Shown here: piece after piece, positions 1 through 64,000 of the stretch
How positions within the stretch are numbered: the first letter of the stretch is position 1
How the letters are laid out: each line of letters begins with the position of its first letter
Assembly: GCF_002854065.1 (NCBI RefSeq)
Contig: NZ_CP024147.1
DNA: 64,000 bases
DNA from: Escherichia coli
Lineage (GTDB): Bacteria > Pseudomonadota > Gammaproteobacteria > Enterobacterales > Enterobacteriaceae
Reading direction: 5' to 3' (one strand)
Program-made: the position numbers and the translations under genes
The notes under the pieces: model-generated
Database searches by the model: none
Seen by the model: the letters and a program-made list of their open reading frames with translations, nothing else
What the model was told of the DNA's origin: nothing

Positions 1-1065
1 ACCCGTCGCCAGACGAATCAGTACGGTGATCAGCCATGCCATGATGTAGGGCGAGATATTGCCGTGGGACATCAGCATGCCGATGGTGTCGCCGATGCCG
101 GTGTCGATGATGGTCTGCTTCAGCACGCCACCTGCACCGATGATCAGAATCACCATTGCAATGCTTTTCACCGCGCTTTCAAAAGCGTTCATTACCCACT
201 GCATATCGTGCCCGCGCGCGGTGCCAAAGAGTACGAATGCAACCACCATCGCAATAAACATTGCAATCGGCGAGGAACCGATAAAGTTAACCACTTCCCA
301 CGCAGGGGTATCTTTTACCAGCCAGATATTGGCGATGGTGGTAGAGATCATAATGATCGCCGGGATCAACGGCACCAGAATCGAAACGCCGAAAGAGGGC
401 AGATTATTCATATCTACCGGTTGATCTGCTTTCAGGAATGATGGCGTTGGGCGCTCAAGATTGCCGAGGAACTTCGGCAGGATCAGACCTGCGCAGATGA
501 CACTTGGGATCGTCACCAGTACGCCATAGATATAAACCATCCCCATATCCGCGCCATAAGCATTCACCAGCGCCACCGGACCCGGCTGCGGTGGGAACAG
601 TGAATGTGCGGTAGTGGCAGCTGCTACTGCCGGGATCGCCAGTTTCAGGAACGGAATTTTAGCTTCGGCGGCAATAACAATAACCAGCGGTGCTAACATG
701 ATAAAGGCCACTTCATAGAACATCGCCAGACCGAAAATCAGGCCGATGATAATCACCGACAGCTGTACATAACGCAGACCGAGACGTGCCAGCAGCGTAT
801 GCGCTATCTGGTGAGCCGCGCCGGAGTCGACCATCAATTTACCGATGACCGCACCGAACACCACGATGATAGCCAGTTCCCCCAGCGTGTTGCCGAAGCC
901 CGCTTTCATGGTGTGCAGCAGCGACATCAAATCCATGCCCGCCAGCATCCCGACGGACAGCGCCGCCACCAACAAGGCCACCATTGAATTGATTTTGAAC
1001 TTCAAATTCAGTACCAGCATCAGACCAATGCCGAATACCACCCAGAGAATGTTAAGCACATGCAT
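1..1065 (-). CDS. gntP: Gluconate permease GntP, N-terminal part (C-terminus lies beyond the window start)
   Basis: Minus-strand translation from ATG at 1065..1063 reads [23 protein letters not shown]..., a polytopic GntP-family transporter; no stop before the window edge. The plus-strand track ORFs here are antisense shadows. Confidence 0.85.
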
Positions 1066-1221
1066 AACGTTTTACCTTACCTGGTTGAACCGTTGTTATT
1101 TTGGGCGACATGTTATGTAAATTGGTCAACCATTGTTGCGATGAATGTCACATCCTCTGATCAATAACCATCGATTACCTTTTGCTGCAATTTGCAGCAA
1201 CAACCAGGAGAGTGAAATTCT

Positions 1222-1290
1222 TGTGATGTGGTTAACCAATTTCAGAATTCGGGTTGACATGTCTTACCAAAAGGTAGAACTTATACGCCA
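1222..1290 (+). promoter_or_regulatory. uxuAB promoter/operator region: TGGTTAACCAATTT palindrome (UxuR/ExuR-type operator), adjacent TGTGA CRP-like half-site, TTGACA -35 hexamer
   Basis: Palindrome tggttaacca at about 1229..1238 and ttgaca at about 1254..1259, upstream of uxuA. Assignment to UxuR/ExuR is from established knowledge of the uxu regulon. Confidence 0.5.
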
Positions 1291-1404
1291 TCTCATCCGA
1301 TGCAACGCCACGGCTGCGGTCTGGTTGTTCATCCGGATACCTAAACAACTCCAGGGTTCCGCGTCTCTTTGCTGTGGAACCCACTATGTGAAAGAGGAAA
1401 AATC

Positions 1405-2589
1405 ATGGAACAGACCTGGCGCTGGTACGGCCCAAACGATCCGGTTTCTTTAGCTGATGTCCGTCAGGCGGGCGCGACTGGCGTGGTTACCGCTTTGCAC
1501 CATATCCCGAACGGTGAAGTATGGTCCGTAGAAGAGATCCTCAAACGCAAGGCTATCGTTGAAGATGCAGGCCTGGTGTGGTCTGTCGTAGAAAGCGTGC
1601 CAATTCACGAAGATATCAAAACCCACACTGGCAACTATGAGCAGTGGATCGCTAACTATCAGCAGACTCTGCGCAACCTGGCGCAGTGCGGTATTCGCAC
1701 CGTGTGCTACAACTTCATGCCGGTGCTCGACTGGACCCGTACTGACCTCGAATACGTGCTGCCAGACGGCTCCAAAGCTCTGCGCTTCGACCAGATCGAA
1801 TTCGCTGCATTCGAAATGCATATCCTGAAACGCCCAGGTGCGGAAGCGGATTACACCGAAGAAGAAATTGCTCAGGCAGCTGAACGCTTCGCCACTATGA
1901 GCGACGAAGACAAAGCGCGTCTGACCCGTAACATCATTGCCGGTCTGCCGGGCGCGGAAGAAGGGTACACCCTCGACCAGTTCCGTAAGCACCTGGAGCT
2001 GTACAAAGATATCGACAAAGCCAAACTGCGCGAAAACTTTGCCGTCTTCCTGAAGGCGATTATTCCGGTTGCCGAAGAAGTTGGCGTGCGTATGGCTGTT
2101 CACCCGGACGATCCGCCGCGCCCAATCCTCGGCCTGCCGCGCATTGTTTCTACCATTGAAGATATGCAGTGGATGGTTGATACCGTAAATAGCATGGCGA
2201 ACGGTTTCACCATGTGCACCGGTTCCTACGGCGTGCGTGCTGACAACGATCTGGTTGATATGATCAAGCAGTTCGGTCCGCGTATTTACTTCACCCATCT
2301 GCGCTCCACCATGCGTGAAGATAACCCGAAAACCTTCCACGAAGCGGCGCACCTGAACGGTGACGTTGATATGTACGAAGTGGTGAAAGCGATTGTTGAA
2401 GAAGAACACCGTCGTAAAGCGGAAGGCAAAGAAGACCTGATCCCGATGCGTCCGGACCACGGTCATCAGATGCTGGACGACCTGAAGAAGAAAACCAACC
2501 CAGGTTACTCCGCAATTGGTCGTCTGAAAGGCCTGGCCGAAGTTCGCGGTGTCGAACTGGCGATCCAGCGCGCTTTCTTTAGCCGTTAA
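1405..2589 (+). CDS. uxuA: Mannonate dehydratase
   Basis: Track ORF 1369..2589 trimmed to ATG 1405 ([23 protein letters not shown]...), 394 aa, AGAGGAAA Shine-Dalgarno upstream; the track start is a TTG extension. Confidence 0.95.
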
Positions 2590-2669
2590 TATCCACCGGC
2601 ATGGCTGCGCGCCGTGCCGGTTCCTTCTTCCTTGCCGTCACTCTCTGAAGACGGATTCTGGAGTTTACG

Positions 2670-4130
2670 ATGACTACTATTGTTGACAGCAATCTGCCGG
2701 TTGCCCGCCCGTCATGGGATCATTCTCGTCTGGAATCACGCATTGTGCATCTCGGTTGCGGGGCGTTTCACCGTGCGCACCAGGCGCTGTACACCCATCA
2801 TCTGCTGGAAAGCACCGACAGCGACTGGGGTATCTGCGAAGTTAACCTGATGCCAGGCAACGACCGCGTGCTGATCGAAAACCTGAAAAAACAGCAACTG
2901 CTGTACACCGTGGCGGAAAAAGGCGCGGAAAGCACCGAGCTGAAAATTATCGGTTCGATGAAAGAAGCGCTGCACCCGGAAATCGACGGCTGCGAAGGTA
3001 TTCTCAACGCGATGGCGCGTCCGCAAACGGCGATTGTCTCTCTGACGGTCACGGAAAAAGGCTACTGCGCTGATGCGGCAAGCGGTCAACTGGATCTCAA
3101 TAACCCGCTGATCAAGCACGATCTGGAAAACCCGACTGCGCCGAAGTCCGCGATTGGTTACATCGTCGAAGCCTTGCGTCTGCGTCGTGAAAAAGGGCTG
3201 AAAGCATTTACGGTGATGTCCTGCGATAACGTGCGTGAAAACGGTCATGTGGCGAAGGTCGCGGTACTGGGGCTGGCTCAGGCGCGTGACCCGCAGCTAG
3301 CGGCATGGATTGAAGAGAACGTCACCTTCCCGTGCACCATGGTTGACCGCATCGTTCCGGCGGCGACGCCAGAAACCTTACAGGAAATTGCTGACCAGCT
3401 GGGCGTTTACGACCCGTGCGCCATTGCCTGCGAACCGTTCCGTCAGTGGGTGATTGAAGATAATTTCGTTAATGGTCGCCCGGACTGGGATAAAGTGGGC
3501 GCACAGTTCGTTGCAGACGTTGTGCCGTTCGAAATGATGAAGCTGCGTATGCTGAACGGTAGCCACTCTTTCCTGGCGTACCTCGGTTACCTCGGCGGCT
3601 ATGAAACTATTGCCGACACCATGACTAACCCGGATTATCGCAAAGCGGCCTTTGCCCTGATGATGCAGGAACAAGCGCCAACGCTGTCGATGCCGGAAGG
3701 TACGGACCTGAACGCCTATGCGACGCTGCTGATCGAGCGTTTCAGCAACCCGTCTCTGCGTCACCGTACCTGGCAGATTGCGATGGACGGCAGCCAGAAG
3801 TTACCGCAGCGTCTGCTGGACCCGGTGCGTCTGCACCTGCAAAACGGCGGCAGCTGGCGTCACCTGGCGCTGGGCGTGGCTGGCTGGATGCGTTACACCC
3901 AGGGCGTGGATGAGCAGGGTAATGCCATTGACGTGGTCGACCCGATGCTGGCCGAGTTCCAGAAGATTAACGCGCAGTATCAGGGCGCAGACCGCGTGAA
4001 AGCGCTGCTAGGCCTGAGCGGTATTTTTGCCGATGATCTGCCGCAGAATGCCGACTTTGTTGGCGCGGTGACGGCGGCATATCAGCAGCTGTGCGAACGC
4101 GGTGCGCGCGAGTGTGTGGCTGCGCTGTAA
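2670..4130 (+). CDS. uxuB: D-mannonate oxidoreductase (fructuronate reductase)
   Basis: Track ORF, 486 aa, MTTIVDSNLPVARPSWDHSRL...; ATG verified at 2670. Confidence 0.95.
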   Translation: MTTIVDSNLPVARPSWDHSRLESRIVHLGCGAFHRAHQALYTHHLLESTDSDWGICEVNLMPGNDRVLIENLKKQQLLYTVAEKGAESTELKIIGSMKEALHPEIDGCEGILNAMARPQTAIVSLTVTEKGYCADAASGQLDLNNPLIKHDLENPTAPKSAIGYIVEALRLRREKGLKAFTVMSCDNVRENGHVAKVAVLGLAQARDPQLAAWIEENVTFPCTMVDRIVPAATPETLQEIADQLGVYDPCAIACEPFRQWVIEDNFVNGRPDWDKVGAQFVADVVPFEMMKLRMLNGSHSFLAYLGYLGGYETIADTMTNPDYRKAAFALMMQEQAPTLSMPEGTDLNAYATLLIERFSNPSLRHRTWQIAMDGSQKLPQRLLDPVRLHLQNGGSWRHLALGVAGWMRYTQGVDEQGNAIDVVDPMLAEFQKINAQYQGADRVKALLGLSGIFADDLPQNADFVGAVTAAYQQLCERGARECVAAL

Positions 4131-4265
4131 CTAACTGATTACCCTACAGACTTACTGGTCAATCAAACTGATATTTGGTTGACCAGTTTTCGTTTTTTTG
4201 CCCACCTGTACGTGCCAACTTCCAGTGCTAATGGTATAGTTTGAGATTAACAGGGGCCGTAAAAT

Positions 4266-4308
4266 TGCCCGTTGTAGGCCGGATAAGGCGTTCACGCCGC
4301 ATCCGGCA
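4266..4308. repeat. REP (repetitive extragenic palindrome) element
   Basis: gcccgttgtaggccggataaggcgttcacgccgcatccggcaaaa between uxuB and uxuR; canonical REP core GCCGGATAAGGCG...CGCATCCGGC. Confidence 0.6.
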
Positions 4309-4344
4309 AAAATTTGATTAACCGCACCTAACGGACACAACACC

Positions 4345-5118
4345 ATGAAATCTGCCACCTCTGCGCAAAGACCTTACCAGGAAGTCGGGGCGATGATCCG
4401 CGATCTGATCATAAAGACGCCGTACAATCCTGGCGAACGGCTGCCGCCGGAGCGTGAAATTGCAGAAATGCTTGATGTCACGCGGACGGTGGTACGTGAA
4501 GCGCTGATCATGCTGGAGATCAAAGGGCTGGTGGAAGTGCGCCGGGGTGCCGGTATCTATGTTCTTGATAGCTCAGGCAGCCACAACACAGACAGTTCGG
4601 ATGCCAACGTCTGTAATGATGCGGGTCCTTTTGAGCTGTTACAGGCGCGTCAGTTACTGGAAAGTAACATCGCGGAATTTGCCGCTTTGCAGGCTACCCG
4701 CGAAGATATCGTCAAAATGCGTCAGGCATTGCAACTGGAAGAGCGTGAACTGGCTTCCAGCGCGCCGGGTAGCAGCGAAAGCGGTGATATGCAGTTCCAT
4801 CTCGCCATTGCCGAAGCAACGCATAACAGCATGCTGGTGGAGTTATTCCGTCAGTCCTGGCAGTGGCGGGAAAACAATCCAATGTGGATCCAGTTGCACA
4901 GCCATCTGGATGACAGCCTGTATCGCAAAGAGTGGTTGGGCGATCACAAACAGATCCTCGCCGCGTTAATCAAAAAAGATGCCCGAGCGGCGAAGCTGGC
5001 AATGTGGCAGCATCTGGAAAACGTTAAGCAACGTCTGCTGGAATTCTCGAACGTTGACGATATTTATTTTGACGGCTATCTGTTTGATTCATGGCCGCTG
5101 GATAAAGTCGACGTCTGA
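4345..5118 (+). CDS. uxuR: GntR-family repressor of the uxu regulon
   Basis: Track ORF, 257 aa, N-terminal GntR-type HTH (ERLPPEREIAEMLDVTRTVVREAL). Confidence 0.95.
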   Translation: MKSATSAQRPYQEVGAMIRDLIIKTPYNPGERLPPEREIAEMLDVTRTVVREALIMLEIKGLVEVRRGAGIYVLDSSGSHNTDSSDANVCNDAGPFELLQARQLLESNIAEFAALQATREDIVKMRQALQLEERELASSAPGSSESGDMQFHLAIAEATHNSMLVELFRQSWQWRENNPMWIQLHSHLDDSLYRKEWLGDHKQILAALIKKDARAAKLAMWQHLENVKQRLLEFSNVDDIYFDGYLFDSWPLDKVDV

Positions 5119-5130
5119 CTTATTATAATA

Positions 5131-5162
5131 AGCGCAAGGGTAAACGTTCCTTGCGCTTTCTT
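5131..5162. terminator. Hairpin plus T-run between convergent uxuR and yjiC (likely bidirectional terminator)
   Basis: gcgcaagg-gtaaacgtt-ccttgcgc stem-loop followed by tttctt. Confidence 0.5.
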
Positions 5163-5258
5163 AAATTAAGAAGTCGCAATGAGTATTGCTTTGTAAATTG
5201 CAGGGTATTGTTTAAATATCTGTATAACCTGAATATTAGTACTCATTCTTCTCAGTTG

Positions 5259-5978
5259 CTATTTACCAATATAATTCCATTCACCATTTTTTAATTCAAA
5301 CAGTTCTGGAAGAGATGACGGTTGCAGAGTCATGCGTTTGAGTGGCGCATCTTCATCACCGGGGATAACTTTATATCCCATTTTTACATGGATCTCCGCG
5401 GTACCAGGATAGGCTTCTATACCAATGATTGGGTCATTTCCCATCTCAATATTAGCATTAAGTAATGCGGCAAGGGCGAATCCGGAAGAATTTGCTACCC
5501 CTGAGACAGTTATTATCTGATCAATATAGATATCAATTCTTGGCTGCTCATTGGTCCATCTTTTTGCCTGAGAAACTGGAAGGGTTGAAATATATCCTAT
5601 CGTGGTTCCGGCGTAACCTGGAACATTGCAACCAGGGCCTAATGTTATTTCATGAACTGTATAGTCCTCAACAGGATCGAAAGGGCTCTTCATAAATAAA
5701 TTTAGCCGTAAACCTTCTGCTAATTCTGTAGCAGCATGCGCCTTTTTACATATGCCACCATATATTTCGTCTAAAGCTGAGGTGATTTTCAAGTTTCGAT
5801 AGAGCATACGTCCTGTTGTTGTAATACCATTGAATTCTCTGCATGTTTCTGTCACATAATTAAATGGCCAGGACTCTTTACTAATATCAAGTTTTCTAAT
5901 TTCGACAACGCTTTTTCCATCGTAATTATGGTTATTGCCACGAGCAAGAGGCGGAAGATAGATATTTTCCGTATCCAT
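5259..5978 (-). CDS. yjiC: Uncharacterised protein YjiC
   Basis: Track ORF, 239 aa, ATG verified (MDTENIYLPP...). An in-frame stop lies 25 codons upstream, so no long extension is possible in this strain. Confidence 0.7.
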   Translation of the reverse strand: MDTENIYLPPLARGNNHNYDGKSVVEIRKLDISKESWPFNYVTETCREFNGITTTGRMLYRNLKITSALDEIYGGICKKAHAATELAEGLRLNLFMKSPFDPVEDYTVHEITLGPGCNVPGYAGTTIGYISTLPVSQAKRWTNEQPRIDIYIDQIITVSGVANSSGFALAALLNANIEMGNDPIIGIEAYPGTAEIHVKMGYKVIPGDEDAPLKRMTLQPSSLPELFELKNGEWNYIGK

Positions 5979-6760
5979 GCGTGCACGTTCATGTTTACGT
6001 GTTAACTCACTGTCGACTTTTGGATGATGAAGGAAGTGATTATATGTAATAATTTAACTCTGAAGGGCATTGCTTAATGGCATAGACATAATAGTTACCT
6101 TTATGAGTATTTCACTGATGCTTAGAAAAATAGATAAATTTTTCTGTGGTAAAAAGAGAAGTAAACAAATGACATGCATGTTTCTGTTGTAGTGATATCA
6201 ACTCTACACAGTGATATTAAATGGTGGGAAACACTCTAAAGTATCAAAAAACGCTCATTTAAAATTATTTGCATGCAATTTAAAAGCATATCTTATTACT
6301 AATTGGAATTTGATGTTGCTATATTGATGTCTATATTAATAATGCCTGTGAATGGTATTTTTGATGTATTTGATATGTTATCAATTTATATTATTTACAA
6401 ACTAATTGTTTTAAATAATACATAGCTGATTATGCGGAAATAAATAATTTCCCACCGGAATTAAGTAGCGGTGGTGACAAGTATTTTCATCTACGTAACT
6501 ATTCGGAATATTCAGAATATACTAGCGGTTTTTTTTTGAGTTTGATGATTTTTATCAAATCATGACTTTTTTCCTGAAAAGTCAGTAGATATTCATAGGC
6601 AAGTAAGGTTTTATACTTTGCTGACAGGATTCAGGCCTGTCTCAGACTGACATGGATGTAATGAACAAAAGGGAATGGCTATGGAAAATGAGCATCAATA
6701 CAGTGGTGCCCGGTGTTCAGGGCAAGCCGCATATGTTGCTAAACGTCAGGAGTGCGCAAA
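5979..6760. promoter_or_regulatory. 780 bp AT-rich divergent intergenic region upstream of iraD (multi-promoter leader), with several inverted repeats
   Basis: Long AT-rich non-coding stretch with no ORF of 60 aa or more; palindromes at about 6541..6584 and 6621..6645. Confidence 0.4.
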
Positions 6761-7153
6761 ATGATGCGCCAATCACTTCAGGCTGTTTTACCTGAAATTT
6801 CAGGCAATAAAACGTCACCGCTGCGTAAATCAGTATGCAGCGATCTCCTCACTCTTTTTAATTCTCCTCATTCGGCATTACCGTCATTACTTGTTTCAGG
6901 CATGCCCGAGTGGCAAGTGCATAACCCGAGCGACAAACATCTCCAGAGCTGGTATTGCCGTCAGCTGCGTTCTGCACTGTTATTTCATGAGCCACGGATT
7001 GCGGCGTTGCAGGTTAATTTGAAAGAAGCGTACTGCCACACTCTGGCGATCAGCCTTGAGATAATGCTGTATCACGACGATGAATCGCTAACGTTTGATC
7101 TGGTCTGGGATAATGGCGGTTGGCGCAGTGCGACGCTGGAGAATGTCAGCTAA
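6761..7153 (+). CDS. iraD: Anti-adaptor protein IraD (RssB inhibitor)
   Basis: Track ORF 6752 (GTG) trimmed to ATG 6761 ([17 protein letters not shown]...), 130 aa; CAGGAG Shine-Dalgarno 9 nt upstream. Confidence 0.85.
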
Positions 7154-8057
7154 GCACAATCTCCAGCTCGCGCAGTTCACGCCAGAAGCGTTCGGCAACT
7201 GGATTCATGCGGGTATTCATCCGGTATGCATAGGCCTGAATCGGGATCACCAGTTCGTCCCGATTCAGTACAACGAGCTGCCCGCTGCGAATTTCTTGTT
7301 GGATGGCGTATTCCGGTAGCCAGGCAATCCCACAGCCGTCGAGGGCAACCTGCTTTAAAAGCTCGCTCATCGAAGAGACAAAAAAGGTGCTGAAACTTAA
7401 CTCACTGTGGCGCGTCAGGGTGCGATTAATCAATCGCCCCATGTAGGAGTTGCGGCTGTAATTCAGTAACGGAAAGTGTGGCTGCGCGAGGTTAAAAAGT
7501 GCTTCTCCGTGTTCGTCACTGGCGCAAACGGGGAACAATTGAGATTCAAATAAGCGAATGTGGTCAAACGGCGCTTCCAGCAAATCTTCGTCGTGAAAGG
7601 AAAAAATACAGTCACTTTGCCCTTCACGCAGTTTATCGACCGCTTCATCGACATCAATAGCTTCAATTGCCCAGGTAAAGAGCGGCGGCATCTGGCTGAT
7701 AATGGACGGTAACAGCCCGAGGGAAAGAGAGTGTGCAGCGGCTATTTTAATTTTGCGTTGCGCGTAATCGCTGCCACCACGGAGTTCTGCAAGGTTGCTC
7801 TCTAACTGTTGCAACAGATGGCGGATCTGCGAATGGAATATTTTACCTTGTTCCGAGAGTTGCAGCGGCGTCACCTGGCGGTTAAACAATTCAACGCCAA
7901 TCGCCTGTTCCAGCGCACGGATGCGGCGGCTGAATGCCGGTTGCGAGACGTTGCGACTGACTGCTGCCTGGGAAAAATTGCGGCATTTTTCCAGGGTCAG
8001 AAAATCATAAAGCCATTTAGTTTCAATATTATGCAAAACCGCACCACAGTCATCCAT
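7146..8057 (-). CDS. hypT: LysR-family regulator HypT (YjiE)
   Basis: Track ORF, 303 aa, N-terminal LysR HTH ([29 protein letters not shown]). Confidence 0.9.
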
Positions 8058-8121
8058 TACGTTTTACTCTGTCAGCCGCCCTTGCGGGCATTCTACGTCC
8101 ATTCGGGCGGCTGACAACCGT

Positions 8122-9294
8122 TTATGCCGTTTCAAACGTTCCTTTCACGCAGGCTTTGCCGTCTTTGACCATCAGCTTGCCGCGAGCGTATACCTGCTCA
8201 ATGCGTAATTCTGGCGTCATGACCAGTAAGTCTGCGTCATTGCCTGGCAGAATTTCGCCTTTCCCGCTCAGGTTAAGGAAACCGGCTACGCTACTGGTGA
8301 GCGGGCGCAGGGCATCGCTGATACTGAAATCATAATCTTTGACCAGCACCTGCACGGTTTCCAGCAACGTTTCAAAACCGGCAACACCGATATGGGTTAA
8401 ATTCCCTTCGTCATCGAAGAACGGCTGGCTACCGTTGCCGTCGGAGCTGAGGGTGACGCGTGCCAGCGGAATACCTGCCTGAACGGCGCGGGCAATACCT
8501 TCGGCAGGGGCGACTGGTTCGTCAATGCTGCTGGTGATATCGATGGTGCCGCCTTTGCGCGCGAACTCCAGCGCCTGCTCAAACAACGGAACGTTGCGGT
8601 TAACGTGGGTCGGCAGCAACTTGCTAATCGGCACATCGCAGTTTTCCAGCAGGTCATAGACAGGCTGTAACGCCTTTTTGCTGTCGCCCATGTGGAACAC
8701 GGTGACGCCAGGTTTACCGCCGAGCAAACCGCCAACGCGGGATTCCGCCGCCATATTAGCCAGGTGATAAACGTCCGGTGCGGCAGAACGGTGATCAGAG
8801 ATGGCGCATTTCACGCCAATCACGCGATCGATAATCGCCACGTCTTTTTCCACGGAACCCGTAATAGTGCGGGAAGGGACATGATAAGCGCCGGTCAGCA
8901 TCCAGGCGCTGATGCCTTCTTCATTGAGCGCACGGGTCTTGGCGAGCAGGGATTCCGGGTGGCGAGAGATAGAGTCGGTGCCCAGCAGACCAACCACTGA
9001 CGTGACGCCTGCTTCCGTCAGACGACTTAACGCCACTTCCGGCGTGCGCGTCGTGGGACCTGCTTCGCCGCCACCGCCAATCAAATGGACGTGTTGATCA
9101 ATAAAACCTGGGCAGAGGATCTGCCCGCTGAGATCGACAACCGTGCAGTCCGGTACAATGTCAGAAGGGATATTACTGGCAACGGCGATAATTTTGCCGT
9201 TAGCGACGAGGACATCGCAAATTCCCCGATCTTCCGGCGCATACAAATGCGCTCCCTGCAGCAGGGTAAAACCGGCTGCGGTATAATCAATCAT
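8122..9294 (-). CDS. iadA: Isoaspartyl dipeptidase
   Basis: Track ORF, 390 aa, amidohydrolase-type metal-binding HxH motif (IDQHVHLIGGG). Confidence 0.9.
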   Translation of the reverse strand: MIDYTAAGFTLLQGAHLYAPEDRGICDVLVANGKIIAVASNIPSDIVPDCTVVDLSGQILCPGFIDQHVHLIGGGGEAGPTTRTPEVALSRLTEAGVTSVVGLLGTDSISRHPESLLAKTRALNEEGISAWMLTGAYHVPSRTITGSVEKDVAIIDRVIGVKCAISDHRSAAPDVYHLANMAAESRVGGLLGGKPGVTVFHMGDSKKALQPVYDLLENCDVPISKLLPTHVNRNVPLFEQALEFARKGGTIDITSSIDEPVAPAEGIARAVQAGIPLARVTLSSDGNGSQPFFDDEGNLTHIGVAGFETLLETVQVLVKDYDFSISDALRPLTSSVAGFLNLSGKGEILPGNDADLLVMTPELRIEQVYARGKLMVKDGKACVKGTFETA

Positions 9295-9306
9295 GGTAAC
9301 TCCTTG

Positions 9307-9768
9307 TTAAACAATAAGCTGCATAACCCAGATCGACAGCAATGCGTTAATCACGCAGACCGTAATGATATGCGGGTAATATTTGGCATTCACTTCGGCT
9401 GTCCCCAGGCAGCGACCGACATTTTGCACCGGGTTGCCCATTAAATACATCGCGGGCAGTAAAACGGTGACATCGTGACCGGTTAATGCGCCAGCGGTTG
9501 CCAGACTGGCGGCAACACCGACTGCGCCACCCATACTCATTAATGCGGCTAAAAGGACGGTTGCCGCTTCACCGGGTAATCCCCACAGCGCCATTACGGG
9601 TTCACAGATATGCCCCACCCAGTCGAGCAGGCCGGTAATTTTCAGCGCCTGAATGATGACAAACGCCATCACCACGTTTGGCAGCAGGTTGGTCGTGGCG
9701 ATAGTAAAGCCACGGCGCGCACCATCGATAAACATATCCATGATGTTTTTGCGGACCTGAGTTGTCAT
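9307..9768 (-). CDS. yjiG: Inner-membrane protein YjiG (SpmB/nucleoside-transporter-like half)
   Basis: Track ORF, 153 aa, hydrophobic. Confidence 0.85.
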   Translation of the reverse strand: MTTQVRKNIMDMFIDGARRGFTIATTNLLPNVVMAFVIIQALKITGLLDWVGHICEPVMALWGLPGEAATVLLAALMSMGGAVGVAASLATAGALTGHDVTVLLPAMYLMGNPVQNVGRCLGTAEVNAKYYPHIITVCVINALLSIWVMQLIV

Positions 9769-10448
9769 GCTTGCGCTCCTTGCGTTGGGTTGCGACGTTC
9801 TTCGAAGTTAAGCCAGACGCGCAAAATGTTGGCTCCGACAAATTTAAACACCAGGATGACTGCTAAAGGTACGATTACGGACGTGCCCAGAAAGGCAAAC
9901 ACCGCGACGCCGGAAGAGAAGTAGTTGGTGATAATGGCGCTACCGCTGGTTTGATATGCGGCGAAAATCACTTTATCGCGTTCGGTAATTTCACCTTCCT
10001 GCGCCAGCTCTTTGGTCATACCTGCGGCGGCATCGGTGTTTTGCAGGTTAGCGATCAGCGCCAGCGAGCAGATCCCTGGAATGCCCAACAACGGTTTTAG
10101 CACTGGCGTCATTAACTGCTGCGCGGCGCGTGATCCGCCAAGACCATCGGTAATTGAAATAATCCCCAGAGAGAGAATGACTGACGGTGCCAGCTCCAGC
10201 GCAAAGAGAAAGCCATCTTTAGCCCCCGCGCCACCCGCGCCGCGAAACGAGGTGGTGGCTCCGTTCGCACCAGGCAGTTGCCCAAACGATCCGTTCAGAA
10301 CGGAAAAATCAAAAACGCGCCACCAACTGTCTGTCCCGGAAAAAACACCGGAAAAAAAGATTATGGTGAGAAAAAAAGCCAGATACCCTTTAATGCCCAC
10401 TTTTTCTGTCGCCAGCTCCCCGGCTACAGCATCCCCTTGTTGTGTCAT
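9765..10448 (-). CDS. yjiH: Inner-membrane protein YjiH
   Basis: Track ORF 9765..10577 trimmed to ATG 10448 (MTQQGDAVAGE...), 227 aa; 4-nt overlap with the yjiG start. Confidence 0.8.
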   Translation of the reverse strand: MTQQGDAVAGELATEKVGIKGYLAFFLTIIFFSGVFSGTDSWWRVFDFSVLNGSFGQLPGANGATTSFRGAGGAGAKDGFLFALELAPSVILSLGIISITDGLGGSRAAQQLMTPVLKPLLGIPGICSLALIANLQNTDAAAGMTKELAQEGEITERDKVIFAAYQTSGSAIITNYFSSGVAVFAFLGTSVIVPLAVILVFKFVGANILRVWLNFEERRNPTQGAQA

Positions 10449-10696
10449 AACAATCCCCATTGTTTTTTGTGTTTGTGTGTTGCTTGAGCCAGGAAAATTC
10501 CTGGAGCTGAAAAACCTTATCAGCCATGTGGGTATGGGGAAAATGCAAGTATGTTTCTGACTATGCGTTTTTTGCATAGCGGTAAAATTACGCTGTGTGG
10601 AAAAGGTTCTACGCAGGATTGAGTTGCAGAAAATTCATAAACCCAGTGACAATGACATAGTAAATAAAAAACAGATAATCCAGGGACGAAAACGCG

Positions 10697-11251
10697 ATGG
10701 CAAAGTACAACGAAAAAGAGCTGGCGGATACGAGCAAGTTTTTAAGTTTTGTCCTCCGACACAAACCGGAGGCGATTGGTATCGTACTGGACCGTGAAGG
10801 ATGGGCGGATATCGATAAGCTCATACTTTGTGCCCAAAAAGCGGGCAAGCGGTTAACCCGTGCATTGCTGGATACCGTGGTTGCCACCAGCGATAAAAAG
10901 CGTTTTAGTTATTCCAGTGATGGTAGGTGCATCCGCGCGGTTCAGGGGCATTCGACTTCGCAGGTCGCTATTTCCTTTGCCGAAAAAACACCGCCACAGT
11001 TTCTCTACCACGGTACGGCAAGCCGTTTCCTTGACGAGATAAAAAAACAGGGGCTGATTGCAGGTGAGCGTCACTACGTACATCTCTCTGCTGATGAAGC
11101 AACGGCACGCAAAGTGGGAGCAAGACACGGATCGCCGGTTATTTTAACCGTCAAAGCACAGGAAATGGCGAAACGAGGCCTCCCTTTCTGGCAAGCGGAA
11201 AACGGGGTCTGGCTGACATCAACGGTTGCGGTCGAATTTCTTGAGTGGTAA
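10697..11251 (+). CDS. kptA: RNA 2'-phosphotransferase (Tpt1/KptA family)
   Basis: Track ORF, 184 aa, [25 protein letters not shown]... Confidence 0.9.
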
Positions 11252-11263
11252 GGGAAACACTCC

Positions 11264-12442
11264 TCATGAAGTGACCACTTGCAGCTTAAATAATTGTACT
11301 GTGCTGATAAGCGCAGCAATAAACAACGCCGCCGCGCCGCAGAGAGTGGCGCCGGCAAGCGCCGATGTTCCATTGCCGAGCATACTGGTCAGCGCCGGGC
11401 CGAGGATTTGTCCAATGCCGTAAATGAGCGTCACAAAGCCTAAAAGATTGAGATTTCCCGGTACGCTCAGTTGGCGGGCGATAGTCATCACCAGAGATGT
11501 CGTGCCCATAAAGGTACCGCCAAAACCAAGACTGCTGATGATAAGCAAGAGAGGCGAGTCGCTGGCGAGAGTAAGCAGCACACAGATAGCCTGCACCAGC
11601 AAATTCGCCGTCAGGCAGGGCAAAGCCCACCAACGTTTTGCTGCCCATAGCCAGCCAAAGCAACCAGGCACAATTGATAAGCCGACTAACGTCCAGAGAT
11701 GGGCGGTTAACAATGGTGAGCCTGCATCTTTCGCCATGAGCGGCAGGTAAGTCGCGACGATGATATAACCAAATCCCGCCAGGCCGTACAGAATAGCCAG
11801 TAACCACCAGCTCATTATCTGTTGCTCCGTTTTTGCCAATGGCATTGGTGTGATGGCGTGTTTTTTCGAGGGCATTAAAAGCGTAAGTGCAATCAGCATC
11901 ATGCCAGAAAGCGCCCCGGCGCCTTGCCATAACGTTTGCGAGGAGAGGTCAAAATGCAGGCCTGCCAGAACATATTCATTGCCCAGTGCGATGCCAATGC
12001 CAACGCCAGAAAACAAAGCTGCCAGCACAAAAGGATGGCGCGTGTGCTGCATAATCAGCGTCGAACCAAAAATCAGCATACCGGCGCTGGCGACACCTGC
12101 CAGGACGCGAATCAATAACACCAGAATAAATGGCAGCAACCATGCCATTGCGAGGATCAACAACCCGCTCGCCAGGGCAGAAGCCAACAGAAATGGGCGC
12201 AGGCGCGATGGCTGGTGAAATGCGCCAAACGAAAATAGCAGACTGCCAGCCAGATACCCCGCATAGTTGCCGCTGGCAATCCACGAGAGCTGGCTAAATG
12301 AAAACGATCCTTCCGCCATCATGACGGGCAACATAGGCGTATAAAGGAAGCGGCCTAAACCCATACCTAAGGTCAGAACCAGCATCCCGAAAAGCGCGGT
12401 GCTGAAAGAAAAGCGTTCTACGGGATGCGAGGGCGAAGGCAT
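11264..12442 (-). CDS. yjiJ: MFS transporter YjiJ
   Basis: Track ORF, 392 aa, 12-TM-like hydrophobic profile. Confidence 0.85.
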
Positions 12443-12509
12443 GTTTAACCTTGTTTGTCATTTTTGTTGTTAACAAGTTAATAACAAAAAGGTGAAACAT
12501 GCCAGCCTG

Positions 12510-15617
<3,108 letters not shown>

Positions 15618-15732
15618 GATTTTCCTTCCCCGTACCACGGGAGATAATGAAAAGAGGCCACATTATTACCATTCTTTTAGTGTGGTTTATTTGATCTCTC
15701 TCGCGGTTAGCCACTTAGTTTTTCATGGATTT

Positions 15733-17013
15733 CTATAAATTGCCGAGGGGGAACAAGGCCGGGAGCTGCGACAGCAAATACAAAATAAGTCCAATACAAC
15801 CGCCAACCAGCGTACCGTTGACACGGATAAACTGGAGATCTTTGCCGATATTTAACTCGATTTGCCGCGACATGTCCCGTGCGTCCCAGCTTTTTACCGT
15901 GTCGCTGATATGGCGAGTCAGGAATGCGGAAAACTCAGGCGCAATGCGGTGTGCGGCTTGTTCCAGATGACCATTTAACGACGCCCGCAAGGCATCATCG
16001 GCAATTAACGTTTCGCCAAACCATTGACCAGCCCGCGCGATACGTTCTTTCACACGAGAATCTTCACTGTTGATATCCGCTTTCAGCCATTCCCGTAAAT
16101 CCCCCCACAATTCACTGAGATAGCGGTTAAAAGCTTCATCTTCTTTCAGATAGCTTTTTACGGCATCGGCTCGCGCCGCCATTTCCGGATCGTTTTTCAG
16201 TTTCTCGATCAGGGCGAAGGTAGCGCGATCAAACGCATGGCGGATCTGATGCGCACGATCGCGGCTGATATCATCAAGCAAAGAATTCACCGCGTCAGAA
16301 ACCAACTCCGCGCTATGTTCGCCCAGCCATTCAGTGGGCAAAATTTTGGCTTTCAGTGGATGCTCGCTCTCCAGCCAGCGAACAATTTGCTGGGCAATAA
16401 ACTTGCGCGATTTATCGCGCTGGAGAAGGGCGATCAACTGTGCGATCAGCGTATCCAGCAGCACCTGATGACGATCGTTTTTAGTCATACTCTCCAGCAT
16501 CAACGCACTGGTGCCAGAAAGATCGACTTTATCAATCGCCCGGTGGACCGCGCGCTTAAGCAGGCGCTGAATACGCGCATCATCGGTTAGTTCAAGAAAA
16601 CCGCTCATGATCTGCAACAGATGCTGACCAACGCGGCGGGCGTTTTCTGGCTGACTAAACCAGTTGCCAATCAACAACGCCGGTTCGTGACGTCGAATCA
16701 ATGCCACCAGCGATTGGGTATCGAGAAATTTTTCCTGCACGAACTGGCCGAGATTTTCGCCAATCCGGTCTTTATTACGCGGAATAATCGCCGTATGACG
16801 AGAAATGATCGGAATCGGCACGCGGCGAAACAGCGCCACCACCGCAAACCAGTCCGCCAGCGCGCCGACCATCGCCGCTTCAGCAATCGCCTTCACGCCG
16901 CTCACCCAAAAATTGGGCGGCAAAAACAGCGTAACGACAAAGGTAGCAGCGGCGATAAGCAGTAAAGAGAGCGCCAACATTTTGGCGCGTCTGAGTTCAA
17001 TGAGTTTATTCAT
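15733..17013 (-). CDS. yjiN: Inner-membrane protein YjiN (DUF445 family)
   Basis: Track ORF 15733..17145 trimmed to ATG 17013 ([25 protein letters not shown]...), 426 aa. Confidence 0.8.
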
Positions 17014-17053
17014 AATGTTAAGAATAGAGCCTGACGGCAGGATCGCGCAAAAA

Positions 17054-18286
17054 TCACCGCTCCTCCGCCAGCTCGGCAGCCTGATGTTGGCGCACGCGAT
17101 TAAGCAATCCGGCCAGGGTGAAAACGACGATAACGCCTGCCACAACGGCTAACAGATGAAACGGCAAGCGACCGCTGTTAAACCACAGCCAGCGGCCGAT
17201 TTCGACCGAGACAGACATCACCATCAGGATCACCATATTCAGCGATGCGGAGACGGTCCCTTTCGGTAAGTTATTGGAAAACAGCGTAAAGCGGAATAAG
17301 GTCGGGAAAATCAAACCAATCCCGAAAGCATACAGACTGGTGCCCAGCACCGACCACAGCCAGACGTGCGGTGACAGCAGATTGCCGATAATCAACAGCG
17401 CGAGGCCAACCAGTTGAAGGGGTACGGCACGCCAGATAAAGCGCGGTTCGGTCGGATCTTTAACGAAACGCGCCACGATGGCATTCGCGACAATCACCGC
17501 GCCGAACACCGGAACCTGTGTCCAGGCGAACTGCGAAGTTGTTAAGCCGCCCGCGTCGATCAGGATCACCGGCGAGACAGCCACCCAACTCATCATGGGG
17601 ATATAGCTTAAAGAGATGGTTGCTGCGCCAAAGAGGAACAGCCGATTGCAAAAGACATTACGAAAATCGCGCAAGACGCTTTTGGCGCTAAATGGAACCG
17701 CGCCGCGCTTCACCGTCTCTGGCATCGCCAGCAGTAAGCCAACAAATGAGATAAAACCCATAACCGCAATGATGGCAAAAAGGACTTTCCAGTGCACAAA
17801 GTGCATCAGAGCTGCGCCGGAAAGCGGGCCAATAATCGGCGCAATCAGTACGATGGAGGTGATAATCGCCATCAACTTGATCCCTTTTGTCTGTCCGAAC
17901 GCCTCCTGCACCGTGACATAACCAACGGTGGCAATAAAACAGATACTGGTGCCCTGAATTGCACGCGCGATAAGAAACTGTGTCATAGACGTTGTGAACA
18001 TTGTCGCAGCGCAGGCAAGGGTAAATATTAGCGCCCCGGTAATCAGCACCGGCCTGCGGCCAACCCTGTCGGAAAGCGGCCCCAGCAGCCACTGCAATGC
18101 CATGCCTCCAGCGAGATAGAGACTGACGGCAGCCGGGGCCAGACTGACATCGGCATTAAAATCACGGACCACATTAATGATCCCTGGCTGGATCAGGTCC
18201 GTCGACAGATACGCAGCAAAGTCATACAAAATCAACGCCATCGGGAAAAACAGCGTGGCGGCATGGCGGGCAAAAAAACGTGGCAT
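17054..18286 (-). CDS. mdtM: MFS multidrug efflux transporter MdtM (YjiO)
   Basis: Track ORF trimmed to [23 protein letters not shown]..., 410 aa. Confidence 0.85.
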
Positions 18287-18600
18287 AACAAACAACTCCT
18301 TGTCCGGAGAACCCCAATGGGGAAAACGAAATTCAATACCGTCGGTAATGACGAAAGGCAGGCGAGAAGGACAAATGTACTGAATTTCATGTAATCAACC
18401 ACACTGCCTGCGAATACACAGACAGAGAAATACCTTCTGACTCCAGGTCAGAATGTATAACGATTACAAATAGTCATCAGCACATTACACCTCTTTAATT
18501 GATGGCTTGCATAGAAAATATACACCTTAAGTGTAATTAAAATTTGGTAATGCTGCCAACTTACTGATTTAGTGTATGATGGTGATTTTAAGGTGCTTGC

Positions 18601-18876
18601 GTGGCTTCCATTTCCATCAGATGTCCTTCCTGCTCCACTACTGAAGGCGTGGTGCGTAACGGCAAAAGCACTGCCGGACATCAGCGCTATCTCTGCTCTC
18701 ATTGCCGTAAAACATGGCAACTACAGTTCACTTACACCGCCTCTCAGCCCGGTACGCACCAGAAAATCATTGATATGGCCATGAATGGCGTCGGATGTCG
18801 CGCCAGTGCACGCATTATGGGCGTTGGCCTCAACACGGTTTTACGTCACTTAAAAAACTCAGGCCGCAGTCGGTAA
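18601..18876 (+). CDS. insA: IS1 InsA (DNA-binding regulator, zinc-finger CPSC...CSHC)
   Basis: Track ORF, 91 aa, GTG start, [37 protein letters not shown]... Confidence 0.85.
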
Positions 18877-19298
18877 CCTCGCGCATACAACCGGGCAGTG
18901 ATGTGATTGTCTGCGCTGAAATGGACGAACAGTGGGGCTACGTCGGTGCTAAATCACGTCAGCGCTGGCTGTTTTACGCGTATGACAGGATACGGAGGAC
19001 GGTTGTGGCGCACGTCTTCGGTGAACGCACTCTGGCCACACTGGAGCGTCTTCTGAGCCTGCTGTCGGCCTTTGAGGTCGTAGTATAGATGACGGATGGC
19101 TGGCCGCTGTATGAATCACGCCTGAAGGGAAAGCTGCACGTTATCAGCAAGCGTTACACTCAGCGCATTGAGCGACATAACCTGAATCTGAGACAACATC
19201 TGGCAAGGCTGGGACGGAAGTCACTGTCGTTCTCAAAATCGGTGGAGCTGCATGACAAGGTCATCGGGCATTATCTGAACATAAAACACTATCAGTAA
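18795..19298 (+). pseudogene. insB: IS1 insB' transposase frame interrupted by an in-frame TAG (expected Trp codon) at 19086..19088
   Basis: Track splits the frame into 18795..19088 (...LLSAFEVVV*) and 19089..19298 ([14 protein letters not shown]...). As I recall it, canonical IS1 reads ...DVVIWMTDGW... through this point. Confidence 0.7.
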
Positions 19299-19439
19299 GT
19301 TGGAGTCATTACCCGACAGCGAGGTGTTTAGTGTGCCATGTCAGGCGAGAAATTCTATTGGATGAATCAAGTCCAACTTACTCATTGTCAATTTCATGGT
19401 TGATTATTCGAAACGTGATGCTATTTCCAACATCAACGC

Positions 19440-19481
19440 TATAATTGCAGAATAATTGTAGATACATTTTTGTATATACAA
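19440..19481 (+). promoter_or_regulatory. Putative brnTA promoter (-10 TATAAT) and operator-like inverted repeat TTGTAGATACA-tttt-TGTATATACAA
   Basis: Perfect tataat at about 19440..19445; 11-bp inverted repeat (10 of 11 matching) at about 19456..19481, just upstream of the AGGGA Shine-Dalgarno of brnT. Confidence 0.4.
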
Positions 19482-19496
19482 TTAGGGATGGCAATT

Positions 19497-19784
19497 ATGC
19501 CAATGGAGTTTGAATGGGATGAAAACAAGGCCAAAAGTAATCGGGTGAAACATGGCATCCGCTTTGAAGATGCGGTGTTATTGTTTGATGATCCACAACA
19601 TTTGTCACAGCAAGAACGCATAGAAAACGGTGAGTATCGCTGGCAGACAATCGGCCTGGTTTACGGCATCGTGGTTATTCTGGTTGCGCATACCATCCGT
19701 TTCGAAAGCGGAAATGAAATTATTCGAATCATCAGTGCACGAAAAGCAGATCGTAAAGAGAGGAATCGCTATGAGCATGGTTAA
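19497..19784 (+). CDS. brnT: BrnT-like toxin (DUF497, RelE/ParE-superfamily ribonuclease fold), 95 aa
   Basis: Track ORF 19470..19784 trimmed to MPMEFEWDENKAKSNRVKHGIRFEDAVLLFDDP...IIRIISARKADRKERNRYEHG; N-terminal FEWDE.K...KHG and C-terminal RIISARKA are hallmarks of DUF497. Confidence 0.8.
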   Translation: MPMEFEWDENKAKSNRVKHGIRFEDAVLLFDDPQHLSQQERIENGEYRWQTIGLVYGIVVILVAHTIRFESGNEIIRIISARKADRKERNRYEHG

Positions 19785-20073
19785 ACATAAACGAGGGACC
19801 TCCTCTACACTCGATGTGCAGCATGAGGCCGAACTGAAGGCGCTGACGAATAAATCCGACGAAGATATTGATTACAGTGATATCCCACCTTCCAGCGATG
19901 AGCAATGGTCTAACGCCGAACGCGGTAAGTTTTATCGGCCATTGAAAACTCAGGCTTCGGTGCGTATTGATGCTGATGTGATGGAATGGTTGAAGCGACC
20001 AGGTAAAGGCTATCAAACTCGCCTGAACGCAATTTTACGTGAAGCGATGCTGCGCGATCAGAACAAAAAATAA
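19771..20073 (+). CDS. brnA: BrnA-like antitoxin (DUF4415, ribbon-helix-helix type), 100 aa
   Basis: In-frame ATG within track ORF 19630..20073: MSMVKHKRGTSS...VRIDADVMEWLKRPGKGYQTRLNAILREAML; start overlaps the brnT 3' end by 14 nt; GAGAGGAA Shine-Dalgarno. Confidence 0.8.
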   Translation: MSMVKHKRGTSSTLDVQHEAELKALTNKSDEDIDYSDIPPSSDEQWSNAERGKFYRPLKTQASVRIDADVMEWLKRPGKGYQTRLNAILREAMLRDQNKK

Positions 20074-20077
20074 TTCA

Positions 20078-20095
20078 GGCCGCCACATGGCGGCC
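20078..20095. terminator. GC hairpin between convergent brnA and yjiA
   Basis: ggccgcc-acat-ggcggcc perfect 7-bp stem; no T-run, so intrinsic terminator function is uncertain. Confidence 0.35.
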
Positions 20096-20106
20096 ATCAT
20101 CCAAAA

Positions 20107-21063
20107 TTACTTCCTCAACCCCGCAAACGCTGCCCGAATCTCTTCCTCCGGCAACTGAATCCCGATAAACACCATTGTGCTATGCGGTTTTTCATCGCCC
20201 CACGGGCGGTCCCAGTCGGCGCTGTAGAGGCGCTGGACGCCCTGGAACAGCAGGCGGTTAGGTTCGCCGTCAATCCACAGCATCCCTTTGTAACGCAGCA
20301 GTTTATCTGCCGATTCCAGAAGCAGGTTTTCCATCACCCGGGAAACTTCGCTGATATCTACCGGGTAATCCAGTTCCACCACAATCGACGAAATATCGTT
20401 TTGTTTATCCGCGATAAAGTGGAAACGCGGTTTGGTGCTGACGACGTTCTCTTCCAGCATAAAACCGTTGGTGTTGAACAGCAGGCCCAGGTCGATGTCG
20501 CCGTGGGTGACGGTGTAGACCGGTGCACGGGCGTTGATGCGCGCCAGGCGTTCACGCAGTTTTTCTGCTTCGCCTGCGACGTCGGTTTTGGTCAGCAGAA
20601 TACGGTCGGCGTAGCCAACCTGGGACTGGGCGATGGTGAACTGGTTCATCTGCTCGTCGGCATGTACCGCATCCACCAGCGCAATCACACCGTCCAGCAG
20701 GTAACGCTGGCATAAAATCTCATGGGAGAAAAAGGTCTGAATAATCGGGCCGGGATCGGCCATGCCGGTGCATTCAATGACCAGACGGTCAAACTGAATA
20801 TTGCCCTTGTCGAGATTATCCAGCAGGTCGAGTAGTGCGTCTTCCAGCTCGTTGGAGCGCGAACAGCAGATGCAGCCGTTGGTCAGCGTTTTGATCTGCG
20901 TGGCGCGGTCGCCAATTAGTTGATCATCAACGGAGACTTCGCCGAATTCGTTTTCAATCACGGCAATCTTGTAGCCGTGTTGTTCGTTAAGAATATGGCG
21001 CAGCAGGGTGGTTTTTCCCGCGCCTAAAAAACCGGTGAGTAGGGTAACTGCAATCGGGTTCAT
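20107..21063 (-). CDS. yjiA: CobW/P47K-family GTPase (zinc-chaperone-like) YjiA
   Basis: Track ORF 20107..21147 trimmed to MNPIAVTLLTGFLGAGKTTLLRHIL... (P-loop GAGKTT), 318 aa. Confidence 0.9.
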   Translation of the reverse strand: MNPIAVTLLTGFLGAGKTTLLRHILNEQHGYKIAVIENEFGEVSVDDQLIGDRATQIKTLTNGCICCSRSNELEDALLDLLDNLDKGNIQFDRLVIECTGMADPGPIIQTFFSHEILCQRYLLDGVIALVDAVHADEQMNQFTIAQSQVGYADRILLTKTDVAGEAEKLRERLARINARAPVYTVTHGDIDLGLLFNTNGFMLEENVVSTKPRFHFIADKQNDISSIVVELDYPVDISEVSRVMENLLLESADKLLRYKGMLWIDGEPNRLLFQGVQRLYSADWDRPWGDEKPHSTMVFIGIQLPEEEIRAAFAGLRK

Positions 21064-21073
21064 GCTCTCTCCA

Positions 21074-21277
21074 TTAACAACAGCGCATACCGCCTTTACC
21101 ATCGCCGCCGTAGCGCGCGTTCTGGCGTTCGCGGAAGAATTCTTCATAGCTCATGTACGGCTTGTCGGGATGGTTGGTCTTCATATGCTCGACGTAGTTG
21201 TCGTAGTCTGGAATGCCAATCAACATCTTTGCCGCCTGGCCGAGATATTTTTTTGCCTGTCCTAAGTTACCAAACAT
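21074..21277 (-). CDS. yjiX: Small protein YjiX (DUF466), co-transcribed with btsT
   Basis: Track ORF, 67 aa, C-terminal MRCC. Confidence 0.85.
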
Positions 21278-21326
21278 AGTTCACTCTGATAAGAACAAAG
21301 CCCCGCCGAAGCGGGGCTAAACACGG

Positions 21327-23477
21327 TTAGTGGTGCGAAGAGATCTTCACGCCGCCTTCCGGGATTGGAACGTACGGTGTTTCTTTGTCAGTACGTTTGT
21401 CGCTGTTACGCACCGCAAGCCAGGTTTTGAAACCGTAGAAGATGATGCTGTACACCACAATCAGGAACAGAATACTCAGGCCCGCGTTGGTGTAGTTGTT
21501 CACAACGATGTGGTTCATGTTGGCAATCTGCTGCGCCGTCAGGTCAGTACCGTTAGCAATCTTCTCTTTGTACTGGCTTGCCATGTAGAAGAAGCCTTCC
21601 ATCTGCGGGTTGGTGCTGAACAGTTTCAGACCCAGCGCCCAGGTGGTGCAGATAAGCAGCCATACAGCCGGAACAACAGTTACCCAGATGTATTGGGTGC
21701 GCTTCATCTTAATCAGCACAACGGTGCCCAGTACCAGCGCTACGGCTGCCAGCATCTGGTTGGAGATACCGAACAGCGGCCACAGGCTCTTAACGCCGCC
21801 CAGCGGATCGACCACGCCCTGATACAGCAGGTAGCCCCACAGACCCACACAGCCCGCAGTACCGATGATACCGGCAACCAGAGAGTCGGTTTTTTTCAGG
21901 AATGGGATGAAGTTACCCAGCAGGTCTTGCAGCATAAAGCGGCCAGAACGGGTACCCGCATCCAGCGCGGTCAGGATGAACAGGGCTTCGAACAGAATAC
22001 CGAAGTGATACCAGAAGCCCATGTCAGCCATCGGCAGCACTTTGTGGAACACATGAGCGATACCTACCGCCAGCGTCGGCGCACCACCTGCACGGTTCAG
22101 GACAGAAGGCTCACCAATGTCTTTCGCGGTTTGCAGGATCTGCTCTGGCGAAATCACGAAGCCCCAGGAGCTGACGGTCGCCGCCGCGTGTGCGGTAACG
22201 TCTTTCAGCTGCGCCATGATGATCGGCGCGTTCTCGCCACCCATTTCATGCAGGTTAGGCATGGTGATGCCAAGGCCCGCAGGCGGGGTATTCATCGCGA
22301 AGTAAAGACCCGGTTCGATGATGGACGCAGCAACCAGCGCCATAATCGCCACGAAGGACTCCATCAGCATTGCGCCGTAGCCAATGAAACGCGCGTCGGT
22401 TTCGTTAGCCAGCAGTTTCGGCGTCGTACCGGAAGAGATCAGCGCGTGGAAGCCAGATACCGCACCACAGGCGATGGTGATGAACAGGAACGGGAACAGA
22501 GCGCCTTTCCACAGCGGGCCAGTACCGTCAATGTACTGGGTCATCGCAGGCATTTTCAGTTCCGGGTTCAGCACCACGATACCCAGCGCCAGGCCGACGA
22601 TAACGCCGATTTTCAGGAAGGTTGCCAGATAGTCGCGCGGTGCGAGGATCAGCCACACCGGCAGCAGTGCGGAAACAAACGCATAGCCAATCAGCGCGAA
22701 GGTAATGGTGGTGTCTTTAAAGGTCAGTGCCGGACCCCAGTACGGATCGTGAGCAATCACGCCACCGAAGTAGATAGAGGCAACCAGCAGCACGATACCA
22801 ATGACAGAGACTTCACCCACACGCCCCGGACGGATAAAGCGCATGTAGATACCCATAAACAGCGCAATCGGTACGGTTGAGCAAACGGTGAAGACACCCC
22901 ACGGACTTTCGGCCAGGGCTTTAACCACAATCAGCGCCAGGACGGCGAGGATGATGATCATGATTAAGAAACAGCCAAACAGCGCGATAGTCCCCGGTAC
23001 TGGTCCCATCTCTTCTTTGATCATCTCACCAAGAGATGCGCCATTACGGCGAGAGGAGATAAACAGCACCATAAAGTCCTGAACCGCACCGGCCAGCACG
23101 ACCCCCGCCAGCAGCCACAGCGTGCCAGGCAGGTAGCCCATCTGCGCGGCGAGAACCGGACCCACCAGCGGACCAGCACCGGCGATAGCGGCGAAGTGGT
23201 GACCAAACAACACGTAACGGTTGGTCGGAACGTAGTTCAGACCGTCGTTGTTAATAACCGCAGGCGTCGCGCGCGTGGGGTCGAGTTTCATCACCTTCTG
23301 GGCGATGTACAGACTGTAGTAGCGATACGCCACCAGATACACCGACACAGAGGCGACCACGATCCACAGGGCGCTGACGTGCTCCCCCCGACGTAATGCA
23401 ACTACCGCGAGGCAGAATGCACCGATGATTCCGAGAATCACCCAGGGTATGTGCTTGAATATCTTTTTAGTATCCAT
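21327..23477 (-). CDS. btsT: CstA-family pyruvate/H+ symporter BtsT (YjiY)
   Basis: Track ORF 21327..23492 trimmed to MDTKKIFKHIPWVILGIIGAF..., 716 aa. Confidence 0.9.
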   Translation of the reverse strand: MDTKKIFKHIPWVILGIIGAFCLAVVALRRGEHVSALWIVVASVSVYLVAYRYYSLYIAQKVMKLDPTRATPAVINNDGLNYVPTNRYVLFGHHFAAIAGAGPLVGPVLAAQMGYLPGTLWLLAGVVLAGAVQDFMVLFISSRRNGASLGEMIKEEMGPVPGTIALFGCFLIMIIILAVLALIVVKALAESPWGVFTVCSTVPIALFMGIYMRFIRPGRVGEVSVIGIVLLVASIYFGGVIAHDPYWGPALTFKDTTITFALIGYAFVSALLPVWLILAPRDYLATFLKIGVIVGLALGIVVLNPELKMPAMTQYIDGTGPLWKGALFPFLFITIACGAVSGFHALISSGTTPKLLANETDARFIGYGAMLMESFVAIMALVAASIIEPGLYFAMNTPPAGLGITMPNLHEMGGENAPIIMAQLKDVTAHAAATVSSWGFVISPEQILQTAKDIGEPSVLNRAGGAPTLAVGIAHVFHKVLPMADMGFWYHFGILFEALFILTALDAGTRSGRFMLQDLLGNFIPFLKKTDSLVAGIIGTAGCVGLWGYLLYQGVVDPLGGVKSLWPLFGISNQMLAAVALVLGTVVLIKMKRTQYIWVTVVPAVWLLICTTWALGLKLFSTNPQMEGFFYMASQYKEKIANGTDLTAQQIANMNHIVVNNYTNAGLSILFLIVVYSIIFYGFKTWLAVRNSDKRTDKETPYVPIPEGGVKISSHH

Positions 23478-23683
23478 AGTAAAACCTGGCATGTATTGAT
23501 TAATAGTTGGCCGAAGCCGTTCTAGGTTTGCGTTGCGTTTGAGGAGGTAAATTGACCGCTATCCTGTAGTGATGTTGCCAGAGTTACGCGCGCGTAAAGT
23601 AAGGTAAATAACTGAGTGGTTATTTTAGGGATGTAAGCGGTCAGTTTTGCGGTTGAGCGGCAAAGGCGTCGTTTAAGTGACGA

Positions 23684-23711
23684 TAAATATGTGATTCATA
23701 TCACATATTTA
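23684..23711. promoter_or_regulatory. Near-consensus CRP site AAATATGTGATtcatATCACATATTT upstream of btsT
   Basis: Perfect 11-bp inverted repeat with TGTGA-N6-TCACA core; CRP assignment is by consensus match. Confidence 0.55.
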
Positions 23712-23796
23712 TATTGTGAGTAATTTATGTAAATAATGGCTTTTTAAATTCAGAGTGTGAATAAAATTACTCGGCGTAATCTCCGCGGGATATTCA

Positions 23797-23823
23797 TAAA
23801 GTTTTTCCTTTCCTGGCCGAAAA
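23797..23823 (+). promoter_or_regulatory. Sigma-28 (FliA) class-3 promoter of tsr: TAAAGTTT-N11-GCCGAAAA
   Basis: Matches the sigma-28 consensus TAAAGTTT-N11-GCCGATAA about 30 nt upstream of the tsr ATG. Confidence 0.6.
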
Positions 23824-23853
23824 TCTTGCATCGGTCCACAGGAAAGAGAAACC

Positions 23854-25518
23854 ATGTTAAAACGTATCAAAATTGTGACCAGCTTACTGCTGGTTTTGGC
23901 CGTTTTTGGCCTTTTACAACTGACATCAGGCGGTCTGTTCTTTAATGCCTTAAAGAATGACAAAGAAAATTTCACTGTTTTACAAACCATTCGCCAGCAG
24001 CAATCCACGCTGAATGGCAGCTGGGTCGCGTTGTTGCAGACGCGTAACACCCTCAACCGCGCGGGTATCCGCTACATGATGGATCAGAATAATATTGGTA
24101 GCGGTTCAACCGTTGCTGAGCTGATGGAGAGTGCCAGTATTTCGCTGAAACAGGCGGAAAAAAACTGGGCGGATTACGAAGCGTTGCCGCGTGACCCGCG
24201 TCAGAGCACCGCCGCAGCGGCAGAGATCAAACGTAATTACGATATTTATCACAATGCGCTGGCGGAGCTGATCCAACTGTTAGGTGCAGGCAAAATCAAC
24301 GAGTTCTTTGATCAGCCGACCCAGGGATATCAGGACGGTTTCGAGAAGCAGTATGTGGCTTACATGGAGCAAAACGATCGGCTCTATGATATCGCCGTCA
24401 GCGATAATAATGCCTCCTACAGCCAGGCGATGTGGATTCTGGTGGGCGTGATGATCGTCGTACTGGCAGTCATCTTCGCCGTCTGGTTCGGTATTAAAGC
24501 CTCGTTGGTAGCGCCAATGAATCGCCTGATTGACAGCATTCGTCATATTGCAGGCGGCGATCTGGTGAAACCGATTGAGGTGGATGGCTCTAATGAGATG
24601 GGGCAACTGGCAGAGAGTTTGCGCCATATGCAGGGAGAGCTGATGCGTACCGTCGGTGATGTGCGCAACGGGGCCAATGCCATCTATAGCGGTGCCAGCG
24701 AAATCGCTACCGGCAATAACGATCTCTCTTCGCGCACCGAGCAACAGGCCGCTTCGCTGGAAGAGACGGCAGCCAGCATGGAGCAACTGACCGCAACGGT
24801 GAAACAGAACGCCGAAAATGCGCGCCAGGCCAGCCACCTGGCGTTAAGTGCTTCTGAAACGGCGCAACGCGGCGGCAAAGTGGTAGATAACGTGGTGCAG
24901 ACTATGCGCGATATCTCCACCAGTTCGCAGAAAATCGCCGATATTATCAGCGTAATTGACGGCATTGCCTTCCAGACCAATATTCTGGCTTTGAACGCGG
25001 CGGTTGAAGCAGCGCGCGCGGGTGAGCAAGGGCGCGGTTTTGCGGTGGTCGCGGGTGAAGTGCGTAATCTGGCCCAGCGCAGCGCTCAGGCGGCTCGTGA
25101 AATTAAAAGCCTGATTGAAGACTCGGTGGGGAAAGTAGATGTTGGCTCTACGCTGGTCGAAAGCGCAGGGGAAACAATGGCGGAGATTGTCAGTGCCGTG
25201 ACCCGCGTGACGGACATTATGGGCGAAATTGCTTCTGCTTCTGATGAGCAGAGCCGTGGTATCGATCAGGTTGGCTTAGCGGTTGCTGAGATGGACCGGG
25301 TAACTCAACAGAACGCTGCGCTGGTGGAAGAATCTGCCGCTGCCGCCGCCGCGCTGGAAGAGCAGGCCAGTCGCCTGACCGAAGCTGTGGCAGTGTTCCG
25401 GATTCAGCAACAGCAGCAACAGCAGCGTGAAACATCGGCTGTGGTAAAAAACGTGACGCCAGCTACGCCGCGTAAAATGGCAGTGGCAGATAGCGGGGAG
25501 AACTGGGAAACGTTTTAA
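23854..25518 (+). CDS. tsr: Methyl-accepting chemotaxis protein I (serine chemoreceptor)
   Basis: Track ORF, 554 aa, ends with the NWETF pentapeptide; carries a 7-residue poly-Q tract just before the C-terminal tail. Confidence 0.95.
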
Positions 25519-25527
25519 TCGCCATAA

Positions 25528-25560
25528 AAATGCCCGATAAGCAAAATGTTATCGGGCATA
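25528..25560. terminator. Bidirectional intrinsic terminator between tsr and yjjL
   Basis: gcccgataa-gcaaaatg-ttatcgggc hairpin flanked by A/T runs. Confidence 0.6.
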
Positions 25561-25566
25561 GGGAGT

Positions 25567-26928
25567 TTAATCTTTACGCGGGTCGTTGATCGGCTGACGA
25601 ACCAGGAAGATGTACGCCAGTGCTCCCGCTGCGGTGACGCAACCGCAGATGATTAGTGCCAGACGGAATGAGTGGGTGGTATCAACAATAAAACCAGTAA
25701 TGATCGGCGCAAAAGAGGCGCAGATGAAGCTGGCAAAGTTCTGGATACTGCCCACCGACGCCGTCATGCGAGAAGCAACTGCGACGTGGATCAAGCCCCA
25801 GCAGGATGTTCCGGCAAAGTGAATACAGAACAGTGCCATGCCAATCAGCAGAACCGCCGTCATGGATGTTGTCGCTTGCGGTACGACCAGCGTAAAGGCG
25901 GCAGAACAGAACATCCCGGCAATAATGCAGATCTTACGGCTTTTAATCGGAGCCATTCCCCCTTTGACCAGCCAGTCAGTAACGTAACCGTTGACCAGCA
26001 TCCCGGCAGCCCCAAACAGGAAAGGGATAGCCGCCATCAACCCTGTGCTTTTTAAATCCAGGTTATAGGCTGTTTGCAGGTAACCAGGAAGCCAGGCCAG
26101 ATACAGCCACGCAGTGTAGTTGATGCCACTGAATCCGAGCATCATTCCCCACATTGTGCGGTTACGGAACAGGCTGCGCCATTCGGCAAAACTGAGCGGA
26201 TCTCGGCGGGCATTGACGCTACCTGCATTGAGATAAGCTTGTTCAACGGCAGTCAGTTCTACGTGCTCGCGGTTGCGATAGAGCATATACCAGCCAATGG
26301 CGAGAAAAATCCCCAGCACACCAATGGTAATAAACATCCCACGCCAGCCCATCACCAGCATCATCGCCGCCAGAATCGGTGGGCTTACGGCAACGCCAAT
26401 GGTAGAAGCTGCGTTGAAGAAGCCCATCGGGCGTCCGCGCTCTTTGATGTTGAACCAGTCGTTAATGACTTTTACGCCACATGGGTTCATCGGCGCTTCA
26501 CCAATCCCCATACCGATACGCACCAACACGAACTGCGTAAAGCTGTGCACCATGCCAGACATGGCCTGGAACAGTGACCAGAAGAACATCCCCAGTCCCA
26601 GCATCAGGCGTGGGCCTTTACGATCCAATAGTGGGCCGCAAGGAAGTTGCGCAATCCCGTAAGCGAGTGAAAACACGGAGAGCAAAGCGCCGATTTCGGT
26701 GGCACTTAATCCCAATTCTTCACGAATCGTTAAATTTGCTACCGACAGCGAACTGCGGTCGAGATAATTGATTACCGCCGCAAAAAATAATAACAACATG
26801 GCGGTGGTTTGAATGCGTTTAATTCGGGTACTGCGTTGAACTAATCCATCTGGTGGCACGGGAATATCTGCCGACGAAGATGGAGTAAATGAAGAACGCG
26901 GATCGAGGGTGATATTTTCTTTTTCCAC
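25567..26928 (-). CDS. lgoT: MFS transporter YjjL (L-galactonate transporter LgoT)
   Basis: Track ORF, 453 aa, MFS signature. Confidence 0.85.
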   Translation of the reverse strand: MEKENITLDPRSSFTPSSSADIPVPPDGLVQRSTRIKRIQTTAMLLLFFAAVINYLDRSSLSVANLTIREELGLSATEIGALLSVFSLAYGIAQLPCGPLLDRKGPRLMLGLGMFFWSLFQAMSGMVHSFTQFVLVRIGMGIGEAPMNPCGVKVINDWFNIKERGRPMGFFNAASTIGVAVSPPILAAMMLVMGWRGMFITIGVLGIFLAIGWYMLYRNREHVELTAVEQAYLNAGSVNARRDPLSFAEWRSLFRNRTMWGMMLGFSGINYTAWLYLAWLPGYLQTAYNLDLKSTGLMAAIPFLFGAAGMLVNGYVTDWLVKGGMAPIKSRKICIIAGMFCSAAFTLVVPQATTSMTAVLLIGMALFCIHFAGTSCWGLIHVAVASRMTASVGSIQNFASFICASFAPIITGFIVDTTHSFRLALIICGCVTAAGALAYIFLVRQPINDPRKD

Positions 26929-27141
26929 GCCGGACTCCTGTATTTATAATTTTAATTGTTTACGTAATTGTGCATTACGCAAGGTTGACATTAACGGCAG
27001 GTTAAAGTTTTAGGACTTTACTACCGCTCACAAAAACATTTTTAGTCGACTGATTGTGAGCATAGGTAAGCGGGAATTTCCCGGTATTTATCTTTTGATA
27101 AAACCGTGCACCGCTAATAGTTTGCTGTTTTTAATCCGTAC

Positions 27142-28056
27142 TTAATGAGCATAACGCGTGTTCTCATTAATGGATCGAATCATTGATTGTTTAGCTGAAT
27201 TCAAATGGTTACGGAGCGCAAGGGTGGCATCAAGGTCACTGCGGCAAATCAGAGCGCTGAGAATGGTCATATGCTCATCGACGGCAATGATATTGCGCTG
27301 TTTAAGATCGCTTTCGTCCCATTGATAGTGAAAATGAAAGATGACTGAGATGATCTCAAGAGATTGATCAAAAAAGATATTGTCGGCAGCTGAAAGCAGT
27401 AAGGAGTGAAAATCTCTGTCAAGTTGCGAGAACATGCGAAAGCTATTGCCGATGTTGTCACGCAGTAGCCGATGACGTTCGAGCATGGTTTTCGCCTGCA
27501 GCCAGCGGGGATCATGATCAGGCAGGTTGAGAAAGTGCTGAAGTGAATGTGTTTCGAGCATTTCGCGTAGTTCAAACAGCTGCTCGGCGTAGGATTGATC
27601 GAATTGCTTCATGCTCCACTGGCCGCGCTTTTCGCTTTGAATAAGATTATAACGGCCGAATTTTAAAAGATATTCTCTTACTACAACCGGGCTGACACCC
27701 GCGGGCCGAGCCAGTTGCAGTTCAGAAAAAGTTTCCCCAGGGCGTAACTGGCGCTGGTTTATCATCGTGAAAAAAGCCTGCTCAAACACTTTGTTTTGTT
27801 CACTCATTGAAGCGGTAGTACAGGCGAAACCGTCATCATGGTCAGGTTTACGCGCAATCACATAGTCGTTTCCAACCTGCGTTAAGACGCCGCATTCGCG
27901 TAAGTGGCTGAGAATATGACGCACTGTAGTGCGGCTGATGTTGTACATTTCCGCCAGCGCACTTTGCGATGGAAGTGGGGAAGGGATATGACCCCGCACC
28001 ATATCATCAATGACCTGGTTAATCACATTGTGGCGTAAATTTTGTGAACGACTCAT
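27142..28056 (-). CDS. lgoR: GntR-family regulator YjjM (LgoR)
   Basis: Track ORF, 304 aa, HTH near the N-terminus (LAEMYNISRTTVRHIL). Confidence 0.85.
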   Translation of the reverse strand: MSRSQNLRHNVINQVIDDMVRGHIPSPLPSQSALAEMYNISRTTVRHILSHLRECGVLTQVGNDYVIARKPDHDDGFACTTASMSEQNKVFEQAFFTMINQRQLRPGETFSELQLARPAGVSPVVVREYLLKFGRYNLIQSEKRGQWSMKQFDQSYAEQLFELREMLETHSLQHFLNLPDHDPRWLQAKTMLERHRLLRDNIGNSFRMFSQLDRDFHSLLLSAADNIFFDQSLEIISVIFHFHYQWDESDLKQRNIIAVDEHMTILSALICRSDLDATLALRNHLNSAKQSMIRSINENTRYAH

Positions 28057-28194
28057 ATTTTCCTCCTTGTGAGTCCATTAAAACCCGATTTAAAACATTT
28101 TTATGCGTGTGTTTTCACAAAACAGATTTTCCGTTCCGCTGCCATTTTTCATTTTTATTGATATCTAAGGCAACAAAAAATGGAGAGCCGAATC

Positions 28195-29217
28195 ATGTCT
28201 ACGATGAATGTTTTAATTTGCCAGCAGCCGAAAGAATTAGTCTGGAAACAACGCGAGATACCTATTCCGGGTGACAATGAAGCATTAATAAAAATTAAGT
28301 CTGTCGGGATTTGTGGTACCGATATTCATGCCTGGGGTGGAAATCAACCATTTTTTAGTTATCCACGTGTTTTAGGCCATGAAATATGTGGGGAGATTGT
28401 TGGGCTGGGTAAAAATATTGCTGATCTTAAAAATGGTCAGCAAGTTGCTGTGATCCCTTATGTTGCCTGTCAGCAATGCCCGGCGTGTAAAAGCGGGCGT
28501 ACCAATTGCTGTGAAAAAATTTCAGTCATTGGCGTGCATCAGGATGGCGGTTTTAGTGAGTATTTGAGCGTGCCGGTGGCGAACATTTTGCCCGCAGACG
28601 GTATTGACCCGCAGGCGGCAGCATTGATTGAACCTTTCGCTATTAGCGCTCATGCGGTGCGTCGCGCAGCCATTGCTCCCGGCGAGCAGGTGCTGGTGGT
28701 CGGGGCGGGGCCAATCGGTCTGGGCGCGGCGGCAATCGCTAAAGCCGATGGCGCACAGGTGGTGGTGGCGGATACCAGTCCGGCGCGCCGTGAACATGTG
28801 GCAACGCGTCTGGAATTACCTTTACTGGACCCGTCAGCCGAAGATTTTGACGCGCAGCTACGGGCGCAGTTTGGTGGTTCGCTGGCGCAGAAAGTGATCG
28901 ACGCGACAGGTAATCAACATGCGATGAATAACACCGTGAATTTGATTCGTCACGGCGGCACGGTGGTATTTGTCGGCCTGTTTAAAGGTGAGTTGCAGTT
29001 CTCCGATCCGGAATTCCATAAAAAAGAAACGACGATGATGGGCAGCCGCAACGCCACGCCGGAAGATTTTGCTAAAGTCGGTCGACTGATGGCGGAAGGA
29101 AAAATCACTGCCGACATGATGTTAACCCATCGCTATCCGTTCGCCACGCTGGCAGAAACCTACGAGCGCGATGTGATTAACAATCGTGAGTTGATTAAGG
29201 GTGTAATTACTTTCTGA
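28195..29217 (+). CDS. lgoD: Zn-dependent L-galactonate 5-dehydrogenase YjjN (LgoD)
   Basis: Track ORF 28180..29217 trimmed to MSTMNVLICQQPKEL..., 340 aa, MDR zinc motif GHEICGEIV and GAGPIG Rossmann motif. Confidence 0.85.
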   Translation: MSTMNVLICQQPKELVWKQREIPIPGDNEALIKIKSVGICGTDIHAWGGNQPFFSYPRVLGHEICGEIVGLGKNIADLKNGQQVAVIPYVACQQCPACKSGRTNCCEKISVIGVHQDGGFSEYLSVPVANILPADGIDPQAAALIEPFAISAHAVRRAAIAPGEQVLVVGAGPIGLGAAAIAKADGAQVVVADTSPARREHVATRLELPLLDPSAEDFDAQLRAQFGGSLAQKVIDATGNQHAMNNTVNLIRHGGTVVFVGLFKGELQFSDPEFHKKETTMMGSRNATPEDFAKVGRLMAEGKITADMMLTHRYPFATLAETYERDVINNRELIKGVITF

Positions 29218-29296
29218 TAAGGCGAGATTATTAAAGTTGCCATGCAGCGTCCGGGGAAGTGTTGGGCGCTGTTTTTTTTCTGTTTCTCAATGATGT

Positions 29297-29345
29297 TTTG
29301 TAGGCCGGAGAAGATGTGTAGGTCGCACCTTATGCGACCTACACA
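29297..29345. repeat. REP-like palindromic element downstream of lgoD
   Basis: tgtaggccgga... plus palindrome tgtaggtcgcaccttatgcgacctaca. Confidence 0.4.
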
Positions 29346-29356
29346 TCAGTCAGAAA

Positions 29357-31648
29357 TTACCCTTCACGTTCCACAACTTTAATTTCCACCATGCCGATCC
29401 CGAGCTTACGCGGAGAGTGTCCGAGGATATTCCCTTCGTTGGTTGAGACAGGTTCCGGCGGCACAATTACCAGTGTGTCGGCATCGGTTGGGTTATCGAA
29501 ATGCAGTGTGGTGGTGGTCACTTCATTGCCCAGCACAAGAGTTTGTTCTTCATTGCCTACGCGTACCGGAATAGGACGGCTGGCGTTATTGCCGTATGCT
29601 TTGGCGGTAATCACCAGGTCAAATTTCTTCGGCAGCGGATGCTTGTACTCGATTTTTACTTCATCGCCCAGCTGCGCGTTGGACCAGCGGCCCCACGACT
29701 CTGGACGGGAAATCCCACTAAACTGTTTCACCTCTTCTGGCGCACCGGCGACGTTGAAGATGAAACTGTCGGCTTTGTAGCGAATATCGTTATCAACAAT
29801 TTTCAGCGTATCGACATTGCCTTTATAACGCGCCATGTCGATGACCGTATCTTTAAATGCCGTTTTGCCCTGCCATGTTGTTTTGTCAACATGCTGAACA
29901 ATTTGCTGACCGCCAAGCTGCCCTTGCGAGACACACCAGTCGGTGGAGAGTGCCAGTTCCGGAGCCCAGAGTTGTGCCATCTTATAGCAACGGTCAACCC
30001 AGACGAAATTGTCGCGTGGAGCGAAATCGGCCAGCTGGAAACGCAGCGGTGCTGAGTATTCGCTTTCCGGCAGCGGTTCCACGCGTTTGTCTGAAACCCG
30101 CAACAGCAGTGGCAAACGGAAATGGCTACCCGAGAAGGCAATCATGTTTTTCTGCTGGTCGATGGTGAACTCTTTCATCTCTTTAGGGAATTTCCACAGG
30201 CGGATGATATCCGGCTTCCACGCCAATGTTTTCTCTTTGATATTGAGGAAGATTTCCGACATTGACTGCCCGGATAAACTGCTACGACCAAGTCCGAGAT
30301 AGTTATCGCCACCGAGAATGTCCAGCACCGTCGCGCCGTTATCCATCGTGTTACGCTTCACTGCCAGCGTCTCTTGCTGCGGCTTGTCGCCACGAATGAC
30401 AAAAAACAGGTTATTGCGATCCTGCTTATTAAGGTATTTCCACGCCGTGTTGTTCATCGCTAAATGGTCAGAAGAGACGACGATGACGGTATCTTTAAAC
30501 CACGGTGACGCTTTGATTTTGTTGATAAACGCCGCGATATTCTCCTGGCTGCAACTTACCGCGCTGAATGACTGGTTCGGCTTACCGTCAAAATCATATT
30601 TTTTGCGGTTACAGGTACGCGAGATAAAACCATCCGGGTGATGGGTATCGACTGTCAGGGTAAACAGTGAGAATCGCTGACCTGAGCGGGAAAGCTCTTC
30701 AAACTTTTTCCACGCTTCATCGAGAACGGTATCGTCGTAGAATCCCCAGTCGTTGCGATAGTGCGGGTCGGCCACCACGCTTTTCAGCTCTTCTGAGCCG
30801 TATAAGTGGTCGAAGCCATGCGACTTCAGGAACACATCTTTACCGGCAAAACGCAGATTCGCGCCCTGCACGAAATAGTTCTGATAACCCGAGTTTTTCA
30901 GGATATCGCCCAGACAGATGTTCTGCGGGAAGAAGCTGGAGACAGAGGCGGAGGCGTTGCCTTCAAAGGGGGCAAACAGCGGTATGCCGCACTGAGAAGC
31001 CACCATGCCCGCAATCGTGTAATCCGTTCCTGGCAGCTGCTGCGTGTGGCTGAAATCCAGGCCTTCATTTTTCAACGCGCCCAGTTCAGGCGTGAGATCC
31101 GGGAAAGCTTCGTTATCAAAATAGGTCCGCTCGAGACTTTCGCCGTAGATATAAACCAGGTTGAGTTTCGGGTCAGGGATAGTTTTCGACGGCTCTTTAT
31201 AATAAGCCGCAAAGTCCGGGTCGCCATCGCGTGACTGGGATTTCACCAGTTCCGTTATCTGACGAAATGCCGGGCTGGCATCCACTGAACCCAGCGCCAG
31301 TAAGAGTGCCAGCAGGCTGTAACCAAAATGGTGCGGATGATGGCGACGACGGCGCAGGATCCAGCCCAGCGCACCGAACACCGCCGTCAGCCCCAGCACA
31401 ATGCCGATACCCGGAAGAATGTATTTGCTGACACCAGCACCGGTCAGGCTGTTGGTTAAGGTATAGAGAACCGCGTCGTTAATACCATCGCCAGTAAAAT
31501 AGTCGCTGGCAAACAGGGTGATATTTAAAACGACAAATAGCCCCAGCACCGTTAACGTGGCTGCAAACCACCAGGTGTTACGTCCCGCTTTCCATGCGTA
31601 AATCAGCACAGAGGCGAGAAAAAGGGCGAAAGAGAGTAGTTCTGACAA
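29357..31648 (-). CDS. opgB: Phosphoglycerol transferase I (osmoregulated periplasmic glucan biosynthesis)
   Basis: Track ORF, 763 aa, N-terminal TM segments plus sulfatase-like domain. Confidence 0.9.
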
Positions 31649-31901
31649 CGGGCGATCCTCACTAAACCGGGCCGTTTAGCCAACGTTTAAGCTTTTTGAG
31701 AAGCACAATGTAATGGCGTCGCCATATTGCTGCAATTCTAGTGTCAAAAAAATGCGATGTTGTTAGGAATTAGTTTATAAACAGACTTTTTTGATTACGG
31801 TCGCTTCCCGTGTAACAGGGGGAAAACCGTCCAGGAGCAGGGAAAAGGGCAGGAGAGAGCCGCGTCAGCCGGGTAACAGCTAAAACGCGGCGTTTCGCGG
31901 T

Positions 31902-32399
31902 TCAGGAAATGAAGTTCAGCCCCTGCTTTAACACCAGATCGCAGGCTTTGGTTTTCACCTTTTCTGCCAGCGGAGTCGTTCCGATATTATCCAGATTGAG
32001 TTGCTGACCATCTTTAGTTTTCAGCAAACCCTGAATGCCATCCAGATAGTTGGTGTCTTCTTTTTGCTCTTCACTGTTCAGGCCCAGTTTTTCCAGTACC
32101 TGATTCTTGATGTTTTCGGCATCGGTTACCGACGCCAGCTTTTGCTTCGCGCAGTATTGCAGAATGCCTGCGGCATTGTTCATGTTATCTGCGCTTAAGG
32201 CCTGGTTTCCGCTGCTAAGCAAGTTAGTTAATGACGCGAGCGACCAACCGCCTTCCTGTGTCGTGCTGTTTTGGTTGCCAAGTTCGCTGGCGGCGCTGGA
32301 GAGCGCATCTTTCCAGGACGCAGCATGCACCCCGGTGGAAATTAATGCGCTGGCGGCAATGGCACAGCACAGAAGATGTTTAACAGTTTTCATCATCAT
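31902..32399 (-). CDS. yjjA: Secreted protein YjjA (DUF2501)
   Basis: Track ORF, 165 aa, signal peptide MMMKTVKHLLCCAIAASALISTGVHA; the true start may be the 2nd or 3rd ATG. Confidence 0.75.
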   Translation of the reverse strand: MMMKTVKHLLCCAIAASALISTGVHAASWKDALSSAASELGNQNSTTQEGGWSLASLTNLLSSGNQALSADNMNNAAGILQYCAKQKLASVTDAENIKNQVLEKLGLNSEEQKEDTNYLDGIQGLLKTKDGQQLNLDNIGTTPLAEKVKTKACDLVLKQGLNFIS

Positions 32400-32444
32400 T
32401 ACTCAAGGTGGAATTGTGTCGCAGTATACCGCCAGAAACGGGGA

Positions 32445-33182
32445 TTAATACTCTTTACCTGTTACCCGGCTACGGTAGCTATCCCAGTTGAAGATCACCC
32501 ACAAACTGTTACCCAGGCGCATACGGTCCATCACGCGTTCGCCCAGCAACTTGGTCATCTCTTCCATATTACTGTTGGTCAGCATCCCGGTTGGGCGTTT
32601 GGAAGAAGAGCGGCGATCGACGATCTGGTTGATGATCACTTTTTCGTATTTCGATTCGGTCTGCACGCCGATCTCATCGATCACCAGCAGATCAACGTTG
32701 CTCAGATCGTTAAGCAGTTGTTCTTCACTGGTACCGCTATTCCTGAAGGTATCTTTCATCGCCGACATAATATCGGCCACGGTGATGATCAATACGGATT
32801 TACCGCGTAGCAGCAGCTCGTTGCAGATTGCCGCCGCCAGATGGTTTTTGCCGGTTCCTGGCTTACCAGAAAAGATGAAGCTGGCGATGTTGCCGTCAAA
32901 CTCTTCGACATACTGGCGCGCTTTGCTTAACGCATTCATCTGCCCTTCACACTCAACGCGATAGTTCTCAAAGGAGCAGTTCTGATGCAGTGGACGAATA
33001 CCGGAGCGGTTAAAGGTGCGCTGCATTTTCATCGCCCGATTTTCACGTTCGAGAGCGGCGGAGCGGATCGCCCCTTGTTCTTTCTGCCAGGCCAGTAACT
33101 CTTCACCCGTTTTGAATGCAGGTTTGATATGGGCAGGCATCATTTTTTGCAGGCGTTGCATCAGGTCGCCAACGTTTTTCAT
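32445..33182 (-). CDS. dnaC: DNA replication protein DnaC (helicase loader)
   Basis: Track ORF, 245 aa, Walker A GKPGTGKNHLAAAI. Confidence 0.95.
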   Translation of the reverse strand: MKNVGDLMQRLQKMMPAHIKPAFKTGEELLAWQKEQGAIRSAALERENRAMKMQRTFNRSGIRPLHQNCSFENYRVECEGQMNALSKARQYVEEFDGNIASFIFSGKPGTGKNHLAAAICNELLLRGKSVLIITVADIMSAMKDTFRNSGTSEEQLLNDLSNVDLLVIDEIGVQTESKYEKVIINQIVDRRSSSKRPTGMLTNSNMEEMTKLLGERVMDRMRLGNSLWVIFNWDSYRSRVTGKEY

Positions 33183-33184
33183 CG

Positions 33185-33724
33185 TTACCCTCTGAATCCT
33201 GGTGGAATTTGGCTGTCAGGTTCGCTGACCGTATTCACATCTCGTTTCGGCAGTCCGCCGTTGCTGGCACGACCGATTTGCAGGCTGCGCGCCAGTTTTT
33301 GTTGCCACTGCACATGGTGAAAGACTTTACCTTCCGCCTGCCAGTAGGCAATGAATGAGGCCAGTTCTTCGGTGGTCACCGGCTCTCTTAGCGCCACGCC
33401 CCATAGCGCCGCCAGGCGGATAAAGTCGGCATCGGGTTGCCAGTCCGGATACATGGCGAATTTCCCCATGGGGACAGCAACGGGAGCGGCTTGCGGTTCC
33501 TGATAGAGTTGATCGTCCAGAGCGACATCGCTTCCCGGACGCGCCAGCTTTTCTTCCAGCGCCAGCAGTTCAGCCAGGCGTGCAGGCGTGACGGCATAAA
33601 ACGCCGGGGCATTGTTAGCAAATACGGCAACCACACCGCCTTCAGCTTTTGCCAGAACGGTTTGGTGATCGTGTACCAGGGCGTCAATACCAACGACGTC
33701 CGGGGTCAAAACTCTGGAAGACAT
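33185..33724 (-). CDS. dnaT: Primosomal protein DnaT
   Basis: Track ORF 33185..33736 trimmed to [17 protein letters not shown]..., 179 aa. Confidence 0.9.
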
Positions 33725-33830
33725 ACTGTTTCTCAAATATGGAACGATGAACGAGAAGGGAGATAACTTTTATAGTAACACACGGAGGAGAGGAGGCTGT
33801 CTCTCATCCGTGTGCTTAAGCGAGGCAATT

Positions 33831-35065
<1,235 letters not shown>

Positions 35066-35683
35066 AACTCGCCCTTTGTCATAGACGTGCTGCGTATTGT
35101 TCAGATAATGAGAATCCATTTGTATCATGAAGCACGGTTGTTTTGCGGTAGGTTAAGATCAAAATTGCGCTGATTAATCCTGGTTATCGGGACAAGCTCG
35201 GTGATAAAAAGCGAATTATCTCTCGTCGCAAACAAACTATCACATGAATATTATCACCATAATGAATTTATTGTTTGTCCTTTACGAACCAGAATAATAG
35301 ATAACCGGGCACGTTTTTTAATGTTAACAAGTTAAAATCATCAGATTTCATTGAATAAATATTGGTTGTGTGATTTTTCATTCTGCGGGAAGGGATATCA
35401 TTTAATTATAAATTAAATGAATGTGATTTCTGTTTTTCATTAAGTATTCCTAACAACTTAATGTAGATATTTTAAATGTCTCCAGGCTATTTCACCAGGT
35501 TATCATTTGATGCTAACCTTCTGACACATGCAGTGGAGTTGTTGTGCAGCAGGAGTATGCTGATATGAAAGTGAATGCTAAGGATAATTTATTCGCTTAA
35601 TCTATTAATTTGCTGGAAACATTTAAGGAATGAATATCCTGAATAAACCATCATAATTTTTAGGCAGTGGATGTGGAGGAAAT
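35066..35683. promoter_or_regulatory. 618 bp AT-rich divergent yjjP / yjjQ-bglJ control region (H-NS-type silenced locus)
   Basis: Very AT-rich with no ORF of 60 aa or more; silencing by H-NS is from established knowledge, not seen in sequence. Confidence 0.4.
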
Positions 35684-36409
35684 ATGTTGCCAGGATGCTG
35701 CAAAAATGGAATTGTTATCAGTAAAATACCTGTTATGCAAGCAGGGTTAAAAGAGGCCATGAGGACTCACTTCCCTGAATATGAAATAATATCCAGCGCC
35801 TCTGCGGAGGACCTTACCTTATTACAATTACGTCGTTCCGGATTAGTCATTGCTGATTTAGCCGGTGAAAGTGAAGATCCACGTTCTGTTTGTGAACATT
35901 ATTATTCTTTAATCTCACAATATCGGGAAATTCACTGGGTTTTCATGGTGTCACGCTCCTGGTATTCCCAGGCAGTAGAACTGCTCATGTGCCCTACGGC
36001 GACGTTATTGTCTGATGTTGAACCCATTGAGAATCTGGTCAAGACCGTACGTTCCGGCAATACGCACGCAGAGCGTATCAGCGCCATGCTGACCTCCCCG
36101 GCAATGACTGAAACTCATGATTTTAGCTATCGCTCCGTCATTCTCACTCTTTCAGAGCGCAAGGTACTGCGGCTATTAGGTAAAGGATGGGGCATCAACC
36201 AGATAGCTTCATTGCTTAAGAAAAGTAATAAAACTATCAGCGCCCAAAAAAACAGTGCGATGCGTCGACTGGCAATTCACAGCAACGCTGAAATGTATGC
36301 ATGGATAAATAGCGCGCAGGGTGCAAGAGAACTTAACTTGCCTTCTGTTTATGGAGATGCCGCAGAATGGAACACAGCCGAATTAAGAAGAGAAATGTCG
36401 CACTCATAG
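35684..36409 (+). CDS. yjjQ: LuxR/FixJ-family regulator YjjQ
   Basis: Track ORF, 241 aa, GGAGGA Shine-Dalgarno, C-terminal LuxR HTH ([23 protein letters not shown]). Confidence 0.85.
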
Positions 36410-37044
36410 AAAAATGCGTCATGAGTAGTATCGGTATTGAGAGTTTATTCAGAAAGTTTGCGGGCACCCCTTATAAGCTCCATACCTATACCAGTCAGGA
36501 GTCATTTCAGGATGCCATGTCGCGGATCTCGTTTGCGGCGGTCATTTTTTCTTTTTCTGCCATGAGAAGTGAGCGCAGAGAGGGATTATCTTGCCTGACT
36601 GAACTGGCGATTAAGTTTCCGCGTACCCGGCGTTTAGTTATTGCGGATGATGATATTGAAGCTCGGCTGATTGGTTCATTGTCGCCATCACCGCTGGACG
36701 GTGTATTAAGTAAAGCGTCAACGCTGGAGATTTTTCATCAGGAACTCTTTTTGTCATTAAATGGTGTACGTCAGGCGACCGACCGACTGAACAATCAGTG
36801 GTACATTAACCAAAGCCGGACGCTAAGCCCGACGGAGAGAGAAATATTGCGCTTTATGTCGCGTGGCTACTCAATGACACAAATTGCCGAGCAGCTTAAA
36901 CGCAATATCAAAACGATCCGCGCGCATAAATTTAATGTGATGTCGAAACTGGGCGTCAGTTCTGATGCAGGATTGTTGGAGGCCGCAGATATTCTGTTAT
37001 GTATGCGGCATTGCGAAGCAAGTAATGTGTTGCATCCCTATTAA
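36367..37044 (+). CDS. bglJ: LuxR/FixJ-family regulator BglJ
   Basis: Track ORF, 225 aa, overlaps the yjjQ 3' end by 43 nt; C-terminal LuxR HTH ([25 protein letters not shown]). Confidence 0.85.
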
Positions 37045-37081
37045 TCCGCATGATGCCGGGTTTACTTCCCCGGCAGTGCTT

Positions 37082-37870
37082 TCATTTCAGCGTACAATCG
37101 CCACATTGCTGCACATCCGGTAAGCGATAACGCTGGCAGCAAGTGCGGCGCACCAGCAGGCCGTCGCGCAGTACCACGGTACGCCAGAGTGGATTATCTT
37201 CACCGTTCGTGAGCGTTTTCTCAAAAAAGATGGCATGGCGCAGCGATTCAACCGTCGCCTCGCCGAGCAGTTGCTTCATCTCAGTGAGATACCAGTTGAT
37301 CAAATAACCGGTATTACTCCAGATAAGTTTGCCGTTGATCTCTCCGGTCGCTTCTAGTGCCTGCACAACCGGAACCAGCGCCTGGCTGATTAACGTTTCC
37401 ATTCGCTGCTGCGGCGAATGTGGTGTTGCGTTTTTATCTTCACACACATCGACCCAGAAACAGGCGGCACGGCCGGTTTCGTGAAACTCAGCATGGAAAT
37501 GTTCCGGCGACACATCTAATGCTTTTTCCTGCGTCAGTAGCGCCAGCATTAATGGTGGCACCATCAGGCCGATATACCATTGTGCCCATAGTGAGATCAG
37601 CGGTTTGTTCTCGCGGATCATCGTTGGTTGGTTGCGATAGATATGATCGGAATAGACCGCGAGTAGAGAACTTAGCGCATTCGGTGATGACCATTGCGCC
37701 AGCGTCATGGCGTTAAGCGGAGCGGGTTCATCCAGGCGGATAAACTCCAGCAAATGTTCACGATGTTCGGCGATCGTCGCACGTACGGCTTGTGCAAGCC
37801 CAGCATCCTGTGGCTGGAGATGCGTTCGCCAGATGATATCTTCATAGAGCGGTGCGGAACGATAGGCCAT
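37082..37870 (-). CDS. fhuF: Ferric-siderophore reductase FhuF (2Fe-2S, C-C-x10-C-x2-C)
   Basis: Track ORF, 262 aa, C-terminal RRTCCQRYRLPDVQQCGDCTL. Confidence 0.9.
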   Translation of the reverse strand: MAYRSAPLYEDIIWRTHLQPQDAGLAQAVRATIAEHREHLLEFIRLDEPAPLNAMTLAQWSSPNALSSLLAVYSDHIYRNQPTMIRENKPLISLWAQWYIGLMVPPLMLALLTQEKALDVSPEHFHAEFHETGRAACFWVDVCEDKNATPHSPQQRMETLISQALVPVVQALEATGEINGKLIWSNTGYLINWYLTEMKQLLGEATVESLRHAIFFEKTLTNGEDNPLWRTVVLRDGLLVRRTCCQRYRLPDVQQCGDCTLK

Positions 37871-37884
37871 AATCGTGATAGTAA

Positions 37885-37997
37885 TCTAAATGATAATGAT
37901 TGCTAATCCTAGCGATAGGTTTACCCGATAGCAAGGGATTTCTCTGGCTTGCAAATGATAAAAATTATCATATGATATCGGTTATCATTATCAATGA
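37885..37997. promoter_or_regulatory. Fur-box cluster in the fhuF / yjjZ divergent promoter region
   Basis: aatgataatgattgctaat, aaatgataaaaattatcat and gttatcattatcaatg resemble the Fur consensus GATAATGATAATCATTATC. Confidence 0.5.
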
Positions 37998-38010
37998 AAG
38001 AGATGAAACC

Positions 38011-38247
38011 ATGTTGCAACGTACGCTGGGCAGTGGCTGGGGAGTGTTGCTGCCGGGATTGCTGATTGCAGGGCTGATGTATGCGGATTTATCGCCGGAT
38101 CAGTGGCGGATTGTCATTCTGATGGGATTGATATTGACGCCGGTGATGCTGTATCACAAACAGTTACGGCATTACATTTTGCTACCATCGTGCCTGGCGC
38201 TTAGTGCTGGCATCATGCTGATGCTAATGAATTTGAATCAGGGATGA
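38011..38247 (+). CDS. yjjZ: Small membrane protein YjjZ
   Basis: Internal ATG of track ORF 37900..38247: MLQRTLGSGWGVLLPGLLIAGLMY..., 78 aa. Confidence 0.65.
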   Translation: MLQRTLGSGWGVLLPGLLIAGLMYADLSPDQWRIVILMGLILTPVMLYHKQLRHYILLPSCLALSAGIMLMLMNLNQG

Positions 38248-38285
38248 AAAATCAAGGAAGAAACAAGAAAGGAAGTAAAGATAAT

Positions 38286-38372
38286 TGGTGCGAGGGGGGG
38301 GACTTGAACCCCCACGTCCGTAAGGACACTAACACCTGAAGCTAGCGCGTCTACCAATTCCGCCACCTTCGC
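38286..38372 (-). tRNA. leuQ: tRNA-Leu (anticodon CAG)
   Basis: Reverse complement gives GCGAAGGTGGCGGAATTGGTAGACGCGCTAGCTTCAGGTGTTAGTGTCCTTACGGACGTGGGGGTTCAAGTCCCCCCCCTCGCACCA, 87 nt, cloverleaf with long variable arm. Confidence 0.9.
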
Positions 38373-38405
38373 ACAGTCATCTTACTTTTTTGATATCGCC
38401 TCGTT

Positions 38406-38492
38406 TGGTGCGAGGGGGGGGACTTGAACCCCCACGTCCGTAAGAACACTAACACCTGAAGCTAGCGCGTCTACCAATTCCGCCACCTTCGC
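38406..38492 (-). tRNA. leuP: tRNA-Leu (anticodon CAG), variant copy
   Basis: Same as the flanking copies except one substitution in the variable arm (plus strand taagaacact vs taaggacact). Confidence 0.85.
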
Positions 38493-38520
38493 CCAGTGCG
38501 AGCAATATCAACGTGGTTTT

Positions 38521-38607
38521 TGGTGCGAGGGGGGGGACTTGAACCCCCACGTCCGTAAGGACACTAACACCTGAAGCTAGCGCGTCTACCAATTCCGCCA
38601 CCTTCGC
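38521..38607 (-). tRNA. leuV: tRNA-Leu (anticodon CAG)
   Basis: Identical to the first copy; first gene of the leuV-leuP-leuQ operon on the minus strand. Confidence 0.9.
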
Positions 38608-38743
38608 ATACCATCAATTCTTAAAAAGAATTGCTACCACGGAGGCGCATTCTAGTGGTTTTCAGCTTTTCGTCAATAGTTAATTATCGCCGGAGGTGTA
38701 ATTGCTGGAAAAATGGCCATCAGCGGATTGTGGATAATTCGTT

Positions 38744-38892
<149 letters not shown>

Positions 38893-38907
38893 CTTGCGGC
38901 GGGATAC

Positions 38908-39939
38908 TTAACCTTTCTTCGCCTGGCGGGTCATAATGGCGCGATACACCTTGAAGCGCCCGGTTTGCGCGATAACTTCATGGAAGCCAAATGTCTCATC
39001 CAGCACGTCCGGATAAGGCAGGAAGGCGTTCGCTACAATTCGCAGCTCGCCGCCGCTATTAAGATGACGCACAGCACCGCGAATCAGCGTTTGCGCCGCA
39101 TCCAGGCTGGTTTGCATCCCATCGTGGAACGGCGGGTTGGAGATGATCATATCAAAACGACCTTTCACCTCGGAAAAGACGTTGCTGGCAAAGACTTCAC
39201 CTTCAACACCGTTGGCTGCAAGCGTCGCGCGGCTGGCTTCTACCGCCGGGGCAGAGACATCGCACAAGGTGAGACGGATTTTCGGCGAATGGCGCGCAAA
39301 GGCAACTGAAAGCACACCCGCGCCACAGCCGACATCCAGCACTTTACCTTTCGTGTGCGGAGTTAACGTCGAGAGCAGCAACTGGCTACCGACATCCAGA
39401 CCGTCGCGGCTAAACACGCCAGGCAGCGTTTTGACCGTCAGGCCATCGACGCTGTATTCGCCCCAGAATTTATCGGCATCAAATACCGGCTGTTTTTCCA
39501 GACGACCAAAATAGAGGCCACAGCGACGAGCGCTGTCGACTTTATTCAACGGCGCATAATCTGCCAGCATCTGCTCGGCGCTGCGCACGCCGCTGCGGTT
39601 CTCGCCAACGACAAAAATATCTGTCCCCACTGGCAGCAGAGAAAGTAAATTCATCAACTGGAACTGGGCTTCCGGTTTGTTCTTCGGCCAGTAGTAAATC
39701 AGCGTATCGCAATCTGCGACGTCATCCGCCGTGGCGACCAGACTAAAACGGGCGTTATCCCCCATCTGGCGGCTTAACACCTGCCAGTGGTGGAATTGCT
39801 GGGTATGAGCACGGCTGGCCGCGGTATCTAAACGCGCGGGCAGGTCATCCTGTAAGTCTCCGGCAAACAGAATACGGCTTTGTTCGAAATCATCACTGTG
39901 ACGCAGCAAGACTTCACTTGCCGGGGTAAATGCAGACAT
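38908..39939 (-). CDS. rsmC: 16S rRNA m2G1207 methyltransferase
   Basis: Track ORF, 343 aa, SAM-binding motif [11 protein letters not shown]. Confidence 0.9.
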
Positions 39940-40041
39940 GGAATGCTCCTCAATTGATACTGGCGGCGATTATAGCCATATGTTGGCGCGGTATCGACGA
40001 ATTTGCTATATTTGCGCCCCTGACAACAGGAGCGATTCGCT

Positions 40042-40455
40042 ATGACATCCCGACGAGACTGGCAGTTACAGCAACTGGGCATTACCCAGTGGTCGCTGCG
40101 TCGCCCTGGCGCGTTGCAGGGGGAGATTGCCATTGCGATCCCGGCACACGTCCGTCTGGTGATGGTGGCAAACGATCTTCCCGCCCTGACTGATCCTTTA
40201 GTGAGCGATGTTCTGCGCGCATTAACCGTCAGCCCCGACCAGGTGCTGCAACTGACGCCAGAAAAAATCGCGATGCTGCCGCAAGGCAGTCGCTGCAACA
40301 GCTGGCGGTTGGGTACTGACGAACCGCTATCACTGGAAGGCGCTCAGGTGGCATCACCGGCGCTCACCGAATTACGGGCAAACCCAACGGCACGCGCCGC
40401 GTTATGGCAACAGATTTGCACATATGAACACGATTTCTTCCCTCGAAACGACTGA
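40042..40455 (+). CDS. holD: DNA polymerase III psi subunit
   Basis: Track ORF, 137 aa, MTSRRDWQLQQLGITQWSLRRP... Confidence 0.9.
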   Translation: MTSRRDWQLQQLGITQWSLRRPGALQGEIAIAIPAHVRLVMVANDLPALTDPLVSDVLRALTVSPDQVLQLTPEKIAMLPQGSRCNSWRLGTDEPLSLEGAQVASPALTELRANPTARAALWQQICTYEHDFFPRND

Positions 40456-40870
40456 TTTACCGGCGGCTTACCACATTGAACAACGCGCCCACGCCTTTCC
40501 GTGGAGTGAAAAAACCTTTGCCAGCAACCAGGGCGAGCGTTATCTCAACTTTCAGTTAACGCAAAACGGCAAAATGGCGGCGTTTGCGATTACGCAAGTG
40601 GTGCTGGATGAAGCTACATTGTTCAATATTGCGGTCGATCCCGACTATCAGCGTCAGGGATTGGGAAGGGCGCTGCTGGAACATCTGATCGACGAACTGG
40701 AAAAACGCGGTGTGGCGACGCTATGGCTGGAAGTCCGTGCCTCAAACGCTGCCGCCATTGCCCTGTACGAAAGTTTAGGCTTTAACGAGGCGACGATTCG
40801 CCGCAATTACTACCCCACCACGGACGGTCGCGAAGACGCCATCATCATGGCGTTGCCAATCAGTATGTAA
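40424..40870 (+). CDS. rimI: Ribosomal protein S18 alanine N-acetyltransferase
   Basis: Track ORF, 148 aa, GNAT motif [13 protein letters not shown]; overlaps the holD 3' end by 32 nt. Confidence 0.9.
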
Positions 40871-40884
40871 TACAAGGTGGAATA

Positions 40885-41562
40885 ATGAAGTGGGACTGGA
40901 TTTTCTTTGATGCCGATGAAACGCTGTTTACCTTTGACTCATTCACCGGCCTGCAGCGGATGTTTCTTGATTACAGCGTCACCTTTACCGCTGAAGATTT
41001 TCAGGACTATCAGGCCGTTAACAAGCCACTGTGGGTGGATTATCAAAACGGCGCGATCACTTCATTACAGCTTCAGCACGGGCGGTTTGAGAGCTGGGCC
41101 GAACGGCTGAACGTCGAGCCGGGTAAACTCAACGAAGCCTTTATTAATGCGATGGCGGAAATCTGTACGCCGCTGCCGGGCGCGGTTTCTCTGCTTAACG
41201 CCATTCGTGGCAACGCCAAAATCGGCATCATCACCAACGGCTTTAGCGCCTTGCAGCAAGTGCGTCTGGAACGTACGGGCCTGCGTGATTACTTCGATTT
41301 GCTGGTGATTTCCGAAGAAGTTGGCGTTGCTAAACCGAATAAGAAAATTTTCGATTATGCGCTGGAACAGGCGGGCAATCCTGACCGTTCACGCGTGCTG
41401 ATGGTTGGCGACACTGCTGAGTCCGATATTCTCGGTGGCATCAACGCCGGGCTTGCGACCTGCTGGCTGAATGCGCACCATCGCGAGCAACCAGAAGGCA
41501 TCGCGCCCACCTGGACCGTTTCATCGTTGCACGAACTGGAGCAGCTCCTGTGTAAACACTGA
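40885..41562 (+). CDS. yjjG: HAD-family pyrimidine 5'-nucleotidase YjjG
   Basis: Track ORF, 225 aa, HAD motif [10 protein letters not shown]. Confidence 0.85.
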
Positions 41563-41652
41563 TTGCCTCCCCCCCGTTGATGGGTAAAATAGCCGCAATT
41601 TTTCGTTTTCAACAAGCGCGGCGCGATGCCGCTTACTCAAGAAGAAAGAATT

Positions 41653-43242
41653 ATGACGTTGTCTCCTTATTTGCAAGAGGTGGCGAAGCGCCGCACTTTT
41701 GCCATTATTTCTCACCCGGACGCCGGTAAGACTACCATCACCGAGAAGGTGCTGCTGTTCGGACAGGCCATTCAGACCGCCGGTACAGTAAAAGGCCGTG
41801 GTTCCAACCAGCACGCTAAGTCGGACTGGATGGAGATGGAAAAGCAGCGTGGGATCTCCATTACTACGTCTGTGATGCAGTTTCCGTATCACGATTGCCT
41901 GGTTAACCTGCTCGACACCCCGGGGCACGAAGACTTCTCGGAAGATACCTATCGTACCCTGACGGCGGTGGACTGCTGCCTGATGGTTATCGACGCCGCA
42001 AAAGGTGTTGAAGATCGTACCCGTAAGCTGATGGAAGTTACCCGTCTGCGCGACACGCCGATCCTCACCTTTATGAACAAACTTGACCGTGATATCCGCG
42101 ACCCGATGGAACTGCTCGATGAAGTTGAGAACGAGCTGAAAATCGGCTGCGCACCGATCACCTGGCCGATTGGCTGCGGCAAGCTGTTTAAAGGCGTTTA
42201 CCACCTTTATAAAGACGAAACCTATCTCTATCAGAGCGGTAAAGGCCACACGATTCAGGAAGTCCGTATTGTTAAAGGGCTGAATAACCCGGATCTCGAC
42301 GCTGCGGTTGGTGAAGATCTGGCACAGCAGCTACGTGACGAACTGGAACTGGTGAAAGGCGCGTCTAACGAGTTCGACAAAGAATTGTTCCTTGCGGGCG
42401 AAATCACTCCGGTATTCTTCGGTACTGCGCTGGGTAACTTCGGCGTTGATCATATGCTGGATGGCCTGGTGGAGTGGGCCCCTGCGCCGATGCCGCGTCA
42501 GACTGATACCCGTACCGTAGAGGCGAGCGAAGACAAATTTACCGGCTTCGTATTTAAAATTCAGGCCAACATGGACCCGAAACACCGCGACCGCGTGGCG
42601 TTTATGCGCGTAGTATCCGGTAAATATGAAAAAGGCATGAAGCTGCGCCAGGTGCGTACTGCGAAAGATGTGGTTATCTCCGACGCGCTGACCTTTATGG
42701 CGGGCGACCGTTCGCACGTTGAAGAAGCGTATCCGGGCGATATCCTCGGCCTGCACAACCACGGCACTATTCAGATCGGCGACACCTTTACCCAGGGTGA
42801 GATGATGAAGTTCACCGGTATTCCGAACTTCGCACCAGAACTGTTCCGTCGTATCCGCCTGAAAGATCCGCTGAAGCAAAAACAGCTGCTCAAAGGGCTG
42901 GTACAGCTTTCCGAAGAGGGCGCGGTGCAGGTGTTCCGTCCGATCTCCAACAACGATTTGATCGTTGGTGCTGTTGGTGTGCTGCAGTTTGATGTGGTGG
43001 TATCGCGCCTGAAGAGCGAATACAACGTTGAAGCAGTATATGAATCAGTCAACGTTGCCACTGCCCGCTGGGTAGAATGTGCGGACGCGAAGAAATTCGA
43101 AGAGTTCAAGCGTAAGAACGAAAGCCAACTGGCGCTTGATGGCGGCGATAACCTCGCTTACATCGCTACCAGCATGGTCAACCTGCGCCTGGCGCAGGAA
43201 CGTTATCCCGACGTTCAGTTCCACCAGACCCGCGAGCATTAA
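41653..43242 (+). CDS. prfC: Peptide chain release factor 3 (GTPase)
   Basis: Track ORF 41626..43242 trimmed to [28 protein letters not shown]..., 529 aa. Confidence 0.95.
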
Positions 43243-43252
43243 TTCTTGCCTC

Positions 43253-43285
43253 CAGGGCGCGGTAGCCGCTGCGCCCTGTCAATTT
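43253..43285 (+). terminator. Hairpin downstream of prfC
   Basis: cagggcgc...gcgccctg stem immediately after the stop codon; weak T-run. Confidence 0.4.
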
Positions 43286-43634
43286 CCCTTCCTTATTAGC
43301 CGCTTACGGAATGTTCTTAAAACATTCACTTTTGCTTATGTTTTCGCTGATATCCCGAGCGGTTTCAAAATTGTGATCTATATTTAACAAAGTAATGACA
43401 TTTCTGACGGCGTTAAATACCGTTCAATGCGTAGATATCAGTATCTAAAGCCGTCGATTGTCATTCTACCGATATTAATAACTGATTCAGAGGCTGTAAT
43501 GGTCGTTATTCATCACCCATCGCTTTTGTGATGGCGACCATTGACTTCTGTAGAGGGTGAAGTCTCTCCCTATTCAGCAATGCAACCTCGTGTTGCCAGG
43601 CTCAAATTACGAGCAAACATACAGGAATAAATCG

Positions 43635-44240
43635 ATGACTATGACAAGACTGAAGATTTCGAAAACTCTGCTGGCTGTAATGTTGACCTCTGCCGTCGCG
43701 ACCGGCTCTGCCTACGCGGAAAACAACGCACAGACTACCAATGAAAGCGCAGGGCAAAAAGTCGATAGCTCTATGAATAAAGTCGGTAATTTCATGGATG
43801 ACAGCGCCATCACCGCGAAAGTGAAGGCGGCCCTGGTGGATCATGACAACATCAAGAGCACCGATATCTCTGTAAAAACCGATCAAAAAGTCGTGACCCT
43901 GAGCGGTTTCGTTGAAAGCCAGGCTCAGGCCGAAGAGGCAGTGAAAGTGGCGAAAGGCGTTGAAGGGGTGACCTCTGTCAGCGACAAACTGCACGTTCGC
44001 GACGCTAAAGAAGGCTCGGTGAAGGGCTACGCGGGTGACACCGCCACCACCAGTGAAATCAAAGCCAAACTGCTGGCGGACGATATCGTCCCTTCCCGTC
44101 ATGTGAAAGTTGAAACCACCGATGGCGTGGTTCAGCTCTCCGGTACCGTAGATTCTCAGGCACAAAGTGACCGTGCTGAAAGTATCGCCAAAGCGGTAGA
44201 TGGTGTGAAAAGCGTTAAAAATGATCTGAAAACTAAGTAA
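43635..44240 (+). CDS. osmY: Osmotically inducible periplasmic protein OsmY (two BON domains)
   Basis: Track ORF 43557..44240 trimmed to [28 protein letters not shown] (signal peptide), 201 aa. Confidence 0.9.
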
Positions 44241-44255
44241 TTCGTCGTAATTCGT

Positions 44256-44277
44256 CCTCCCGAACTTTGTCGGGAGG
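44256..44277 (+). terminator. Hairpin downstream of osmY
   Basis: cctcccga-actttg-tcgggagg perfect 8-bp stem. Confidence 0.4.
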
Positions 44278-44366
44278 CGCGATGTGCACCACACTAAAAA
44301 TATCGCATTGAGTGATTTTCACGCTCATATCAAGCGGTGACATTAACTATGGTAAAGGAGACGCTT

Positions 44367-44528
44367 ATGTTTCGTTGGGGCATCATATTTCTGGTTATCG
44401 CGTTAATCGCCGCCGCACTTGGGTTTGGTGGTCTGGCCGGTACCGCTGCAGGCGCAGCTAAAATTGTCTTTGTCGTCGGGATTATTCTGTTCCTGGTGAG
44501 TTTGTTCATGGGCCGAAAACGACCCTAG
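44367..44528 (+). CDS. ytjA: Small membrane protein YtjA (DUF1328), 53 aa
   Basis: Internal ATG of track ORF 44337..44528 with AAGGAG Shine-Dalgarno: [53 protein letters not shown]. Confidence 0.7.
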
Positions 44529-44559
44529 ATTTCAGACCATTAAGAAAATTTTATCCAAA

Positions 44560-44590
44560 GCCAGTCCAGCGGACTGGCTTTTGCGGTTTT
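44560..44590 (+). terminator. Intrinsic terminator downstream of ytjA
   Basis: gccagtcc-agc-ggactggc hairpin followed by ttttgcggtttt. Confidence 0.6.
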
Positions 44591-44649
44591 AGCGAATAAT
44601 AAATTGCGTTACTTTGTCATTCTTTCACAACAAAAACAGGAAGGCAGAG

Positions 44650-45723
44650 GTGGGGCAGCGAATACCTGTAACGCTTGGTAATATTGCGCCGTTGTCGCTA
44701 AGGCCGTTCCAGCCTGGACGAATAGCTCTGGTGTGCGAAGGCGGCGGACAGCGTGGAATTTTCACGGCTGGCGTGCTGGATGAGTTTATGCGCGCGCAGT
44801 TTAATCCTTTCGATCTTTATCTCGGCACATCTGCCGGGGCGCAGAACCTCTCGGCGTTTATCTGCAATCAGCCCGGTTACGCGCGCAAAGTCATCATGCG
44901 CTATACCACAAAACGCGAATTTTTCGATCCATTGCGCTTTGTCCGTGGAGGAAATCTTATCGATCTCGACTGGCTGGTGGAGGCCACCGCAAGCCAGATG
45001 CCGTTGCAAATGGATACCGCCGCGCGGTTGTTTGACAGCGGCAAATCGTTTTATATGTGCGCCTGTCGTCAGGATGACTACGCGCCGAATTACTTTTTAC
45101 CAACCAAACAAAACTGGCTGGATGTGATTCGCGCCTCCAGTGCGATACCTGGCTTTTATCGTAGCGGAGTGTCGCTGGAAGGCATTAACTACCTGGATGG
45201 CGGGATCAGTGATGCGATTCCGGTTAAAGAGGCGGCAAGGCAGGGCGCTAAAACGTTGGTCGTCATCCGCACTGTGCCGTCACAAATGTACTACACGCCG
45301 CAGTGGTTCAAACGCATGGAACGCTGGCTGGGTGACAGTAGCCTGCAGCCGCTGGTCAATCTGGTGCAGCATCATGAAACCAGCTATCGTGACATTCAGC
45401 AATTTATTGAGAAACCACCGGGCAAGCTGCGGATATTCGAAATTTATCCGCCGAAGCCATTACATAGTATCGCGCTTGGCAGTCGGGTTCCGGCGCTGCG
45501 TGAAGACTATAAACTTGGGCGTTTATGCGGTCGTTATTTCCTCGCCACGGTTGGCAAGCTATTAACTGAAAAAGCGCCGCTTACCCGCCATCTGGTGCCA
45601 GTGGTGACGCCGGAATCGATCGTTATTCCGCCTGCGCCAGTCGCCAACGATACGCTGGTTGCCGAAGTGAGCGATGCTCCGCAGGCGAACGACCCGACAT
45701 TTAACAATGAGGATCTGGCTTGA
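44650..45723 (+). CDS. yjjU: Patatin-like phospholipase YjjU
   Basis: Track ORF 44614..45723 trimmed to GTG start (MGQRIPVTLGN...), 357 aa, GGGxRG and GTSAG patatin motifs. Confidence 0.8.
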   Translation: MGQRIPVTLGNIAPLSLRPFQPGRIALVCEGGGQRGIFTAGVLDEFMRAQFNPFDLYLGTSAGAQNLSAFICNQPGYARKVIMRYTTKREFFDPLRFVRGGNLIDLDWLVEATASQMPLQMDTAARLFDSGKSFYMCACRQDDYAPNYFLPTKQNWLDVIRASSAIPGFYRSGVSLEGINYLDGGISDAIPVKEAARQGAKTLVVIRTVPSQMYYTPQWFKRMERWLGDSSLQPLVNLVQHHETSYRDIQQFIEKPPGKLRIFEIYPPKPLHSIALGSRVPALREDYKLGRLCGRYFLATVGKLLTEKAPLTRHLVPVVTPESIVIPPAPVANDTLVAEVSDAPQANDPTFNNEDLA

Positions 45724-46502
45724 TTTGCCGTTTTATCGATACCCACTGCCATTTTGATTTCCCGCCGTTTAGTGGCGATGAAGAGGCCAGCCTGCAACGC
45801 GCGGCACAAGCGGGCGTAGGCAAGATCATTGTTCCGGCGACAGAGGCGGAAAATTTTGCCCGCGTGCAGGCGTTAGCGGAAAAATATCAACCGCTGTATG
45901 CCGCATTGGGGTTGCATCCGGGGATGTTGGAAAAACATAGCGATGTGTCTCTTGATCAGCTACAGCAGGCGCTGGAAAGGCGTCCGGCGAAGGTGGTGGC
46001 GGTGGGGGAGATCGGTCTGGATCTCTTCGGCGACGATCCGCAATTTGAGAGGCAGCAGTGGTTACTCGACGAACAACTGAAACTGGCGAAACGCTACGAT
46101 CTGCCGGTGATCCTGCATTCACGGCGCACACACGACAAACTGGCGATGCATCTTAAACGCCACGATTTGCCGCGTGCTGGTGTTGTCCACGGATTTTCTG
46201 GCAGCCAGCAACAGGCTGAACGGTTTGTACAGCTGGGCTACAAAATCGGCGTAGGCGGTACTATCACCTATCCACGCGCCAGTAAAACCCGCGATGTCAT
46301 CGCAAAATTACCGCTGGCATCGTTGTTGCTGGAAACCGACGCGCCGGATATGCCGCTCAACGGCTTTCAGGGGCAGCCTAACCGACCGGAACAGGCTGTG
46401 CGGGTGTTTGATGTGCTTTGCGAGTTGCGCCCGGAACCAGAAGATGAGATTGCCGAAGTGTTGCTTAATAATACGTATGCGTTGTTTAGCGTTAGTGGGT
46501 AG
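45720..46502 (+). CDS. yjjV: TatD-family metal-dependent hydrolase YjjV
   Basis: Track ORF, 260 aa, TTG start overlapping the yjjU stop, FIDTHCHFDF metal-binding motif; start codon choice uncertain. Confidence 0.8.
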   Translation: MICRFIDTHCHFDFPPFSGDEEASLQRAAQAGVGKIIVPATEAENFARVQALAEKYQPLYAALGLHPGMLEKHSDVSLDQLQQALERRPAKVVAVGEIGLDLFGDDPQFERQQWLLDEQLKLAKRYDLPVILHSRRTHDKLAMHLKRHDLPRAGVVHGFSGSQQQAERFVQLGYKIGVGGTITYPRASKTRDVIAKLPLASLLLETDAPDMPLNGFQGQPNRPEQAVRVFDVLCELRPEPEDEIAEVLLNNTYALFSVSG

Positions 46503-46505
46503 TTT

Positions 46506-46912
<407 letters not shown>

Positions 46913-46917
46913 GCATG

Positions 46918-47781
46918 TCACAAATACAGCGCCGGAAATATCAACCGGCCCACCCCGCGCACCTTTAATGCATCAGCCAACGGCTCAACGTCTTCCGGCG
47001 TGGCGCTCGCCCAGCTTTGCGCCTCGCCATACACGCCGTGGGCATGAAACGCGTTCAGGCGTACCGGAACATCGCCAAGTCCCTTGATAAACGCCGCCAG
47101 TTCTTCGATGTGTTGCAAATAATCCACCTGGCCAGGGATTACCAGCAAACGCAGTTCCGCCAGCTTGCCGCGCTCTGCCAGCAAACAGATGCTGCGCTTA
47201 ATCTGCTGATTATCGCGTCCGGTTAATTGTTGATGACATTCGCTACCCCATGCTTTGAGATCGAGCATTGCGCCGTCACACACCGGGAGTAATTTTTCCC
47301 AGCCGGTTTCGCTCAACATGCCGTTACTGTCCACCAGACAGGTGAGATGGCGCAGTTGCGGATCGTTTTTGATAGCAGTAAACAGCGCCACTACAAACGG
47401 CAGTTGGGTCGTGGCTTCGCCGCCGCTTACCGTTATCCCTTCAATAAACAGCACCGCTTTGCGGACATGGCTAAGCACTTCGTCCACGCTCATGGATTGC
47501 GCCATCGGCGTGGCATGTTGCGGACACCTCTTCAGGCAGGTATCACACTGCTCGCAGACCGCAGCGTTCCACACCACTTTGCCGTCAACAATCTGCAACG
47601 CCTGATGCGGACACTGTGGCACGCACTCTCCGCAATGATTACAGCGCCCCATCGTCCACGGATTGTGACAGTTTTTGCAGCGCAGATTGCAGCCCTGCAA
47701 AAACAGAGCCAGACGACTGCCTGGCCCGTCAACGCAGGAGAAGGGGATAATCTTACTGACTAAAGCGCATCTGCTGTTCAT
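46918..47781 (-). CDS. yjjW: Radical-SAM glycyl-radical-enzyme activating protein YjjW
   Basis: Track ORF, 287 aa, CxxxCxxC motif ([13 protein letters not shown]) plus additional Cys clusters. Confidence 0.85.
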
Positions 47782-49303
47782 GGCTTATCACGCGCGGCTG
47801 GCGTTCCAGAATACGAGTGTTGCGTGCGGCTTCTTCGCCCAGCCAGGTGGTGTTGGTGCGTGAACCTTCGGCGCGATATTTTTCTAAATCCGACAAACGC
47901 ACCATATAACCGGTAACGCGAACCAGATCGTTACCGCTGACATTGGCGGTAAATTCACGCATTCCGGCTTTAAAGGCACCGAGGCAAAGCTGTACCAGCG
48001 CCTGCGGATTACGTTTGATGGTTTCGTCGAGCGTCAGAATGTCGCTGATGCCGGAATAATAATAAGCATGATGCGGGGCGACAGTTTGCAGATGGGTGAT
48101 CGGATCTGGCTCATCGCCATAGGGTAAACGCGCGCCCGGCGTGGTGCCGATATCGGAACTGATCCCCGACTGTGCGTGTAACATGGCGCGTTTTTGCCAT
48201 CCATATTTCACGGGGGTATTGGCGACAAACTCCGCCAGTTGCGCGCTGATGCGATAACCCACTTCATTTGCGGCGGCTTCTTTACCGTAACGTGCGGCAA
48301 TCCCTTCTTTCTCACACAGCAAGTTAACCGCTTCCGCCAGCCCATACATGCCAAACATTGGCACAAAACGTTCAGGGTTAATCAGCCCTTCTTTCACCAG
48401 GAAGCTATTCTCAAAGAAGTGTGATTGTTGATAGAGGAATTCACACCGCGCATCGATGATGGCGATCTGCTGCTGGCAATAGTGCGGTAGAGTGCGCGTA
48501 AAGAAGTCATCCAGCGATTCGCTGCGCTCGGCAATGGCTTTCAGGTTAAGGCGTACCAGCGTGCTGCCACCACCCGCCAGCGGCAGTGAGTTGTAACAGC
48601 TCACAATCCCGTAGCCCCCTTTTGTGAAAATTTTATCATGCACCGGACCGTTGGCGATGTGCGGTTTGCTACATTCACAGATGTTCTTCGCCACTTCCAG
48701 CAGCAGGTCATCAGGGGTGATTTCAGGATCGTAGATAAAGGTCAGGTTCGGTGAAACCTGCTTCAACTCTGCGTCTGCACGTAAGATCGCGCGGGTAATG
48801 GGCGAATCAGACGGGCCGATATTGGCGTGCATAAAGGCGTCTGGCAGGGTTCTGTCGAGGTAACGCCAGAAACGTTTTATTCGAACATCGATCTCGTCTT
48901 GTGTTAGAATTCTAACATACGGTTGCAACAACGCATCCAGTTGCCCCAGGTAGACCGGCATCGATGTGACCGACGGTACGTGGTGGTAAAGAATGGTCAG
49001 CAGAGAGAGTGCGTCATCAAGATCTTTCGCGCCTTCCAGCTCCAGCCATTCGGAACCGTTCGCCAGAAAACGGGCGTAATCGGGTAAGACATAGCGCGGT
49101 TTGTACGGCGCATGACCTTCAAACATATCGCAGATTACACCCTCATCCAGCGCGCGGCGGGCTTCGGCAGGAAGCTGCGGATAAGGCAGATTGTTTTCTG
49201 CTTCCAGAGCCAGAAAATGGCGCTTCTGCTCCGGGCTAAGCACTGGGCTGGTGACAATTTGCTGGCAACGTTGTTGCAGTGCATTTTCATGAGAAGTGGG
49301 CAT
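47753..49303 (-). CDS. yjjI: YjjI-family glycine-radical-enzyme-like protein
   Basis: Track ORF, 516 aa; overlaps the yjjW start by 29 nt. Confidence 0.85.
48623..48638. promoter_or_regulatory. DeoR operator-like site (candidate deoOE), inside the yjjI coding sequence
   Basis: TGTGAAAATTTTATCA, 12 of 16 matches to the DeoR palindrome, 280 bp upstream of the next operator. Confidence 0.45.
48903..48918. promoter_or_regulatory. DeoR operator (deoP1-type), perfect palindrome TGTTAGAATTCTAACA, inside the yjjI coding sequence
   Basis: Exact 16-bp palindrome; 598 bp upstream of the second operator. Confidence 0.65.
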
Positions 49304-49500
49304 CTTCTTTTCCTTTTATGCCGAAGGTGATGCGCCATTGTAAGAAGTTTCGTGATGTTCACTTTGATCCTGATGCGTTTGCCACCACTGACGCATTCAT
49401 TTGAAAGTGAATTATTTGAACCAGATCGCATTACAGTGATGCAAACTTGTAAGTAGATTTCCTTAATTGTGATGTATATCGAAGTGTGTTGCGGAGTAGA

Positions 49501-49516
49501 TGTTAGAATACTAACA
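49501..49516. promoter_or_regulatory. DeoR operator (deoP2-type) TGTTAGAATACTAACA with adjacent CytR/CRP region
   Basis: Palindrome about 45 nt upstream of the deoC ATG, preceded by ttgtgatgtatatcgaagtgtgtt. Confidence 0.65.
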
Positions 49517-49560
49517 AACTCGCAAGGTGAATTTTATTGGCAACAAGCCAGGAGAATGAA

Positions 49561-50340
49561 ATGACTGATCTGAAAGCAAGCAGCCTGCGTGCACTGAAAT
49601 TGATGGACCTGACCACCCTGAATGACGACGACACCGACGAGAAAGTAATTGCTCTGTGTCATCAGGCCAAAACTCCGGTCGGCAATACCGCCGCTATCTG
49701 TATCTATCCTCGCTTTATCCCGATTGCTCGCAAAACGCTGAAAGAGCAGGGCACCCCGGAAATCCGAATCGCTACGGTAACCAACTTCCCACACGGTAAC
49801 GATGACATCGAAATCGCGCTGGCAGAAACCCGTGCGGCAATCGCCTACGGTGCTGATGAAGTTGACGTTGTGTTCCCGTACCGCGCGCTGATGGCGGGTA
49901 ACGAGCAGGTTGGTTTTGACCTGGTGAAAGCCTGTAAAGAGGCTTGCGCGGCAGCGAATGTACTGCTGAAAGTGATCATCGAAACCGGCGAACTGAAAGA
50001 CGAAGCGCTGATCCGTAAAGCGTCTGAAATCTCCATCAAAGCGGGTGCGGACTTCATCAAAACCTCTACCGGTAAAGTGGCTGTGAACGCGACGCCGGAA
50101 AGCGCGCGCATCATGATGGAAGTGATCCGTGATATGGGCGTAGAAAAAACCGTTGGTTTCAAACCAGCGGGCGGCGTGCGTACTGCGGAAGATGCGCAGA
50201 AATATCTCGCCATCGCAGATGAACTGTTCGGTGCTGACTGGGCAGATGCGCGTCACTACCGCTTTGGTGCTTCCAGCCTGCTGGCAAGCCTGTTGAAAGC
50301 GCTGGGCCACGGTGACGGTAAGAGCGCCAGCAGCTACTAA
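49561..50340 (+). CDS. deoC: Deoxyribose-phosphate aldolase
   Basis: Track ORF 49537..50340 trimmed to ATG with AGGAGAA Shine-Dalgarno ([28 protein letters not shown]...), 259 aa. Confidence 0.95.
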
Positions 50341-50352
50341 GTAAGATGCTTT

Positions 50353-50432
50353 ACGCCTGATGCGCTGCGCTTATCAGGCCTACGAAACGTATCTACCCGT
50401 AGGCCGGATAAGGCGTAGACGCATCCGGCAAA
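50353..50432. repeat. REP elements between deoC and deoA
   Basis: gcctgatgcgctgcgcttatcaggcctac and gtaggccggataaggcgtagacgcatccggca. Confidence 0.6.
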
Positions 50433-50466
50433 AGCCGCCTCATACTCTTTTCCTCGGGAGGTTACC

Positions 50467-51789
50467 TTGTTTCTCGCACAAGAAATTATTCGTAAAAAAC
50501 GTGATGGTCATGCGCTGAGCGATGAAGAAATTCGTTTCTTTATCAACGGTATTCGCGACAACACTATCTCCGAAGGGCAGATTGCCGCCCTCGCGATGAC
50601 CATTTTCTTCCACGATATGACAATGCCTGAGCGTGTCTCGCTGACCATGGCGATGCGAGATTCAGGAACCGTTCTCGACTGGAAAAGCCTGCATCTGAAT
50701 GGCCCGATTGTTGATAAACACTCCACCGGCGGCGTCGGCGATGTGACTTCGCTGATGTTGGGGCCGATGGTCGCAGCCTGCGGCGGCTATATTCCGATGA
50801 TCTCCGGTCGCGGCCTCGGTCATACTGGCGGTACGCTCGACAAACTGGAATCCATCCCTGGCTTCGACATTTTCCCGGATGACAACCGTTTCCGCGAAAT
50901 TATTAAAGACGTCGGCGTAGCGATTATCGGCCAGACCAGCTCACTGGCTCCGGCGGATAAACGTTTCTACGCGACCCGTGATATTACCGCAACCGTGGAC
51001 TCCATCCCGCTGATCACTGCCTCGATCCTGGCGAAGAAACTGGCGGAAGGTCTGGATGCGCTGGTGATGGACGTGAAAGTGGGTAGCGGCGCGTTTATGC
51101 CGACCTACGAACTCTCTGAAGCCCTTGCCGAAGCGATTGTTGGCGTGGCTAACGGCGCTGGCGTGCGCACCACCGCGCTGCTCACCGATATGAATCAGGT
51201 ACTGGCCTCCAGTGCAGGTAACGCGGTTGAAGTTCGTGAAGCGGTGCAGTTCCTGACGGGTGAATATCGTAACCCGCGTCTGTTTGATGTCACGATGGCG
51301 CTGTGCGTGGAGATGCTGATCTCCGGCAAACTGGCGAAAGATGACGCCGAAGCGCGCGCGAAATTGCAGGCGGTGCTGGACAACGGTAAAGCGGCAGAAG
51401 TCTTTGGTCGTATGGTAGCGGCACAAAAAGGCCCAACCGACTTCGTTGAGAACTACGCGAAGTATCTGCCGACAGCGATGCTGACGAAAGCAGTCTATGC
51501 TGATACCGAAGGTTTTGTCAGTGAAATGGATACCCGCGCGCTGGGGATGGCAGTGGTTGCAATGGGCGGCGGACGCCGTCAGGCATCTGACACCATCGAT
51601 TACAGCGTCGGCTTTACTGATATGGCACGTCTGGGCGACCAGGTAGACGGTCAGCGTCCGCTGGCGGTTATCCACGCGAAAGACGAAAACAGCTGGCAGG
51701 AAGCGGCGAAAGCGGTGAAAGCGGCAATTAAACTTGCCGATAAAGCACCGGAAAGCACACCAACTGTCTATCGCCGTATCAGCGAATAA
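50467..51789 (+). CDS. deoA: Thymidine phosphorylase
   Basis: Track ORF, 440 aa, TTG start (ttg ttt ctc gca caa gaa), [25 protein letters not shown]... Confidence 0.95.
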
Positions 51790-51819
51790 CGGTATACTGA
51801 TCTGATCATTTAAATTTGA

Positions 51820-53064
<1,245 letters not shown>

Positions 53065-53079
53065 TAATGGGTGCGGCTT

Positions 53080-53120
53080 GATGCCCTCACCCCGGCCCTC
53101 TCCCTCAGGGAGAGGGTGAA
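53080..53120. repeat. GC-rich inverted repeat (ccctctccc-tca-gggagaggg) between deoB and deoD
   Basis: Perfect 9-bp stem at about 53096..53116 within gccctcaccccggccctctccctcagggagagggtgaa. Confidence 0.4.
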
Positions 53121-53143
53121 AACATGTTGATAAGGATAAAACA

Positions 53144-53863
53144 ATGGCTACCCCACACATTAATGCAGAAATGGGCGATTTCGCTGACGTAGTTTTGATG
53201 CCAGGCGACCCGCTGCGTGCGAAGTATATTGCTGAAACTTTCCTTGAAGATGCCCGTGAAGTGAACAACGTTCGCGGTATGCTGGGCTTCACCGGTACTT
53301 ACAAAGGCCGCAAAATTTCCGTAATGGGTCACGGTATGGGTATCCCGTCCTGCTCCATCTACACCAAAGAACTGATCACCGATTTCGGCGTGAAGAAAAT
53401 TATCCGCGTGGGTTCCTGTGGCGCAGTTCTGCCGCACGTAAAACTGCGCGACGTCGTTATCGGTATGGGTGCCTGCACCGATTCCAAAGTTAACCGCATC
53501 CGTTTTAAAGATCATGACTTTGCCGCTATCGCTGACTTTGACATGGTGCGTAACGCGGTAGACGCGGCTAAAGCACTGGGCATTGATGCTCGCGTTGGTA
53601 ACCTGTTCTCCGCTGACCTGTTCTACTCTCCGGACGGCGAAATGTTCGACGTGATGGAAAAATACGGCATCCTCGGCGTGGAAATGGAAGCGGCTGGTAT
53701 CTACGGCGTCGCTGCAGAATTTGGCGCGAAAGCCCTGACCATCTGTACCGTGTCTGACCACATCCGCACTCACGAGCAGACCACTGCCGCTGAGCGTCAG
53801 ACCACCTTCAACGACATGATCAAAATCGCACTGGAATCCGTTCTGCTGGGCGATAAAGAGTAA
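53144..53863 (+). CDS. deoD: Purine nucleoside phosphorylase
   Basis: Track ORF, 239 aa, [33 protein letters not shown]... Confidence 0.95.
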
Positions 53864-53893
53864 TTGTGTTTCGCTGAAAGGCGATTGTCGTGT

Positions 53894-53926
53894 GAAGCCG
53901 GAGTGGGAGACTGCTCCGGCTTTTTA
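53894..53926 (+). terminator. Intrinsic terminator of the deo operon
   Basis: agccggag-tgggagact-gctccggct hairpin followed by ttttt. Confidence 0.7.
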
Positions 53927-53928
53927 GT

Positions 53929-54026
53929 ATCTATTCATCAATAGCAACTGATTTATAGATTTACTATTATTTTTCATATGGATAGAAAATAAAATCTATT
54001 CAAGTATCTATTCACGAATCTATTCA
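53929..54026. repeat. Four copies of ATCTATTCA, three phased at exactly 12 bp, in an AT-rich block
   Basis: Copies at about 53929, 53994, 54006 and 54018 (atctattcaagt / atctattcacga / atctattcattt). Confidence 0.6.
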
Positions 54027-54287
54027 TTTATGTTCAGCCGTCATCCAGGAAGGGCATATCAGCAACTCTGGTGGACAACCATAAATTTCTGCCATTTTGC
54101 TTTTGATGTTTGAGCTAAACCGTTCCGTCTTTTCGATCTATTTTAGAGAATTAATCGAGATACCTAACATTTTACTTACTTCAGCAAGCGATAATTTATG
54201 CCTGATACGCACGGCGGCTAGCCAGGAAATACGCTGGCTTAACATTAAATTGATAATCTCCCGCTCCTGGTTTTCCAGATCGATCAT
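54024..54287 (-). pseudogene. Relic XRE-family HTH reading frame interrupted by an in-frame amber codon, downstream of lplA
   Basis: ATG at 54287 with AAGGAAGGG Shine-Dalgarno: MIDLENQEREIINLMLSQRISWLAAVRIRHKLSLAEVSKMLGISINSLK-TAG(54138..54140)-IEKTERFSSNIKSKMAEIYGCPPELLICPSWMTAEHK*; reading through the TAG gives a complete XRE-type HTH plus helix, with no kinase or other domain following. Confidence 0.5.
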
Positions 54288-54318
54288 ATTCCCTTCCTTT
54301 GGTATTTTAATCAGCGAG

Positions 54319-55335
54319 TTACCTTACCGCCCCCGCTATCCACGTCGACAACTCCCGTAGCTCTTTTTCCTGGTCCGGGAAGTCAACCAACAGCGCTTCG
54401 CACTCTTGTTGCAGCATATCCGCGCGGTACAGGCAGCCTTGCAGTCGCCCGGCGAGGGCTTCCAGCGGCGCGGGGTTGAGGCTGTCGGTAAACACCTGGG
54501 CGCGGGTGATATGGCCTTTTTCAACGTCGAAATGCAGTTCCACGCCGCCCCAGGTAAAGCGTTCATCCAGCAGATGCGAGAATGCCGGAGCCTGACCGAA
54601 GTTCCATTCCCAGCTACTCTGGCGGGCAAAGGTTTCGGCGAAGTTCGGCAAGTCTGGCGTTTTGTCCGGGGAGATGATTTCCGCTTCTACACGCTCGCCA
54701 TAATGAGCGAAAAAGGCCTCGGTTATGGCCTCGCAAACCTGCTCATGGGTGATCCCCGGCAACAGCTCGGTGAGGTTGGTCACGCGGGAACGTACCGACG
54801 TAATGCCTTTCGCCGCCAGTTTCTTTTTATCCGGATTGAGATAGTTTGCCAGGCGACTAAGGTCGGCATTGAGCAGCAAGGTGCCGTGGTGGAAGCCACG
54901 ATCTTTGGTTTCGCGATAGGCCGATCCTGAGACTTTGCGGTCGCCTTCGGCGGTTTTCACCACCAGATCGTTACGCCCGGACGCTTCGGCGCTGACGCCA
55001 AGCGCGTTCAGCGCATTGAGCACAATCGACGTGGAGATGGTTTTATCGTACTCCGGCTTGCCAGCCATAAAGGTAAAGCAGGTATTGCCGAGATCGTGGA
55101 ACACCGCGCCGCCACCGCTACTGCGCCGTGCCAGGCGGACGTTATCTTCTTCCATCCGCCGGGTATTACACTCTTTCCACGGGTTCTGCGCGCGACCAAT
55201 CACTACCGTGTCGGCATTGCGCCAGAGAAACAGAACGCGCTGCGTGGCGGGCATCTGGCGAAAAATACACTCCTCCACCGCCAGGTTAAACCACGGGTCG
55301 TAAGAGTCAGAGATGAGCAGGCGTAATGTGGACAT
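54319..55335 (-). CDS. lplA: Lipoate-protein ligase A
   Basis: Track ORF, 338 aa, [28 protein letters not shown]... Confidence 0.95.
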
Positions 55336-55362
55336 AACGATTTCCTTTCTTGTAGTAATGGG

Positions 55363-56007
55363 TCACTCTTTTTTCTCGCTTTCTTCCTCTTCCGGCACCG
55401 GTTTGCTGGCGGTTAACAGGAAGGGCGATTGCTGCCAGCGGGTACGTTTACCCTGTAGCAGCGTGCGGGTCAGCACTACGCCGATTGCCAGTGAAAGCAG
55501 CAACATCAGGCGTAAAATGTTAGTGGTGTTATCCACCTGTTGGGCTTCGGTGGCGAGCGTATGGGTGTCGAGCGTCAGGCGCAGATAGCCGAGCGGTCCG
55601 TTTTTCCCGGCAATTGGTTCGACAATCTGCTGGTTAAAATAGCCGCCCGCTTTTTTACCGTCGAGCGCCAGCCGGTCGCGCACTTCGACGCTTTCGCCAG
55701 AACGTGCGATAAGATCGCCTTGTTCGTCATACACGCCCGCGTCGAGGATACGGCTTTCATCCGTTAACTGATCAAGGATCGCCTGAATGCGTTTTTCATC
55801 CGGTGAGTCGGTACGCATCAGCGGTGCAACGTTCAGCGTTACCTGACGCGCCAGGGTGCGGGCCAGTTCTTCCAGCTGTGGATTACGTTGTCGCTGGTGG
55901 TTTTGACTAAACCATGACGCTCCCTGCATCAGCGCCACTAACAAGGCAAGACAGAACAGGACAATCACTGCCCGATGCAGCCGGAATTTCAGTTTTGTGC
56001 GAGCCAT
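55363..56007 (-). CDS. ytjB: Membrane protein YtjB (Smp)
   Basis: Track ORF, 214 aa, N-terminal TM segment, acidic C-terminus. Confidence 0.85.
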   Translation of the reverse strand: MARTKLKFRLHRAVIVLFCLALLVALMQGASWFSQNHQRQRNPQLEELARTLARQVTLNVAPLMRTDSPDEKRIQAILDQLTDESRILDAGVYDEQGDLIARSGESVEVRDRLALDGKKAGGYFNQQIVEPIAGKNGPLGYLRLTLDTHTLATEAQQVDNTTNILRLMLLLSLAIGVVLTRTLLQGKRTRWQQSPFLLTASKPVPEEEESEKKE

Positions 56008-56112
56008 CTTCCACCCTTTGAAAATTTGAGACTTAATGTTGCCAGAAGCAATGGATACAAGGTAGCCTCATGCGTTATTTTCCCTGCTTCGAACGATTTT
56101 ACAGGAGCCTTA

Positions 56113-57081
56113 ATGCCTAACATTACCTGGTGCGACCTGCCTGAAGATGTCTCTTTATGGCCGGGTCTGCCTCTTTCATTAAGTGGTGATGAAGTGATGC
56201 CACTGGATTACCACGCAGGTCGTAGCGGCTGGCTGCTGTATGGTCGTGGGCTGGATAAACAACGCCTGACCCAATACCAGAGCAAACTGGGCGCGGCGAT
56301 GGTGATTGTTGCCGCCTGGTGCGTGGAAGATTATCAGGTGATTCGTCTGGCAGGTTCACTCACCGCGCGCGCTACGCGCCTGGCCCATGAAGCGCAACTG
56401 GATGTCGCGCCGCTGGGGAAAATCCCGCACCTGCGCACGCCGGGTTTGCTGGTGATGGACATGGATTCCACCGCCATCCAGATTGAATGTATTGATGAAA
56501 TTGCCAAACTGGCCGGAACGGGCGAGATGGTGGCGGAGGTAACCGAACGGGCGATGCGCGGCGAACTCGATTTTACCGCCAGCCTGCGCAGCCGCGTGGC
56601 GACGCTGAAAGGCGCTGATGCCAATATTCTGCAACAGGTGCGTGAAAATCTGCCGCTGATGCCAGGCTTAACGCAGCTGGTGCTCAAGCTGGAAACGCTG
56701 GGCTGGAAAGTGGCGATTGCCTCCGGCGGCTTTACTTTCTTTGCTGAATACCTGCGCGACAAGCTGCGCCTGACCGCCGTGGTAGCCAATGAACTGGAGA
56801 TCATGGACGGTAAATTTACCGGCAATGTGATCGGCGACATCGTTGACGCGCAGTACAAAGCGAAAACTCTGACCCGCCTCGCGCAGGAGTATGAAATCCC
56901 GCTGGCGCAGACCGTGGCGATTGGCGATGGAGCCAATGACCTGCCGATGATCAAAGCGGCAGGGCTGGGGATTGCCTACCATGCCAAGCCAAAAGTGAAT
57001 GAAAAGACGGAAGTCACCATCCGTCACGCTGACCTGATGGGGGTATTCTGCATCCTCTCTGGCAGCCTGAATCAGAAGTAA
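56113..57081 (+). CDS. serB: Phosphoserine phosphatase
   Basis: Track ORF 55975..57081 trimmed to MPNITWCDLPEDVSLWPG..., 322 aa, HAD motif DMDSTAI. Confidence 0.9.
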   Translation: MPNITWCDLPEDVSLWPGLPLSLSGDEVMPLDYHAGRSGWLLYGRGLDKQRLTQYQSKLGAAMVIVAAWCVEDYQVIRLAGSLTARATRLAHEAQLDVAPLGKIPHLRTPGLLVMDMDSTAIQIECIDEIAKLAGTGEMVAEVTERAMRGELDFTASLRSRVATLKGADANILQQVRENLPLMPGLTQLVLKLETLGWKVAIASGGFTFFAEYLRDKLRLTAVVANELEIMDGKFTGNVIGDIVDAQYKAKTLTRLAQEYEIPLAQTVAIGDGANDLPMIKAAGLGIAYHAKPKVNEKTEVTIRHADLMGVFCILSGSLNQK

Positions 57082-57129
57082 TTGCCTGCCCGTCATCCTG
57101 CGGGCGGCACAGCATTAACGAGGTACACC

Positions 57130-58512
57130 GTGGCAAAAGCTCCAAAACGCGCCTTTGTTTGTAATGAATGCGGGGCCGATTATCCGCGCTGGCAGGGGCA
57201 GTGCAGTGCCTGTCATGCCTGGAACACCATCACCGAGGTGCGTCTTGCTGCGTCGCCAACGGTGGCGCGTAACGAGCGTCTCAGTGGCTATGCCGGTAGC
57301 GCCGGGGTGGCAAAAGTCCAGAAACTCTCCGACATCAGCCTTGAAGAGCTGCCGCGTTTTTCCACCGGATTTAAAGAGTTCGACCGCGTATTAGGCGGCG
57401 GCGTGGTACCGGGAAGTGCCATTCTGATTGGCGGTAACCCAGGCGCGGGGAAATCCACGCTGTTGCTGCAAACGCTGTGCAAACTGGCCCAGCAGATGAA
57501 AACGCTGTATGTCACCGGCGAAGAGTCGCTGCAACAGGTGGCAATGCGCGCTCATCGCCTTGGCCTGCCGACTGACAATCTCAATATGTTGTCGGAAACC
57601 AGCATCGAGCAGATCTGCCTGATTGCCGAAGAAGAGCAACCGAAGCTGATGGTAATTGACTCCATCCAGGTGATGCATATGGCGGATGTACAGTCATCGC
57701 CTGGTAGCGTGGCGCAGGTGCGTGAAACGGCGGCTTATTTGACACGCTTCGCCAAAACGCGCGGTGTGGCGATTGTCATGGTGGGGCACGTAACCAAAGA
57801 TGGCTCGCTGGCTGGCCCGAAAGTGCTGGAACACTGTATCGACTGTTCGGTGCTTCTGGATGGCGATGCCGACTCCCGTTTTCGCACCTTACGCAGCCAT
57901 AAAAACCGCTTCGGCGCGGTGAATGAGCTGGGCGTCTTCGCGATGACCGAACAGGGGCTGCGTGAAGTCAGCAACCCTTCCGCCATCTTTTTAAGCCGTG
58001 GCGATGAAGTGACCTCTGGTAGTTCAGTGATGGTGGTATGGGAAGGAACACGTCCGTTGCTGGTGGAGATCCAGGCGCTGGTCGATCACTCGATGATGGC
58101 GAATCCGCGCCGCGTGGCGGTAGGTCTGGAGCAAAACCGTCTGGCGATCCTGCTGGCTGTCTTGCACCGTCACGGTGGTCTGCAAATGGCCGATCAGGAT
58201 GTGTTTGTGAACGTGGTCGGCGGCGTGAAGGTAACGGAAACCAGCGCCGACTTAGCGTTACTGCTGGCGATGGTTTCCAGCCTGCGTGACAGACCGCTGC
58301 CACAGGATCTGGTGGTGTTTGGTGAAGTCGGGCTGGCAGGGGAGATCCGCCCGGTGCCCAGCGGTCAGGAACGAATCTCTGAAGCGGCGAAACACGGTTT
58401 TCGCCGGGCGATTGTTCCGGCGGCTAACGTACCGAAAAAAGCGCCGGAAGGGATGCAGATTTTTGGCGTTAAAAAACTCTCCGACGCGCTTAGCGTGTTC
58501 GACGACTTATAA
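57130..58512 (+). CDS. radA: DNA repair protein RadA (Sms)
   Basis: Track ORF 57082..58512 trimmed to the GTG start (MAKAPKRAFVCNECGADYPRWQGQCSAC zinc finger), 460 aa, Walker A GNPGAGKST. Confidence 0.9.
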   Translation: MAKAPKRAFVCNECGADYPRWQGQCSACHAWNTITEVRLAASPTVARNERLSGYAGSAGVAKVQKLSDISLEELPRFSTGFKEFDRVLGGGVVPGSAILIGGNPGAGKSTLLLQTLCKLAQQMKTLYVTGEESLQQVAMRAHRLGLPTDNLNMLSETSIEQICLIAEEEQPKLMVIDSIQVMHMADVQSSPGSVAQVRETAAYLTRFAKTRGVAIVMVGHVTKDGSLAGPKVLEHCIDCSVLLDGDADSRFRTLRSHKNRFGAVNELGVFAMTEQGLREVSNPSAIFLSRGDEVTSGSSVMVVWEGTRPLLVEIQALVDHSMMANPRRVAVGLEQNRLAILLAVLHRHGGLQMADQDVFVNVVGGVKVTETSADLALLLAMVSSLRDRPLPQDLVVFGEVGLAGEIRPVPSGQERISEAAKHGFRRAIVPAANVPKKAPEGMQIFGVKKLSDALSVFDDL

Positions 58513-58532
58513 TGAGAGATACGGAGGGAGAT

Positions 58533-59765
58533 ATGTCGTCATTTGATTACCTGAAAACTGCCATCAAGCAACAGGGCTGCACGCTACAGCAGGTAGCTGA
58601 TGCCAGCGGTATGACCAAAGGGTATTTAAGCCAGTTACTGAATGCCAAAATTAAAAGCCCCAGCGCGCAAAAGCTGGAGGCGTTGCACCGTTTTTTGGGG
58701 CTTGAATTTCCCCGACAGAAGAAAACCATTGGTGTCGTATTCGGTAAGTTCTACCCGCTGCATACCGGACATATCTACCTTATCCAGCGCGCCTGTAGCC
58801 AGGTTGACGAGCTGCATATCATTATGGGTTTTGACGATACCCGCGACCGCGCGTTGTTTGAAGACAGCGCCATGTCGCAGCAGCCCACGGTGCCGGATCG
58901 TCTGCGCTGGTTATTACAAACTTTTAAATATCAGAAAAATATTCGCATTCATGCTTTCAACGAAGAGGGCATGGAGCCGTATCCGCACGGCTGGGATGTG
59001 TGGAGCAACGGCATCAAAAAGTTTATGGCTGAAAAGGGGATTCAGCCGGACCTGATCTACACCTCGGAAGAAGCCGATGCGCCACAGTATATGGAACATC
59101 TGGGGATCGATACGGTGCTGGTCGATCCGAAACGTACCTTTATGAGTATCAGCGGTGCGCAGATCCGCGAAAACCCGTTCCGCTACTGGGAATATATTCC
59201 TACGGAAGTGAAGCCGTTCTTTGTACGTACCGTGGCGATCCTTGGTGGCGAGTCGAGCGGTAAATCCACCCTGGTAAACAAACTTGCCAATATCTTCAAT
59301 ACCACCAGTGCGTGGGAATATGGTCGCGATTATGTCTTTTCACACCTCGGCGGTGATGAGATCGCATTGCAGTATTCCGATTACGATAAAATCGCGCTGG
59401 GCCACGCACAATACATTGATTTTGCAGTGAAATATGCCAATAAAGTGGCGTTTATTGACACTGATTTTGTCACTACCCAGGCGTTCTGCAAAAAGTACGA
59501 AGGGCGTGAGCATCCGTTCGTACAGGCGTTGATTGATGAATACCGTTTCGATCTGGTGATCCTGCTGGAGAACAACACGCCGTGGGTGGCGGATGGTTTA
59601 CGCAGCCTCGGCAGTTCGGTGGATCGCAAAGAGTTCCAGAACTTGCTGGTGGAGATGCTGGAAGAGAACAATATCGAATTCGTGCGGGTTGAAGAGGACG
59701 ATTATGACAGCCGTTTCCTTCGCTGCGTGGAGCTGGTGCGGGAGATGATGGGGGAGCAGGGATAA
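58533..59765 (+). CDS. nadR: Bifunctional NMN adenylyltransferase / ribosylnicotinamide kinase and NAD regulon repressor
   Basis: Track ORF 58512..59765 trimmed to MSSFDYLKTAIKQQGCTLQQVADASGMTKGYLSQL (HTH), 410 aa. Confidence 0.9.
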   Translation: MSSFDYLKTAIKQQGCTLQQVADASGMTKGYLSQLLNAKIKSPSAQKLEALHRFLGLEFPRQKKTIGVVFGKFYPLHTGHIYLIQRACSQVDELHIIMGFDDTRDRALFEDSAMSQQPTVPDRLRWLLQTFKYQKNIRIHAFNEEGMEPYPHGWDVWSNGIKKFMAEKGIQPDLIYTSEEADAPQYMEHLGIDTVLVDPKRTFMSISGAQIRENPFRYWEYIPTEVKPFFVRTVAILGGESSGKSTLVNKLANIFNTTSAWEYGRDYVFSHLGGDEIALQYSDYDKIALGHAQYIDFAVKYANKVAFIDTDFVTTQAFCKKYEGREHPFVQALIDEYRFDLVILLENNTPWVADGLRSLGSSVDRKEFQNLLVEMLEENNIEFVRVEEDDYDSRFLRCVELVREMMGEQG

Positions 59766-59798
59766 CCGCGATGAAACGGCTCAAAGGCGAGGTATAAA

Positions 59799-59966
59799 AT
59801 GAGTTTTTTTGATGAGTTGAAAACCTCTCTGGAAGAGGCTGTCGAGATTAAACAAGGTTTGAAAGAACCAGCACGGATGACCCGCTACGAAATTGCGGAT
59901 GCTAAGGCTGTTGTAGACCGGAAAAGGTGTTCACGCCGCATCCGGCATTCGGTGCTCAATGCCTGA
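59799..59966 (+). other. Short ORF (55 codons) with an antitoxin-like N-terminus whose 3' end runs into a REP element; possible truncated gene remnant
   Basis: GAGGT Shine-Dalgarno then ATG: MSFFDELKTSLEEAVEIKQGLKEPARMTRYEIADAKAVVDRKRCSRRIRHSVLNA*; residues from about 40 onward are encoded by REP sequence. Confidence 0.3.
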
Positions 59967-60072
59967 TGCGACGCTTACCGCGTCTTATCAGGCCTGGAGA
60001 TTCACAACGTATTGAAATTTCTTGGTTTGTAGGCCGGATAAGGCGTTCACGCCGCATCCGGCATTTTACGCA
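59915..60072. repeat. REP/BIME elements between nadR and ettA
   Basis: Two or more ggataaggcgttcacgccgcatccggca cores. Confidence 0.6.
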
Positions 60073-61740
60073 TTACTTCGCAATACGCTTGTACTTGATA
60101 CGCTTCGGCTCCAGTGCGTCTGCGCCCAGCGTGCGTTTCTTGTACTCTTCGTACTCAGTAAAGTTACCTTCGAAGAACTCAACTTTACCTTCATCCTGGT
60201 AGTCCAGGATGTGCGTGGCGATACGGTCGAGGAACCAACGGTCGTGCGAGATAACCATCGCACAGCCCGGGAACTCCAGCAGGGCGTTTTCCAGCGCGCG
60301 CAGGGTTTCGATATCCAGGTCGTTGGTTGGTTCGTCGAGCAGCAGCATGTTGCCGCCAACCTGCAGCAGCTTCGCCAGATGCAGACGACCGCGCTCACCA
60401 CCGGAAAGTTCACCAACGCGTTTACCCTGATCAACCCCTTTAAAGTTAAAGCGGCCAACGTAGGCGCGGCTTGGCATCTCGGTGTTGCCGATCTTCATAA
60501 TATCCAGCCCGCCGGAAACTTCTTCCCAAACGGTTTTGCTGTTATCCATTGAGTCACGGAACTGATCAACCGATGCCAGTTTCACCGTTTCACCTAAAGT
60601 GATGGTGCCGCTGTCCGGCTGTTCCTGACCAGAGATCATACGGAACAGGGTCGATTTACCCGCGCCGTTCGGACCGATGATCCCGACGATTGCCCCTTTT
60701 GGGATCGAGAAGCTCAGGTCATCAATCAGCAGGCGATCACCGTAGGATTTACGCAGGTTGCTGACTTCCAGCACTTTATCGCCCAGACGCGGTCCAGGTG
60801 GAATAAACAGTTCGTTGGTTTCGTTACGTTTCTGATATTCGGTGCTGTTCAGCTCTTCAAAGCGTGCCAGACGTGCTTTACCTTTCGACTGGCGGCCTTT
60901 AGTTCCCTGACGTACCCACTCCAGCTCTTTCTCGATCGACTTACGACGCGCCGCTTCTTGTGAAGCTTCCTGCGCCAGGCGCTGATCTTTCTGCTCCAGC
61001 CAGGAGGAGTAGTTGCCTTCCCACGGAATACCTTCACCGCGGTCAAGTTCGAGGATCCAGCCTGCAACGTTATCGAGGAAGTAACGGTCGTGAGTAATCG
61101 CCACAACGGTGCCTTCGAAGTCGTGCAGGAAGCGTTCCAGCCAGGCCACGGATTCGGCATCCAGGTGGTTGGTCGGTTCGTCGAGCAGCAGCATGTCTGG
61201 TTTTTCCAGAAGCAGGCGGCACAACGCCACGCGACGACGCTCACCACCGGAGAGGTTAGCGATTTTCGCGTCCCAGTCCGGCAGACGCAGCGCATCCGCC
61301 GCACGCTCCAGCTGTACGTTCAGGTTATGACCGTCGTGAGCCTGAATGATCTCTTCCAGACGGCCTTGTTCAGCGGCCAGCTTGTCAAAATCGGCATCCG
61401 GATCGGCGTACAGCGCATACACTTCATCCAGGCGTTTCAGGGCGTTAACCACTTCAGAAACCGCTTCTTCAATGGACTCACGCACGGTGTGTTCCGGGTT
61501 CAGCTGCGGTTCCTGCGGCAGATAACCAATCTTGATGTCTGGCTGCGGACGTGCTTCACCTTCGATGTCTTTATCAATGCCCGCCATAATGCGCAGCAGG
61601 GTAGACTTACCCGCGCCGTTCAGACCCAGGACACCAATTTTTGCCCCAGGGAAGAAACTCAGAGAGATGTTTTTCAAAATATGACGTTTCGGCGGAACAA
61701 CTTTGCCGACACGATGCATGGTATAAACGAATTGAGCCAC
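60073..61740 (-). CDS. ettA: Energy-dependent translational throttle ABC-F ATPase EttA (YjjK)
   Basis: Track ORF, 555 aa, two ABC cassettes (GLNGAGKST / LSGGERRRVAL and GPNGAGKSTL / LSGGERGRL). Confidence 0.95.
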   Translation of the reverse strand: MAQFVYTMHRVGKVVPPKRHILKNISLSFFPGAKIGVLGLNGAGKSTLLRIMAGIDKDIEGEARPQPDIKIGYLPQEPQLNPEHTVRESIEEAVSEVVNALKRLDEVYALYADPDADFDKLAAEQGRLEEIIQAHDGHNLNVQLERAADALRLPDWDAKIANLSGGERRRVALCRLLLEKPDMLLLDEPTNHLDAESVAWLERFLHDFEGTVVAITHDRYFLDNVAGWILELDRGEGIPWEGNYSSWLEQKDQRLAQEASQEAARRKSIEKELEWVRQGTKGRQSKGKARLARFEELNSTEYQKRNETNELFIPPGPRLGDKVLEVSNLRKSYGDRLLIDDLSFSIPKGAIVGIIGPNGAGKSTLFRMISGQEQPDSGTITLGETVKLASVDQFRDSMDNSKTVWEEVSGGLDIMKIGNTEMPSRAYVGRFNFKGVDQGKRVGELSGGERGRLHLAKLLQVGGNMLLLDEPTNDLDIETLRALENALLEFPGCAMVISHDRWFLDRIATHILDYQDEGKVEFFEGNFTEYEEYKKRTLGADALEPKRIKYKRIAK

Positions 61741-61950
61741 GTTGGACTTCGCCTCTATGTTTATCGTGATGATGAGTTTTCAAAGGCGAAGTGTAGCCTT
61801 TTTCCCCGCCTAATCCCAGTTGGTCGATCACCTTCGCAGTAAAAGTAAAAAAGTGTCCGTAACGTGGCGTAAACGGCAATGACTGGTTAGCATAAATCTA
61901 TTACGCGGCATGACGCTGCATTGATGTATTTACACTTAGAGGATGCGCTT

Positions 61951-63888
61951 GTGGAAAAAGCCAAACAAGTTACCTGGCGGCTGTTGGCTGCCGGTGTCTG
62001 TCTGCTGACGGTCAGCAGCGTGGCGCGAGCCGACTCACTGGATGAGCAGCGTAGCCGTTACGCGCAAATCAAGCAGGCCTGGGATAATCGACAGATGGAT
62101 GTGGTCGAACAAATGATGCCTGGACTGAAGGATTATCCGCTTTATCCCTACCTGGAATACCGCCAGATCACCGATGATCTGATGAATCAACCGGCGGTGA
62201 CGGTCACTAACTTTGTTCGCGCTAACCCCACGCTTCCTCCCGCTCGCACGCTGCAATCTCGTTTCGTCAATGAACTGGCGCGGCGTGAAGACTGGCGTGG
62301 CTTGTTAGCCTTTAGCCCGGAAAAGCCCGGAACTACCGAAGCGCAATGTAATTACTACTATGCGAAATGGAACACCGGGCAGAGTGAAGAAGCCTGGCAA
62401 GGGGCGAAAGAGCTGTGGCTAACCGGCAAGAGCCAGCCTAATGCCTGTGACAAGTTATTTAGCGTCTGGCGTGCGTCAGGTAAACAAGATCCGCTGGCGT
62501 ATTTAGAGCGTATCCGTCTGGCGATGAAAGCGGGTAACACTGGCCTGGTAACAGTGCTGGCAGGGCAGATGCCTGCCGATTACCAGACTATCGCCTCGGC
62601 AATCATTTCACTGGCGAATAACCCTAATACGGTACTGACCTTCGCGCGTACAACCGGAGCGACCGATTTTACCCGTCAAATGGCAGCGGTGGCGTTTGCC
62701 AGTGTGGCGCGGCAGGATGCTGAAAATGCACGGCTGATGATCCCGTCGCTTGCCCAGGCGCAGCAGCTTAATGAAGATCAGATTCAGGAGCTGCGCGATA
62801 TCGTCGCCTGGCGTTTGATGGGCAACGATGTCACCGACGAGCAGGCGAAATGGCGCGATGACGCCATTATGCGCTCGCAATCCACGTCGTTGATTGAACG
62901 CCGTGTGCGAATGGCACTTGGCACCGGCGATCGTCGCGGCCTGAATACCTGGCTGGCGCGTCTGCCGATGGAAGCAAAAGAGAAAGATGAATGGCGTTAC
63001 TGGCAGGCGGATTTATTGCTGGAACGCGGACGTGAAGCTGAAGCGAAAGAGATTTTGCATCAACTCATGCAACAGCGTGGTTTCTACCCGATGGTTGCAG
63101 CACAACGCATCGGAGAAGAGTATGAGCTGAAGATTGATAAAGCGCCGCAGAATGTTGACAGCGCCCTGACTCAGGGGCCGGAGATGGCGCGCGTGCGCGA
63201 GTTGATGTACTGGAATCTCGATAACACCGCGCGTAGCGAGTGGGCCAATCTGGTGAAGAGCAAGTCAAAAACAGAGCAGGCTCAACTGGCTCGGTATGCT
63301 TTCAATAACCAATGGTGGGATCTTAGCGTTCAGGCAACGATCGCCGGGAAGCTTTGGGATCATCTGGAAGAGCGATTCCCGCTGGCTTACAACGATCTTT
63401 TCAAACGTTACACCAGTGGGAAAGAGATCCCGCAAAGCTATGCGATGGCGATTGCCCGTCAGGAGAGCGCCTGGAATCCGAAAGTGAAATCACCGGTAGG
63501 GGCCAGCGGCCTGATGCAGATTATGCCTGGTACAGCGACCCATACGGTGAAGATGTTCTCTATTCCTGGTTATAGCAGCCCTGGGCAATTGCTGGATCCG
63601 GAAACGAATATCAACATTGGCACCAGTTACCTGCAATATGTTTATCAGCAGTTTGGCAATAACCGTATTTTCTCCTCAGCAGCTTATAACGCCGGACCTG
63701 GACGGGTGCGAACCTGGCTTGGCAACAGCGCCGGGCGTATCGACGCTGTGGCATTTGTCGAGAGTATTCCGTTCTCCGAGACGCGCGGTTATGTGAAGAA
63801 CGTGCTGGCTTATGACGCTTACTACCGTTATTTCATGGGGGATAAACCGACGTTGATGAGCGCCACGGAATGGGGACGTCGTTACTGA
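61951..63888 (+). CDS. slt: Soluble lytic murein transglycosylase Slt70
   Basis: Track ORF 61921..63888 trimmed to the GTG start (MEKAKQVTWRLLAAGVCLLTVSSVARA signal peptide), 645 aa, catalytic ESAWNP motif. Confidence 0.9.
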   Translation: MEKAKQVTWRLLAAGVCLLTVSSVARADSLDEQRSRYAQIKQAWDNRQMDVVEQMMPGLKDYPLYPYLEYRQITDDLMNQPAVTVTNFVRANPTLPPARTLQSRFVNELARREDWRGLLAFSPEKPGTTEAQCNYYYAKWNTGQSEEAWQGAKELWLTGKSQPNACDKLFSVWRASGKQDPLAYLERIRLAMKAGNTGLVTVLAGQMPADYQTIASAIISLANNPNTVLTFARTTGATDFTRQMAAVAFASVARQDAENARLMIPSLAQAQQLNEDQIQELRDIVAWRLMGNDVTDEQAKWRDDAIMRSQSTSLIERRVRMALGTGDRRGLNTWLARLPMEAKEKDEWRYWQADLLLERGREAEAKEILHQLMQQRGFYPMVAAQRIGEEYELKIDKAPQNVDSALTQGPEMARVRELMYWNLDNTARSEWANLVKSKSKTEQAQLARYAFNNQWWDLSVQATIAGKLWDHLEERFPLAYNDLFKRYTSGKEIPQSYAMAIARQESAWNPKVKSPVGASGLMQIMPGTATHTVKMFSIPGYSSPGQLLDPETNINIGTSYLQYVYQQFGNNRIFSSAAYNAGPGRVRTWLGNSAGRIDAVAFVESIPFSETRGYVKNVLAYDAYYRYFMGDKPTLMSATEWGRRY

Positions 63889-63912
63889 TCCGCACGTTTA
63901 TGATATGCTATC

Positions 63913-63930
63913 GTACTCTTTAGCGAGTAC
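63913..63930 (+). promoter_or_regulatory. TrpR operator-like palindrome in the trpR promoter (autoregulation)
   Basis: gtactctttagcgagtac, an imperfect GTACT...AGTAC palindrome about 50 nt upstream of the trpR ATG. Confidence 0.5.
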
Positions 63931-63977
63931 AACCGGGGGAGGCATTTTGCTTCCCCCGCTAACAATGGCGACATATT

Positions 63978-64000
63978 ATGGCCCAACAATCACCCTATTC
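63978..64000 (+). CDS. trpR: Trp repressor, first 7 codons only (continues beyond the window end)
   Basis: ATG GCC CAA CAA TCA CCC TAT reads MAQQSPY, matching the TrpR N-terminus. Confidence 0.7.

Follow-up and report, generated by a model that had tools for sequence, protein, structure and literature searches.

Does a single-base difference among three tandem tRNA genes reflect a faulty read, a gene in decay, a molecule with a role of its own, or an old and harmless allele? The question is raised by an array of three tRNA-Leu(CAG) genes in the 64,000-nucleotide stretch of Escherichia coli DNA that was analysed here (the window), in which the middle copy departs from its two neighbours at one position of the variable arm. 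A preliminary description, made from the sequence alone, had called this copy a minor isoacceptor variant within a tandem operon. Our comparison with E. coli K-12, with complete E. coli genomes and with other species indicates that the single-base variant, leuP, is real, ordinary and already known, being present in the K-12 reference and in the literature.

The locus is the leuQ-leuP-leuV operon

Based on ARAGORN, the window holds exactly three tRNA genes, each a tRNA-Leu(CAG) on the minus strand, and the anticodon cag lies at position 35 in all three. Each copy matches the Rfam tRNA model (RF00005) at 48.5 bits, the gathering score being 29. Since transcription proceeds on the minus strand, copies 3, 2 and 1 correspond to leuQ, leuP and leuV, respectively. 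The features of the locus, in the order of transcription, are as follows.

38649-38676, minus strand: sigma-70 promoter-like site (TTGACG/16 nt/TAGAAT) 5' of leuQ; 10 of 12 consensus matches, conserved with K-12
38521-38607, minus strand: leuQ, the operon's first tRNA-Leu(CAG), C-type (C48); ARAGORN, Rfam tRNA at 48.5 bits, alignment to K-12 leuQ
38493-38520, minus strand: leuQ-leuP spacer, 28 nt; same as in K-12
38406-38492, minus strand: leuP, the middle tRNA-Leu(CAG), U-type isodecoder (U48); ARAGORN, three-copy alignment, Rfam; equals K-12 leuP
38445, minus strand: variant nucleotide; plus-strand A, U48 of the tRNA, with its pairing partner G55 at 38438
38436-38447, minus strand: variable-arm hairpin of leuP; tRNA positions 46-57, GUUC-UUAC-GGAC
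38373-38405, minus strand: leuP-leuV spacer, 33 nt; A-run of 6 A here versus 7 A in K-12
38286-38372, minus strand: leuV, the operon's last tRNA-Leu(CAG), C-type; ARAGORN, three-copy alignment, Rfam, K-12 alignment

The open reading frames of the window agree with K-12 MG1655 in the gene order bglJ-fhuF-yjjZ-leuV-leuP-leuQ-rsmC-holD-rimI, and both these frames and the K-12 annotation place leuP as the second of three genes that lie between rsmC and yjjZ/fhuF and share the strand of rsmC. In a 501-nt pairwise alignment with K-12 (NC_000913.3), the leuQ-leuP spacer and the three tRNA genes are identical, including the U in leuP, and nearby the window departs from K-12 only in having one A less in the leuP-leuV spacer and in a few flanking substitutions. 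The same 501 nt around the genes find a match over at least 80% of their length in approximately 5,400 complete E. coli genomes, where the annotation reads "tRNA-Leu (x3)" with yjjZ. The window locus is the standard E. coli leuQ-leuP-leuV operon, and its odd copy is the leuP allele that has already been documented: the literature describes LeuP as one variable-arm nucleotide away from LeuT, LeuV and LeuQ, and a tRNA-seq preprint groups leuQ, leuT and leuV as identical and sets leuP apart.

The three genes are transcribed as a polycistronic leuQ leuP leuV RNA that has a Rho-dependent end and is separated by RNase P alone, without RNase E (PMC2190699). Its position, together with this literature on the transcript (PMC2190699), points to the site at 38649-38676 as the putative promoter of the operon; the G+C-rich GCGCCTCC comes after it, as found by the consensus scan and the K-12 alignment.

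The interval from the leuQ promoter region to the 3' end of rsmC contains REP/BIME-type repeats, with an Rfam naRNA4 match (RF02564) at 38748-38830 on the plus strand (73.1 bits versus a gathering score of 59.5) and a second REP-like palindrome close to 38850-38895. In the leuP-leuV spacer, the plus-strand T-run at 38386-38391 is a homopolymer length polymorphism, reading 7 A on the coding strand in K-12 and many other strains.

A single base separates leuP from its neighbours

When the three 87-nt genes are aligned, 86 columns are invariant. The one exception is tRNA position 48, where leuQ and leuV have C and leuP has U; the plus strand accordingly carries an A at 38445 but a G at 38325 and 38560. 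The divergence of copy 2 from copies 1 and 3 in the preliminary description (ccgtaagaacact versus ccgtaaggacact) is thereby confirmed, and realignment leaves the copies distinct, with T versus C at column 48. The change of C to U within the variable-arm stem, said to turn a G-C pair into G-U, likewise holds, as C48-G55 becomes U48·G55, and the comparison with leuQ, leuP and leuV of K-12 returned an exact match, C,U,C. The wording "minor isoacceptor variant within a tandem operon" was right about a tandem variant; since the anticodon is the same in all three genes, however, leuP is an isodecoder and not an isoacceptor. In conventional numbering, we take the variant site to be at about Sprinzl position e12 of the variable-arm stem, paired with e22.

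Could the base have been introduced by sequencing or assembly, or have arisen recently in this strain alone? Only one base is involved and it lies among repeats, where consensus sequences are sometimes wrong, and several public assemblies carry tRNA-Leu genes of 84-89 nt, probably through errors in a C8 homopolymer. However, K-12 leuP has the identical base, as do approximately 4,500 E. coli records and the orthologous gene of many further genera. Because K-12 and these records agree, a read or assembly error is rejected, and both forms of this explanation are extremely improbable.

Each gene has eight consecutive C (G when read on the plus strand) at tRNA positions 72-79, corresponding to 38414-38421 in leuP. 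This run is reported to be the chief indel hotspot among the tRNA genes of E. coli (PMC8510543).

The variable arm is predicted to be somewhat weaker

In linear numbering, the variable-arm stem has four base pairs (G46-C57, U47-A56, C48-G55 and C49-G54) closed by the loop UUAC, within a variable region of 15 nt, in keeping with a bacterial class II tRNA-Leu. This proposed register is supported by three observations. The hairpin is present in the minimum-free-energy fold of the C copies; the helix is paired in every cell across 20 distinct enterobacterial Leu(CAG) sequences (100%), among which pairs 48-55 and 49-54 alternate between CG and UG; and pair 47-56 shows one fully compensatory change, from U47-A56 to C47-G56.

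Free-energy folding of the whole tRNA recovered the cloverleaf for neither the U form nor the C form. The energies quoted are therefore those of the fixed structure and of the isolated hairpin, and pairing was taken from the comparative pair counts. The hairpin alone is predicted at -2.3 kcal/mol for the U form versus -5.2 for the C form, and the fixed cloverleaf at -30.3 versus -33.2 kcal/mol. On these estimates, the variable arm of the U form would be at most somewhat less stable.

The predicted weakening of this hairpin, together with the loss of array copies in some lineages, is what one would expect if leuP were a decaying, poorly functional copy on its way to becoming a pseudogene. Against this, its covariance-model score equals that of its neighbours (48.5 bits), all cloverleaf pairs are kept, no further change has accumulated, and the identical U form is conserved across genera, being also the form of leuT in many of them. 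Given this score, the intact pairs and the conservation between genera, we reject the pseudogene reading, for which there is hardly any chance.

In the acceptor stem, cmscan flags an A5·C79 mismatch that all three genes share. Elsewhere these positions are G5·U79 in all Morganellaceae copies, and in the Lelliottia group A5-U79 in the third copy and C5·C79 in the first two.

The U form probably behaves like the C form

The variable arm is not recognised by E. coli LeuRS: arm sequence and folding are uncorrelated with leucylation, and armless molecules are active (PMC9976931). The leucine identity elements of E. coli are the discriminator A73 and, in the tertiary core, A15, G18G19 and U48 (PMC9976931). 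All of these are present in the genes studied here, as A84 before the encoded CCA, A15, G18, G19 and U59 in linear numbering, where U59 is Sprinzl U48. The anticodon, the acceptor stem, the discriminator A73 and the D and T arms of leuP are unchanged relative to its neighbours. With the identity features unaltered and the variable arm of no account to LeuRS, the U form should accept leucine and decode CUG as the C form does. The U form is thus most likely a functionally equivalent isodecoder, the change having little or no functional effect, as judged from the sequence. By the nearest-neighbour estimate the hairpin is nevertheless 2.9 kcal/mol weaker, and an effect of this on folding or turnover could count against equivalence.

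The U form among E. coli genomes

The distribution of the two forms was determined with queries of 91-92 nt, each joining a copy-specific upstream spacer to the initial 63 nt of the tRNA; at this length a single mismatch lowers the identity below 99%. Counts are records with a match among 5,429. The leuQ-leuP spacer followed by the U form (91-nt query) was found at 100% in 4,526 of the 5,429 records, with at most approximately 36 partial matches, and the identical leuP context is present in approximately 83% of 5,426 complete E. coli genomes. The same spacer followed by the C form returned 563 records at 100%; discounting some 453 partial matches to other copies leaves about 110. The U form was also found behind the leuQ leader (61 records at 100%) and behind the leuP-leuV spacer (at 100%, 1 record with 6 A and 61 records with 7 A), so that the pattern C,U,U occurs in 62 records. 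A U following the hisR-leuT spacer was found in 4 records, leuT being C-type in all but 4 of 5,425 genomes. The two counts of 61 come from different sets, Nissle 1917 being C,U,U but FHI_NMBU_03 U,U,C, and we treat their agreement as coincidental.

The leuQ-leuP spacer is absent from approximately 453 of the 5,429 records, most of which lack any U-type gene. No U-type copy at all is present in at least some 417 records (at least about 8% of complete E. coli genomes), O157:H7 included. The arrays of individual strains, given in the order of transcription, were:

K-12 and this window: C,U,C
Nissle 1917 and strain 25DN: C,U,U
FHI_NMBU_03: U,U,C
MG1655 assembly CP025268: C,C,C
2015C-4136CT1: two copies, U,C
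O157:H7 TR01: two copies, the second C-type
O157:H7 ATCC 43888: one copy at the locus, C-type
O157:H7 RIMD 0509939: one copy at the locus; C implied by a 98.4% partial match to the U query
O157:H7 Sakai: one C-type copy retained

The records without the spacer and the varied arrays point to homologous recombination between the repeats as the process by which copies are shifted, erased and deleted. Where minority lineages have U in other copies, or C,C,C, gene conversion between repeats is suggested, and in some cases assembly artefacts. The U form is dispensable: in O157:H7 ATCC 43888 and RIMD 0509939 the locus holds just one gene, of the C type, and no fewer than about 417 records have no U-type copy. 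Our literature searches returned nothing relevant on the loss of these genes in O157 or on the concerted evolution of bacterial isodecoders.

The U form in other species

A 30-mer containing the U form was scanned against 100,044 species genomes and gave at least 120 loci; only the U form was searched for, and the scan therefore gives no frequency of species without it. The arrangements found were:

C,U,C, three copies: at least 31 loci; Escherichia albertii, Salmonella enterica subsp. arizonae, Citrobacter, the Klebsiella oxytoca group, Raoultella, Kosakonia, Pseudocitrobacter, Phytobacter, Intestinirhabdus and others
C,C,U: at least 7 loci; the Lelliottia, Huaxiibacter, Trabulsiella and Pluralibacter group
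U,U,C: at least 1 locus; Kosakonia arachidis
U,C, two-copy array: at least 19 loci; Xenorhabdus and Photorhabdus
C,U, two-copy array: at least 9 loci; Morganella and Proteus
argX-hisR-leuT-proM with a U-type leuT: at least 34 loci; many genera

For nearly all listed arrays with enough flanking sequence, rsmC lies 114-812 nt upstream on the same strand. For the listed arrays of Enterobacteriaceae, RsmC identity to E. coli is 83-99%, yjjZ comes next on the opposite strand, and spacer identity to E. coli is mostly 73-100%; for those of Morganellaceae, RsmC identity is 54-58%. The C,U,C arrays, at least 31 in number, all sit directly downstream of rsmC, and their spacers are 64-100% identical to those of E. 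coli. The linkage to rsmC and the identity of RsmC and of the spacers imply that the arrays are orthologous and that the U form is old; its presence in the same rsmC-linked array across many enterobacterial genera indicates inheritance and not fresh mutation. In addition, fifteen genomes found through a U-type leuT have no U in the array, for example the K. pneumoniae type strain, the E. cloacae complex and E. whittamii; assembly gaps could lie behind some of these.

An alternative proposal is that the C/U dimorphism at position 48 is under selection: both forms would be ancient in Enterobacterales and useful in spite of recombination, and leuP would be functionally distinct. The cell might need two molecules, or one form might protect against a factor that targets the other, and differences in stability, processing or modification might be involved. 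Both forms do coexist in the orthologous rsmC-linked array, in Enterobacteriaceae (C,U,C at no fewer than 31 loci) as well as in Morganellaceae (U,C or C,U). In Morganellaceae, A5G and C79T are common to all copies while position 48 still differs, which suggests that the rest of the gene was homogenised and the dimorphism kept. Among the matches listed, the U of three-copy arrays with a single U is in the middle (at least 31) or last (at least 7) and never first, and leuT is likewise U-type in many genera. Retention of U in the middle copy of many genera, despite the reshuffling of the array in E. coli, could also reflect constraint and not pure neutrality.

However, the species scan was conditioned on the U form and so provides no denominator for coexistence, and the fifteen genomes with a U-type leuT have arrays without U. 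Within E. coli, the U form is missing from the minority of complete genomes that includes O157:H7, and the array takes other arrangements as well, namely C,U,U (Nissle 1917), U,U,C and C,C,C. The Lelliottia group carries C49T in its first two copies and C48T in the third; C49T is a wobble change of the same C-to-U kind at the adjoining stem position, as tolerated drift predicts. Moreover, the arm in question is ignored by LeuRS (PMC9976931). We therefore consider selection for two forms an unlikely explanation, although it deserves more weight than error or decay.

An old and probably tolerated allele

In summary, it is very probable that the locus is the standard leuQPV operon and that leuP is a known allele, an isodecoder with C-G replaced by U·G in the variable-arm stem, which is old and functions like its neighbours. 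Following the literature on the transcript, leuQ, leuP and leuV would be co-transcribed from one promoter 5' of leuQ and then split by RNase P. The U form of leuP probably came about by an ancient C-to-T transition, and recombination between the repeats now and then moves or erases it or deletes copies. Overall, the data fit a tolerated, slowly evolving wobble change combined with occasional recombination.

Although ordinary, the variant has its uses. Base 48 allows tRNA sequencing to separate leuP transcripts from those of leuQ, leuT and leuV, and it serves as a marker for recombination and for the loss of copies in the array. That both forms have persisted so long in enterobacterial genera may speak for weak selection or for slow tolerated drift.

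Comparison with known tRNA genes

The closest counterpart is leuP of K-12 MG1655 (b4369, tRNA-Leu(CAG)/tRNA-Leu1), which is likewise the middle gene and whose 87 nt, with U48, and upstream spacer are identical to those in the window. The gene is without differences, and the two loci diverge downstream, where the A-run of the leuP-leuV spacer is one base shorter here (6 A versus 7 A). The C-type genes of E. coli, leuQ, leuV and leuT, have 86 of 87 positions in common with leuP, with the same anticodon, acceptor stem and D, anticodon and T arms, but they carry C48-G55 where leuP has U48·G55, and leuT sits in the argX-hisR-leuT-proM operon.

The U-type tRNA-Leu(CAG) genes of other Enterobacterales have the same U48 in an array downstream of rsmC, and in Enterobacteriaceae they are often 100% identical to E. 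coli leuP. They are carried by Citrobacter, Klebsiella, Raoultella, Kosakonia and Salmonella arizonae as the middle array copy and/or leuT, and by Xenorhabdus, Morganella and Proteus as array copies. Morganellaceae are unlike E. coli in their two-copy arrays and in carrying A5G and C79T as well. The leuT gene, C-type in E. coli, has the U form in many Enterobacteriaceae and Morganellaceae; E. coli thus has an unusual 3:1 ratio of C-type to U-type genes.

Finally, the valV-valW genes of E. coli are likewise tandem, near-identical tRNA genes on one transcript that is processed by RNase P without RNase E (PMC2190699). They differ from leuQPV in amino acid and anticodon.

Follow-up and report, generated by a model that had tools for sequence, protein, structure and literature searches.

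The minus strand of a 64,000-nucleotide stretch of Escherichia coli DNA (contig NZ_CP024147.1; hereafter the window) carries yjjI (47753..49303; 516 aa) and yjjW (46918..47781; 287 aa). The 3′ end of yjjI and the 5′ end of yjjW overlap by 29 nt on that strand (47753..47781; ATGAACAGCAGATGCGCTTTAGTCAGTAA). An earlier note made from the sequence alone had described a glycyl-radical-type enzyme of 516 residues, a radical-SAM activase and a 29-nt overlap, and the open reading frame listing returns the same length and the same shared stretch. Profile searches bear out the family assignments with scores far above the curated cut-offs and over the full model length: YjjI reaches 732 bits against PF11230 (cut-off 23) and 787 bits against TIGR04040 (cut-off 498), the models of the YjjI-family glycyl radical enzyme (GRE), and YjjW reaches 398 bits against the activase model TIGR04041 (cut-off 250). 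The note had also described substrate and role as not known; both NCBIfam families are uncharacterised 'hypoth_equivalog' models, that is, of undefined function, and our literature and structure searches found neither a biochemical study nor a solved structure of YjjI or YjjW.

The genes themselves are an already known E. coli pair and no discovery; what is new from this analysis is a concrete, testable substrate class for YjjI. Complete E. coli genomes match the 3.1-kb yjjI–yjjW stretch at 100% identity and give the annotated order as yjjV, yjjW, yjjI, deoC; counted at 80% coverage or more, the stretch occurs in 5422 of 5426 genomes of the species, to which the pair is core. Almost every Enterobacteriaceae locus preserves this 29-nt overlap, as do Proteus, Providencia and Xenophilus (in the compared loci, yjjW starts at locus position 9523 and yjjI ends at 9551), and the overlap probably reflects translational coupling.

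In E. coli, yjjI–yjjW and deo are transcribed away from each other. The earlier note placed the pair back-to-back with the deo promoter region, which is not the whole picture: O2/deoP2 (49501–49516) is the only deo operator between the genes, and the DeoR operator O1 (48902–48917) and an OE-like site (48623–48638) both fall within the yjjI reading frame. In the literature searched, the sole regulator reported for yjjI–yjjW is FNR, not DeoR or CytR. An FNR ChIP peak at genome position 4,615,181 (PMC3688515) maps to about 49396 of the window by the derived genome-to-window offset; the same source lists the yjjI transcription start as 'TSS not known'. A scan upstream of yjjI with the FNR consensus (TTGAT-N4-ATCAA, up to two mismatches) gave nothing convincing, and a generic promoter and terminator scan gave counts equal to the shuffled expectation. 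Phylogenetic footprinting brought out a predicted FNR site, CGCATcaggATCAA (49364..49377, minus strand), centred at about −40.5/−41.5, of which only the right half-site, within GGATCAAA, is conserved across Enterobacteriaceae. The predicted −10 hexamer TACAAT (49337..49342, minus strand) lies 21 nt downstream of this half-site and is kept as TACAAT or TACACT in 17 genera.

YjjI has the features of the glycyl radical superfamily: an RVxG[FWY] glycine motif, an upstream finger-loop cysteine, a ten-stranded barrel and a dedicated radical-SAM activase. The predicted radical site, Gly465, lies in R462-V-T-G465-Y466 (codons 47906..47920, minus strand), which aligns to RVSGY with Gly734 of pyruvate formate-lyase (PFL) in a family-profile alignment to the PDB; R462 and G465 are invariant in an alignment of 26 diverse homologues. 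The predicted thiyl-radical residue, Cys236, lies in S235-C236-Y237-N238 (codons 48590..48601, minus strand) and is the only invariant cysteine in that alignment; the remaining cysteines of the E. coli protein (C276, C287, C329 and C440) are not conserved, leaving no conserved cysteine beyond residue 236. Asn238, two residues past Cys236, is nearly invariant. Together with Gly465 and Cys236, roughly 60 more positions are invariant or nearly so at about 30–40% identity, an archaeal member included; invariant residues include R70, Y71, D123, D150, H159, N186, K213, N218, R251, E305, H376, Q378, D384 and R392. Structure prediction, a check proposed in the earlier note, gave a confident model with a ten-stranded α/β barrel. 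A GrcA-like 'spare part' role is rejected because YjjI has a full barrel and its own Cys loop.

The CNLRCKNC motif singled out in the earlier note occupies residues 31–38 of YjjW (47668..47691, minus strand), where C31, C35 and C38 (C-x3-C-x2-C) would be the radical-SAM [4Fe-4S] ligands; the protein matches PF04055 and PF13353. A ferredoxin-like insert follows (47524..47643, minus strand), its two CX2CX2CX3C motifs (47611–47643 and 47524–47556 in the translation) being the predicted sites of two auxiliary [4Fe-4S] clusters, and Fer4-family profiles match residues 42–95. YjjW falls below the cut-offs of the PFLE_PFLC model TIGR02494 (136 bits against 174), of the PflA equivalog TIGR02493 (123 against 231.75) and of the NrdG models (46.8–62.9 against 126–131). 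Judged by its motifs and scores, YjjW is an activase of the PflC/ferredoxin-insert type, not of the NrdG type. Short activases without the insert occur in some YjjI relatives, archaeal and high-GC ones included. We consider it highly probable that YjjI and YjjW form a genuine GRE–activase pair.

The nearest solved folds to the YjjI model are class III ribonucleotide reductases (RNRs), ahead of PFL-type enzymes; by sequence profile, PFL scores best in the PDB (E 3.5e-4 with the family profile). Searched singly against the PDB, the YjjI sequence returned only noise (E about 1); PFL and NrdD were detected with the family profile only. Like the 1,2-eliminases (glycerol and propanediol dehydratase, CutC, HypD, IslA and E. 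coli YbiW and PflD), YjjI is paired with a ferredoxin-domain activase. It is about 300 residues smaller than these enzymes, whose general-base Glu sits two residues past the Cys (G-C-x-E); in YjjI that position is Asn238, which rules out a Glu-containing eliminase. Lacking the second cysteine and zinc ribbon of the reductases, the Cys-Cys of PFL and the dehydratase Glu at Cys+2, YjjI is by sequence a distinct minimal glycyl-radical family.

Two readings place YjjI closer to an established enzyme. It could be a stripped-down class III-type reductase that converts ribonucleotides or ribonucleosides to their deoxy forms using a reductant such as formate, and the fold comparison does put it nearest to that class. 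E. coli NrdD, however, has 712 aa, some 200 more than YjjI, which lacks the ATP-cone and the extra N-terminal domain; nor is the Cys4 zinc ribbon near the NrdD glycine loop conserved. The second catalytic Cys of NrdD (E. coli Cys175, T4 Cys79) lies on the barrel floor, in what we take to be the 'PMFNCML' segment; this segment aligns to a Cys-free invariant YjjI motif, PRYxLPDY ('PRY--VLPDY'), and Cys236 has no conserved partner. hhalign misregisters the Cys loops of YjjI and NrdD, and we did not trust an equivalence of Asn253 with the NrdD catalytic Asn. E. coli YjjI has no match to PF13597 (NRDD) at E ≤ 0.01, and its relatives match only weakly or faintly. The NrdG-type activase is replaced by YjjW, at 46.8 bits against 126 for TIGR02491. 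The missing second Cys, zinc ribbon, PF13597 match and NrdG-type activase rule out a class III RNR proper; nrdDG is moreover already present in E. coli, and we regard a reduced form of the reductase as improbable. On the other reading, YjjI would cleave C–C bonds as PFL does, with a 2-keto acid or a different carboxylate as its substrate. The Cys loop, the R-x-N-L strand that follows it and the RV(S/T)GY glycine loop all align between YjjI and PflB/TdcE, PFL gives the top profile match, and FNR activation is common to both, recalling the regulation of pflB. R251 and N253 of YjjI pair with PFL R435 and N437, R435 being a pyruvate-binding arginine. Against these likenesses, the Cys418-Cys419 dyad is Ser235-Cys236 in YjjI (Cys236 aligning to Cys419), and the acyl-enzyme mechanism is unavailable because Ser-Cys replaces the dyad. 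About 250 N-terminal residues of PFL are absent, E. coli YjjI has no Pfam match to PF02901 (PFL-like) or PF01228 (Gly_radical), the fold is nearer to NrdD, and the activase scores below the PflA cut-off. The Ser-Cys pair, the unmatched Pfam families and the activase score rule out PFL itself, and a PFL-like lyase retains only a slim chance.

Genome neighbourhoods, the other analysis proposed in the earlier note, were compared across 33 sequence groups. The profile-seeded locus search covered no more than the 80 closest loci, almost all from Enterobacterales; distant contexts come from nine representative look-ups and from a single metagenome scan for which distant members served as seeds. The family is abundant in gut Lachnospiraceae/Eubacteriales, with 3939 proteins at E ≤ 1e-30 among the candidates examined. 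The near-universal neighbour is the activase alone, adjacent in 29 of the 33 groups. Genes of nucleoside uptake or catabolism lie near YjjI in eight groups, which belong to three deep clades; they show at least five gene orders, sometimes form one tight operon with the pair, and are the only functional theme to recur. By a rough calculation rather than a measured background, chance would place such genes near YjjI in about 3% of groups, or about one group. At some loci the pair is inserted into one operon for a Bmp-type ABC transporter, where the genes overlap or lie at most 129 nt apart. Nucleoside neighbours are absent from about three quarters of the groups; Proteus, Providencia, the Vibrionaceae, one archaeon and high-GC lineages show contexts unrelated to nucleosides, and in one Lachnospiraceae genome YjjI has neither activase nor nucleoside genes nearby. 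The ORF caller did not call YjjI in 18 of the 107 loci analysed, produced spurious antisense frames in high-GC contigs and, in three loci of one group (L089–L091, g10), overlooked an activase present in the official gene calls; because genes were missed, the neighbour counts are conservative. Haemophilus influenzae HI0521/HI0520 presumably adjoin deoD and nupC, which is not used as evidence here.

These contexts bear on three further explanations. YjjI could be a genuine GRE that uses some common metabolite with no relation to nucleosides, its nucleoside neighbours being synteny in enterics and chance or operon shuffling elsewhere. The adjacency of yjjI and deo in enterobacteria could indeed be inherited synteny; most contexts are heterogeneous, and for PFL and NrdD, whose substrates are central metabolites too, the genes also have little beside them but an activase. 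It is harder to credit to chance that the one recurring theme spans three deep clades in differing gene orders, or that the pair lies inside tightly spaced transporter operons, and we give this explanation a serious though less than even chance. We consider it very improbable that YjjI serves the anaerobic metabolism of nitrogen oxides (nitrate, nitrite or NO), a role proposed because yjjI is co-expressed with narG in both E. coli and Salmonella. A multi-species bicluster groups yjjI with nar genes and reveals FNR- and NarL-like motifs (PMC3228777), and a study of the HU regulon places yjjI in an FNR-activated cluster with nrf genes (PMC2634741), but shared FNR dependence accounts for the co-expression, and across all 33 groups the YjjI neighbourhoods contained no nitrogen-oxide gene. 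The destruction of glycyl radicals and activase clusters by NO (bioRxiv 10.1101/2025.02.23.639758) likewise speaks against a part in NO chemistry. The view of the pair as a relic, decaying or catalytically dead, would agree with the lack of a reported phenotype in the literature searched and with the Lachnospiraceae genome that has no adjacent activase; the intact genes across E. coli, the conservation of Gly465, Cys236 and some 60 other positions as far as an archaeon, the conserved activase pairing and overlap, and an operon that is regulated and expressed make it hardly credible.

We favour a self-contained, oxygen-sensitive two-gene glycyl-radical system, in which YjjI, under FNR activation, most likely works on a pentose derived from nucleosides by a radical chemistry that we infer. 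FNR turns on the E. coli operon at a predicted class-II-type promoter, and the overlapping stop and start suggest that the activase is produced by translational coupling. From homology and structure prediction, YjjW would carry one SAM cluster and two ferredoxin-type clusters, and YjjI would be a minimal ten-stranded-barrel GRE storing its radical on Gly465 and using Cys236 as its single catalytic cysteine. By analogy with all characterised members, YjjW would cleave SAM under anoxia and abstract a hydrogen from the Cα of Gly465; the radical would then pass to Cys236, whose thiyl would abstract a substrate hydrogen and be regenerated at every turnover. The substrate may be a nucleoside or a pentose derived from one, namely ribose or deoxyribose with or without phosphate, and YjjI would act in anaerobic nucleoside catabolism, feeding the Deo enzymes or working alongside them. 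Because there is one conserved Cys only and the reductase-type pair is absent, the ribose ring would more probably undergo redox-neutral radical elimination or rearrangement than reduction, in effect the first half-reaction of RNR minus its reducing step. As a point against this substrate class, the conserved Arg251 is as compatible with a carboxylate as with a phosphate. For the explanation in its entirety, as far as the nucleoside link, we put the odds slightly above even. Taken singly, the nucleoside or pentose link is tentative and falls somewhat below even, and the specific elimination chemistry is unlikely to be right in detail. We would also call it doubtful that YjjI founds a new functional class of GRE, with RNR-like 3′- or 2′-hydrogen abstraction on the ribose of an imported nucleoside or a ribose or deoxyribose phosphate, followed by redox-neutral elimination or rearrangement, giving a radical route, from E. 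coli to gut Lachnospiraceae, for ribonucleoside carbon into DeoB/DeoC.

Within the literature searched, yjjI is the last glycyl-radical-type enzyme of E. coli K-12 without an assigned reaction. Reactions were assigned in 2024 to YbiW and PflD, the anhydro-sugar-phosphate enzymes of E. coli, as cited in PMC12441222, and a 2025 list of the glycyl radical enzymes of E. coli does not include YjjI. A defined YjjI reaction would add new radical chemistry to anaerobic metabolism. YjjI is small and close to class III RNR, which bears on how RNR arose from simpler radical enzymes; on the doubtful reading of a new GRE class, YjjI could also be a living analogue of a pre-reductase RNR ancestor. Its nucleoside context in distant bacteria offers a testable lead to the substrate, and if the nucleoside link is true, the reaction would be an overlooked step in the oxygen-free use of nucleosides by gut and enteric bacteria.

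The yjjI–yjjW pair is real and was rightly read in the earlier note; because it is already annotated, it is already known as a genomic finding. As claimed there, yjjI (47753..49303, − strand) is a 516-aa ORF of the YjjI family (Pfam PF11230, 732 bits; NCBIfam TIGR04040, 787 bits, cut-off 498), and yjjW (46918..47781, − strand) is a 287-aa ORF for a radical-SAM activase (TIGR04041, 398 bits, cut-off 250), with CNLRCKNC at C31-x3-C35-x2-C38 and two ferredoxin-type CX2CX2CX3C motifs. The ORF coordinates and the window sequence itself likewise give the 29-nt overlap. Complete E. coli chromosomes contain this 3.1-kb stretch with 100% identity, and RefSeq lists yjjV, yjjW, yjjI and deoC there exactly as in the window. 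In 5422 of 5426 complete E. coli genomes the stretch is covered to ≥80%, which makes it core to the species. In the gap between the convergent yjjV and yjjW (46520-46906), which it fills, a 101-bp REP/BIME-type unit is repeated 3.8 times in tandem (95% matches). Three of the copies match Rfam RF02564, the nucleoid-associated ncRNA naRNA4, at 74–79 bits; six-frame ORFs of 69–114 aa here were rejected as artefacts of the repeat.

The accessible literature on yjjI, yjjW and their family (subscription-only papers being outside this scope) gives indirect information only and contains no biochemical reaction for YjjI/YjjW, in agreement with the unassigned substrate and role of the earlier note. A PDB search found no chain belonging to the YjjI family. 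As far as can be searched, the pair is an orphan. The other orphan glycyl radical enzymes of E. coli, YbiW and PflD, received their assignments in 2024 (cited in PMC12441222), and a list of the species' glycyl radical enzymes published in 2025 does not include YjjI.

When 1.84 billion cluster representatives were searched exhaustively, only 541 clusters proved related, of which about two dozen are full-length; 26 sequences with identity down to 29% were aligned. R462 and G465 of RVTGY are invariant in this alignment, and C236, in S-C-Y-N, is the sole invariant Cys. Conservation is likewise strong at the polar residues R70, Y71, D123, D150, H159, N186, K213, N218, R251, E305, H376, Q378, D384 and R392. 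Structure prediction, proposed earlier as a way to look for a glycyl-radical loop and active-site Cys, returned a confident AlphaFold2 barrel (pLDDT 91.2, pTM 0.91) with G465 in RVTGY and the invariant C236. The top 21 Foldseek matches to this model are all class III RNRs, and hhalign aligned YjjI with E. coli NrdD over 407 columns (E 6.8e-5). The YjjI alignment profile also found pyruvate formate-lyase (PFL) in the PDB (E 3.5e-4), placing S235-C236 on PFL C418-C419, VRLNL on ARANL and RVTGY on RVSGY/Gly734.

Membership of class III RNR, PFL and the Glu-containing eliminases was considered and rejected. NrdD has a second active-site Cys, a Cys4 zinc ribbon and an extra N-terminal domain, whereas YjjI has neither domain nor a second conserved Cys; where NrdD reads PMFNCML, the alignment has the invariant PRYxLPDY of YjjI, without Cys. 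PFL carries Cys-Cys where YjjI has Ser-Cys. Glycyl-radical eliminases have Glu at Cys+2, a position occupied in YjjI by Asn238. YjjW is unlike NrdG and PflA and similar to the eliminase activases that carry a ferredoxin insert, its best characterised-family match being hydroxyproline-dehydratase activase (141 bits). From the NrdD-like fold and the PFL/NrdD alignments, YjjI is therefore predicted to be a minimal glycyl-radical barrel that has NrdD as its closest structural match and belongs to no characterised family.

Across relatives, yjjW follows yjjI in all of the closest 80 genome loci, and Enterobacteriaceae retain the 29-nt overlap, as do Proteus, Providencia and Xenophilus. Distant members were reached through nine distant representatives, one Lachnospiraceae relative and one metagenome scan. 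ORF calling and clustering of neighbours within ±6 genes then covered 89 loci, in 33 YjjI groups at 70% identity. This neighbourhood analysis, also suggested in the earlier note, placed an adjacent, co-directional activase in 29/33 groups and nucleoside genes in 8/33. One further group (g10, loci L089–L091) has a co-directional downstream activase in official gene calls that was missed by the ORF calling used for the counts. The activases of L089-L091, L096 and the archaeal contigs L084-L086 are short (~247–251 aa) and lack the two-cluster ferredoxin insert of YjjW, so the insert is not essential to the system. The archaeal YjjI is flanked by eIF-1A, eIF-2B, NMD3 and RIO1 genes. On Lachnospiraceae contigs (L180-L182), a lone YjjI homologue, ~75% identical to that of the L176 nucleoside operon, has no activase and no nucleoside gene within 9 kb; its activase must therefore be encoded elsewhere or shared. 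Together, these data show YjjI to be a glycyl radical family of its own, minimal and NrdD-like, whose members occur in enterics, in gut Firmicutes and in at least one archaeon.

Nucleoside uptake and catabolism is the sole recurring neighbour theme besides the activase, with Pfam confirmation. In enterics, deoCABD is divergent from the pair; in Gilliamella, the strand of the pair carries deoD, a nucleoside transporter, add, cdd and pdp immediately upstream of it. A Lachnospiraceae/Eubacteriales clade (L176, L175, L152) has the row PNP_UDP, Bmp (a PnrA-like binding protein), YjjI, activase, ABC ATPase, two permeases, DeoC, adenosine deaminase and phosphopentomutase, and its intergenic distances run from −8 to 129 nt; L156 is the same but ends in cdd and deoB. 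Bmp transporter genes precede YjjI in L171, with an 8-nt overlap between the last permease gene and YjjI, and in L126 YjjI and activase are followed by a Bmp transporter, an amidohydrolase and PNP_UDP. In L164 and L151, permeases, an IU-nucleoside hydrolase, an M20 peptidase, a GATase-like protein and a LacI regulator lie upstream of YjjI and activase, and a second nucleoside hydrolase follows. L088 has nucleoside hydrolase, PfkB kinase, activase and YjjI, and L100 a divergent adenosine deaminase. The linked groups spread over three separate deep clades of a neighbour-joining tree, and a rough estimate of 3% chance per group predicts ~1 group versus the 8 observed. Some of these operons add an M20-family amidohydrolase or GATase1-like protein (L164 4667-6687), and L126 encodes a 458-aa Amidohydro_1 protein (15050-16426), possibly a nucleoside or base deaminase; such neighbours hint that the real substrates could be modified or unusual nucleosides.

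Published data tie yjjI to anaerobiosis, including direct FNR activation by ChIP and expression (PMC3688515), an FNR-activated cluster (PMC2634741) and anaerobic induction in Yersinia intermedia (PMC3792023). Upstream of yjjI, footprinting across 17 genera found GGATCAAA conserved; it forms the right half of a predicted FNR-like site, CGCATcaggATCAA (49364–49377). A conserved TACAAT (49337–49342) lies 21 nt downstream, and the two are predicted to be arranged as in a class II FNR promoter, with the centre near −41. With the offset to the window taken from the published σ54 motif position (PMC4591121), the FNR ChIP peak (PMC3688515) maps to ~49396, roughly 25 bp from this site. deoP2 has its distal CRP site, TGCGAtctggtTCAAA (49415-49430, centre 49422.5), at −93.5 from a start near 49516, and this site is at ~−92.5 from the predicted yjjI start. 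Its centre and the predicted FNR centre are separated by 52 bp (about five turns) on one face of the helix, an arrangement that resembles the FNR/CRP co-activated ansB promoter and is offered here as a lead. The divergent promoters may have this CRP site in common; FNR and CRP might then activate yjjI jointly, with CytR as a modulator. CRP ChIP peaks occur inside and adjoining yjjI (PMC4287617); the intragenic peak of ETEC H10407 is CGTACCGTCGGTCACA, unchanged in the window at 48965-48980 (− strand), about 50 bp deoC-side of the DeoR operator O1. Within yjjW codons ~24-29, the σ54 promoter-like motif CTGGCTCTGTTTTTGCA (47696-47712, − strand) corresponds to the strong intragenic sense ChIP site IS57 (PMC4591121), and a GC-rich hairpin flagged by a terminator scan (47727–47706) lies just before it.

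The pair had been described as back-to-back with the deo promoter region. This stands insofar as deoC is the neighbour and operator O2 (49501-49516) is intergenic, but upstream control DNA of the deo operon sits inside the yjjI coding sequence. O1, the perfect DeoR palindrome TGTTAGAATTCTAACA (48902-48917), 599 bp from O2, forms codons V130-R131-I132-L133-T134, which fall in a loop where the protein is variable; exactly 279 bp deeper is an OE-like site (48623-48638, codons D223–T227). All 57 loci with yjjI beside deoC, from Escherichia to Hafnia and Edwardsiella, retain O1 at this codon position with 0–2 mismatches, and all 24 loci where yjjI does not neighbour deoC lack it. Given this placement, deoP1 must transcribe antisense across the yjjI promoter and the gene's first ~390 nt, and this could couple deo induction to yjjI expression.

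The pair is very probably a radical-SAM activase and barrel enzyme, with a Gly465 radical and Cys236 thiyl site predicted from sequence and model, expressed anaerobically under FNR. By analogy, YjjW would install the radical on Gly465, Cys236 would abstract hydrogen from the substrate, and the radical would return after every turnover. Gene context and fold tentatively suggest a nucleoside or nucleoside-derived pentose/pentose phosphate as substrate, at somewhat below even chances. The link is not universal, with unrelated neighbours in many lineages and YjjI alone in one Lachnospiraceae genome, and an unrelated central metabolite is the rival on this side, set against the eight nucleoside-linked groups.

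A minimal reductase is another rival; because YjjI has only one conserved Cys, a redox-neutral reaction on the ribose ring, by elimination or rearrangement, is likelier than RNR-type reduction, albeit a long shot as a specific assignment. A PFL-like lyase has the profile match in its favour and Ser-Cys against it. Co-clustering of nar genes with yjjI in E. coli and Salmonella, speculatively labelled 'nitrogen metabolism' (PMC3228777), is the ground for a rival nitrogen-oxide role, yet none of the 33 groups has nitrogen-oxide genes among its neighbours; a relic is the last rival, and the activase kept in most groups speaks against it. With a nucleoside-type substrate as the preferred reading, the interest of the pair is a biochemical question, which this analysis narrows to a testable substrate class.

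Follow-up and report, generated by a model that had tools for sequence, protein, structure and literature searches.

The deo operon of Escherichia coli is preceded by a divergently read neighbour, yjjI, and the DNA around their junction contains three palindromes of the DeoR operator type, two of which had been noticed inside the coding region of yjjI. This arrangement raises the question of whether these palindromes are the genuine operators of deoCABD and, if so, what their location within a protein-coding gene does to that gene.

The yjjI–deoC junction carries the DeoR operators OE, O1 and O2

We analysed a 64-kb stretch of DNA, which we call the window and whose numbering is used throughout. 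The divergent yjjI–deoC junction gives the region its identity; 1401 bases around the operators matched 5423 of 5426 complete E. coli genomes at an identity of at least 95%, and the window DNA is E. coli chromosome. The genes concerned are the following.

46918–47781, minus strand: yjjW, glycine radical enzyme activase (ORF and annotation)
47753–49303, minus strand: yjjI, YjjI-family glycine radical enzyme of 516 aa (ORF, annotation and Pfam PF11230)
49561–50340, plus strand: deoC, first gene of deoCABD and the regulated target (annotation)

The annotation places deoA, deoB and deoD after deoC. The coding sequence of yjjI (1551 nt), which hosts O1, OE and deoP1, is separated from deoC by an intergenic gap of 257 bp, and at its 3′ end it is overlapped by the start of yjjW over 29 nt (47753–47781). 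A predicted protein of 574 aa on a 2.9-kb contig (P0004) combines a YjjI domain (PF11230) with a DeoC domain (PF01791); across the aligned 91% of the E. coli YjjI query, its identity is 100%. This fusion is probably an artefact of assembly or gene calling at the divergent junction.

All three 16-mers that the preliminary description had identified as DeoR operator palindromes were read in the window, at the places given below.

48623–48638, unstranded: OE, distal DeoR operator, TGTGAAAATTTTATCA, in yjjI codons 222–227 (HDKIFT)
48902–48917, unstranded: O1, TGTTAGAATTCTAACA, in yjjI codons 129–134 (YVRILT)
49501–49516, unstranded: O2, TGTTAGAATACTAACA, intergenic between yjjI and deoC

The starts of OE and O2 are those described earlier, while O1 begins at 48902 and not at 48903. 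This slip of one base accounts for the spacings of 280 and 598 bp reported at that time; the actual start-to-start distances are 279 bp for OE–O1 and 599 bp for O1–O2, with 878 bp for OE–O2. O2 is followed by 44 bases up to the ATG of deoC. O1 and OE occupy nucleotides 387–402 and 666–681 of the 1551-nt coding sequence, and hence both of them reside in the 5′ half of yjjI, as had been claimed.

O1 is a perfect palindrome (16/16 positions self-complementary) and matches the 16-bp palindromic operator type, TGTTAGAA.TTCTAACA, at all 16 positions. O2 differs from O1 by one base (14/16 self-complementary; 15/16 matching), and OE differs from it by four (12/16 in both respects). The 16-bp operator consensus and the figure of 279 bp attributed to the primary papers are in full agreement with the sequence. 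When the whole 64-kb window was scanned with up to three mismatches allowed, O1 and O2 alone were recovered, against 0.18 sites expected by shuffling; for up to two mismatches, 2 sites were seen against 0.005 expected (200 Markov-1 simulations of the 64-kb window). At the level of four mismatches 1.8 sites are expected per 64 kb, and besides OE the window has two, at 5287 and 38439, so OE is not recognisable from its sequence alone. The identification of OE relies on where it lies and how well it is conserved, and not on its sequence score.

We compared the window with K-12 MG1655 (NC_000913.3), presumably the strain in which the deo operators were defined, where reportedly the operators and promoters were studied by Dandanell and Hammer in 1985, Valentin-Hansen et al. 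in 1986, Dandanell et al. in 1987 and Amouyal et al. in 1989. The deoCABD region of K-12 is the same locus, with identical 16-mers at 4616385, 4616664 and 4617263, the same spacing of 279, 599 and 878 bp and identical flanking genes. The differences are at the strain level only: 13 substitutions in 1401 bp, none of them within the operators and one in a CRP site of deoP2, at 49476.

The deo operon is driven by deoP1 and deoP2, which are both repressed by DeoR, lie 599 bp apart and are locked together by a DNA loop (PMC3334521). DeoR binds to O1 and O2, about 600 bp apart, and to OE, about 300 bp further upstream; electron microscopy revealed DeoR loops between all the sites, and O1–O2 looping was measured in vivo (PMC8053113). 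The natural looping range reaches 900 bp (PMC4217526), deoxyribose-5-phosphate is the inducer of DeoR (PMC5326754), and one deoCABD promoter sits ‘in an upstream gene, yjjI’ (PMC6389913). The O1–O2 spacing in the window equals the literature distance between deoP1 and deoP2, and the 279 bp between OE and O1 agree with a third site placed ‘about 300 bp’ away (PMC3334521, PMC8053113). Comparison with the published placement was the check proposed beforehand, and the two distances as well as the promoter within yjjI agree with it (PMC3334521, PMC8053113, PMC6389913); these distances and the identity with K-12 bear out the OE–O1–O2 geometry of deo looping that had been proposed. We consider the three 16-mers to be, almost certainly, the canonical DeoR operators OE, O1 and O2 of E. 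coli deoCABD. The operator triad and its overlap with yjjI are already known, and the new part of this work is the comparison across species.

Synonymous constraint in yjjI peaks at O1 and OE

A scan with the YjjI protein, in which one genome was taken per species, gave 80 loci, which include Escherichia, Citrobacter, Salmonella, Enterobacter, Lelliottia, Kosakonia, Kluyvera, Hafnia, Edwardsiella, Proteus and others. deoC lies divergently adjacent to yjjI in 74 of the 80; two loci were too short to show the arrangement, and the four Proteus loci have no deoC within 3 kb. We observed an O1-type site at CDS position +386 in all 76 non-Proteus loci (no mismatch in 54, one in 18 and two in 4). In the same 76 of 76 loci OE was found exactly 279 bp deeper in the gene than O1, and in 64 of them it was identical to that of E. 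coli.

Constraint on the codons was measured by threading the nucleotides of 77 distinct sequences onto the E. coli codons and calculating the entropy of each column. Over the whole of yjjI the entropies at the three codon positions were 0.31, 0.21 and 1.15, as expected for a gene that truly encodes a protein. The mean third-position entropy dropped to 0.046 in the O1 codons (129–134) and to 0.11 in the OE codons (222–227), compared with a median of 1.19 for six-codon windows, and thus O1 and OE ranked 1 and 2 of 511 such windows for the lowest third-position variation. Among 1533 windows of 16 nt, OE ranked 1 and O1 ranked 8 for the lowest variation. In the per-base conservation map the conserved blocks stop within about 1 nt of the two 16-mers. 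As all the windows share the same tree, the kinship of the species does not explain why these particular ones are frozen.

The third most constrained window, codons 508–513, owes its frozen synonymous sites to the overlap with yjjW, in line with an overlap that holds the start of yjjW and its ribosome-binding region. Within O1 there is one AGA and one CTA codon, each of which occurs just twice in yjjI; both are rare codons in E. coli.

O2 behaves differently from the two intragenic operators. A related site was present at the equivalent place with at most four mismatches in 72 of 74 species, and with five in the other two, both Edwardsiella. Across species this intergenic operator is less uniform than O1 and OE; most of the variation falls in the half-site closer to deoC, where the drifted forms include ...CTCACA, ...ATAACA and ...GTCACA. 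The O1–O2 distance ranges from 567 to 626 bp, whereas the OE–O1 distance is constant at 279 bp; the variable distance fits a loop that is long enough to be insensitive to helical phase.

The constraint follows the operators

We then considered the lineages in which the operators are missing. The O1 codons of the four Proteus species encode YVGELT, YVGNLT or YVGSLT with free synonymous choice, and their OE codons encode QDAVFG. The operators are absent there, and yjjI–yjjW adjoins smp-serB-radA-nadR (contig L089, 276–7380; also L078–L081), which corresponds to the E. coli neighbourhood minus the deo segment. Either deo was lost in Proteus or it was inserted in the other lineages. In the distant YjjI proteins of Providencia, Moellerella and other lineages the motifs YV[RKG]ILT and D[KN]IFT were absent, and deoC was not adjacent to yjjI in those of these loci that were inspected. 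Overall, the sites together with the frozen codons are absent from the four Proteus species, a Providencia locus and one further lineage where yjjI is apart from deoC. The synonymous constraint is confined to the sites, and it is missing in Proteus, in Providencia and on contigs L085 and L087. In most of the relatives without the sites deoC is not adjacent either, and there the codons and even the residues vary.

Two sets of more distant loci separate the operators from the protein and from the gene order. On three contigs whose YjjI is 66–67% identical to that of E. coli, O1 is present at +386, OE is present at +665 and identical to the E. coli one, and an O2-like site lies in the intergenic region; deoC adjoins yjjI on two of them, and the third ends before the position of deoC. 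The metagenomic contig L087 encodes a YjjI that is 70% identical and has deoCAB divergently adjacent across a gap of 404 bp (2817–5551). No DeoR-like site with up to four mismatches was found there in yjjI or in the intergenic region, and the corresponding codons are unconstrained. Therefore, adjacency to deoC alone does not enforce the operators, and from these two sets of loci we concluded that the constraint follows the presence of the operators and neither the YjjI protein nor the adjacency. In the L087 lineage deo must be under a different control, or DeoR may be missing.

On two contigs from more distant lineages (L082, 6410–7687; L087, 6427–7704) a gene for a NupC-type nucleoside transporter was observed between yjjW and a gene for a TatD-type hydrolase. 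With these neighbours, yjjIW is flanked on both sides by genes of nucleoside or nucleic-acid catabolism, which may hint at the function of YjjI.

Could the conservation of O1 and OE stem from demands of yjjI itself, for example essential residues, the structure of its mRNA or translational pausing at rare codons, with OE possibly a chance near-match? OE does carry four mismatches, a level that chance would reach 1.8 times in 64 kb, and rare codons can have roles of their own. However, it is the third codon positions that are frozen, in blocks whose edges coincide with those of the 16-mers to about 1 nt, and orthologues without the sites vary both in residue (YVGELT, YVGNLT and YVGSLT at O1; QDAVFG and QQQAFD at OE) and in synonymous choice. 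In addition, it is very unlikely by chance that two windows specified beforehand should come out at ranks 1 and 2 of 511, and DNA loops that involve OE have been seen by electron microscopy (PMC8053113). We regard constraints of yjjI itself as a very improbable explanation. The possibility that all three palindromes arose by chance and serve no regulator is practically negligible: the weak score of OE is all that speaks for it, whereas two sites have at most one mismatch when 0.005 would be expected even at two, and the sites are identical in K-12 and conserved across at least 76 species. For OE taken singly the sequence was insufficient to reject a chance match, and that possibility was rejected on conservation and position. 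The three 16-mers are thus best read as DeoR operators, whose binding function would account for the frozen codons.

Promoter and CRP elements around the operators

A −10-like hexamer, TAGAAT, is present inside O1 at 48905–48910, for deoP1, and again inside O2 at 49504–49509, for deoP2. A sigma-70 consensus promoter scan of 48500–49650 left both promoters uncalled and gave a single hit, a number that shuffled sequences also reach. The scan calls neither promoter because their −35 regions are poor and the scan is too strict. Since it left both uncalled, we infer their −10 hexamers. The other elements that we considered are listed here.

48863–48884, plus strand: frozen block upstream of O1, ACGCCAGAAACGTTTTATTCGA, with frozen synonymous sites; yjjI codons about 140–147
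49415–49430, unstranded: CRP-like site, TTTGAACCAGATCGCA, 53 bp upstream of the proximal CRP site
49468–49483, unstranded: proximal CRP site of deoP2, TGTGATGTATATCGAA, the same as the ETEC CRP ChIP-seq motif

Codons 141–146 (window 48866–48883), 20–40 bp upstream of O1, have the fourth-lowest synonymous variation in yjjI. The block at 48863–48884 probably supplies deoP1 with its −35 region and upstream part, to judge by where it lies with respect to the −10-like hexamer. The site at 49415–49430 is a candidate for the distal CRP site of deoP2, a promoter with tandem CRP sites 53 bp apart. The proximal CRP site and this putative distal one are both located within the 257-bp yjjI–deoC gap.

In ETEC, a CRP ChIP-seq peak between yjjI and deoC carries a motif identical to 49468–49483 (PMC4287617). 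The single substitution that separates this site from its K-12 counterpart is at 49476, where the window has A (TGTGATGTATATCGAA) and K-12 has G (TGTGATGTGTATCGAA); ETEC H10407 is reported to have the A form (PMC4287617).

A further CRP-like 16-mer, TGTGACCGACGGTACG, was noticed inside yjjI at 48965–48980, some 50 bp beyond O1 when read in the direction of deo. A CRP ChIP-seq peak within yjjI in ETEC H10407 has a motif equal to it (PMC4287617). We considered this site as another embedded element and rejected it, as its third codon positions vary across species and show no extra constraint.

How the operators would shape yjjI

The above results are consistent with the following scheme. O1 and O2 would each overlap the TAGAAT −10-like hexamer of one of the tandem promoters deoP1 and deoP2, and OE would be auxiliary. 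According to the literature, multimeric DeoR would join two or three of the sites into single or double loops of 279, 599 or 878 bp; looping would lift the local occupancy of DeoR and keep both promoters locked until deoxyribose-5-phosphate frees the repressor. As the yjjI–deoC gap measures only 257 bp, deoP1, O1 and OE fall inside yjjI. Within this gene, selection for DeoR binding would outweigh synonymous drift and codon preference, and would dictate some of the residues of YjjI. The sequence comparisons show that the operators constrain both the codons and the residues of yjjI and shape the sequence of the gene.

The preliminary description had gone further, holding that deo regulation is physically entangled with the transcription and translation of yjjI. 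At the sequence level this is upheld by the physical overlap and by the constrained codons and residues. Translation is touched through codon choice only; a DNA-bound repressor has no direct action on translation.

Does DeoR also act on yjjI?

Regulation of yjjI by the embedded sites would place yjjIW in the DeoR regulon. A DeoR roadblock at O1 and OE could stop the RNA polymerase that transcribes yjjI, or an O1–O2 or OE–O2 loop could enclose and silence the yjjI promoter, or, after release of DeoR, transcription from deoP1 could pass in the antisense direction over the initial ∼400 nt of yjjI and over its promoter. The geometry allows such regulation, as yjjI starts at 49303, which places this start and therefore the promoter of the gene between O1 and O2. 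The position of an FNR ChIP peak was transferred to the window with the coordinate shift between genome versions. yjjI is directly activated by FNR, and the peak falls at about 49396, inside the loop (PMC3688515). Furthermore, the divergent yjjI–deoC arrangement is kept with all three sites from Escherichia to relatives whose YjjI is only 66% identical. On the other side, the role of the sites at the deo promoters fully accounts for their conservation, and our literature search found no report of a DeoR effect on yjjI, nor of intragenic or antisense regulation through DeoR sites. Moreover, Proteus, Providencia and other lineages have a yjjI–yjjW pair that is accompanied by neither deoC nor the operators, and L087 retains the adjacency without the operators. 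On balance, regulation of yjjI by these sites seems rather unlikely.

A more specific form of this proposal is that the layout couples the FNR-activated glycyl-radical pair yjjIW to DeoR and to the availability of deoxynucleosides, by way of the loop, a roadblock or antisense transcription from deoP1. We hold such a coupling to be decidedly unlikely. If it were true, it would hint at a role of YjjI in anaerobic nucleoside or deoxyribose metabolism; in several lineages a nucleoside transporter and a TatD-type nuclease are also encoded in the neighbourhood. Control of yjjI by DeoR or deoP1 would provide the first functional lead for this uncharacterised glycyl-radical enzyme.

Comparison with other intragenic regulatory sites

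Auxiliary operators within coding sequences are found elsewhere, as lac O2 is inside lacZ and gal OI is inside galE. The deo arrangement resembles these in that an auxiliary operator in a coding sequence loops with a promoter-proximal operator, and the coding sequence must satisfy the operator. In lac and gal, however, the internal operator resides in the first gene of the regulated operon itself, whereas in deo two operators and the whole promoter deoP1 lie in a divergent neighbour of unrelated function, and the loops are longer. Conserved intragenic sigma-54 sites are reportedly another example of overlapping codes that constrain synonymous positions, and there, too, regulatory DNA in a gene shows itself as a local loss of synonymous variation. 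Unlike those sites, the deo operators have a bound factor, a function and target promoters that were established by experiment decades ago.

The deo operators serve as a classic model for repression over long distances through looping, and therefore their rediscovery adds nothing to the looping mechanism. The added value is modest and comparative: of the whole yjjI gene, the two stretches with the tightest synonymous constraint across at least 76 species of enterics are O1 and OE. The operators impose rare codons (AGA and CTA) and particular residues on YjjI, and this constraint is gone in the lineages without operators. The locus is thus a clean natural case in which a regulatory code is superimposed on a protein-coding one, and it carries a warning that deleting or recoding yjjI will change deo regulation.

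Follow-up and report, generated by a model that had tools for sequence, protein, structure and literature searches.

The GC-rich hairpin between deoB and deoD of Escherichia coli is the core of a BoxC repeat copy

The window analysed here is a stretch of 64,000 nucleotides of E. coli DNA, in which deoB (ORF 51841..53064, ending with a TGA stop codon at 53062..53064) is followed on the plus strand by deoD (ORF 53144..53863, starting with an ATG at 53144..53146). Both genes are named from the RefSeq annotation of identical sequence. The spacer between the stop and start codons is 79 nt long, includes tgcCCTCACCCcggCCCTCTCCCtcaGGGAGAGGGtgaaaacatgttgatAAGGAtaaaacaATG, and carries the deoD Shine-Dalgarno sequence AAGGA at 53132..53136 (plus strand). 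Positions 52865-53343 are 100% identical to E. coli strains M217 (NZ_AP019189.1) and MB31 (NZ_CP073962.1).

Within this spacer, the arms CCCTCTCCC (53096-53104) and GGGAGAGGG (53108-53116) form a perfect 9-bp stem around the loop TCA (53105-53107). An additional G53095:U53117 pair lengthens the stem to 10 bp, giving a main hairpin at 53095..53117 (plus strand, G+CCCTCTCCC / TCA / GGGAGAGGG+U) with a calculated RNA folding energy of -18.8 kcal/mol. A search of the whole 64-kb window gave this pattern a single time. It was absent from all 100 dinucleotide-preserving shuffles even with two mismatches permitted, and the 91-nt region around it folds more stably than its shuffled counterparts (z = -2.49). 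The hairpin is real and non-random, and sequence, fold and shuffles together bear out the perfect GC-rich stem described in the original prediction. Its placement inside the operon was equally correct: the stem lies in the transcribed spacer separating deoB from deoD and does not reach the Shine-Dalgarno sequence. Its position upstream of deoD also stands, with the distance of about 30 nt now corrected to an exact gap of 27 nt between the end of the stem and the ATG.

The BoxC/PIT/TMECO elements have been described since the 1990s. The three names, BoxC (Bachellier et al.), PIT element (Hoyne, Maher et al. 2000/2002) and TMECO (Holder et al. 2015, PMC4666352), stand for one family. The published TMECO consensus, 5'-CCCTCNCCC N3-6 GGGNGAGGG N3 GGGNGAGGG [G/T/C/-]-3' (Holder et al. 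2015, PMC4666352), matches our sequence exactly on the minus strand at 53084-53116. On the strength of this pattern and of the K-12 copies, the TMECO/PIT core can be delimited as a 34-mer at 53083..53116 (minus strand, CCCTCTCCC-TGA-GGGAGAGGG-CCG-GGGTGAGGG-C), whose second loop, CCG, assigns the copy to type B. The core is identical at 33 of 34 positions to K-12 TMECO no. 1 and no. 4, the one difference being a loop base. Similarity to the K-12 copies at hrpB-mrcB, argF and ilvC-ppiC continues into the flanks, gttttc and catca(g/a)(c/g)cgcac, which are conserved in 22 orthologous copies as well. Counting its flanks, GTGCGGCTTGATG and, at the opposite end, GAAAAC, the full BoxC repeat unit spans approximately 53069..53124 on the minus strand. 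This length of about 55 bp agrees with the 56 bp published for BoxC, one of two reported repeat-unit lengths of 56 and 50 bp (PMC2267715). The hairpin is thus the Watson-Crick core of one copy of BoxC, a dispersed intergenic repeat of about 55 bp in the Enterobacteriaceae, built from the three blocks CCCTCNCCC / GGGNGAGGG / GGGNGAGGG. The third of these blocks, which reads CCCTCACCC on the plus strand (53084..53092), had gone unnoticed in the original prediction, as had the second helix in which it takes part and the repeat nature of the element.

The genomic distribution of the sequence is that of a multi-copy repeat. A query with the 79-nt spacer gave 34,057 hits spread over 4,518 complete E. 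coli genomes; the median number per genome is 8 and the highest is 19. The copy discussed here is intergenic, between the deoB stop (53064) and the deoD ATG (53144), and no further TMECO copy was found in the 64-kb window. Supplementary Table S8 of Holder et al. 2015 (PMC4666352) includes an identical 34-mer for both E24377A and 55989. In E24377A we confirmed that the entry, at 4959886-4959919, falls between deoB (end 4959867) and deoD (start 4959947), and the 55989 entry has a matching genome position; the family is therefore known and this copy already listed. An Rfam scan at a permissive E-value returned as its best match an irrelevant miRNA family (E = 0.27), whose 19 bits fall far below the gathering score of 55.5. 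For annotators, the implication is that hairpins of this kind should be annotated as members of a repeat family, not as regulators specific to the locus. The TMECO consensus pattern also appears in at least 120 stretches of IMG/VR viral contigs, with several copies on some of them; these contigs may represent host fragments or other taxa such as cyanobacteria. Holder et al. (PMC4666352) report no phage association for TMECO.

In this copy the minus strand, which serves as the template, is the G-rich one, and the deo mRNA therefore has the C-rich version. Two adjacent stem-loops are predicted in this transcript, at 53069-53092 (-11.7 kcal/mol) and at 53095-53117, the latter being the main hairpin. 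The 5' helix (53069..53092, plus strand, GGGUG.GGC...GCC..CACCC) begins 5 nt past the deoB stop codon and would pair GGGUG at 53069-53073 with the CCCTCACCC block, which also supplies the third strand of the triplex proposed for this family. The A-rich leader and the deoD Shine-Dalgarno sequence are single-stranded in the predicted fold.

We surveyed one genome per species using a degenerate pattern for the DeoB C-terminus, which yielded 37 Enterobacteriaceae. In 21 of the 37, BoxC occupies the deoB-deoD junction and is oriented as in the window, among them Enterobacter, Leclercia, Lelliottia, Huaxiibacter, Phytobacter, Pseudocitrobacter, Citrobacter freundii and Escherichia sp. E1V33, and some of these junctions also carry a partial tandem duplicate or an extra REP. 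Elsewhere the position is filled differently: Raoultella, Enterobacter asburiae, Citrobacter sedlakii and others carry REP/BIME sequences there, and the K-12-type hairpin is seen in E. albertii, E. whittamii and Escherichia sp. MOD1-EC7003. A spacer related to the K-12 type is also present in 'Raoultella sp. BIGb0138', where the altered stem still pairs (GGGCGGG-GACTT-CCCGCCC). The window spacer is identical over its full length at 77 of 79 positions to that of Escherichia sp. E1V33 and at 71 of 79 to that of Pseudocitrobacter faecalis, which indicates a copy that is old or was exchanged between genera, and not a recent insertion in E. coli. In Enterobacter and its relatives, partial tandem duplications of the left half of BoxC (GGGTGCGGCCTGATGCCCTCACCCCAACCCTCTCCC without the purine block) are followed by a complete copy; they look like the product of local slippage or recombination inside the element.

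Across 22 orthologous BoxC copies the three blocks are near-invariant, and the loops and flanks drift. Paired cells make up 98% of the alignment in the 5' helix and 90% in the main helix. Eight cells in the 5' helix hold U-G or G-U wobbles (alignment columns 15-16 with 22-23, corresponding to window positions 53076-53077 with 53083-53084). On the opposite strand these would be A-C mismatches, which gives a slight hint that pairing has been kept on the mRNA-sense strand. Only two stem cells are compensated, a result that counts against a structural role in the mRNA of the kind known for REP sequences. A second point against such a role is that the stem is mismatched in most K-12 copies, so the perfect hairpin is not the conserved trait of the family.

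Within E. coli itself the junction exists in two forms. The 79-nt BoxC spacer was found in 2489 of 5,426 complete genomes (46%) and a 56-nt spacer in 2935 (54%), together 5424, the number of genomes matching the deoB-deoD junction query. Neither this split nor the conservation of the deoB-deoD copy across genera was described in the BoxC/PIT/TMECO literature that we found. The shorter allele, present in K-12, an O157:H7 strain and the uropathogenic strain F11, has a single-copy hairpin unrelated to BoxC (GGGCGGAG-CGTTGA-CTCCGCCT, -14.2 kcal/mol). This hairpin, GGGCGGAGCGTTGACTCCGCCT, has an 8-bp stem and is followed by TTGTTATGTC, and a simple scan flags it as terminator-like. The window itself comes from a strain with the BoxC allele, not from K-12. 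Alignment shows that the coding flanks of both alleles are essentially identical and that only the spacer has been replaced, with the deoD Shine-Dalgarno region AAGGATAAAAC unchanged. We did not succeed in deriving the 56-nt allele from the 79-nt one by a simple deletion: global alignment gave only 42 identities in 81 columns and no clear breakpoints. The allelic difference is a replacement and not a clean insertion. A further change is seen in E. coli MB53 (NZ_CP073939.1 3857360-3858127), where IS200C sits in a K-12-type spacer directly past the hairpin and its T-rich tail (junctions ...CTCCGCCTTTGTT | IS200C | ...TATGTCACAAAAAGG), enlarging the deoB-deoD spacer to 768 nt. Since the spacer alleles differ, deoD expression data from K-12 need not apply to BoxC-allele strains such as E24377A, 55989 or O121. 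If the K-12 hairpin attenuates transcription, read-through into deoD could differ between K-12-type and BoxC-type strains.

Taken as a whole, the data are best explained by an old BoxC copy that is transcribed as two stem-loops, does not terminate transcription and probably exerts a small, REP-like effect, an account to which we give moderate confidence. According to this model, the element would be transcribed inside the deoCABD/deoBD message and fold into the two adjacent structures, leaving the deoD ribosome-binding site free and causing no transcription termination. Its most likely effect would be passive, as a barrier to 3'-to-5' exonucleases that shields the upstream deoB (deoCAB) message. 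The effect would probably be small, and any strong hairpin could supply it. With a structure only 5 nt past the stop codon, a slight hindrance of deoB translation termination is also possible. By analogy with REP sequences, a role of this kind in mRNA stability is plausible. Our search of the literature on deoB/deoD terminators and deoCABD mRNA stability returned nothing specific to the deoB-deoD spacer, and the Term-seq data of Adams et al. 2021, as far as they were accessible, contained no deoB or deoD entry.

Weak, indirect support for such a role comes from the recurrence of strong hairpins at particular positions in the operon. All 40 Enterobacteriaceae deoB-deoD spacers examined, which amount to only about 4-6 independent states, contain a hairpin of -14.2 kcal/mol or stronger, be it BoxC, REP/BIME or unique, and the alternative hairpin of 'Raoultella sp. 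BIGb0138' has been kept despite a change in its stem sequence. Between deoC and deoA, a strong hairpin is present in 19 of 19 species, formed by REP/BIME or by unique sequences such as GCGGCGGGTTTTCCGCCGC. The deoA-deoB spacer has a strong hairpin in only one of 25 species; in the other 24 it is an unstructured, conserved stretch of 51-53 nt. The internal deo promoter P3, located upstream of deoB, might account for the constraint on this last spacer. In the window, the deoC-deoA spacer (50341-50466) holds a BIME-like inverted REP pair whose best hairpin reaches -38.6 kcal/mol. The 51-nt deoA-deoB spacer (51790-51840) is unstructured, with a best hairpin of -2.1 kcal/mol, and its CGGTATACTGATCTGATC... 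sequence is conserved across genera. Against a REP-like role, hairpins of -14 kcal/mol or stronger are just as present in 7 of the window's 12 same-strand spacers, and published functional tests of PIT elements saw no effect in vivo. Outside the family, a deoB-deoD hairpin of -14 kcal/mol or stronger was seen in only three of six more distant Enterobacterales, which rules out its being universal at this junction.

A serious rival to this explanation treats BoxC as a neutral or selfish element that leaves deo expression unchanged, a reading that we regard as possible but somewhat unlikely. It would have landed long ago in the sole part of the junction that tolerates insertion, past the stop codon but ahead of the roughly 27-nt leader used in ribosome binding, and would persist through gene conversion with other copies or for lack of counter-selection. 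Several lines of evidence favour neutrality. PIT elements gave no phenotype in published promoter, terminator, polymerase or conjugation tests, and the genes neighbouring them show no published functional pattern. The 54% of E. coli genomes with the shorter allele do without BoxC at this junction, and the spacer tolerates even the IS200C of MB53. Hairpins are common in spacers generally, and distant Enterobacterales often lack a strong one between deoB and deoD. What speaks against neutrality is that not one of the 40 Enterobacteriaceae spacers is empty of a strong hairpin, that the blocks stay near-invariant across genera while loops and flanks drift, and that the wobble changes are strand-specific.

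A second alternative, following an idea of Holder et al., locates the action in the DNA. The G-rich (minus, template) strand, when single-stranded, could fold into an intrastrand purine-motif triplex at which polymerases would stall and rearrangements would be frequent, with the hairpin relevant only as a part of that triplex. Type A and type B TMECO consensus oligonucleotides do form intrastrand triplexes in vitro as judged by CD and NMR, they stop primer extension, and TMECO loci vary more among E. coli strains than control loci (PMC4666352). The deoB-deoD junction displays an 'intergenic change' of this sort, with two unrelated spacers between identical coding flanks, and in Enterobacter it contains partial tandem duplications of the element. 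We nonetheless consider this explanation unlikely. In vivo DMS footprinting did not support a stable triplex (PMC4666352), instability would be a side effect and not a function, and the retention of the copy in place across genera argues against strong local instability.

A bolder version of the REP-like account holds that the deoB-deoD and deoC-deoA spacers of Enterobacteriaceae are selected 'hairpin slots', in which BoxC, REP/BIME and unique hairpins are interchangeable and the alleles tune the ratio of DeoD to DeoB. We think this improbable. If true, it would mean that a stem-loop just past a stop codon sets the relative stability or translation of operon segments, that the 46/54 split in E. 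coli is a maintained polymorphism tuning the DeoD:DeoB ratio, and that BoxC has acquired its first RNA-level role.

It is very unlikely that the element acts chiefly on deoB translation, with a structure close behind the stop codon stalling the terminating ribosome, provoking tmRNA tagging and lowering DeoB output. This idea borrows from REPs, which are reported to reduce translation of the upstream gene when they lie <16 nt from its stop codon (Liang et al. 2015, as summarised in PMC12306157). The 5' helix does begin at 53069, and in every allele and species the first structured element starts no more than about 15 nt past the stop. Yet this proximal helix is weak (-11.7 kcal/mol), and the strong hairpin begins 31 nt past the stop, beyond the reported 15-nt range.

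Finally, it is extremely unlikely that the hairpin terminates transcription in part, as an intrinsic terminator or attenuator that reduces read-through and gives differential deoD expression, as first proposed: the sequence 3' of the main stem, GUGAAAACAUGUUGAU (its tail also written GUGAAAACAU or GTGAAAACATGTTGAT), lacks a U-tract, promoter and terminator scans of the region placed no site at the element, and PIT elements showed neither promoter nor terminator activity and left RNA polymerase unaffected (Hoyne and Maher, as cited in Holder et al. 2015, PMC4666352). In favour of termination stand the strong GC-rich stem within the operon and the terminator-like K-12-type allele at the same position. 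A further point against it is that the REP/BIME sequences found at deoB-deoD in other genera precede A-tracts and not U-tracts.

Set beside known systems, the element shares with Rho-independent terminators a GC-rich stem-loop in a transcribed region (here 10 bp, -18.8 kcal/mol) and departs from them in the missing U-tract and the negative tests of its family; the K-12-type allele fits that class better. The resemblance to REP/BIME goes further, as these too are GC-rich, hairpin-forming dispersed repeats in transcribed spacers near stop codons, and they occupy the deoB-deoD junction in Raoultella, E. asburiae and C. sedlakii as well as the deoC-deoA spacer of the window. Higgins, Newbury et al. 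reportedly described REP/BIME in intercistronic spacers such as malE-malF. Stabilisation of mRNA has its precedent in REP/BIME and would extend to BoxC by analogy. By eye, the element does not match the REP consensus (a palindrome of the type GCC[G/T]GATGCG.. / ..CGCATCCGGC). The two sequences are unrelated, the three blocks and the triplex potential being features of BoxC, and a RAYT-type transposase or binding protein is something we did not meet in the BoxC literature, which we consulted for other purposes. From BoxC/PIT/TMECO there is no essential difference: the three-block consensus, the type B loop, the intergenic setting, the multiple copies and the flanks are all alike. What distinguishes this copy is its first loop, TGA here and TGT in the nearest K-12 copies, and its location, K-12 having no copy between deoB and deoD.

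Follow-up and report, generated by a model that had tools for sequence, protein, structure and literature searches.

The deoD–lplA interval

The stretch of DNA analyzed here (the window; 64,000 nucleotides, or 64 kb, of an Escherichia coli genome) carries, in order, the + strand genes deoB and deoD, the − strand genes lplA and ytjB, and serB. The interval under study is bordered on the left by deoD (53144..53863, +), coding for purine-nucleoside phosphorylase, and on the right by lplA (54319..55335, −), coding for lipoate-protein ligase A; both genes are supported by their open reading frames and by the RefSeq annotation of identical DNA. With deoD ending at 53863 and the lplA stop codon lying at 54319-54321 on the minus strand, the gap is 455 bp long, and its GC content of 35-40% compares with 52-62% in its neighbors.

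Reading from deoD, the interval begins with a terminator-like hairpin (53895..53927, +), an inverted repeat of AAGCCGGAG and CTCCGGCTT separated by 10 nt and followed by TTTTT; a simple terminator scan missed it because the loop is 10 nt long. Four copies of a 9-mer, ATCTATTCA, lie in the DNA that follows. The distal copy is at 53929..53937 (+), and 65 bp further on, measured from start to start, is the first of three tandem copies with a 12-bp period (53994..54026, +; starts at 53994, 54006, and 54018). All exact occurrences of the 9-mer in the 64-kb window are these four, where 0.46 are expected, and none of 100 shuffles reaches four.

The right part of the interval is occupied by a pseudogene of an 87-codon XRE-family helix-turn-helix (HTH) gene (54024..54287, −), identified from its translation, a Pfam HTH_3 match, the PGAP annotation, and its intact orthologues. 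Its ATG at 54287-54285 is 31 nt past the lplA stop and on the same strand, and the spacer between the two genes (54288..54318, −) carries a purine-rich Shine-Dalgarno (SD) sequence (AAGGAAGGGAAT-ATG). A terminator scan of this spacer found none, and a promoter scan returned one weak promoter-like site at 54310-54283 (9/12 matches), which is not above shuffles; the small gene is probably co-transcribed with lplA. An Rfam search of 53700-54500 gave only a sub-threshold chance match to a snoRNA. The frame reads MIDLENQEREIINLMLSQRISWLAAVRIRHKLSLAEVSKMLGISINSLK (MIDLENQ...LGISINSLK) up to an amber TAG at codon 50 (54138..54140, −), continues as IEKTERFSSNIKSKMAEIYGCPPELLICPSWMTAEHK, and ends with TGA at 54026-54024, such that its final codons and stop overlap the third tandem 9-mer. 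At the amber position, intact alleles have CAG or CAA (Gln) or an Arg codon.

A preliminary description made from the sequence alone had reported the 455-bp gap, the start codon 31 nt past the lplA stop on the same strand, and the TAG, and every coordinate it gave is correct. It had also proposed that the frame encodes an XRE-type HTH which is interrupted by the TAG and continues in frame, and a profile search of the read-through product bears this out: with Gln put at the stop position, Pfam HTH_3 (PF01381) matches residues 23-76 over model positions 1-55 of 55, with an i-Evalue of 3e-6. PF01381 is also precomputed for the intact orthologues. The frame is interrupted at codon 50 in the window, and the window copy is a pseudogene of the XRE / Cro-C1 family, not a working member. 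PGAP reports the same on identical DNA, where it annotates a 'helix-turn-helix domain-containing protein' as a pseudogene with an internal stop; several complete genomes match the 455 bp at 100% identity.

The intact form, as modeled by AlphaFold2 (pLDDT 88.6), has a compact five-helix fold containing the helix 2-turn-helix 3 arrangement, with the XRE helices at residues 22-29, 34-41, 45-54, 59-69, and 73-76, together with an N-terminal helix (4-18) and a short C-terminal helix. The top Foldseek matches are CylR2, C.BclI, SinR-N, and P22 c2 (TM 0.55-0.77), with E-values of only 1e-2, a level that is normal for domains this small. The E. coli protein shares the HTH_3 match, the helical fold, and a similar size with XRE / Cro-C1 regulators such as CylR2, 434 Cro, the N-terminal domain of P22 c2, and the controller C proteins of restriction-modification systems; it differs from them in the extra N-terminal helix and in a C-terminal tail (80-86), and in being cut at codon 50 here. 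Codon 50 falls inside predicted helix 45-54, which is the recognition helix. Because half of this helix and everything after it is missing from the 49-residue amber product, the product should have lost its function, and DNA binding should be abolished.

Two alleles of the interval

In K-12, the deoD–lplA gap is filled by the 1,332-bp hipH/yjjJ, and the preliminary description was right that this gene, which it gave as about 1.3 kb, is absent here. HipH belongs to the HipA family of Ser/Thr kinase toxins and has an HTH at its N-terminus (PMC8262856, PMC9948734, PMC11452175). In K-12 and the other hipH carriers, the gene lies on the + strand, with its ATG 166-167 nt past the deoD stop and its own stop abutting that of lplA. 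The left 169 bp of the interval in the window (53864-54032) are the hipH upstream region, with the terminator, the ATCTATTCA array, and the ATG all retained, and alignments show that the deoD hairpin is common to the hipH-type and XRE-type alleles. A relic of the hipH start codon is at 54030..54032 (+), and hipH-type homology ends right after it, with K-12 reading ...ATCTATTCATTAATGAGCGAG and the window ...ATCTATTCATTTATGTTCAGC; in the window this ATG opens only an unrelated 27-codon ORF. Beyond it, the hipH coding sequence has been cleanly swapped for an unrelated AT-rich segment of 286 bp, with the small gene on the opposite strand. No HipA_C ORF or similarity is found within 53864-54318, in keeping with the earlier statement that no kinase domain follows the HTH. 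The further suggestion of a decayed or deleted toxin locus divides into two parts: a decayed kinase gene is ruled out by the clean replacement of the coding sequence, and the suggestion stands loosely in that the hipH repeat array is retained and the nearest outside relatives of the small protein (see below) are antitoxin-like.

Alignment to other E. coli strains shows how widespread each state is. Among 5,426 complete E. coli genomes, 4,057 have the gap in its 455-bp form, which leaves K-12 in the minority state; about 1,312 have hipH/yjjJ instead, and there the match to the interval is confined to its first 169 bp, at 82-84% identity. That some three quarters of the complete E. coli genomes lack hipH is of use to work on HipH and persistence, as is the observation that genomes without it do not have a simple deletion; a small opposite-strand HTH gene substitutes for hipH. 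Intact 87-codon genes are annotated between lplA and deoD in O157:H7, O55:H7, O145:H28, ATCC 25922, KSC1031, and others, and intact 87-aa orthologues are also found in Shigella flexneri, Escherichia marmotae, and the cryptic Escherichia clades, all between lplA and deoD. A scan of genome contigs with peptide patterns, which are too specific for other genera, yielded two further loci, both in Escherichia.

The distribution of the amber codon was surveyed in the same 5,426 genomes using a 45-mer centered on the stop, for which the megablast seed requires a matching central base. The TAG form is present in 1,690 genomes (about 31%) and the CAG (Gln) form in 2,036. The TAG count agrees with the number of genomes in the ≥99% identity band of the interval search (1,696), which points to the amber allele marking one large haplotype clade, O104:H4 included. 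The stop sits at a codon that is sense (Gln or Arg) in the orthologues and recurs across independent genomes, and the amber allele is an ordinary, lineage-fixed nonsense variant that RefSeq already annotates. In itself it is of low importance, as a RefSeq-flagged nonsense allele of a poorly characterized small HTH gene. The XRE gene is also disrupted in other ways, by a frameshift in S1-CHI-01-A and by a TGA at codon 81 in GABEEC10.

Which of the two alleles came first was considered from the gene content of other genera. HipH homologues have identities of ~70% in a further enterobacterial group, 62% in Citrobacter, 61% in Kosakonia, 58% in Salmonella, and 49-50% in Erwinia, declining roughly with taxonomy, and the order deoD-hipH-lplA/ytjB is found in Salmonella, Citrobacter, the ~70% group, and Erwinia. 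Because it is syntenic in these four other genera, hipH appears to be the ancestral occupant of the slot, with the XRE-type allele replacing its coding sequence. We had entertained the reverse order, with the XRE-type allele as ancestral, on the basis of an orthologue from another genus, and dropped it after finding this synteny.

That orthologue (P0079) is an 87-aa protein which aligns with the E. coli protein without gaps at 44% identity, and its gene is flanked by lplA and deoD on a single short contig. The host is an enterobacterium whose lplA has 78-80% identity and is about equally far from E. coli, Salmonella, and Citrobacter. A search with the orthologue found it to be a singleton among 5.8 billion clusters, and its comparison with the E. 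coli gene gives a pN of 0.37, below the pS of 0.71. The presence of a 44% orthologue at the same locus in another genus suggests that the XRE-type allele either is very old or has moved between genera. We looked for the trace of an old linked polymorphism in the flanking genes; divergence of deoD and lplA between the allele classes is not above that within classes, and recombination would therefore have erased any linked signal.

Relatives of the small protein and selection on its gene

A HMMER search of 1.84 billion representative proteins gave only 34 matches at E<=1e-3, mostly Escherichia fragments, and the family is therefore nearly genus-restricted. The nearest relatives outside it are proteins of 104-129 aa, the C-terminal halves of which align with residues 9-76 of the Escherichia protein; the alignment shows AAWR and IYxC motifs common to both, beyond what is generic for an HTH. 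Membership of the same HTH subfamily is further indicated by a match to phrog_7241 (6.2e-10; profile positions 54-121 of 122), and tblastn gives 31-37% identity to phage and plasmid members. With 30-37% identity over about 70 residues (within residues 3-77) for the outside matches as a whole, the link to the ParE-associated antitoxins is a weak one.

The best non-Escherichia matches are ParE/RelE-linked regulators, namely Pasteurella phage Pmp14 gp33, PPyecE_EH1910 gp290, and WP_225988006 of Leclercia pZ96-1_2. These homologues are 118-124 aa long, with an N-terminal extension of ~50 residues, and are encoded directly 3′ of ParE/RelE genes in all three contexts (a Pasteurella phage, an enterobacterial phage, and a Leclercia plasmid). 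The upstream toxins are 86-93 aa and are annotated as RelE/ParE or plasmid-stabilization proteins; Pfam ParE_toxin matches one of them at 7e-10, and NCBIfam gave the phage toxins no name. A related protein (P0083) has no toxin gene adjacent.

The E. coli protein differs from these regulators in both respects. The first 53 columns of the alignment, corresponding to the N-terminal extension, are empty in all Escherichia sequences, and no ParE/RelE-like ORF is adjacent to the small gene, with lplA ending 31 nt upstream and the 9-mer array and deoD downstream. The small gene does not qualify as part of a toxin-antitoxin module, and its predicted product is similar to the half of such an antitoxin that binds DNA; an origin as a domesticated, toxin-less antitoxin remnant is plausible.

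More specific identities were sought and not adopted. PDB sequence searches with the small protein and with its 104-122-aa relatives returned generic XRE proteins only (CylR2, a 434-type repressor, an immunity repressor), and we make no claim of a HigA2-type antitoxin. NCBIfam matches were sub-threshold only (for example sigma-70 region 4 and NadS). HipB of the hipBA system, at 88 aa, is likewise a small HTH protein of the XRE type and is reported to neutralize HipH toxicity (PMC9948734). BLASTP found no alignment between HipB and the small protein at E<=100; the neighbors of the small gene are lplA and deoD, with no adjacent kinase gene of the hipA family, and the window has no TATCC-N8-GGATA operators. 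We reject a relationship with HipB. The preliminary description had offered a 'small Cro/HipB-like repressor' as one of two options, and the small Cro-like part of this was well judged, the intact orthologues being 87 aa long with Gln or Arg at the TAG.

Selection on the small gene was evaluated from pairwise Nei-Gojobori pN/pS, which is 0.19 among 11 alleles and 0.30 among 17 alleles including the cryptic clades, compared to 0.03-0.04 for lplA and 0.01 for deoD. The intact XRE gene is under moderate purifying selection, relaxed relative to its neighbor genes. Since pN/pS is 0.2-0.3 and relaxed in this comparison, the intact gene may bring only a slight benefit.

The repeat array and the interpretation of the locus

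The ATCTATTCA array precedes hipH in at least five genera, represented by E. coli K-12, Salmonella, Citrobacter, the ~70% enterobacterium, and Erwinia, and its layout in front of hipH is consistent: a distal copy, 64-66 bp from start to start, and then two or three copies spaced every 12 bp, the array ending 3-4 nt short of the ATG. The sequence separating the copies is not conserved across the five genera. Because the copies are conserved and the intervening DNA is not, we lean toward regarding the array as a putative, so far undescribed autoregulatory operator of HipH, and the N-terminal HTH of HipH would be the obvious candidate to bind it. This HTH 'may function to bind DNA', and the control of HipH is unknown (PMC8262856); regulation by c-di-GMP targets the hipH promoter region (PMC11452175). 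A literature text search for the 9-mer returned unrelated primer matches only. The array is a concrete sequence to test for HipH control, and as a by-product of this analysis it is more interesting than the amber allele.

Where the hipH coding sequence has been replaced, the array is less regular. Of 17 XRE-type alleles, 5 are short of one 12-bp unit, and most have a degenerate first tandem unit; a test for constraint on the 9-mers in these alleles gave no significant signal, with 7/36 sites variable, against 17/56 and 17/62 in neighboring DNA. At the other-genus orthologue locus, the array is lost. The pattern among the XRE-type alleles fits an orphaned, slowly decaying site, which may retain some use.

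We interpret the interval as the XRE-type allele of a two-allele locus, with the small gene dead in this strain, and assign this a probability of roughly 0.85. The deoD–lplA gap of ancestral Enterobacterales would have held hipH behind a ATCTATTCA array of one distal copy and a tandem run of two or three. Most E. coli and the cryptic clades would then have exchanged the hipH coding sequence, from just past the ATG to the stop, for an AT-rich segment of ~286 bp. This segment carries an 87-codon XRE gene that starts 31 nt behind lplA and runs on the strand opposite to hipH. When intact, the protein is predicted to be a small DNA-binding protein of the Cro/C1 type, under moderate purifying selection, and is most likely a domesticated, toxin-less remnant of a ParE/RelE-type antitoxin module. 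In the lineage of the window, a single CAG-to-TAG change at codon 50 would truncate the protein midway through its recognition helix, and the hipH upstream region, with its terminator, 9-mer array, and ATG, would be left as an orphan.

The alternative that survives best ties the XRE protein to the retained array: in an old two-allele system, an antitoxin-derived HTH gene without a toxin would have been swapped in for hipH and would act through the kept operator, for example by binding ATCTATTCA as a stand-in for the HTH of HipH, by silencing the relic hipH promoter, or by providing immunity through repression of a re-acquired, incoming hipH. Several observations speak for it. Array, 65-bp spacing, and hipH ATG all persist in the XRE-type alleles, even with 56 nt of intervening sequence that diverge strongly from the hipH type; the distal 9-mer of the XRE type, with an inverted copy, forms a 12-nt imperfect palindrome (53929-53940 / 53949-53960); the stop codon of the small gene lies within the third repeat; the relic hipH promoter, with TAAAAT at about 53989-53994, points antisense into the small gene; and HipB, which is also an XRE protein, is reported to neutralize HipH toxicity (PMC9948734). 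Against this, the 9-mers are not clearly better kept than their neighbors in the counts of variable sites given above, a unit is lost in some alleles, the array is absent at the orthologue locus in the other genus, and the small protein has no sequence similarity to HipH or to HipB. We consider such a function unlikely. The same low likelihood attaches to its corollary that the amber allele would be a regulatory loss and not neutral; if the small protein did act on the array, the amber allele would be a natural double null, having neither HipH nor the small repressor and with the operator intact.

Doubtful to a greater degree is the proposal that the 87-codon frame is no real gene anywhere and is intergenic DNA that happens to be open in some lineages. 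The near confinement of the family to Escherichia, with its 34 matches in 1.84 billion representatives, and the many independent disruptions (the amber, the frameshift, and the TGA at codon 81) would be expected of such DNA. However, pN/pS values of 0.2-0.3 are clearly below 1, the product matches Pfam HTH_3 and has a confidently predicted XRE fold, the start codon is preceded by a strong SD sequence, and the ungapped 87-aa orthologue at the same locus in another genus has a pN below its pS. All of these argue for a gene that is real where intact.

The other option of the preliminary description, a yjjJ/hipH-like gene reduced to its N-terminal HTH by decay and by loss of the kinase domain, is refuted by strand and by sequence. 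HipH does have an N-terminal HTH (PMC8262856) and the relic sits in the place of hipH, but comparison with K-12 puts yjjJ on the opposite strand (hipH on +, the relic on −), and a BLASTP comparison of HipH with the intact small protein yields no match better than one of 6 residues (E 0.21); an inversion scenario likewise leaves no similarity. The GC content also differs, at 41% in the XRE gene and 54% in hipH, and the + strand behind the hipH ATG relic contains only the unrelated short ORF. Finally, although TAG and CAG are one base apart, a sequencing or assembly error in a strain with an intact gene is negligible as an explanation, given the exact TAG 45-mer in 1,690 independent complete genomes and the internal stop called by PGAP in several assemblies. 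One further TAG, in GTEN_23, is on a different haplotype, where it arose by recurrent mutation or came in with a short recombined patch.

A 9-mer array upstream of hipH

Comparison across loci showed that an array of the 9-mer ATCTATTCA is kept upstream of hipH (yjjJ), the HipA-family kinase toxin gene that lies between deoD and lplA in K-12, from Erwinia to E. coli, with no such conservation of the intervening DNA. The array consists of one distal copy and two to three tandem copies with a 12-bp period, and the distal-to-tandem spacing is 64-66 bp; it spans 53929-54026 in the window and 2066-2166 in L030, and lies upstream of position 3501 in L024, L025, L027, and L029 (all comparison loci from other genomes or contigs). 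It is a likely HipH operator, and the papers that could be searched do not describe it.

In XRE-type alleles, such as that of the window, the 9-mer recurs twice in inverted, degenerate form (TTTATAGAT and TGGATAGAA; window 53949-53960 and 53980-53987) between the distal and tandem copies; together with the distal 9-mer, one of these inverted copies makes up an imperfect palindrome of 12 nt. The hipH-type allele has neither inverted copy.

Variation at hipH and in the neighboring spacers

In an enterobacterium with a 70%-identical HipH, successive REP-like palindromes (GCCGGATAAGGCG...), together with a 163-aa open reading frame that by eye looks like a REP-associated tyrosine transposase, enlarge the deoD-hipH spacer to 1,145 bp (L027, 2356-3500; L028); beside hipH, the array keeps its distal copy and two exact tandem copies intact, and the third is degenerate. 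Strain TB354 (NZ_AP038814.1; L032, 4206-4664), one of ~50 complete E. coli genomes outside both main allele classes, has an IS200C transposase insertion between deoD and hipH. In strain SaT040 (L003, 3167-4497), hipH is annotated as a frameshifted pseudogene, and thus hipH-type alleles are not all functional.

The deoB-deoD spacer is 79 nt long in the window (53065-53143) and L001, versus 56 nt in K-12 and L002. Within this spacer, the window holds a GC-rich palindromic element (CCCTCTCCCTCAGGGAGAGGG), which resembles a boxC-type repeat.

The small HTH gene

A 13-nt inverted repeat (12/13 complementary; 54047-54059 and 54286-54298) would pair the Shine-Dalgarno/start region of the small XRE-family HTH gene with codons 76-80 in its own mRNA, and the ribosome-binding site could therefore be sequestered. 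Other alleles alter one arm with no compensation in the partner, and the repeat is therefore probably due to chance.

The CAG-to-TAG change of the window is also present in strain GTEN_23 (NZ_CP113486.1; L008, 2905-3168), where the haplotype is clearly a different one: only the TAG base distinguishes L008 from L013. The change would have arisen there by recurrent mutation or through a very short patch of recombination.

In another enterobacterial genus, a 1,371-bp Logan contig (DRR526040; L021) encodes an 87-aa orthologue of this HTH protein (44% identity, ungapped) between lplA and deoD. Among 5.8 billion clusters, the orthologue forms a singleton, and on the contig REP-like sequences stand in place of the 9-mer array.

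Follow-up and report, generated by a model that had tools for sequence, protein, structure and literature searches.

An orphaned direct-repeat array in the deoD-lplA gap of Escherichia coli as a probable autoregulatory operator of the toxin gene hipH

The window analysed here, i.e. the whole stretch of 64,000 nucleotides of E. coli DNA, contains the genes deoA, deoB and deoD on the plus strand, followed by the deoD terminator, a group of short repeats, a helix-turn-helix (HTH) reading frame on the minus strand, lplA, likewise on the minus strand, and then ytjB and serB. The repeated element is the 9-mer ATCTATTCA, of which exact copies are present on the plus strand at positions 53929-53937, 53994-54002, 54006-54014 and 54018-54026. 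At 53929 the window reads agtATCTATTCAtca, and 53994-54029 reads aaaATCTATTCAagtATCTATTCAcgaATCTATTCAttt, directly followed by an ATG. No further exact copy is found in the 64-kb window, for which 0.46 copies would be expected by chance, and none of 100 shuffled sequences reached four copies. The phased pair ATCTATTCA-N3-ATCTATTCA was observed twice, compared to an expectation of 0.02 for the window, and Tandem Repeats Finder reported a period of 12 with 2.8 copies and a score of 54 for the array. When one mismatch is allowed, the copies in the window are at background level (nine observed, the four exact ones included, against 11.5 expected). The phased array noticed in the preliminary description is thus real and non-random, and its location between the deo terminator and the 3' end of the HTH frame had been given correctly, the stop codon of this frame being located inside unit 3. 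The positions of all features are compiled in Table 1. The spacer between the distal box and the proximal units furthermore contains two weak inverted box-like sequences at 53949-53960 and 53979-53987.

Table 1. Features of the deoD-lplA region in the window (positions refer to the 64-kb stretch)
Feature	Position	Strand	Remarks
deoD intrinsic terminator	53895..53927	+	hairpin AAGCCGGAG...CTCCGGCTT and T-run; perfect 9-bp inverted repeat
distal ATCTATTCA box	53929..53937	+	exact copy; 65 bp start-to-start upstream of the first proximal unit
spacer, 56 nt	53938..53993	+	putative former core promoter of hipH; conserved in length but not in sequence
proximal array, three ATCTATTCA units	53994..54026	+	12-bp period; putative HipH operator
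XRE-family HTH gene, 87 codons	54024..54287	-	pseudogene here; stop codon overlaps unit 3
hipH start-codon relic	54030..54032	+	last base homologous to hipH-bearing alleles (alignments with K-12-like, SaT040 and GPEC sequences)
replacement segment, 286 bp	54033..54318		occupies the place of the hipH coding region, from ATG+1 to the lplA stop codon
lplA	54319..55335	-	lipoate-protein ligase; conserved flank on the right

The translation of the XRE-family HTH gene contains an internal stop at 54138-54140 in the window. For the identical strain M217, the PGAP annotation is likewise a pseudogene that contains an internal stop. It is intact in E26, O145:H28 and O157:H7 strains. The protein matches the Pfam families HTH_3 and Sigma70_r4, and its homologues, many of which are truncated, were detected in Escherichia and Shigella only. 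Most of the gene is bracketed by a 13-nt inverted repeat (54047-54059 and 54286-54298, AGGAAGGGCATAT and ATATTCCCTTCCT, 12 of 13 positions complementary), with one arm in the 3' part of the coding sequence and the other at the start codon and 5' end. This repeat could be due to chance or could be a trace of the arrival of the 286-bp segment. Antisense to the pseudogene, positions 54097-54193 of the plus strand gave a sub-threshold match to RF00529, a eukaryotic snoRNA (25.4 bits compared to a gathering threshold of 37, E = 0.19), which is almost certainly a chance match.

The gap between deoD and lplA was compared by megablast with 5,426 complete E. coli genomes. The whole gap is matched in 4,057 of these genomes, which represent the XRE ('HTH') allele. 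In about 1,300 others the match is confined to the first 169 bases, with an identity of 82-84%, and yjjJ is the feature annotated there. This gene, now named hipH in MG1655, fills the deoD-lplA gap of K-12-like strains; its product is a Ser/Thr kinase toxin of the HipA family that has a helix-turn-helix at the N-terminus (PMC8262856). About 25% of the E. coli genomes carry hipH, and the XRE gene is present instead in about 75%. Alignments of the two alleles show that the terminator and the distal box are common to both. The terminator, whose hairpin itself comprises 53895-53922 with the T-run behind it, forms the left boundary of the hipH control region and is 91-98% conserved between the alleles. 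The following 56-nt spacer is non-homologous, with an identity of 43-46%, and an island of about 45 bp, consisting of the three phased units and the ATG, is again shared. In K-12 the array ends 3 nt before the ATG of hipH, and homology between the alleles stops directly after this ATG, to resume on the right side exactly at the lplA stop codon. The 169 bp next to deoD in the window correspond by homology to the complete deoD-hipH intergenic region of K-12-like strains, and the 286-bp segment behind it shows no similarity to hipH at either the DNA or the protein level. The upstream region of hipH is thus present in the window, and the gene itself is missing.

As judged by its boxes, by the triple on a 12-bp period and by the geometry of distal box and spacer, the array in the window belongs to the box arrays found upstream of hipH. 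The hipH gene itself does not follow immediately downstream, and this copy is orphaned; it is homologous and, in terms of its descent, functional. Since the synteny of hipH spans the Enterobacterales, the hipH allele is regarded as ancestral and the XRE allele as derived. The array in the window is almost certainly a conserved cis-element of hipH that was orphaned by gene replacement; both regulator and target are gone from the window, and the array is a relic there, not an active iteron or phage element. The earlier suggestion of an orphaned operator of a lost regulator thus holds insofar as hipH has been lost from the window. It does not hold for the adjacent HTH relic as the regulator, given the distribution of the XRE gene, the position of the array at its 3' end and the missing similarity of the 286-bp segment to hipH.

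With a 42-nt array query, 5280 of the 5426 complete E. coli genomes gave exactly one location each, which is what a dedicated autoregulator would lead one to expect. A search of other E. coli genomes had been proposed in the preliminary description, and its outcome is neither a background frequency nor a lack of conservation. The state of the array was then compared in a spread sample of 60 E. coli genomes. The K-12 array was unchanged in all 14 sampled genomes with the hipH allele, and the 46 sampled genomes with the XRE allele comprised 20 with an exact array, 17 with one change, eight with two changes and one with a partial array. In the inspected XRE-allele arrays unit 1 was often mutated (to ATCCATTCA, ATACATTCA or ATCCATTCG) and one 12-bp unit was sometimes lost; units 2 and 3 were intact in every inspected hipH-less sequence. 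The changes in hipH-less strains fit a relaxed constraint on an orphaned operator. This argument from decay is weakened by its dependence on unit 1 and on unit deletions, and it is confounded by clonal sampling. In some strains the number of units varies by slippage, two units being present at the loci L004 and L019. In E. coli TB354 (NZ_AP038814; L003) hipH and its array are parted from deoD by an IS200C copy (positions 3063-3877), which has inserted behind the deoD terminator and ahead of the distal box. In E. coli SaT040 (L007, position 767 onward) hipH is annotated as a frameshifted pseudogene; its three proximal units are intact, and the distal box has one change (ATTTATTCA).

The gene order deoD-hipH-lplA/ytjB is found in E. 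albertii, Salmonella, Citrobacter, Kosakonia, Cedecea, Erwinia tasmaniensis and one lineage with 69% protein identity, and the upstream neighbour of hipH differs in Pantoea. The layout of the boxes was examined in nine hipH-bearing Enterobacterales lineages, Pantoea included, and one distal and three proximal boxes on a 12-bp period are present in all nine. MG1655 has the identical array with its units at -36, -24 and -12 from the hipH ATG. The proximal units of the other lineages start at the same distances within 2 nt, apart from Pantoea with -47, -35 and -23. The distal box starts 64-66 bp upstream of the first proximal box at every Enterobacterales hipH locus examined. The HipH proteins of the compared lineages are down to 46-49% identical to the E. 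coli protein. When 36 units were compared, each of the nine box positions carried 1.6-2.0 bits, against 0.05-1.0 bits in the 3-nt linkers, where 1.0 is reached only at the A or T (W) just 5' of the box. The distal box is invariant in all nine lineages, as is unit 2; unit 1, which abuts a -10-like element, is the most variable one (ATCCATTCA, GTGTATTCA, TTGTATTCA). The suggestion that the repeats are sites for a DNA-binding protein is supported by these results, which identify them as a conserved upstream element of hipH/yjjJ. The spacer measures 55-57 nt in 10 lineages, with sequences that are only 24-64% identical between lineages and cannot be aligned. As a separate observation, K-12 (L024) and E. 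albertii (L009) have retained exactly the same spacer length with only 64% identity, compared to 95% identity of their HipH proteins and about 94% of the flanks, which is an unusually fast turnover for a promoter whose length is strictly constrained.

The AlphaFold model of HipH contains a confident winged helix at residues 3-53 with pLDDT values above 90, consisting of helices at 3-8, 15-22 and 26-35 and a beta hairpin at 39-53. According to a fold search, the remainder of the model has the HipA kinase fold. No solved structure of HipH or of a relative of its N-domain was found in a sequence search of the PDB. The recognition helix ISQATFSRL and the wing GKARATRYAL are the best-conserved part of the N-domain. 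An exhaustive profile search yielded a HipH family of 1,802 members, and a helix of the SQxTxSR type is present in 82 of the 148 best distant representatives among them. Homologues with this type of helix at 35-42% identity keep ATTCA-type boxes, in two of three cases on a 12-bp period. Thus, a 35%-identical homologue from the viral-contig scan (P0232 group) has TGCATTCA, ATCTATTCA and ATCTATTCA on a 12-bp period upstream of its ATG, and a 42%-identical homologue (L114, 60% GC) has ATCCATTCA as distal box and AACCATTCA, ATTTATTCA and ATTAATTCA on a 12-bp period up to the ATG. At the homologue of a contig with 65% GC (L119), a distal ATCCATTCA is followed by ATCCATTCA and ATTCATTCA 11 bp apart. 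A subfamily with the helix CDRSTVTR has (A/T)TTATTGATGCA repeats on a 12-bp period instead, the helix VNRSTITR goes along with TTATT(T)TGATGC sites, and a homologue with the helix SIPTLHR has a palindrome. When metagenomes were scanned for the alternative motif, 63 stretches were obtained, eight of them directly upstream of hipH homologues, all with the CDRSTVTR helix.

Across these homologues the box sequence appears to track the recognition helix, and most members examined have retained the head-to-tail arrangement with its 12-bp period. This covariation is drawn from few independent subfamilies, i.e. one alternative motif in two helix variants and one palindrome. That the box sequence follows the recognition helix is the main argument for HipH as the probable reader of its own upstream repeats. 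A strongly expanded array is found in a marine metagenome (Ga0115550_1000114, L162; about 10266-10400, minus strand), where about 10 tandem 12-bp units with GTTATTGCTGCA and TTTATTGATGCA variants precede a hipH homologue with the helix CDRSTVTR.

With regard to the promoter, a -35-like element (TTGACA or TTTACA) in the middle of the spacer and a -10-like element abutting or overlapping unit 1 were recognized by eye in the relatives. Consensus scans detected no canonical plus-strand promoter in the spacer of the window, nor did they reveal a canonical sigma-70 site ahead of hipH in any of the three sequences scanned (window, K-12 and Salmonella); the placement of the promoter therefore rests on the elements seen by eye and on the frame of the Reg-Seq study (Ireland et al. 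2020, eLife, PMC7567609). In that study, the region from -115 to +45 around the yjjJ transcription start site (TSS; 4,621,716), which is a computational prediction only, was mutagenised. Two repressor-type sites were reported (PMC7567609, supplementary file 3), one at -24 to +18 that was assigned to MarA and one at +30 to +45, a single 16-bp site, with no factor assigned. On this frame (NC_000913.3) the units of the array occupy +17 to +25, +29 to +37 and +41 to +49. The site at +30 to +45 maps to TCTATTCACGAATCTA, i.e. to unit 2 and the start of unit 3, and is truncated by the edge of the library. Mutation of the units raises expression, as expected for an operator, and this site is the only experimental evidence that the units repress. 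The Reg-Seq data concern the same K-12 DNA; the study makes no mention of repeats, of a distal box, of conservation or of a link to the winged helix of HipH. The MarA site corresponds to 4,621,692-4,621,734 of MG1655 and coincides with the region in which the real -35/-10 of hipH would be expected from the other genera. Since the TSS is only predicted computationally, the 'repressor' signal at this site might partly reflect mutations that improve the promoter. Rows for yjjJ in individual conditions, which might contain RNA polymerase footprints, were not found in the Reg-Seq supplement.

Starting from the observed position, conservation and geometry of the array, the replacement of the allele and the repressor-type signal on units 2 and 3 in K-12, we infer HipH as the binding protein as well as its mode of repression. 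On the basis of these comparisons HipH probably binds to the four boxes and represses its own gene, so that the boxes would form a direct-repeat autoregulatory operator. In hipH-bearing bacteria the core promoter would be located in the 55-57-nt spacer, the three head-to-tail boxes would cover the -10/+1 region and almost all of the short leader that precedes the start codon, and the fourth box would be held at a fixed distance of about 65 bp upstream. Each box would be occupied by one HipH molecule through the recognition helix SQxTxSR and the wing. The proximal array would be filled cooperatively, HipH would probably bridge it to the distal box, and the promoter would be shut by occlusion or by a roadblock. 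Such a mechanism would be a monocistronic counterpart of the HipB-mediated autorepression of hipBA. The HTH domain is required for the toxicity of HipH and for its nucleoid localisation, and control of hipH by c-di-GMP acts at the promoter (PMC11452175).

Several points speak against this model. ChIP-exo of tagged YjjJ in K-12 yielded no binding sites at all (PMC8464067), which opposes HipH as the reader of the array; native expression of YjjJ may have been too low, and the authors assumed that YjjJ has no HTH. With a period of 12 bp, neighbouring sites are rotated by about 50 degrees relative to each other on the helix, an uncommon arrangement for proteins that bind cooperatively head to tail. 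Finally, the assignment of MarA to -24 to +18 implies other factors at the hipH promoter. A more elaborate and rather doubtful variant is that the array serves as a scaffold for head-to-tail HipH, whose occupancy would couple hipH transcription to activation or silencing of the toxin and to c-di-GMP. The scaffold would carry three proximal and one distal HipH at the fixed 65 bp, with the toxin being a kinase or the reported nuclease, and the departure of c-di-GMP-bound HipH from the array would explain the reported induction at the promoter level.

The closest comparison is with hipBA, whose operators O1-O4 (TATCC-N8-GGATA) are bound by HipB dimers in HipA2B2 and mediate negative autoregulation (PMC8262856). 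In both systems a kinase toxin gene of the HipA family would have multiple sites at its promoter, and the overlap with the promoter typical of a hipBA-type operator fits by position in the hipH-bearing relatives, where the TSS is only predicted and the scans gave no canonical promoter. However, the hipBA sites are palindromes read by dimers of a separate Cro-like antitoxin, whereas the hipH array consists of 9-bp direct repeats on a 12-bp period with a distal box at about 65 bp; an antitoxin gene is missing, and the presumed reader is a winged helix fused to the toxin. By eye, only direct repeats and no TATCC-N8-GGATA palindrome were evident in the array of the window. The hipH array thus differs in kind from the hipBA operators. 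Plasmid iterons, which the preliminary description had also considered, are 17-22 bp long, lie at replication origins beside rep genes and are bound by winged-helix Rep monomers. The likeness to the hipH array lies in direct repeats, presumably one per winged-helix monomer, that are also used for autorepression. In contrast to iterons, the hipH boxes have 9 bp and a 12-bp period, are chromosomal and syntenic and are tied to a toxin kinase gene, so that the array fails the defining features of iterons. Arrays of OmpR/PhoB-type boxes and of DnaA boxes (9-mers) are likewise directly oriented and spaced by about one helical turn, and they are filled cooperatively, as the hipH array would be, but they have periods of 10-11 bp, belong to other protein families and motifs and show no resemblance in sequence to the hipH boxes by eye.

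Several other explanations of the array were weighed against autoregulation by HipH. It is very improbable that the array is the operator of the adjacent XRE-type protein or a phage- or plasmid-like relic of the iteron kind. This reading derives some appeal from the end of the HTH frame within unit 3, from the resemblance of phased direct repeats to iterons and from the occurrence of 12-bp tandem ATCTATTCA repeats in some phage contigs. However, strains and genera with hipH in place of the XRE gene have the same array without changes, and the array extends across the Enterobacterales, while XRE homologues are confined to Escherichia and Shigella. It adjoins the 3' end of the XRE gene, and the promoter side of this gene (about 54288-54318) is about 250 bp away. 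The XRE gene as owner of the operator was thus rejected. The iteron or phage-like origin proposed earlier was discarded as well: the period is 12 and not 17-22 bp, the location is syntenic on the chromosome, and there is no rep, partition or integrase gene nearby. A scan of viral contigs gave 89 matches, of which only four had hipH homologues, and these are prophage-flagged host DNA. The remaining matches are unrelated slippage repeats with a 12-bp unit, located close to phage genes of the uvsY-like or SleB-like type, or they belong to an AT-rich minisatellite. In IMG/VR contigs (L029, L030, L032, L036, L043, L050 and others), two to four ATCTATTCA units on a 12-bp period are found in reverse orientation, 3-27 nt from the start codon of a gene for a SleB-like hydrolase or of a T4 uvsY-like gene. 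In AT-rich viruses (L046, L053, L059, L060, L090, L091, L095) the match is a perfect (TTTATCTATTCA)5-7 minisatellite. No hipH was found near either kind of viral repeat, and the phage arrays are probably independent slippage repeats. It is hardly credible that the hipH array is itself a tandem duplication without function that arose when replication slipped in AT-rich intergenic DNA. Although unit number does vary (two units in L004 and L019, about 10 in L162), the box positions are nearly invariant in contrast to the linkers, lineages with HipH proteins only 46-69% identical share the layout and the 64-66-bp offset, and there is the repressor signal from Reg-Seq.

An unlikely but more serious alternative is that the array is a genuine hipH operator bound by an unlinked host factor instead of HipH, candidates being the factor behind the c-di-GMP response, MarA/Rob/SoxS or a nucleoid protein. 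The MarA site immediately upstream of the unassigned site at +30 to +45, the action of c-di-GMP through the promoter, the negative ChIP-exo and the unchanged units 2 and 3 in hipH-less strains are all in line with such a factor. On the other hand, the box follows the class of the HipH helix across distant taxa, including GC-rich genomes and marine metagenomes, and an unlinked factor would therefore have to co-vary with hipH. Its regulon would furthermore comprise one gene, as the array is single-copy, and no GCAC-type marbox is evident by eye in the units. It is also quite improbable that the proximal units act mainly as RNA, either as an unstructured AU-rich leader devoid of a Shine-Dalgarno sequence or as a target of an sRNA or RNA-binding protein. 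The units do fill the space from the predicted -10 to the ATG, no Shine-Dalgarno sequence is visible in Escherichia, Salmonella or Erwinia, and the K-12 leader folds less well than all of 200 shuffled sequences (z = +2.85). Moreover, Reg-Seq measures RNA, and an effect on stability could mimic a repressor site. Yet the distal box, upstream of the -35 region and thus outside the transcript, is invariant at its fixed 64-66 bp, the array lies 14-50 nt from the ATG in Pantoea, L067 and L117, the repeat sequence covaries with the DNA-binding helix, and no Rfam family is matched. A structured RNA or riboswitch was rejected on the basis of the missing match to any Rfam 15 family and the unusually unstructured leader. 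Since the distal box is invariant although it is not transcribed, and since helix and box covary, we regard DNA as the primary target, with a possible contribution at the RNA level.

Overall, the analysis supplies a precise and testable candidate operator, W-ATCTATTCA, present three times on a 12-bp period and once more at about -65 bp, together with a predicted reader, the SQxTxSR winged helix. This candidate operator accounts for the Reg-Seq repressor site that had no assigned factor, which is the only prior trace of the array that we found; literature searches for the 9-mer and for yjjJ in combination with operator or direct repeats gave no description of the array, and the matches to the 9-mer were primer or shRNA coincidences. 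Autoregulation by HipH would also offer a simple possible route for the action of c-di-GMP at the hipH promoter. As a corollary of the doubtful scaffold variant, the array may still matter in the roughly 75% of E. coli genomes in which it is orphaned, for instance as a decoy or landing site for incoming HipH, and it could be an unrepressed promoter from which transcription runs antisense into this gene's XRE replacement. Strains with the XRE allele keep the operator of a toxin without the toxin itself, which is relevant when persistence phenotypes are compared across strains. In this way, the control of HipH becomes amenable to a direct experiment.

Follow-up and report, generated by a model that had tools for sequence, protein, structure and literature searches.

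A truncated nadS allele in the nadR-ettA spacer of Escherichia coli, very probably a decaying orphan fragment of a HigB2/HigA2-type toxin-antitoxin operon

The window studied herein, a 64-kb stretch of Escherichia coli DNA, contains a section with the gene order radA, nadR (plus strand), a 307-nt spacer, convergent ettA (minus strand), and slt. A short ORF of 55 codons, the nadS stub, sits in the spacer between the nadR stop and ettA (Table 1). Its frame and its GAGGT Shine-Dalgarno were as the first-pass annotation had described them, although that annotation remarked neither on the existing nadS annotation nor on the approximately 29 nt of a toxin gene that survive upstream. The nadS locus is already known: it is annotated in RefSeq E. 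coli genomes, and the nadR-ettA spacer is annotated nadS across 5426 complete E. coli genomes. PGAP treats this one 55-codon frame inconsistently, calling it coding, as a 55-aa CDS, in K-12 (WP_000007444.1) and O157:H7 (WP_000007440.1), and a pseudogene (“incomplete; missing C-terminus”) of exactly the first 114 nt in strains with DNA identical to the window. For alleles with an ATA in place of the ATG and a deleted T, described below, the PGAP label also varies between pseudogene and none. The exact 55-aa protein is found in public protein collections, under the names “NadS family protein” or “hypothetical protein”.

Table 1. Features of the nadR-ettA spacer and its borders (window coordinates)
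Feature	Position	Strand	Remarks
nadR stop	59763-59765		
3' remnant of HigB2-type toxin gene (RelE/ParE, PF06296)	59770..59798	+	last 29 nt, ~9 codons
Shine-Dalgarno GAGGT of nadS	59789-59793	+	5 nt before ATG; read from sequence
55-codon ORF (nadS stub)	59799..59966	+	ATG start; translation MSFFDELKTSLEEAVEIKQGLKEPARMTRYEIADAKAVVDRKRCSRRIRHSVLNA
nadS codons 1-38	59799..59912	+	surviving antitoxin N-terminal segment; NF041265, M1/5 alignment
REP-encoded ORF tail	59913..59966	+	17 codons VDRKRCSRRIRHSVLNA and stop; no NadS homology
REP1 of BIME	59911..59949		repeat search and REP consensus match
REP2 of BIME	59955..59999		inverted-orientation hairpin; holds ORF stop codon
REP3 of BIME	60027..60065		adjoins ettA stop
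ettA	60073..61740	-	convergent with nadS stub

The family identity of the ORF could be established from its first 38 residues. Specifically, the NCBIfam profile NF041265 (NadS), an equivalog model of 94 positions with a curated cut-off of 60 bits, matched the window ORF above that cut-off (69.4 bits; E 2.5e-19), with residues 1-46 aligned to profile positions 1-46. True homology stops at residue 38, and the C-terminal HTH that belongs to a full-length match is absent. Given that the profile match is partial and the HTH missing, the window ORF is a truncated NadS member or pseudogene. The intact NadS of E. coli M1/5 scored 182.6 bits against the same profile, found the window by tblastn at E 3e-20, and is identical to the stub at 35 of 38 residues; the profile and tblastn values together place the homology far beyond chance. 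A Pfam scan of the 55-aa ORF returned no domain match and no HTH, since the surviving part is without a Pfam domain, while intact M1/5 NadS contains Pfam HTH_3 (E 3e-10). Intact NadS also matched MqsA_antitoxin (E 5.6e-4) and PRK10072 (47.7 bits), both under their curated cut-offs (30 and 110 bits, respectively). The earlier suggestion of a HigA2-type XRE antitoxin N terminus was borne out in that the family is NadS, its toxin is a HigB-2 homologue, and NadS residues 33-91 align by phmmer to the HTH domain of HigA-2 (residues 42-100; E 2e-6). The phmmer comparison returned no alignment for NadS residues 1-32, and, with only the HTH parts aligned, the equivalence of the NadS and HigA2 N termini is a positional one.

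The anatomy of the remnant was read from an alignment of the window with the intact M1/5 operon. Four unmatched bases follow the nadR stop, after which the end of the toxin gene begins, with its stop codon, TAA, at 59795-59797; the corresponding end of the M1/5 toxin gene reads ...GACGAAACTGCTCAAAGGCGAGATATAA. By megablast, the matches of remnant genomes start at query position 396-400 of the intact operon, and the GAGGT that serves nadS falls, in the intact operon, within the last codons of the toxin gene. Directly upstream of nadS, a mini-ORF on the plus strand (59771-59797; ATG AAA CGG CTC AAA GGC GAG GTA TAA, or MKRLKGEV and a stop) reads as the fossil C terminus of the toxin (LTKLLKGEI and a stop in M1/5) and not as an independent leader peptide. 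The nadS codons 1-38 that follow are the same 114 nt to which PGAP limits the pseudogene in a window-identical strain and are, by analogy, positionally equivalent to the toxin-neutralizing segment of Vibrio cholerae HigA2. Beyond them, where intact nadS of M1/5 runs on into HTH-coding sequence, the window carries REP DNA. The first-pass annotation had put the start of REP-encoded sequence after about 40 codons; the REP tail and stop stand, while the NadS homology ends earlier than that, at codon 38 (59912). Missing from the window, therefore, are the promoter/operator region (91 nt in M1/5), 301 of the 330 nt of toxin-coding sequence, and NadS residues 39-94, which comprise the HTH domain. Of an upstream PF06296 toxin gene, merely the 29 nt of the 3' end are left, and neither an HTH, its part having been replaced by REP, nor an autoregulated promoter remains. 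Further, no toxin homologue was found within the 64-kb window. The stub peptide is unable to bind DNA, is without a cognate toxin in the window, and is most likely without function.

The REP sequence that ends the frame is part of a larger element. The three REPs next to ettA form one BIME, made of palindromic copies of ~35 nt in alternating orientation, in which REP1 and REP3 are a 39-nt direct repeat and REP2 has the opposite orientation. A 34-nt REP consensus matched 59913-59946 with three mismatches and 60029-60062 with none. Across the window, there are eight canonical consensus matches, versus zero expected by chance, and a spacer query holding the REPs matched each E. coli genome at a median of 38 sites. 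Compared with this three-REP BIME, strains with the intact operon carry one diverged REP, at the position of REP3 beside ettA. The Rfam model RF02564 (naRNA4; nucleoid-associated ncRNA 4/CssrE, which is REP-derived) matched 59916-59994 on the plus strand (69.1 bits; gathering score 59.5) and, more weakly, 60032-60069; a distinct sRNA gene was considered here and set aside, as this is probably a generic match to a REP pair. Further canonical REPs of the window lie on the minus strand at 4274-4307, 38745-38888 (a pair, at 38745 and 38855), and 46596-46831 (a three-copy array at 46596, 46697, and 46798, with a spacing of ~101 nt).

The intact form of the locus is still present in the species. In E. 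coli M1/5, the nadR-ettA interval encodes a 110-aa toxin of the RelE/ParE family and, 1 nt past the toxin stop, the 94-aa NadS, a gap to the nadS ATG that is retained in more than 50 intact pairs. The M1/5 toxin (Pfam PF06296) matches V. cholerae HigB-2 (PDB 5JA8/8A0X) at E 8e-16, with 32-36% identity. The intact 765-bp module is found at nadR-ettA in 674 of the 5426 complete E. coli genomes (12%; M1/5 included), and the operon is also intact at this site in E. coli GN03204 and NU14. The same order as in intact E. coli, radA-nadR-toxin-NadS-ettA-slt, occurs in Escherichia fergusonii, a statement based on the type-strain record (ATCC 35469); another record with a protein named E. fergusonii was not used, its flanks being E. 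coli-like. Thus, the longer intact homologue that had been sought in the nadR-ettA spacer exists, in M1/5, in 673 other E. coli genomes, and in the E. fergusonii type strain, which upholds the earlier reading of the ORF as the remnant of a toxin-antitoxin gene truncated by REP/BIME. The NadS protein encoded by the intact alleles of M1/5, GN03204, and a third strain is identical, despite differences between these strains in the DNA of the toxin gene and of nadR. In the 91-nt spacer between nadR and the toxin of M1/5 (1567-1657 of the extracted locus), there are GTAC-containing palindromes, GTACTTAGTAC and GGTGTACAATGTACC, which are plausible candidates for NadS operator sites; a consensus promoter scan of this spacer returned no sigma-70 match.

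Beyond Escherichia, the toxin-NadS pair occurs widely, in groups ranging from Enterobacterales to Alteromonadales and Halomonadaceae, with identities of 70-89%. Its placement differs, as NadS adjoined neither nadR nor ettA in any of 79 non-E. coli loci. This makes the nadR-ettA placement specific to Escherichia, and “NadS” is a positional name, with no tie to NAD metabolism. The family is carried by 728 plasmid records, 138 of them at 80-90% identity, a set that includes 5-13-kb mobilizable plasmids of Shigella and E. coli with the toxin immediately upstream; in phage records, it is rare. Two or three E. coli “plasmid” records, along with the PLSDB entry NZ_CP134663.1 (4.9 Mb), carry the chromosomal nadS segment and are probably mislabeled chromosomes or chromosomal fragments.

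The alleles of different lineages suggest an order in which the operon was lost. A common left junction, GATAACCG(C/T)GA(T/C)GAAAC, was found in all of the E. coli remnants examined, and this points to a single deletion of the toxin. That event, of ~400 bp, would have taken the promoter/operator and the toxin gene except for its last 29 nt. The HTH-coding two thirds of the orphaned nadS would then have been lost, through replacement by REP/BIME from codon 39 onward in most E. coli and at an island junction after codon 42 in some lineages. In a third step, the stub would go on decaying neutrally, with the ATG, Shine-Dalgarno, and frame surviving by chance in the lineage of the window. The two versions of the second step can be distinguished in strains AR_0006 and DETEC-P666. 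Both share the V35A/K36 changes and the junction left by the toxin deletion in E. coli, and their nadS still has codons 38-42 and is interrupted after codon ~42 by an unrelated gene island and not by REP; hence, REP replacement and the island junction are two different ways in which nadS, orphaned beforehand, was later truncated. The island (2531-5145 of the extracted AR_0006 locus and 1600-3202 of that of DETEC-P666) encodes, on the minus strand, a DUF1471 protein, an SRPBCC protein, an SDR oxidoreductase, and an aldo/keto reductase, and ettA is not adjacent. In FDN-9, codon 38 is fused to a single REP, and in A42 the remnant and REP1 are wholly lost; strain Trp01 was left out as an engineered laboratory deletion. 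A different deletion, of ~300 bp, is seen in Escherichia sp. MOD1-EC7003 (3890-4290 of the extracted locus), where the promoter and the first ~80 toxin codons are gone, about 95 nt of the toxin 3' end are left, and nadS is full length (94 aa). This nadS is an orphan antitoxin without a promoter of its own. Because the deletion differs from that of E. coli, loss of the toxin with retention of the antitoxin has happened at least twice, and the intact nadS beside a lost toxin supports a toxin-first order of loss.

The population data revealed how far this decay has proceeded. Among the 5426 complete E. coli genomes surveyed, 4996 contain the junction of toxin end and nadS start, about 4320 bear the remnant, and in about 430 the remnant is completely absent. 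The ATG type, which by blastn matches the window without a difference over the 46 nt that surround the start, accounts for 1405 genomes. The start codon and frame have been destroyed in 2495, through ATG>ATA together with a 1-nt deletion in a T run, and other alleles combine ATG>TTG with a 10-bp deletion. Selection was assessed over the 114 nt of nine remnant alleles, in which 21 unique substitutions comprised 16 nonsynonymous and 5 synonymous changes, in line with a neutral expectation of 78% nonsynonymous (binomial p=0.79). Between the window and K-12, the stub has pN=0.045 and pS=0.041 (pN/pS about 1.1), versus pN=0.003 and pS=0.161 (ratio about 0.02) for nadR. The substitutions strike S10, A14, V27, Y30, A33, and V35, positions at which 59 distinct intact NadS proteins show little or no variation, and comprise V27M and V35A in the window; Y30H, A33E, and V35A in K-12; S10F in FDN-9; and A14T in DETEC-P666. 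With start and frame lost in 2495 of the 5426 genomes and pN/pS at about 1, the stub lacks the conservation across strains and the purifying selection by which a small ORF would be recognized. This neutral pattern, the disabling lesions, and the replacement of family-invariant residues indicate, at the level of sequence, that the stub behaves as a neutrally decaying pseudogene. Hence, the proposal of an independent small protein is disfavored, both by the neutral substitutions and because nearly half of E. coli have lost the ORF.

The stub could nevertheless still be expressed. Terminator prediction returned nothing on the plus strand from nadR to the ORF, and an internal promoter was rejected, since transcription from the sole sigma-70-like match (59771-59800) would begin no earlier than the ATG; the stub is therefore probably transcribed by read-through from nadR. 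With its Shine-Dalgarno and ATG on the nadR transcript, translation is expected and would not demonstrate a function, and the product would be a 55-aa peptide made of a former toxin-binding segment and 17 REP-encoded residues. A PIRT-Seq reporter-transposon screen in E. coli BW25113 detected nadS among the PGAP-annotated genes that are translated, which its authors term the first laboratory evidence of nadS expression (PMC12350097). As to what such a peptide might resemble, V. cholerae HigA2 has an intrinsically disordered N terminus of ~36 residues that, on HigB2, becomes a helix at 3-22 followed by a strand at 28-37; residues 3-22, as a peptide, are enough to neutralize HigB2, and the C-terminal HTH dimerizes and binds DNA (PMC5416850). 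An AlphaFold2 model of a fusion of the M1/5 toxin, a (GGGGS)5 linker, and the window ORF, built with 26 paired toxin and NadS rows, predicted a helix for ORF residues 3-18 (pLDDT 94-98) and a beta strand for residues 26-31, paralleling the helix and strand of HigA2, and a low-confidence helix (pLDDT about 53) for the REP-encoded tail. The toxin domain was confident, and its best PDB matches were HigB2 chains (Foldseek TM 0.79-0.85). The model supports a correspondence of the stub to the toxin-binding segment and to nothing else; it is silent on affinity and on in vivo function.

These observations bear on whether the 55-aa stub might be a retained micro-antitoxin, a “headless” antitoxin of the ATG-type lineages (the window, K-12, and O157; about a quarter of E. 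coli) whose N-terminal helix and strand neutralize incoming toxins of HigB2 type. Mechanistically, a free HigA2-like peptide made from the nadR transcript would blunt addiction by the NadS/HigB2-type modules of small mobilizable plasmids, a role in anti-addiction or cross-immunity against toxins on plasmids and other mobile elements. The reported translation of K-12 nadS, the sufficiency of the HigA2 3-22 peptide, the predicted helix and strand, and the close toxin-NadS pairs on 138 plasmids, to whose N termini the remnant is identical at 29-30 of 38 residues, all favor such a role. Further observations sit uneasily with the stub being a remnant only: 1405 genomes keep the ATG-type start region unchanged, the 38 residues left are the segment that suffices for toxin neutralization in the V. 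cholerae homologue, and AlphaFold2 still gives that segment a confident helix and a strand. In addition, the selection test covers just nine remnant alleles and 114 nt. Were this so, the stub would count as a naturally occurring minimal antitoxin that also acts against addiction, but the population data speak against it. Purifying selection is not seen in the stub alleles, start and frame are gone in 2495 of the ~4320 remnant genomes and others carry the 10-bp deletion, and, within the predicted binding segment, the window and K-12 have substitutions at residues that are invariant in the family. Further, the AlphaFold2 result mostly mirrors the full-length family alignment. We therefore regard a retained micro-antitoxin as improbable, and a residual antitoxin role for the stub, while conceivable, as unlikely. 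With regard to the small-protein proposal, translation has been reported for K-12, and a selected function is disfavored by the population data.

Even less credence, close to none, is due to the reverse history, in which the remnant state is ancestral and noncoding, the operon was inserted later in a minority of strains, and the window ORF is a chance frame. The operon is intact in only the 12% of genomes noted above, and the NadS family is mobile and plasmid-borne, both of which this history would accommodate. It is refuted, however, by the junction alignments, in that the window holds the last 29 nt of the toxin and nadS codons 1-38, contiguous and in operon order, neither of which an empty site would have. 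The shared 29-nt toxin end likewise speaks against a recent insertion of the operon with flanks of its own, and the outgroup E. fergusonii has the intact operon at the same site, Escherichia sp. MOD1-EC7003 has an independent partial deletion, and a protein-level match of E 2.5e-19 is at odds with a chance frame. We thus conclude, with high confidence, that the window ORF is a truncated nadS allele, the decaying orphan fragment of a HigB2/HigA2-type type II toxin-antitoxin operon.

The decaying orphan fragment documents the stepwise death of a chromosomal type II toxin-antitoxin module, in which the toxin, then the DNA-binding domain of the antitoxin, and then the start codon are lost, with all of the intermediate decay states still segregating in Escherichia. 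It also illustrates that REP/BIME DNA can furnish the C terminus and stop of an ORF that pipelines call a gene or a pseudogene, and it offers a caution for small-ORF catalogues, as a gene found translated in a reporter screen, here K-12 nadS, need not have a selected function. As a class, however, type II toxin-antitoxin remnants beside a BIME are well understood, and the import of this one beyond annotation hygiene is small.

Compared with known systems, the window allele is closest to the nadS annotated in K-12 and O157, with which it shares the locus, the 55-codon frame, and the REP-encoded tail. It differs from the K-12 allele at four residues, and there is no structural difference from annotated nadS, only that of CDS versus pseudogene status and a few substitutions. 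The Shine-Dalgarno and start context are also alike between the stub and the intact M1/5 operon. That intact operon, in turn, shares a toxin-first gene order with V. cholerae HigB2-HigA2 (PDB 5JAA, 8A0X; Hadzi et al. 2017, PMC5416850), and both antitoxins place an N-terminal segment before a C-terminal HTH, the segment of NadS being about 9 residues shorter; relative to that system, the window copy is without HTH and without toxin. The MqsA/YgiT (COG2944) and YiaG-type HTH regulators have an XRE-type HTH related to that of intact NadS, by weak matches; NadS lacks a zinc-ribbon domain, and the window stub is devoid of an HTH. Finally, the BIME resembles ordinary E. coli REP/BIME elements in its canonical sequences, which occur in tens of copies per genome, but here REP1 abuts and replaces coding sequence, such that 17 codons and the stop of the ORF are REP DNA.
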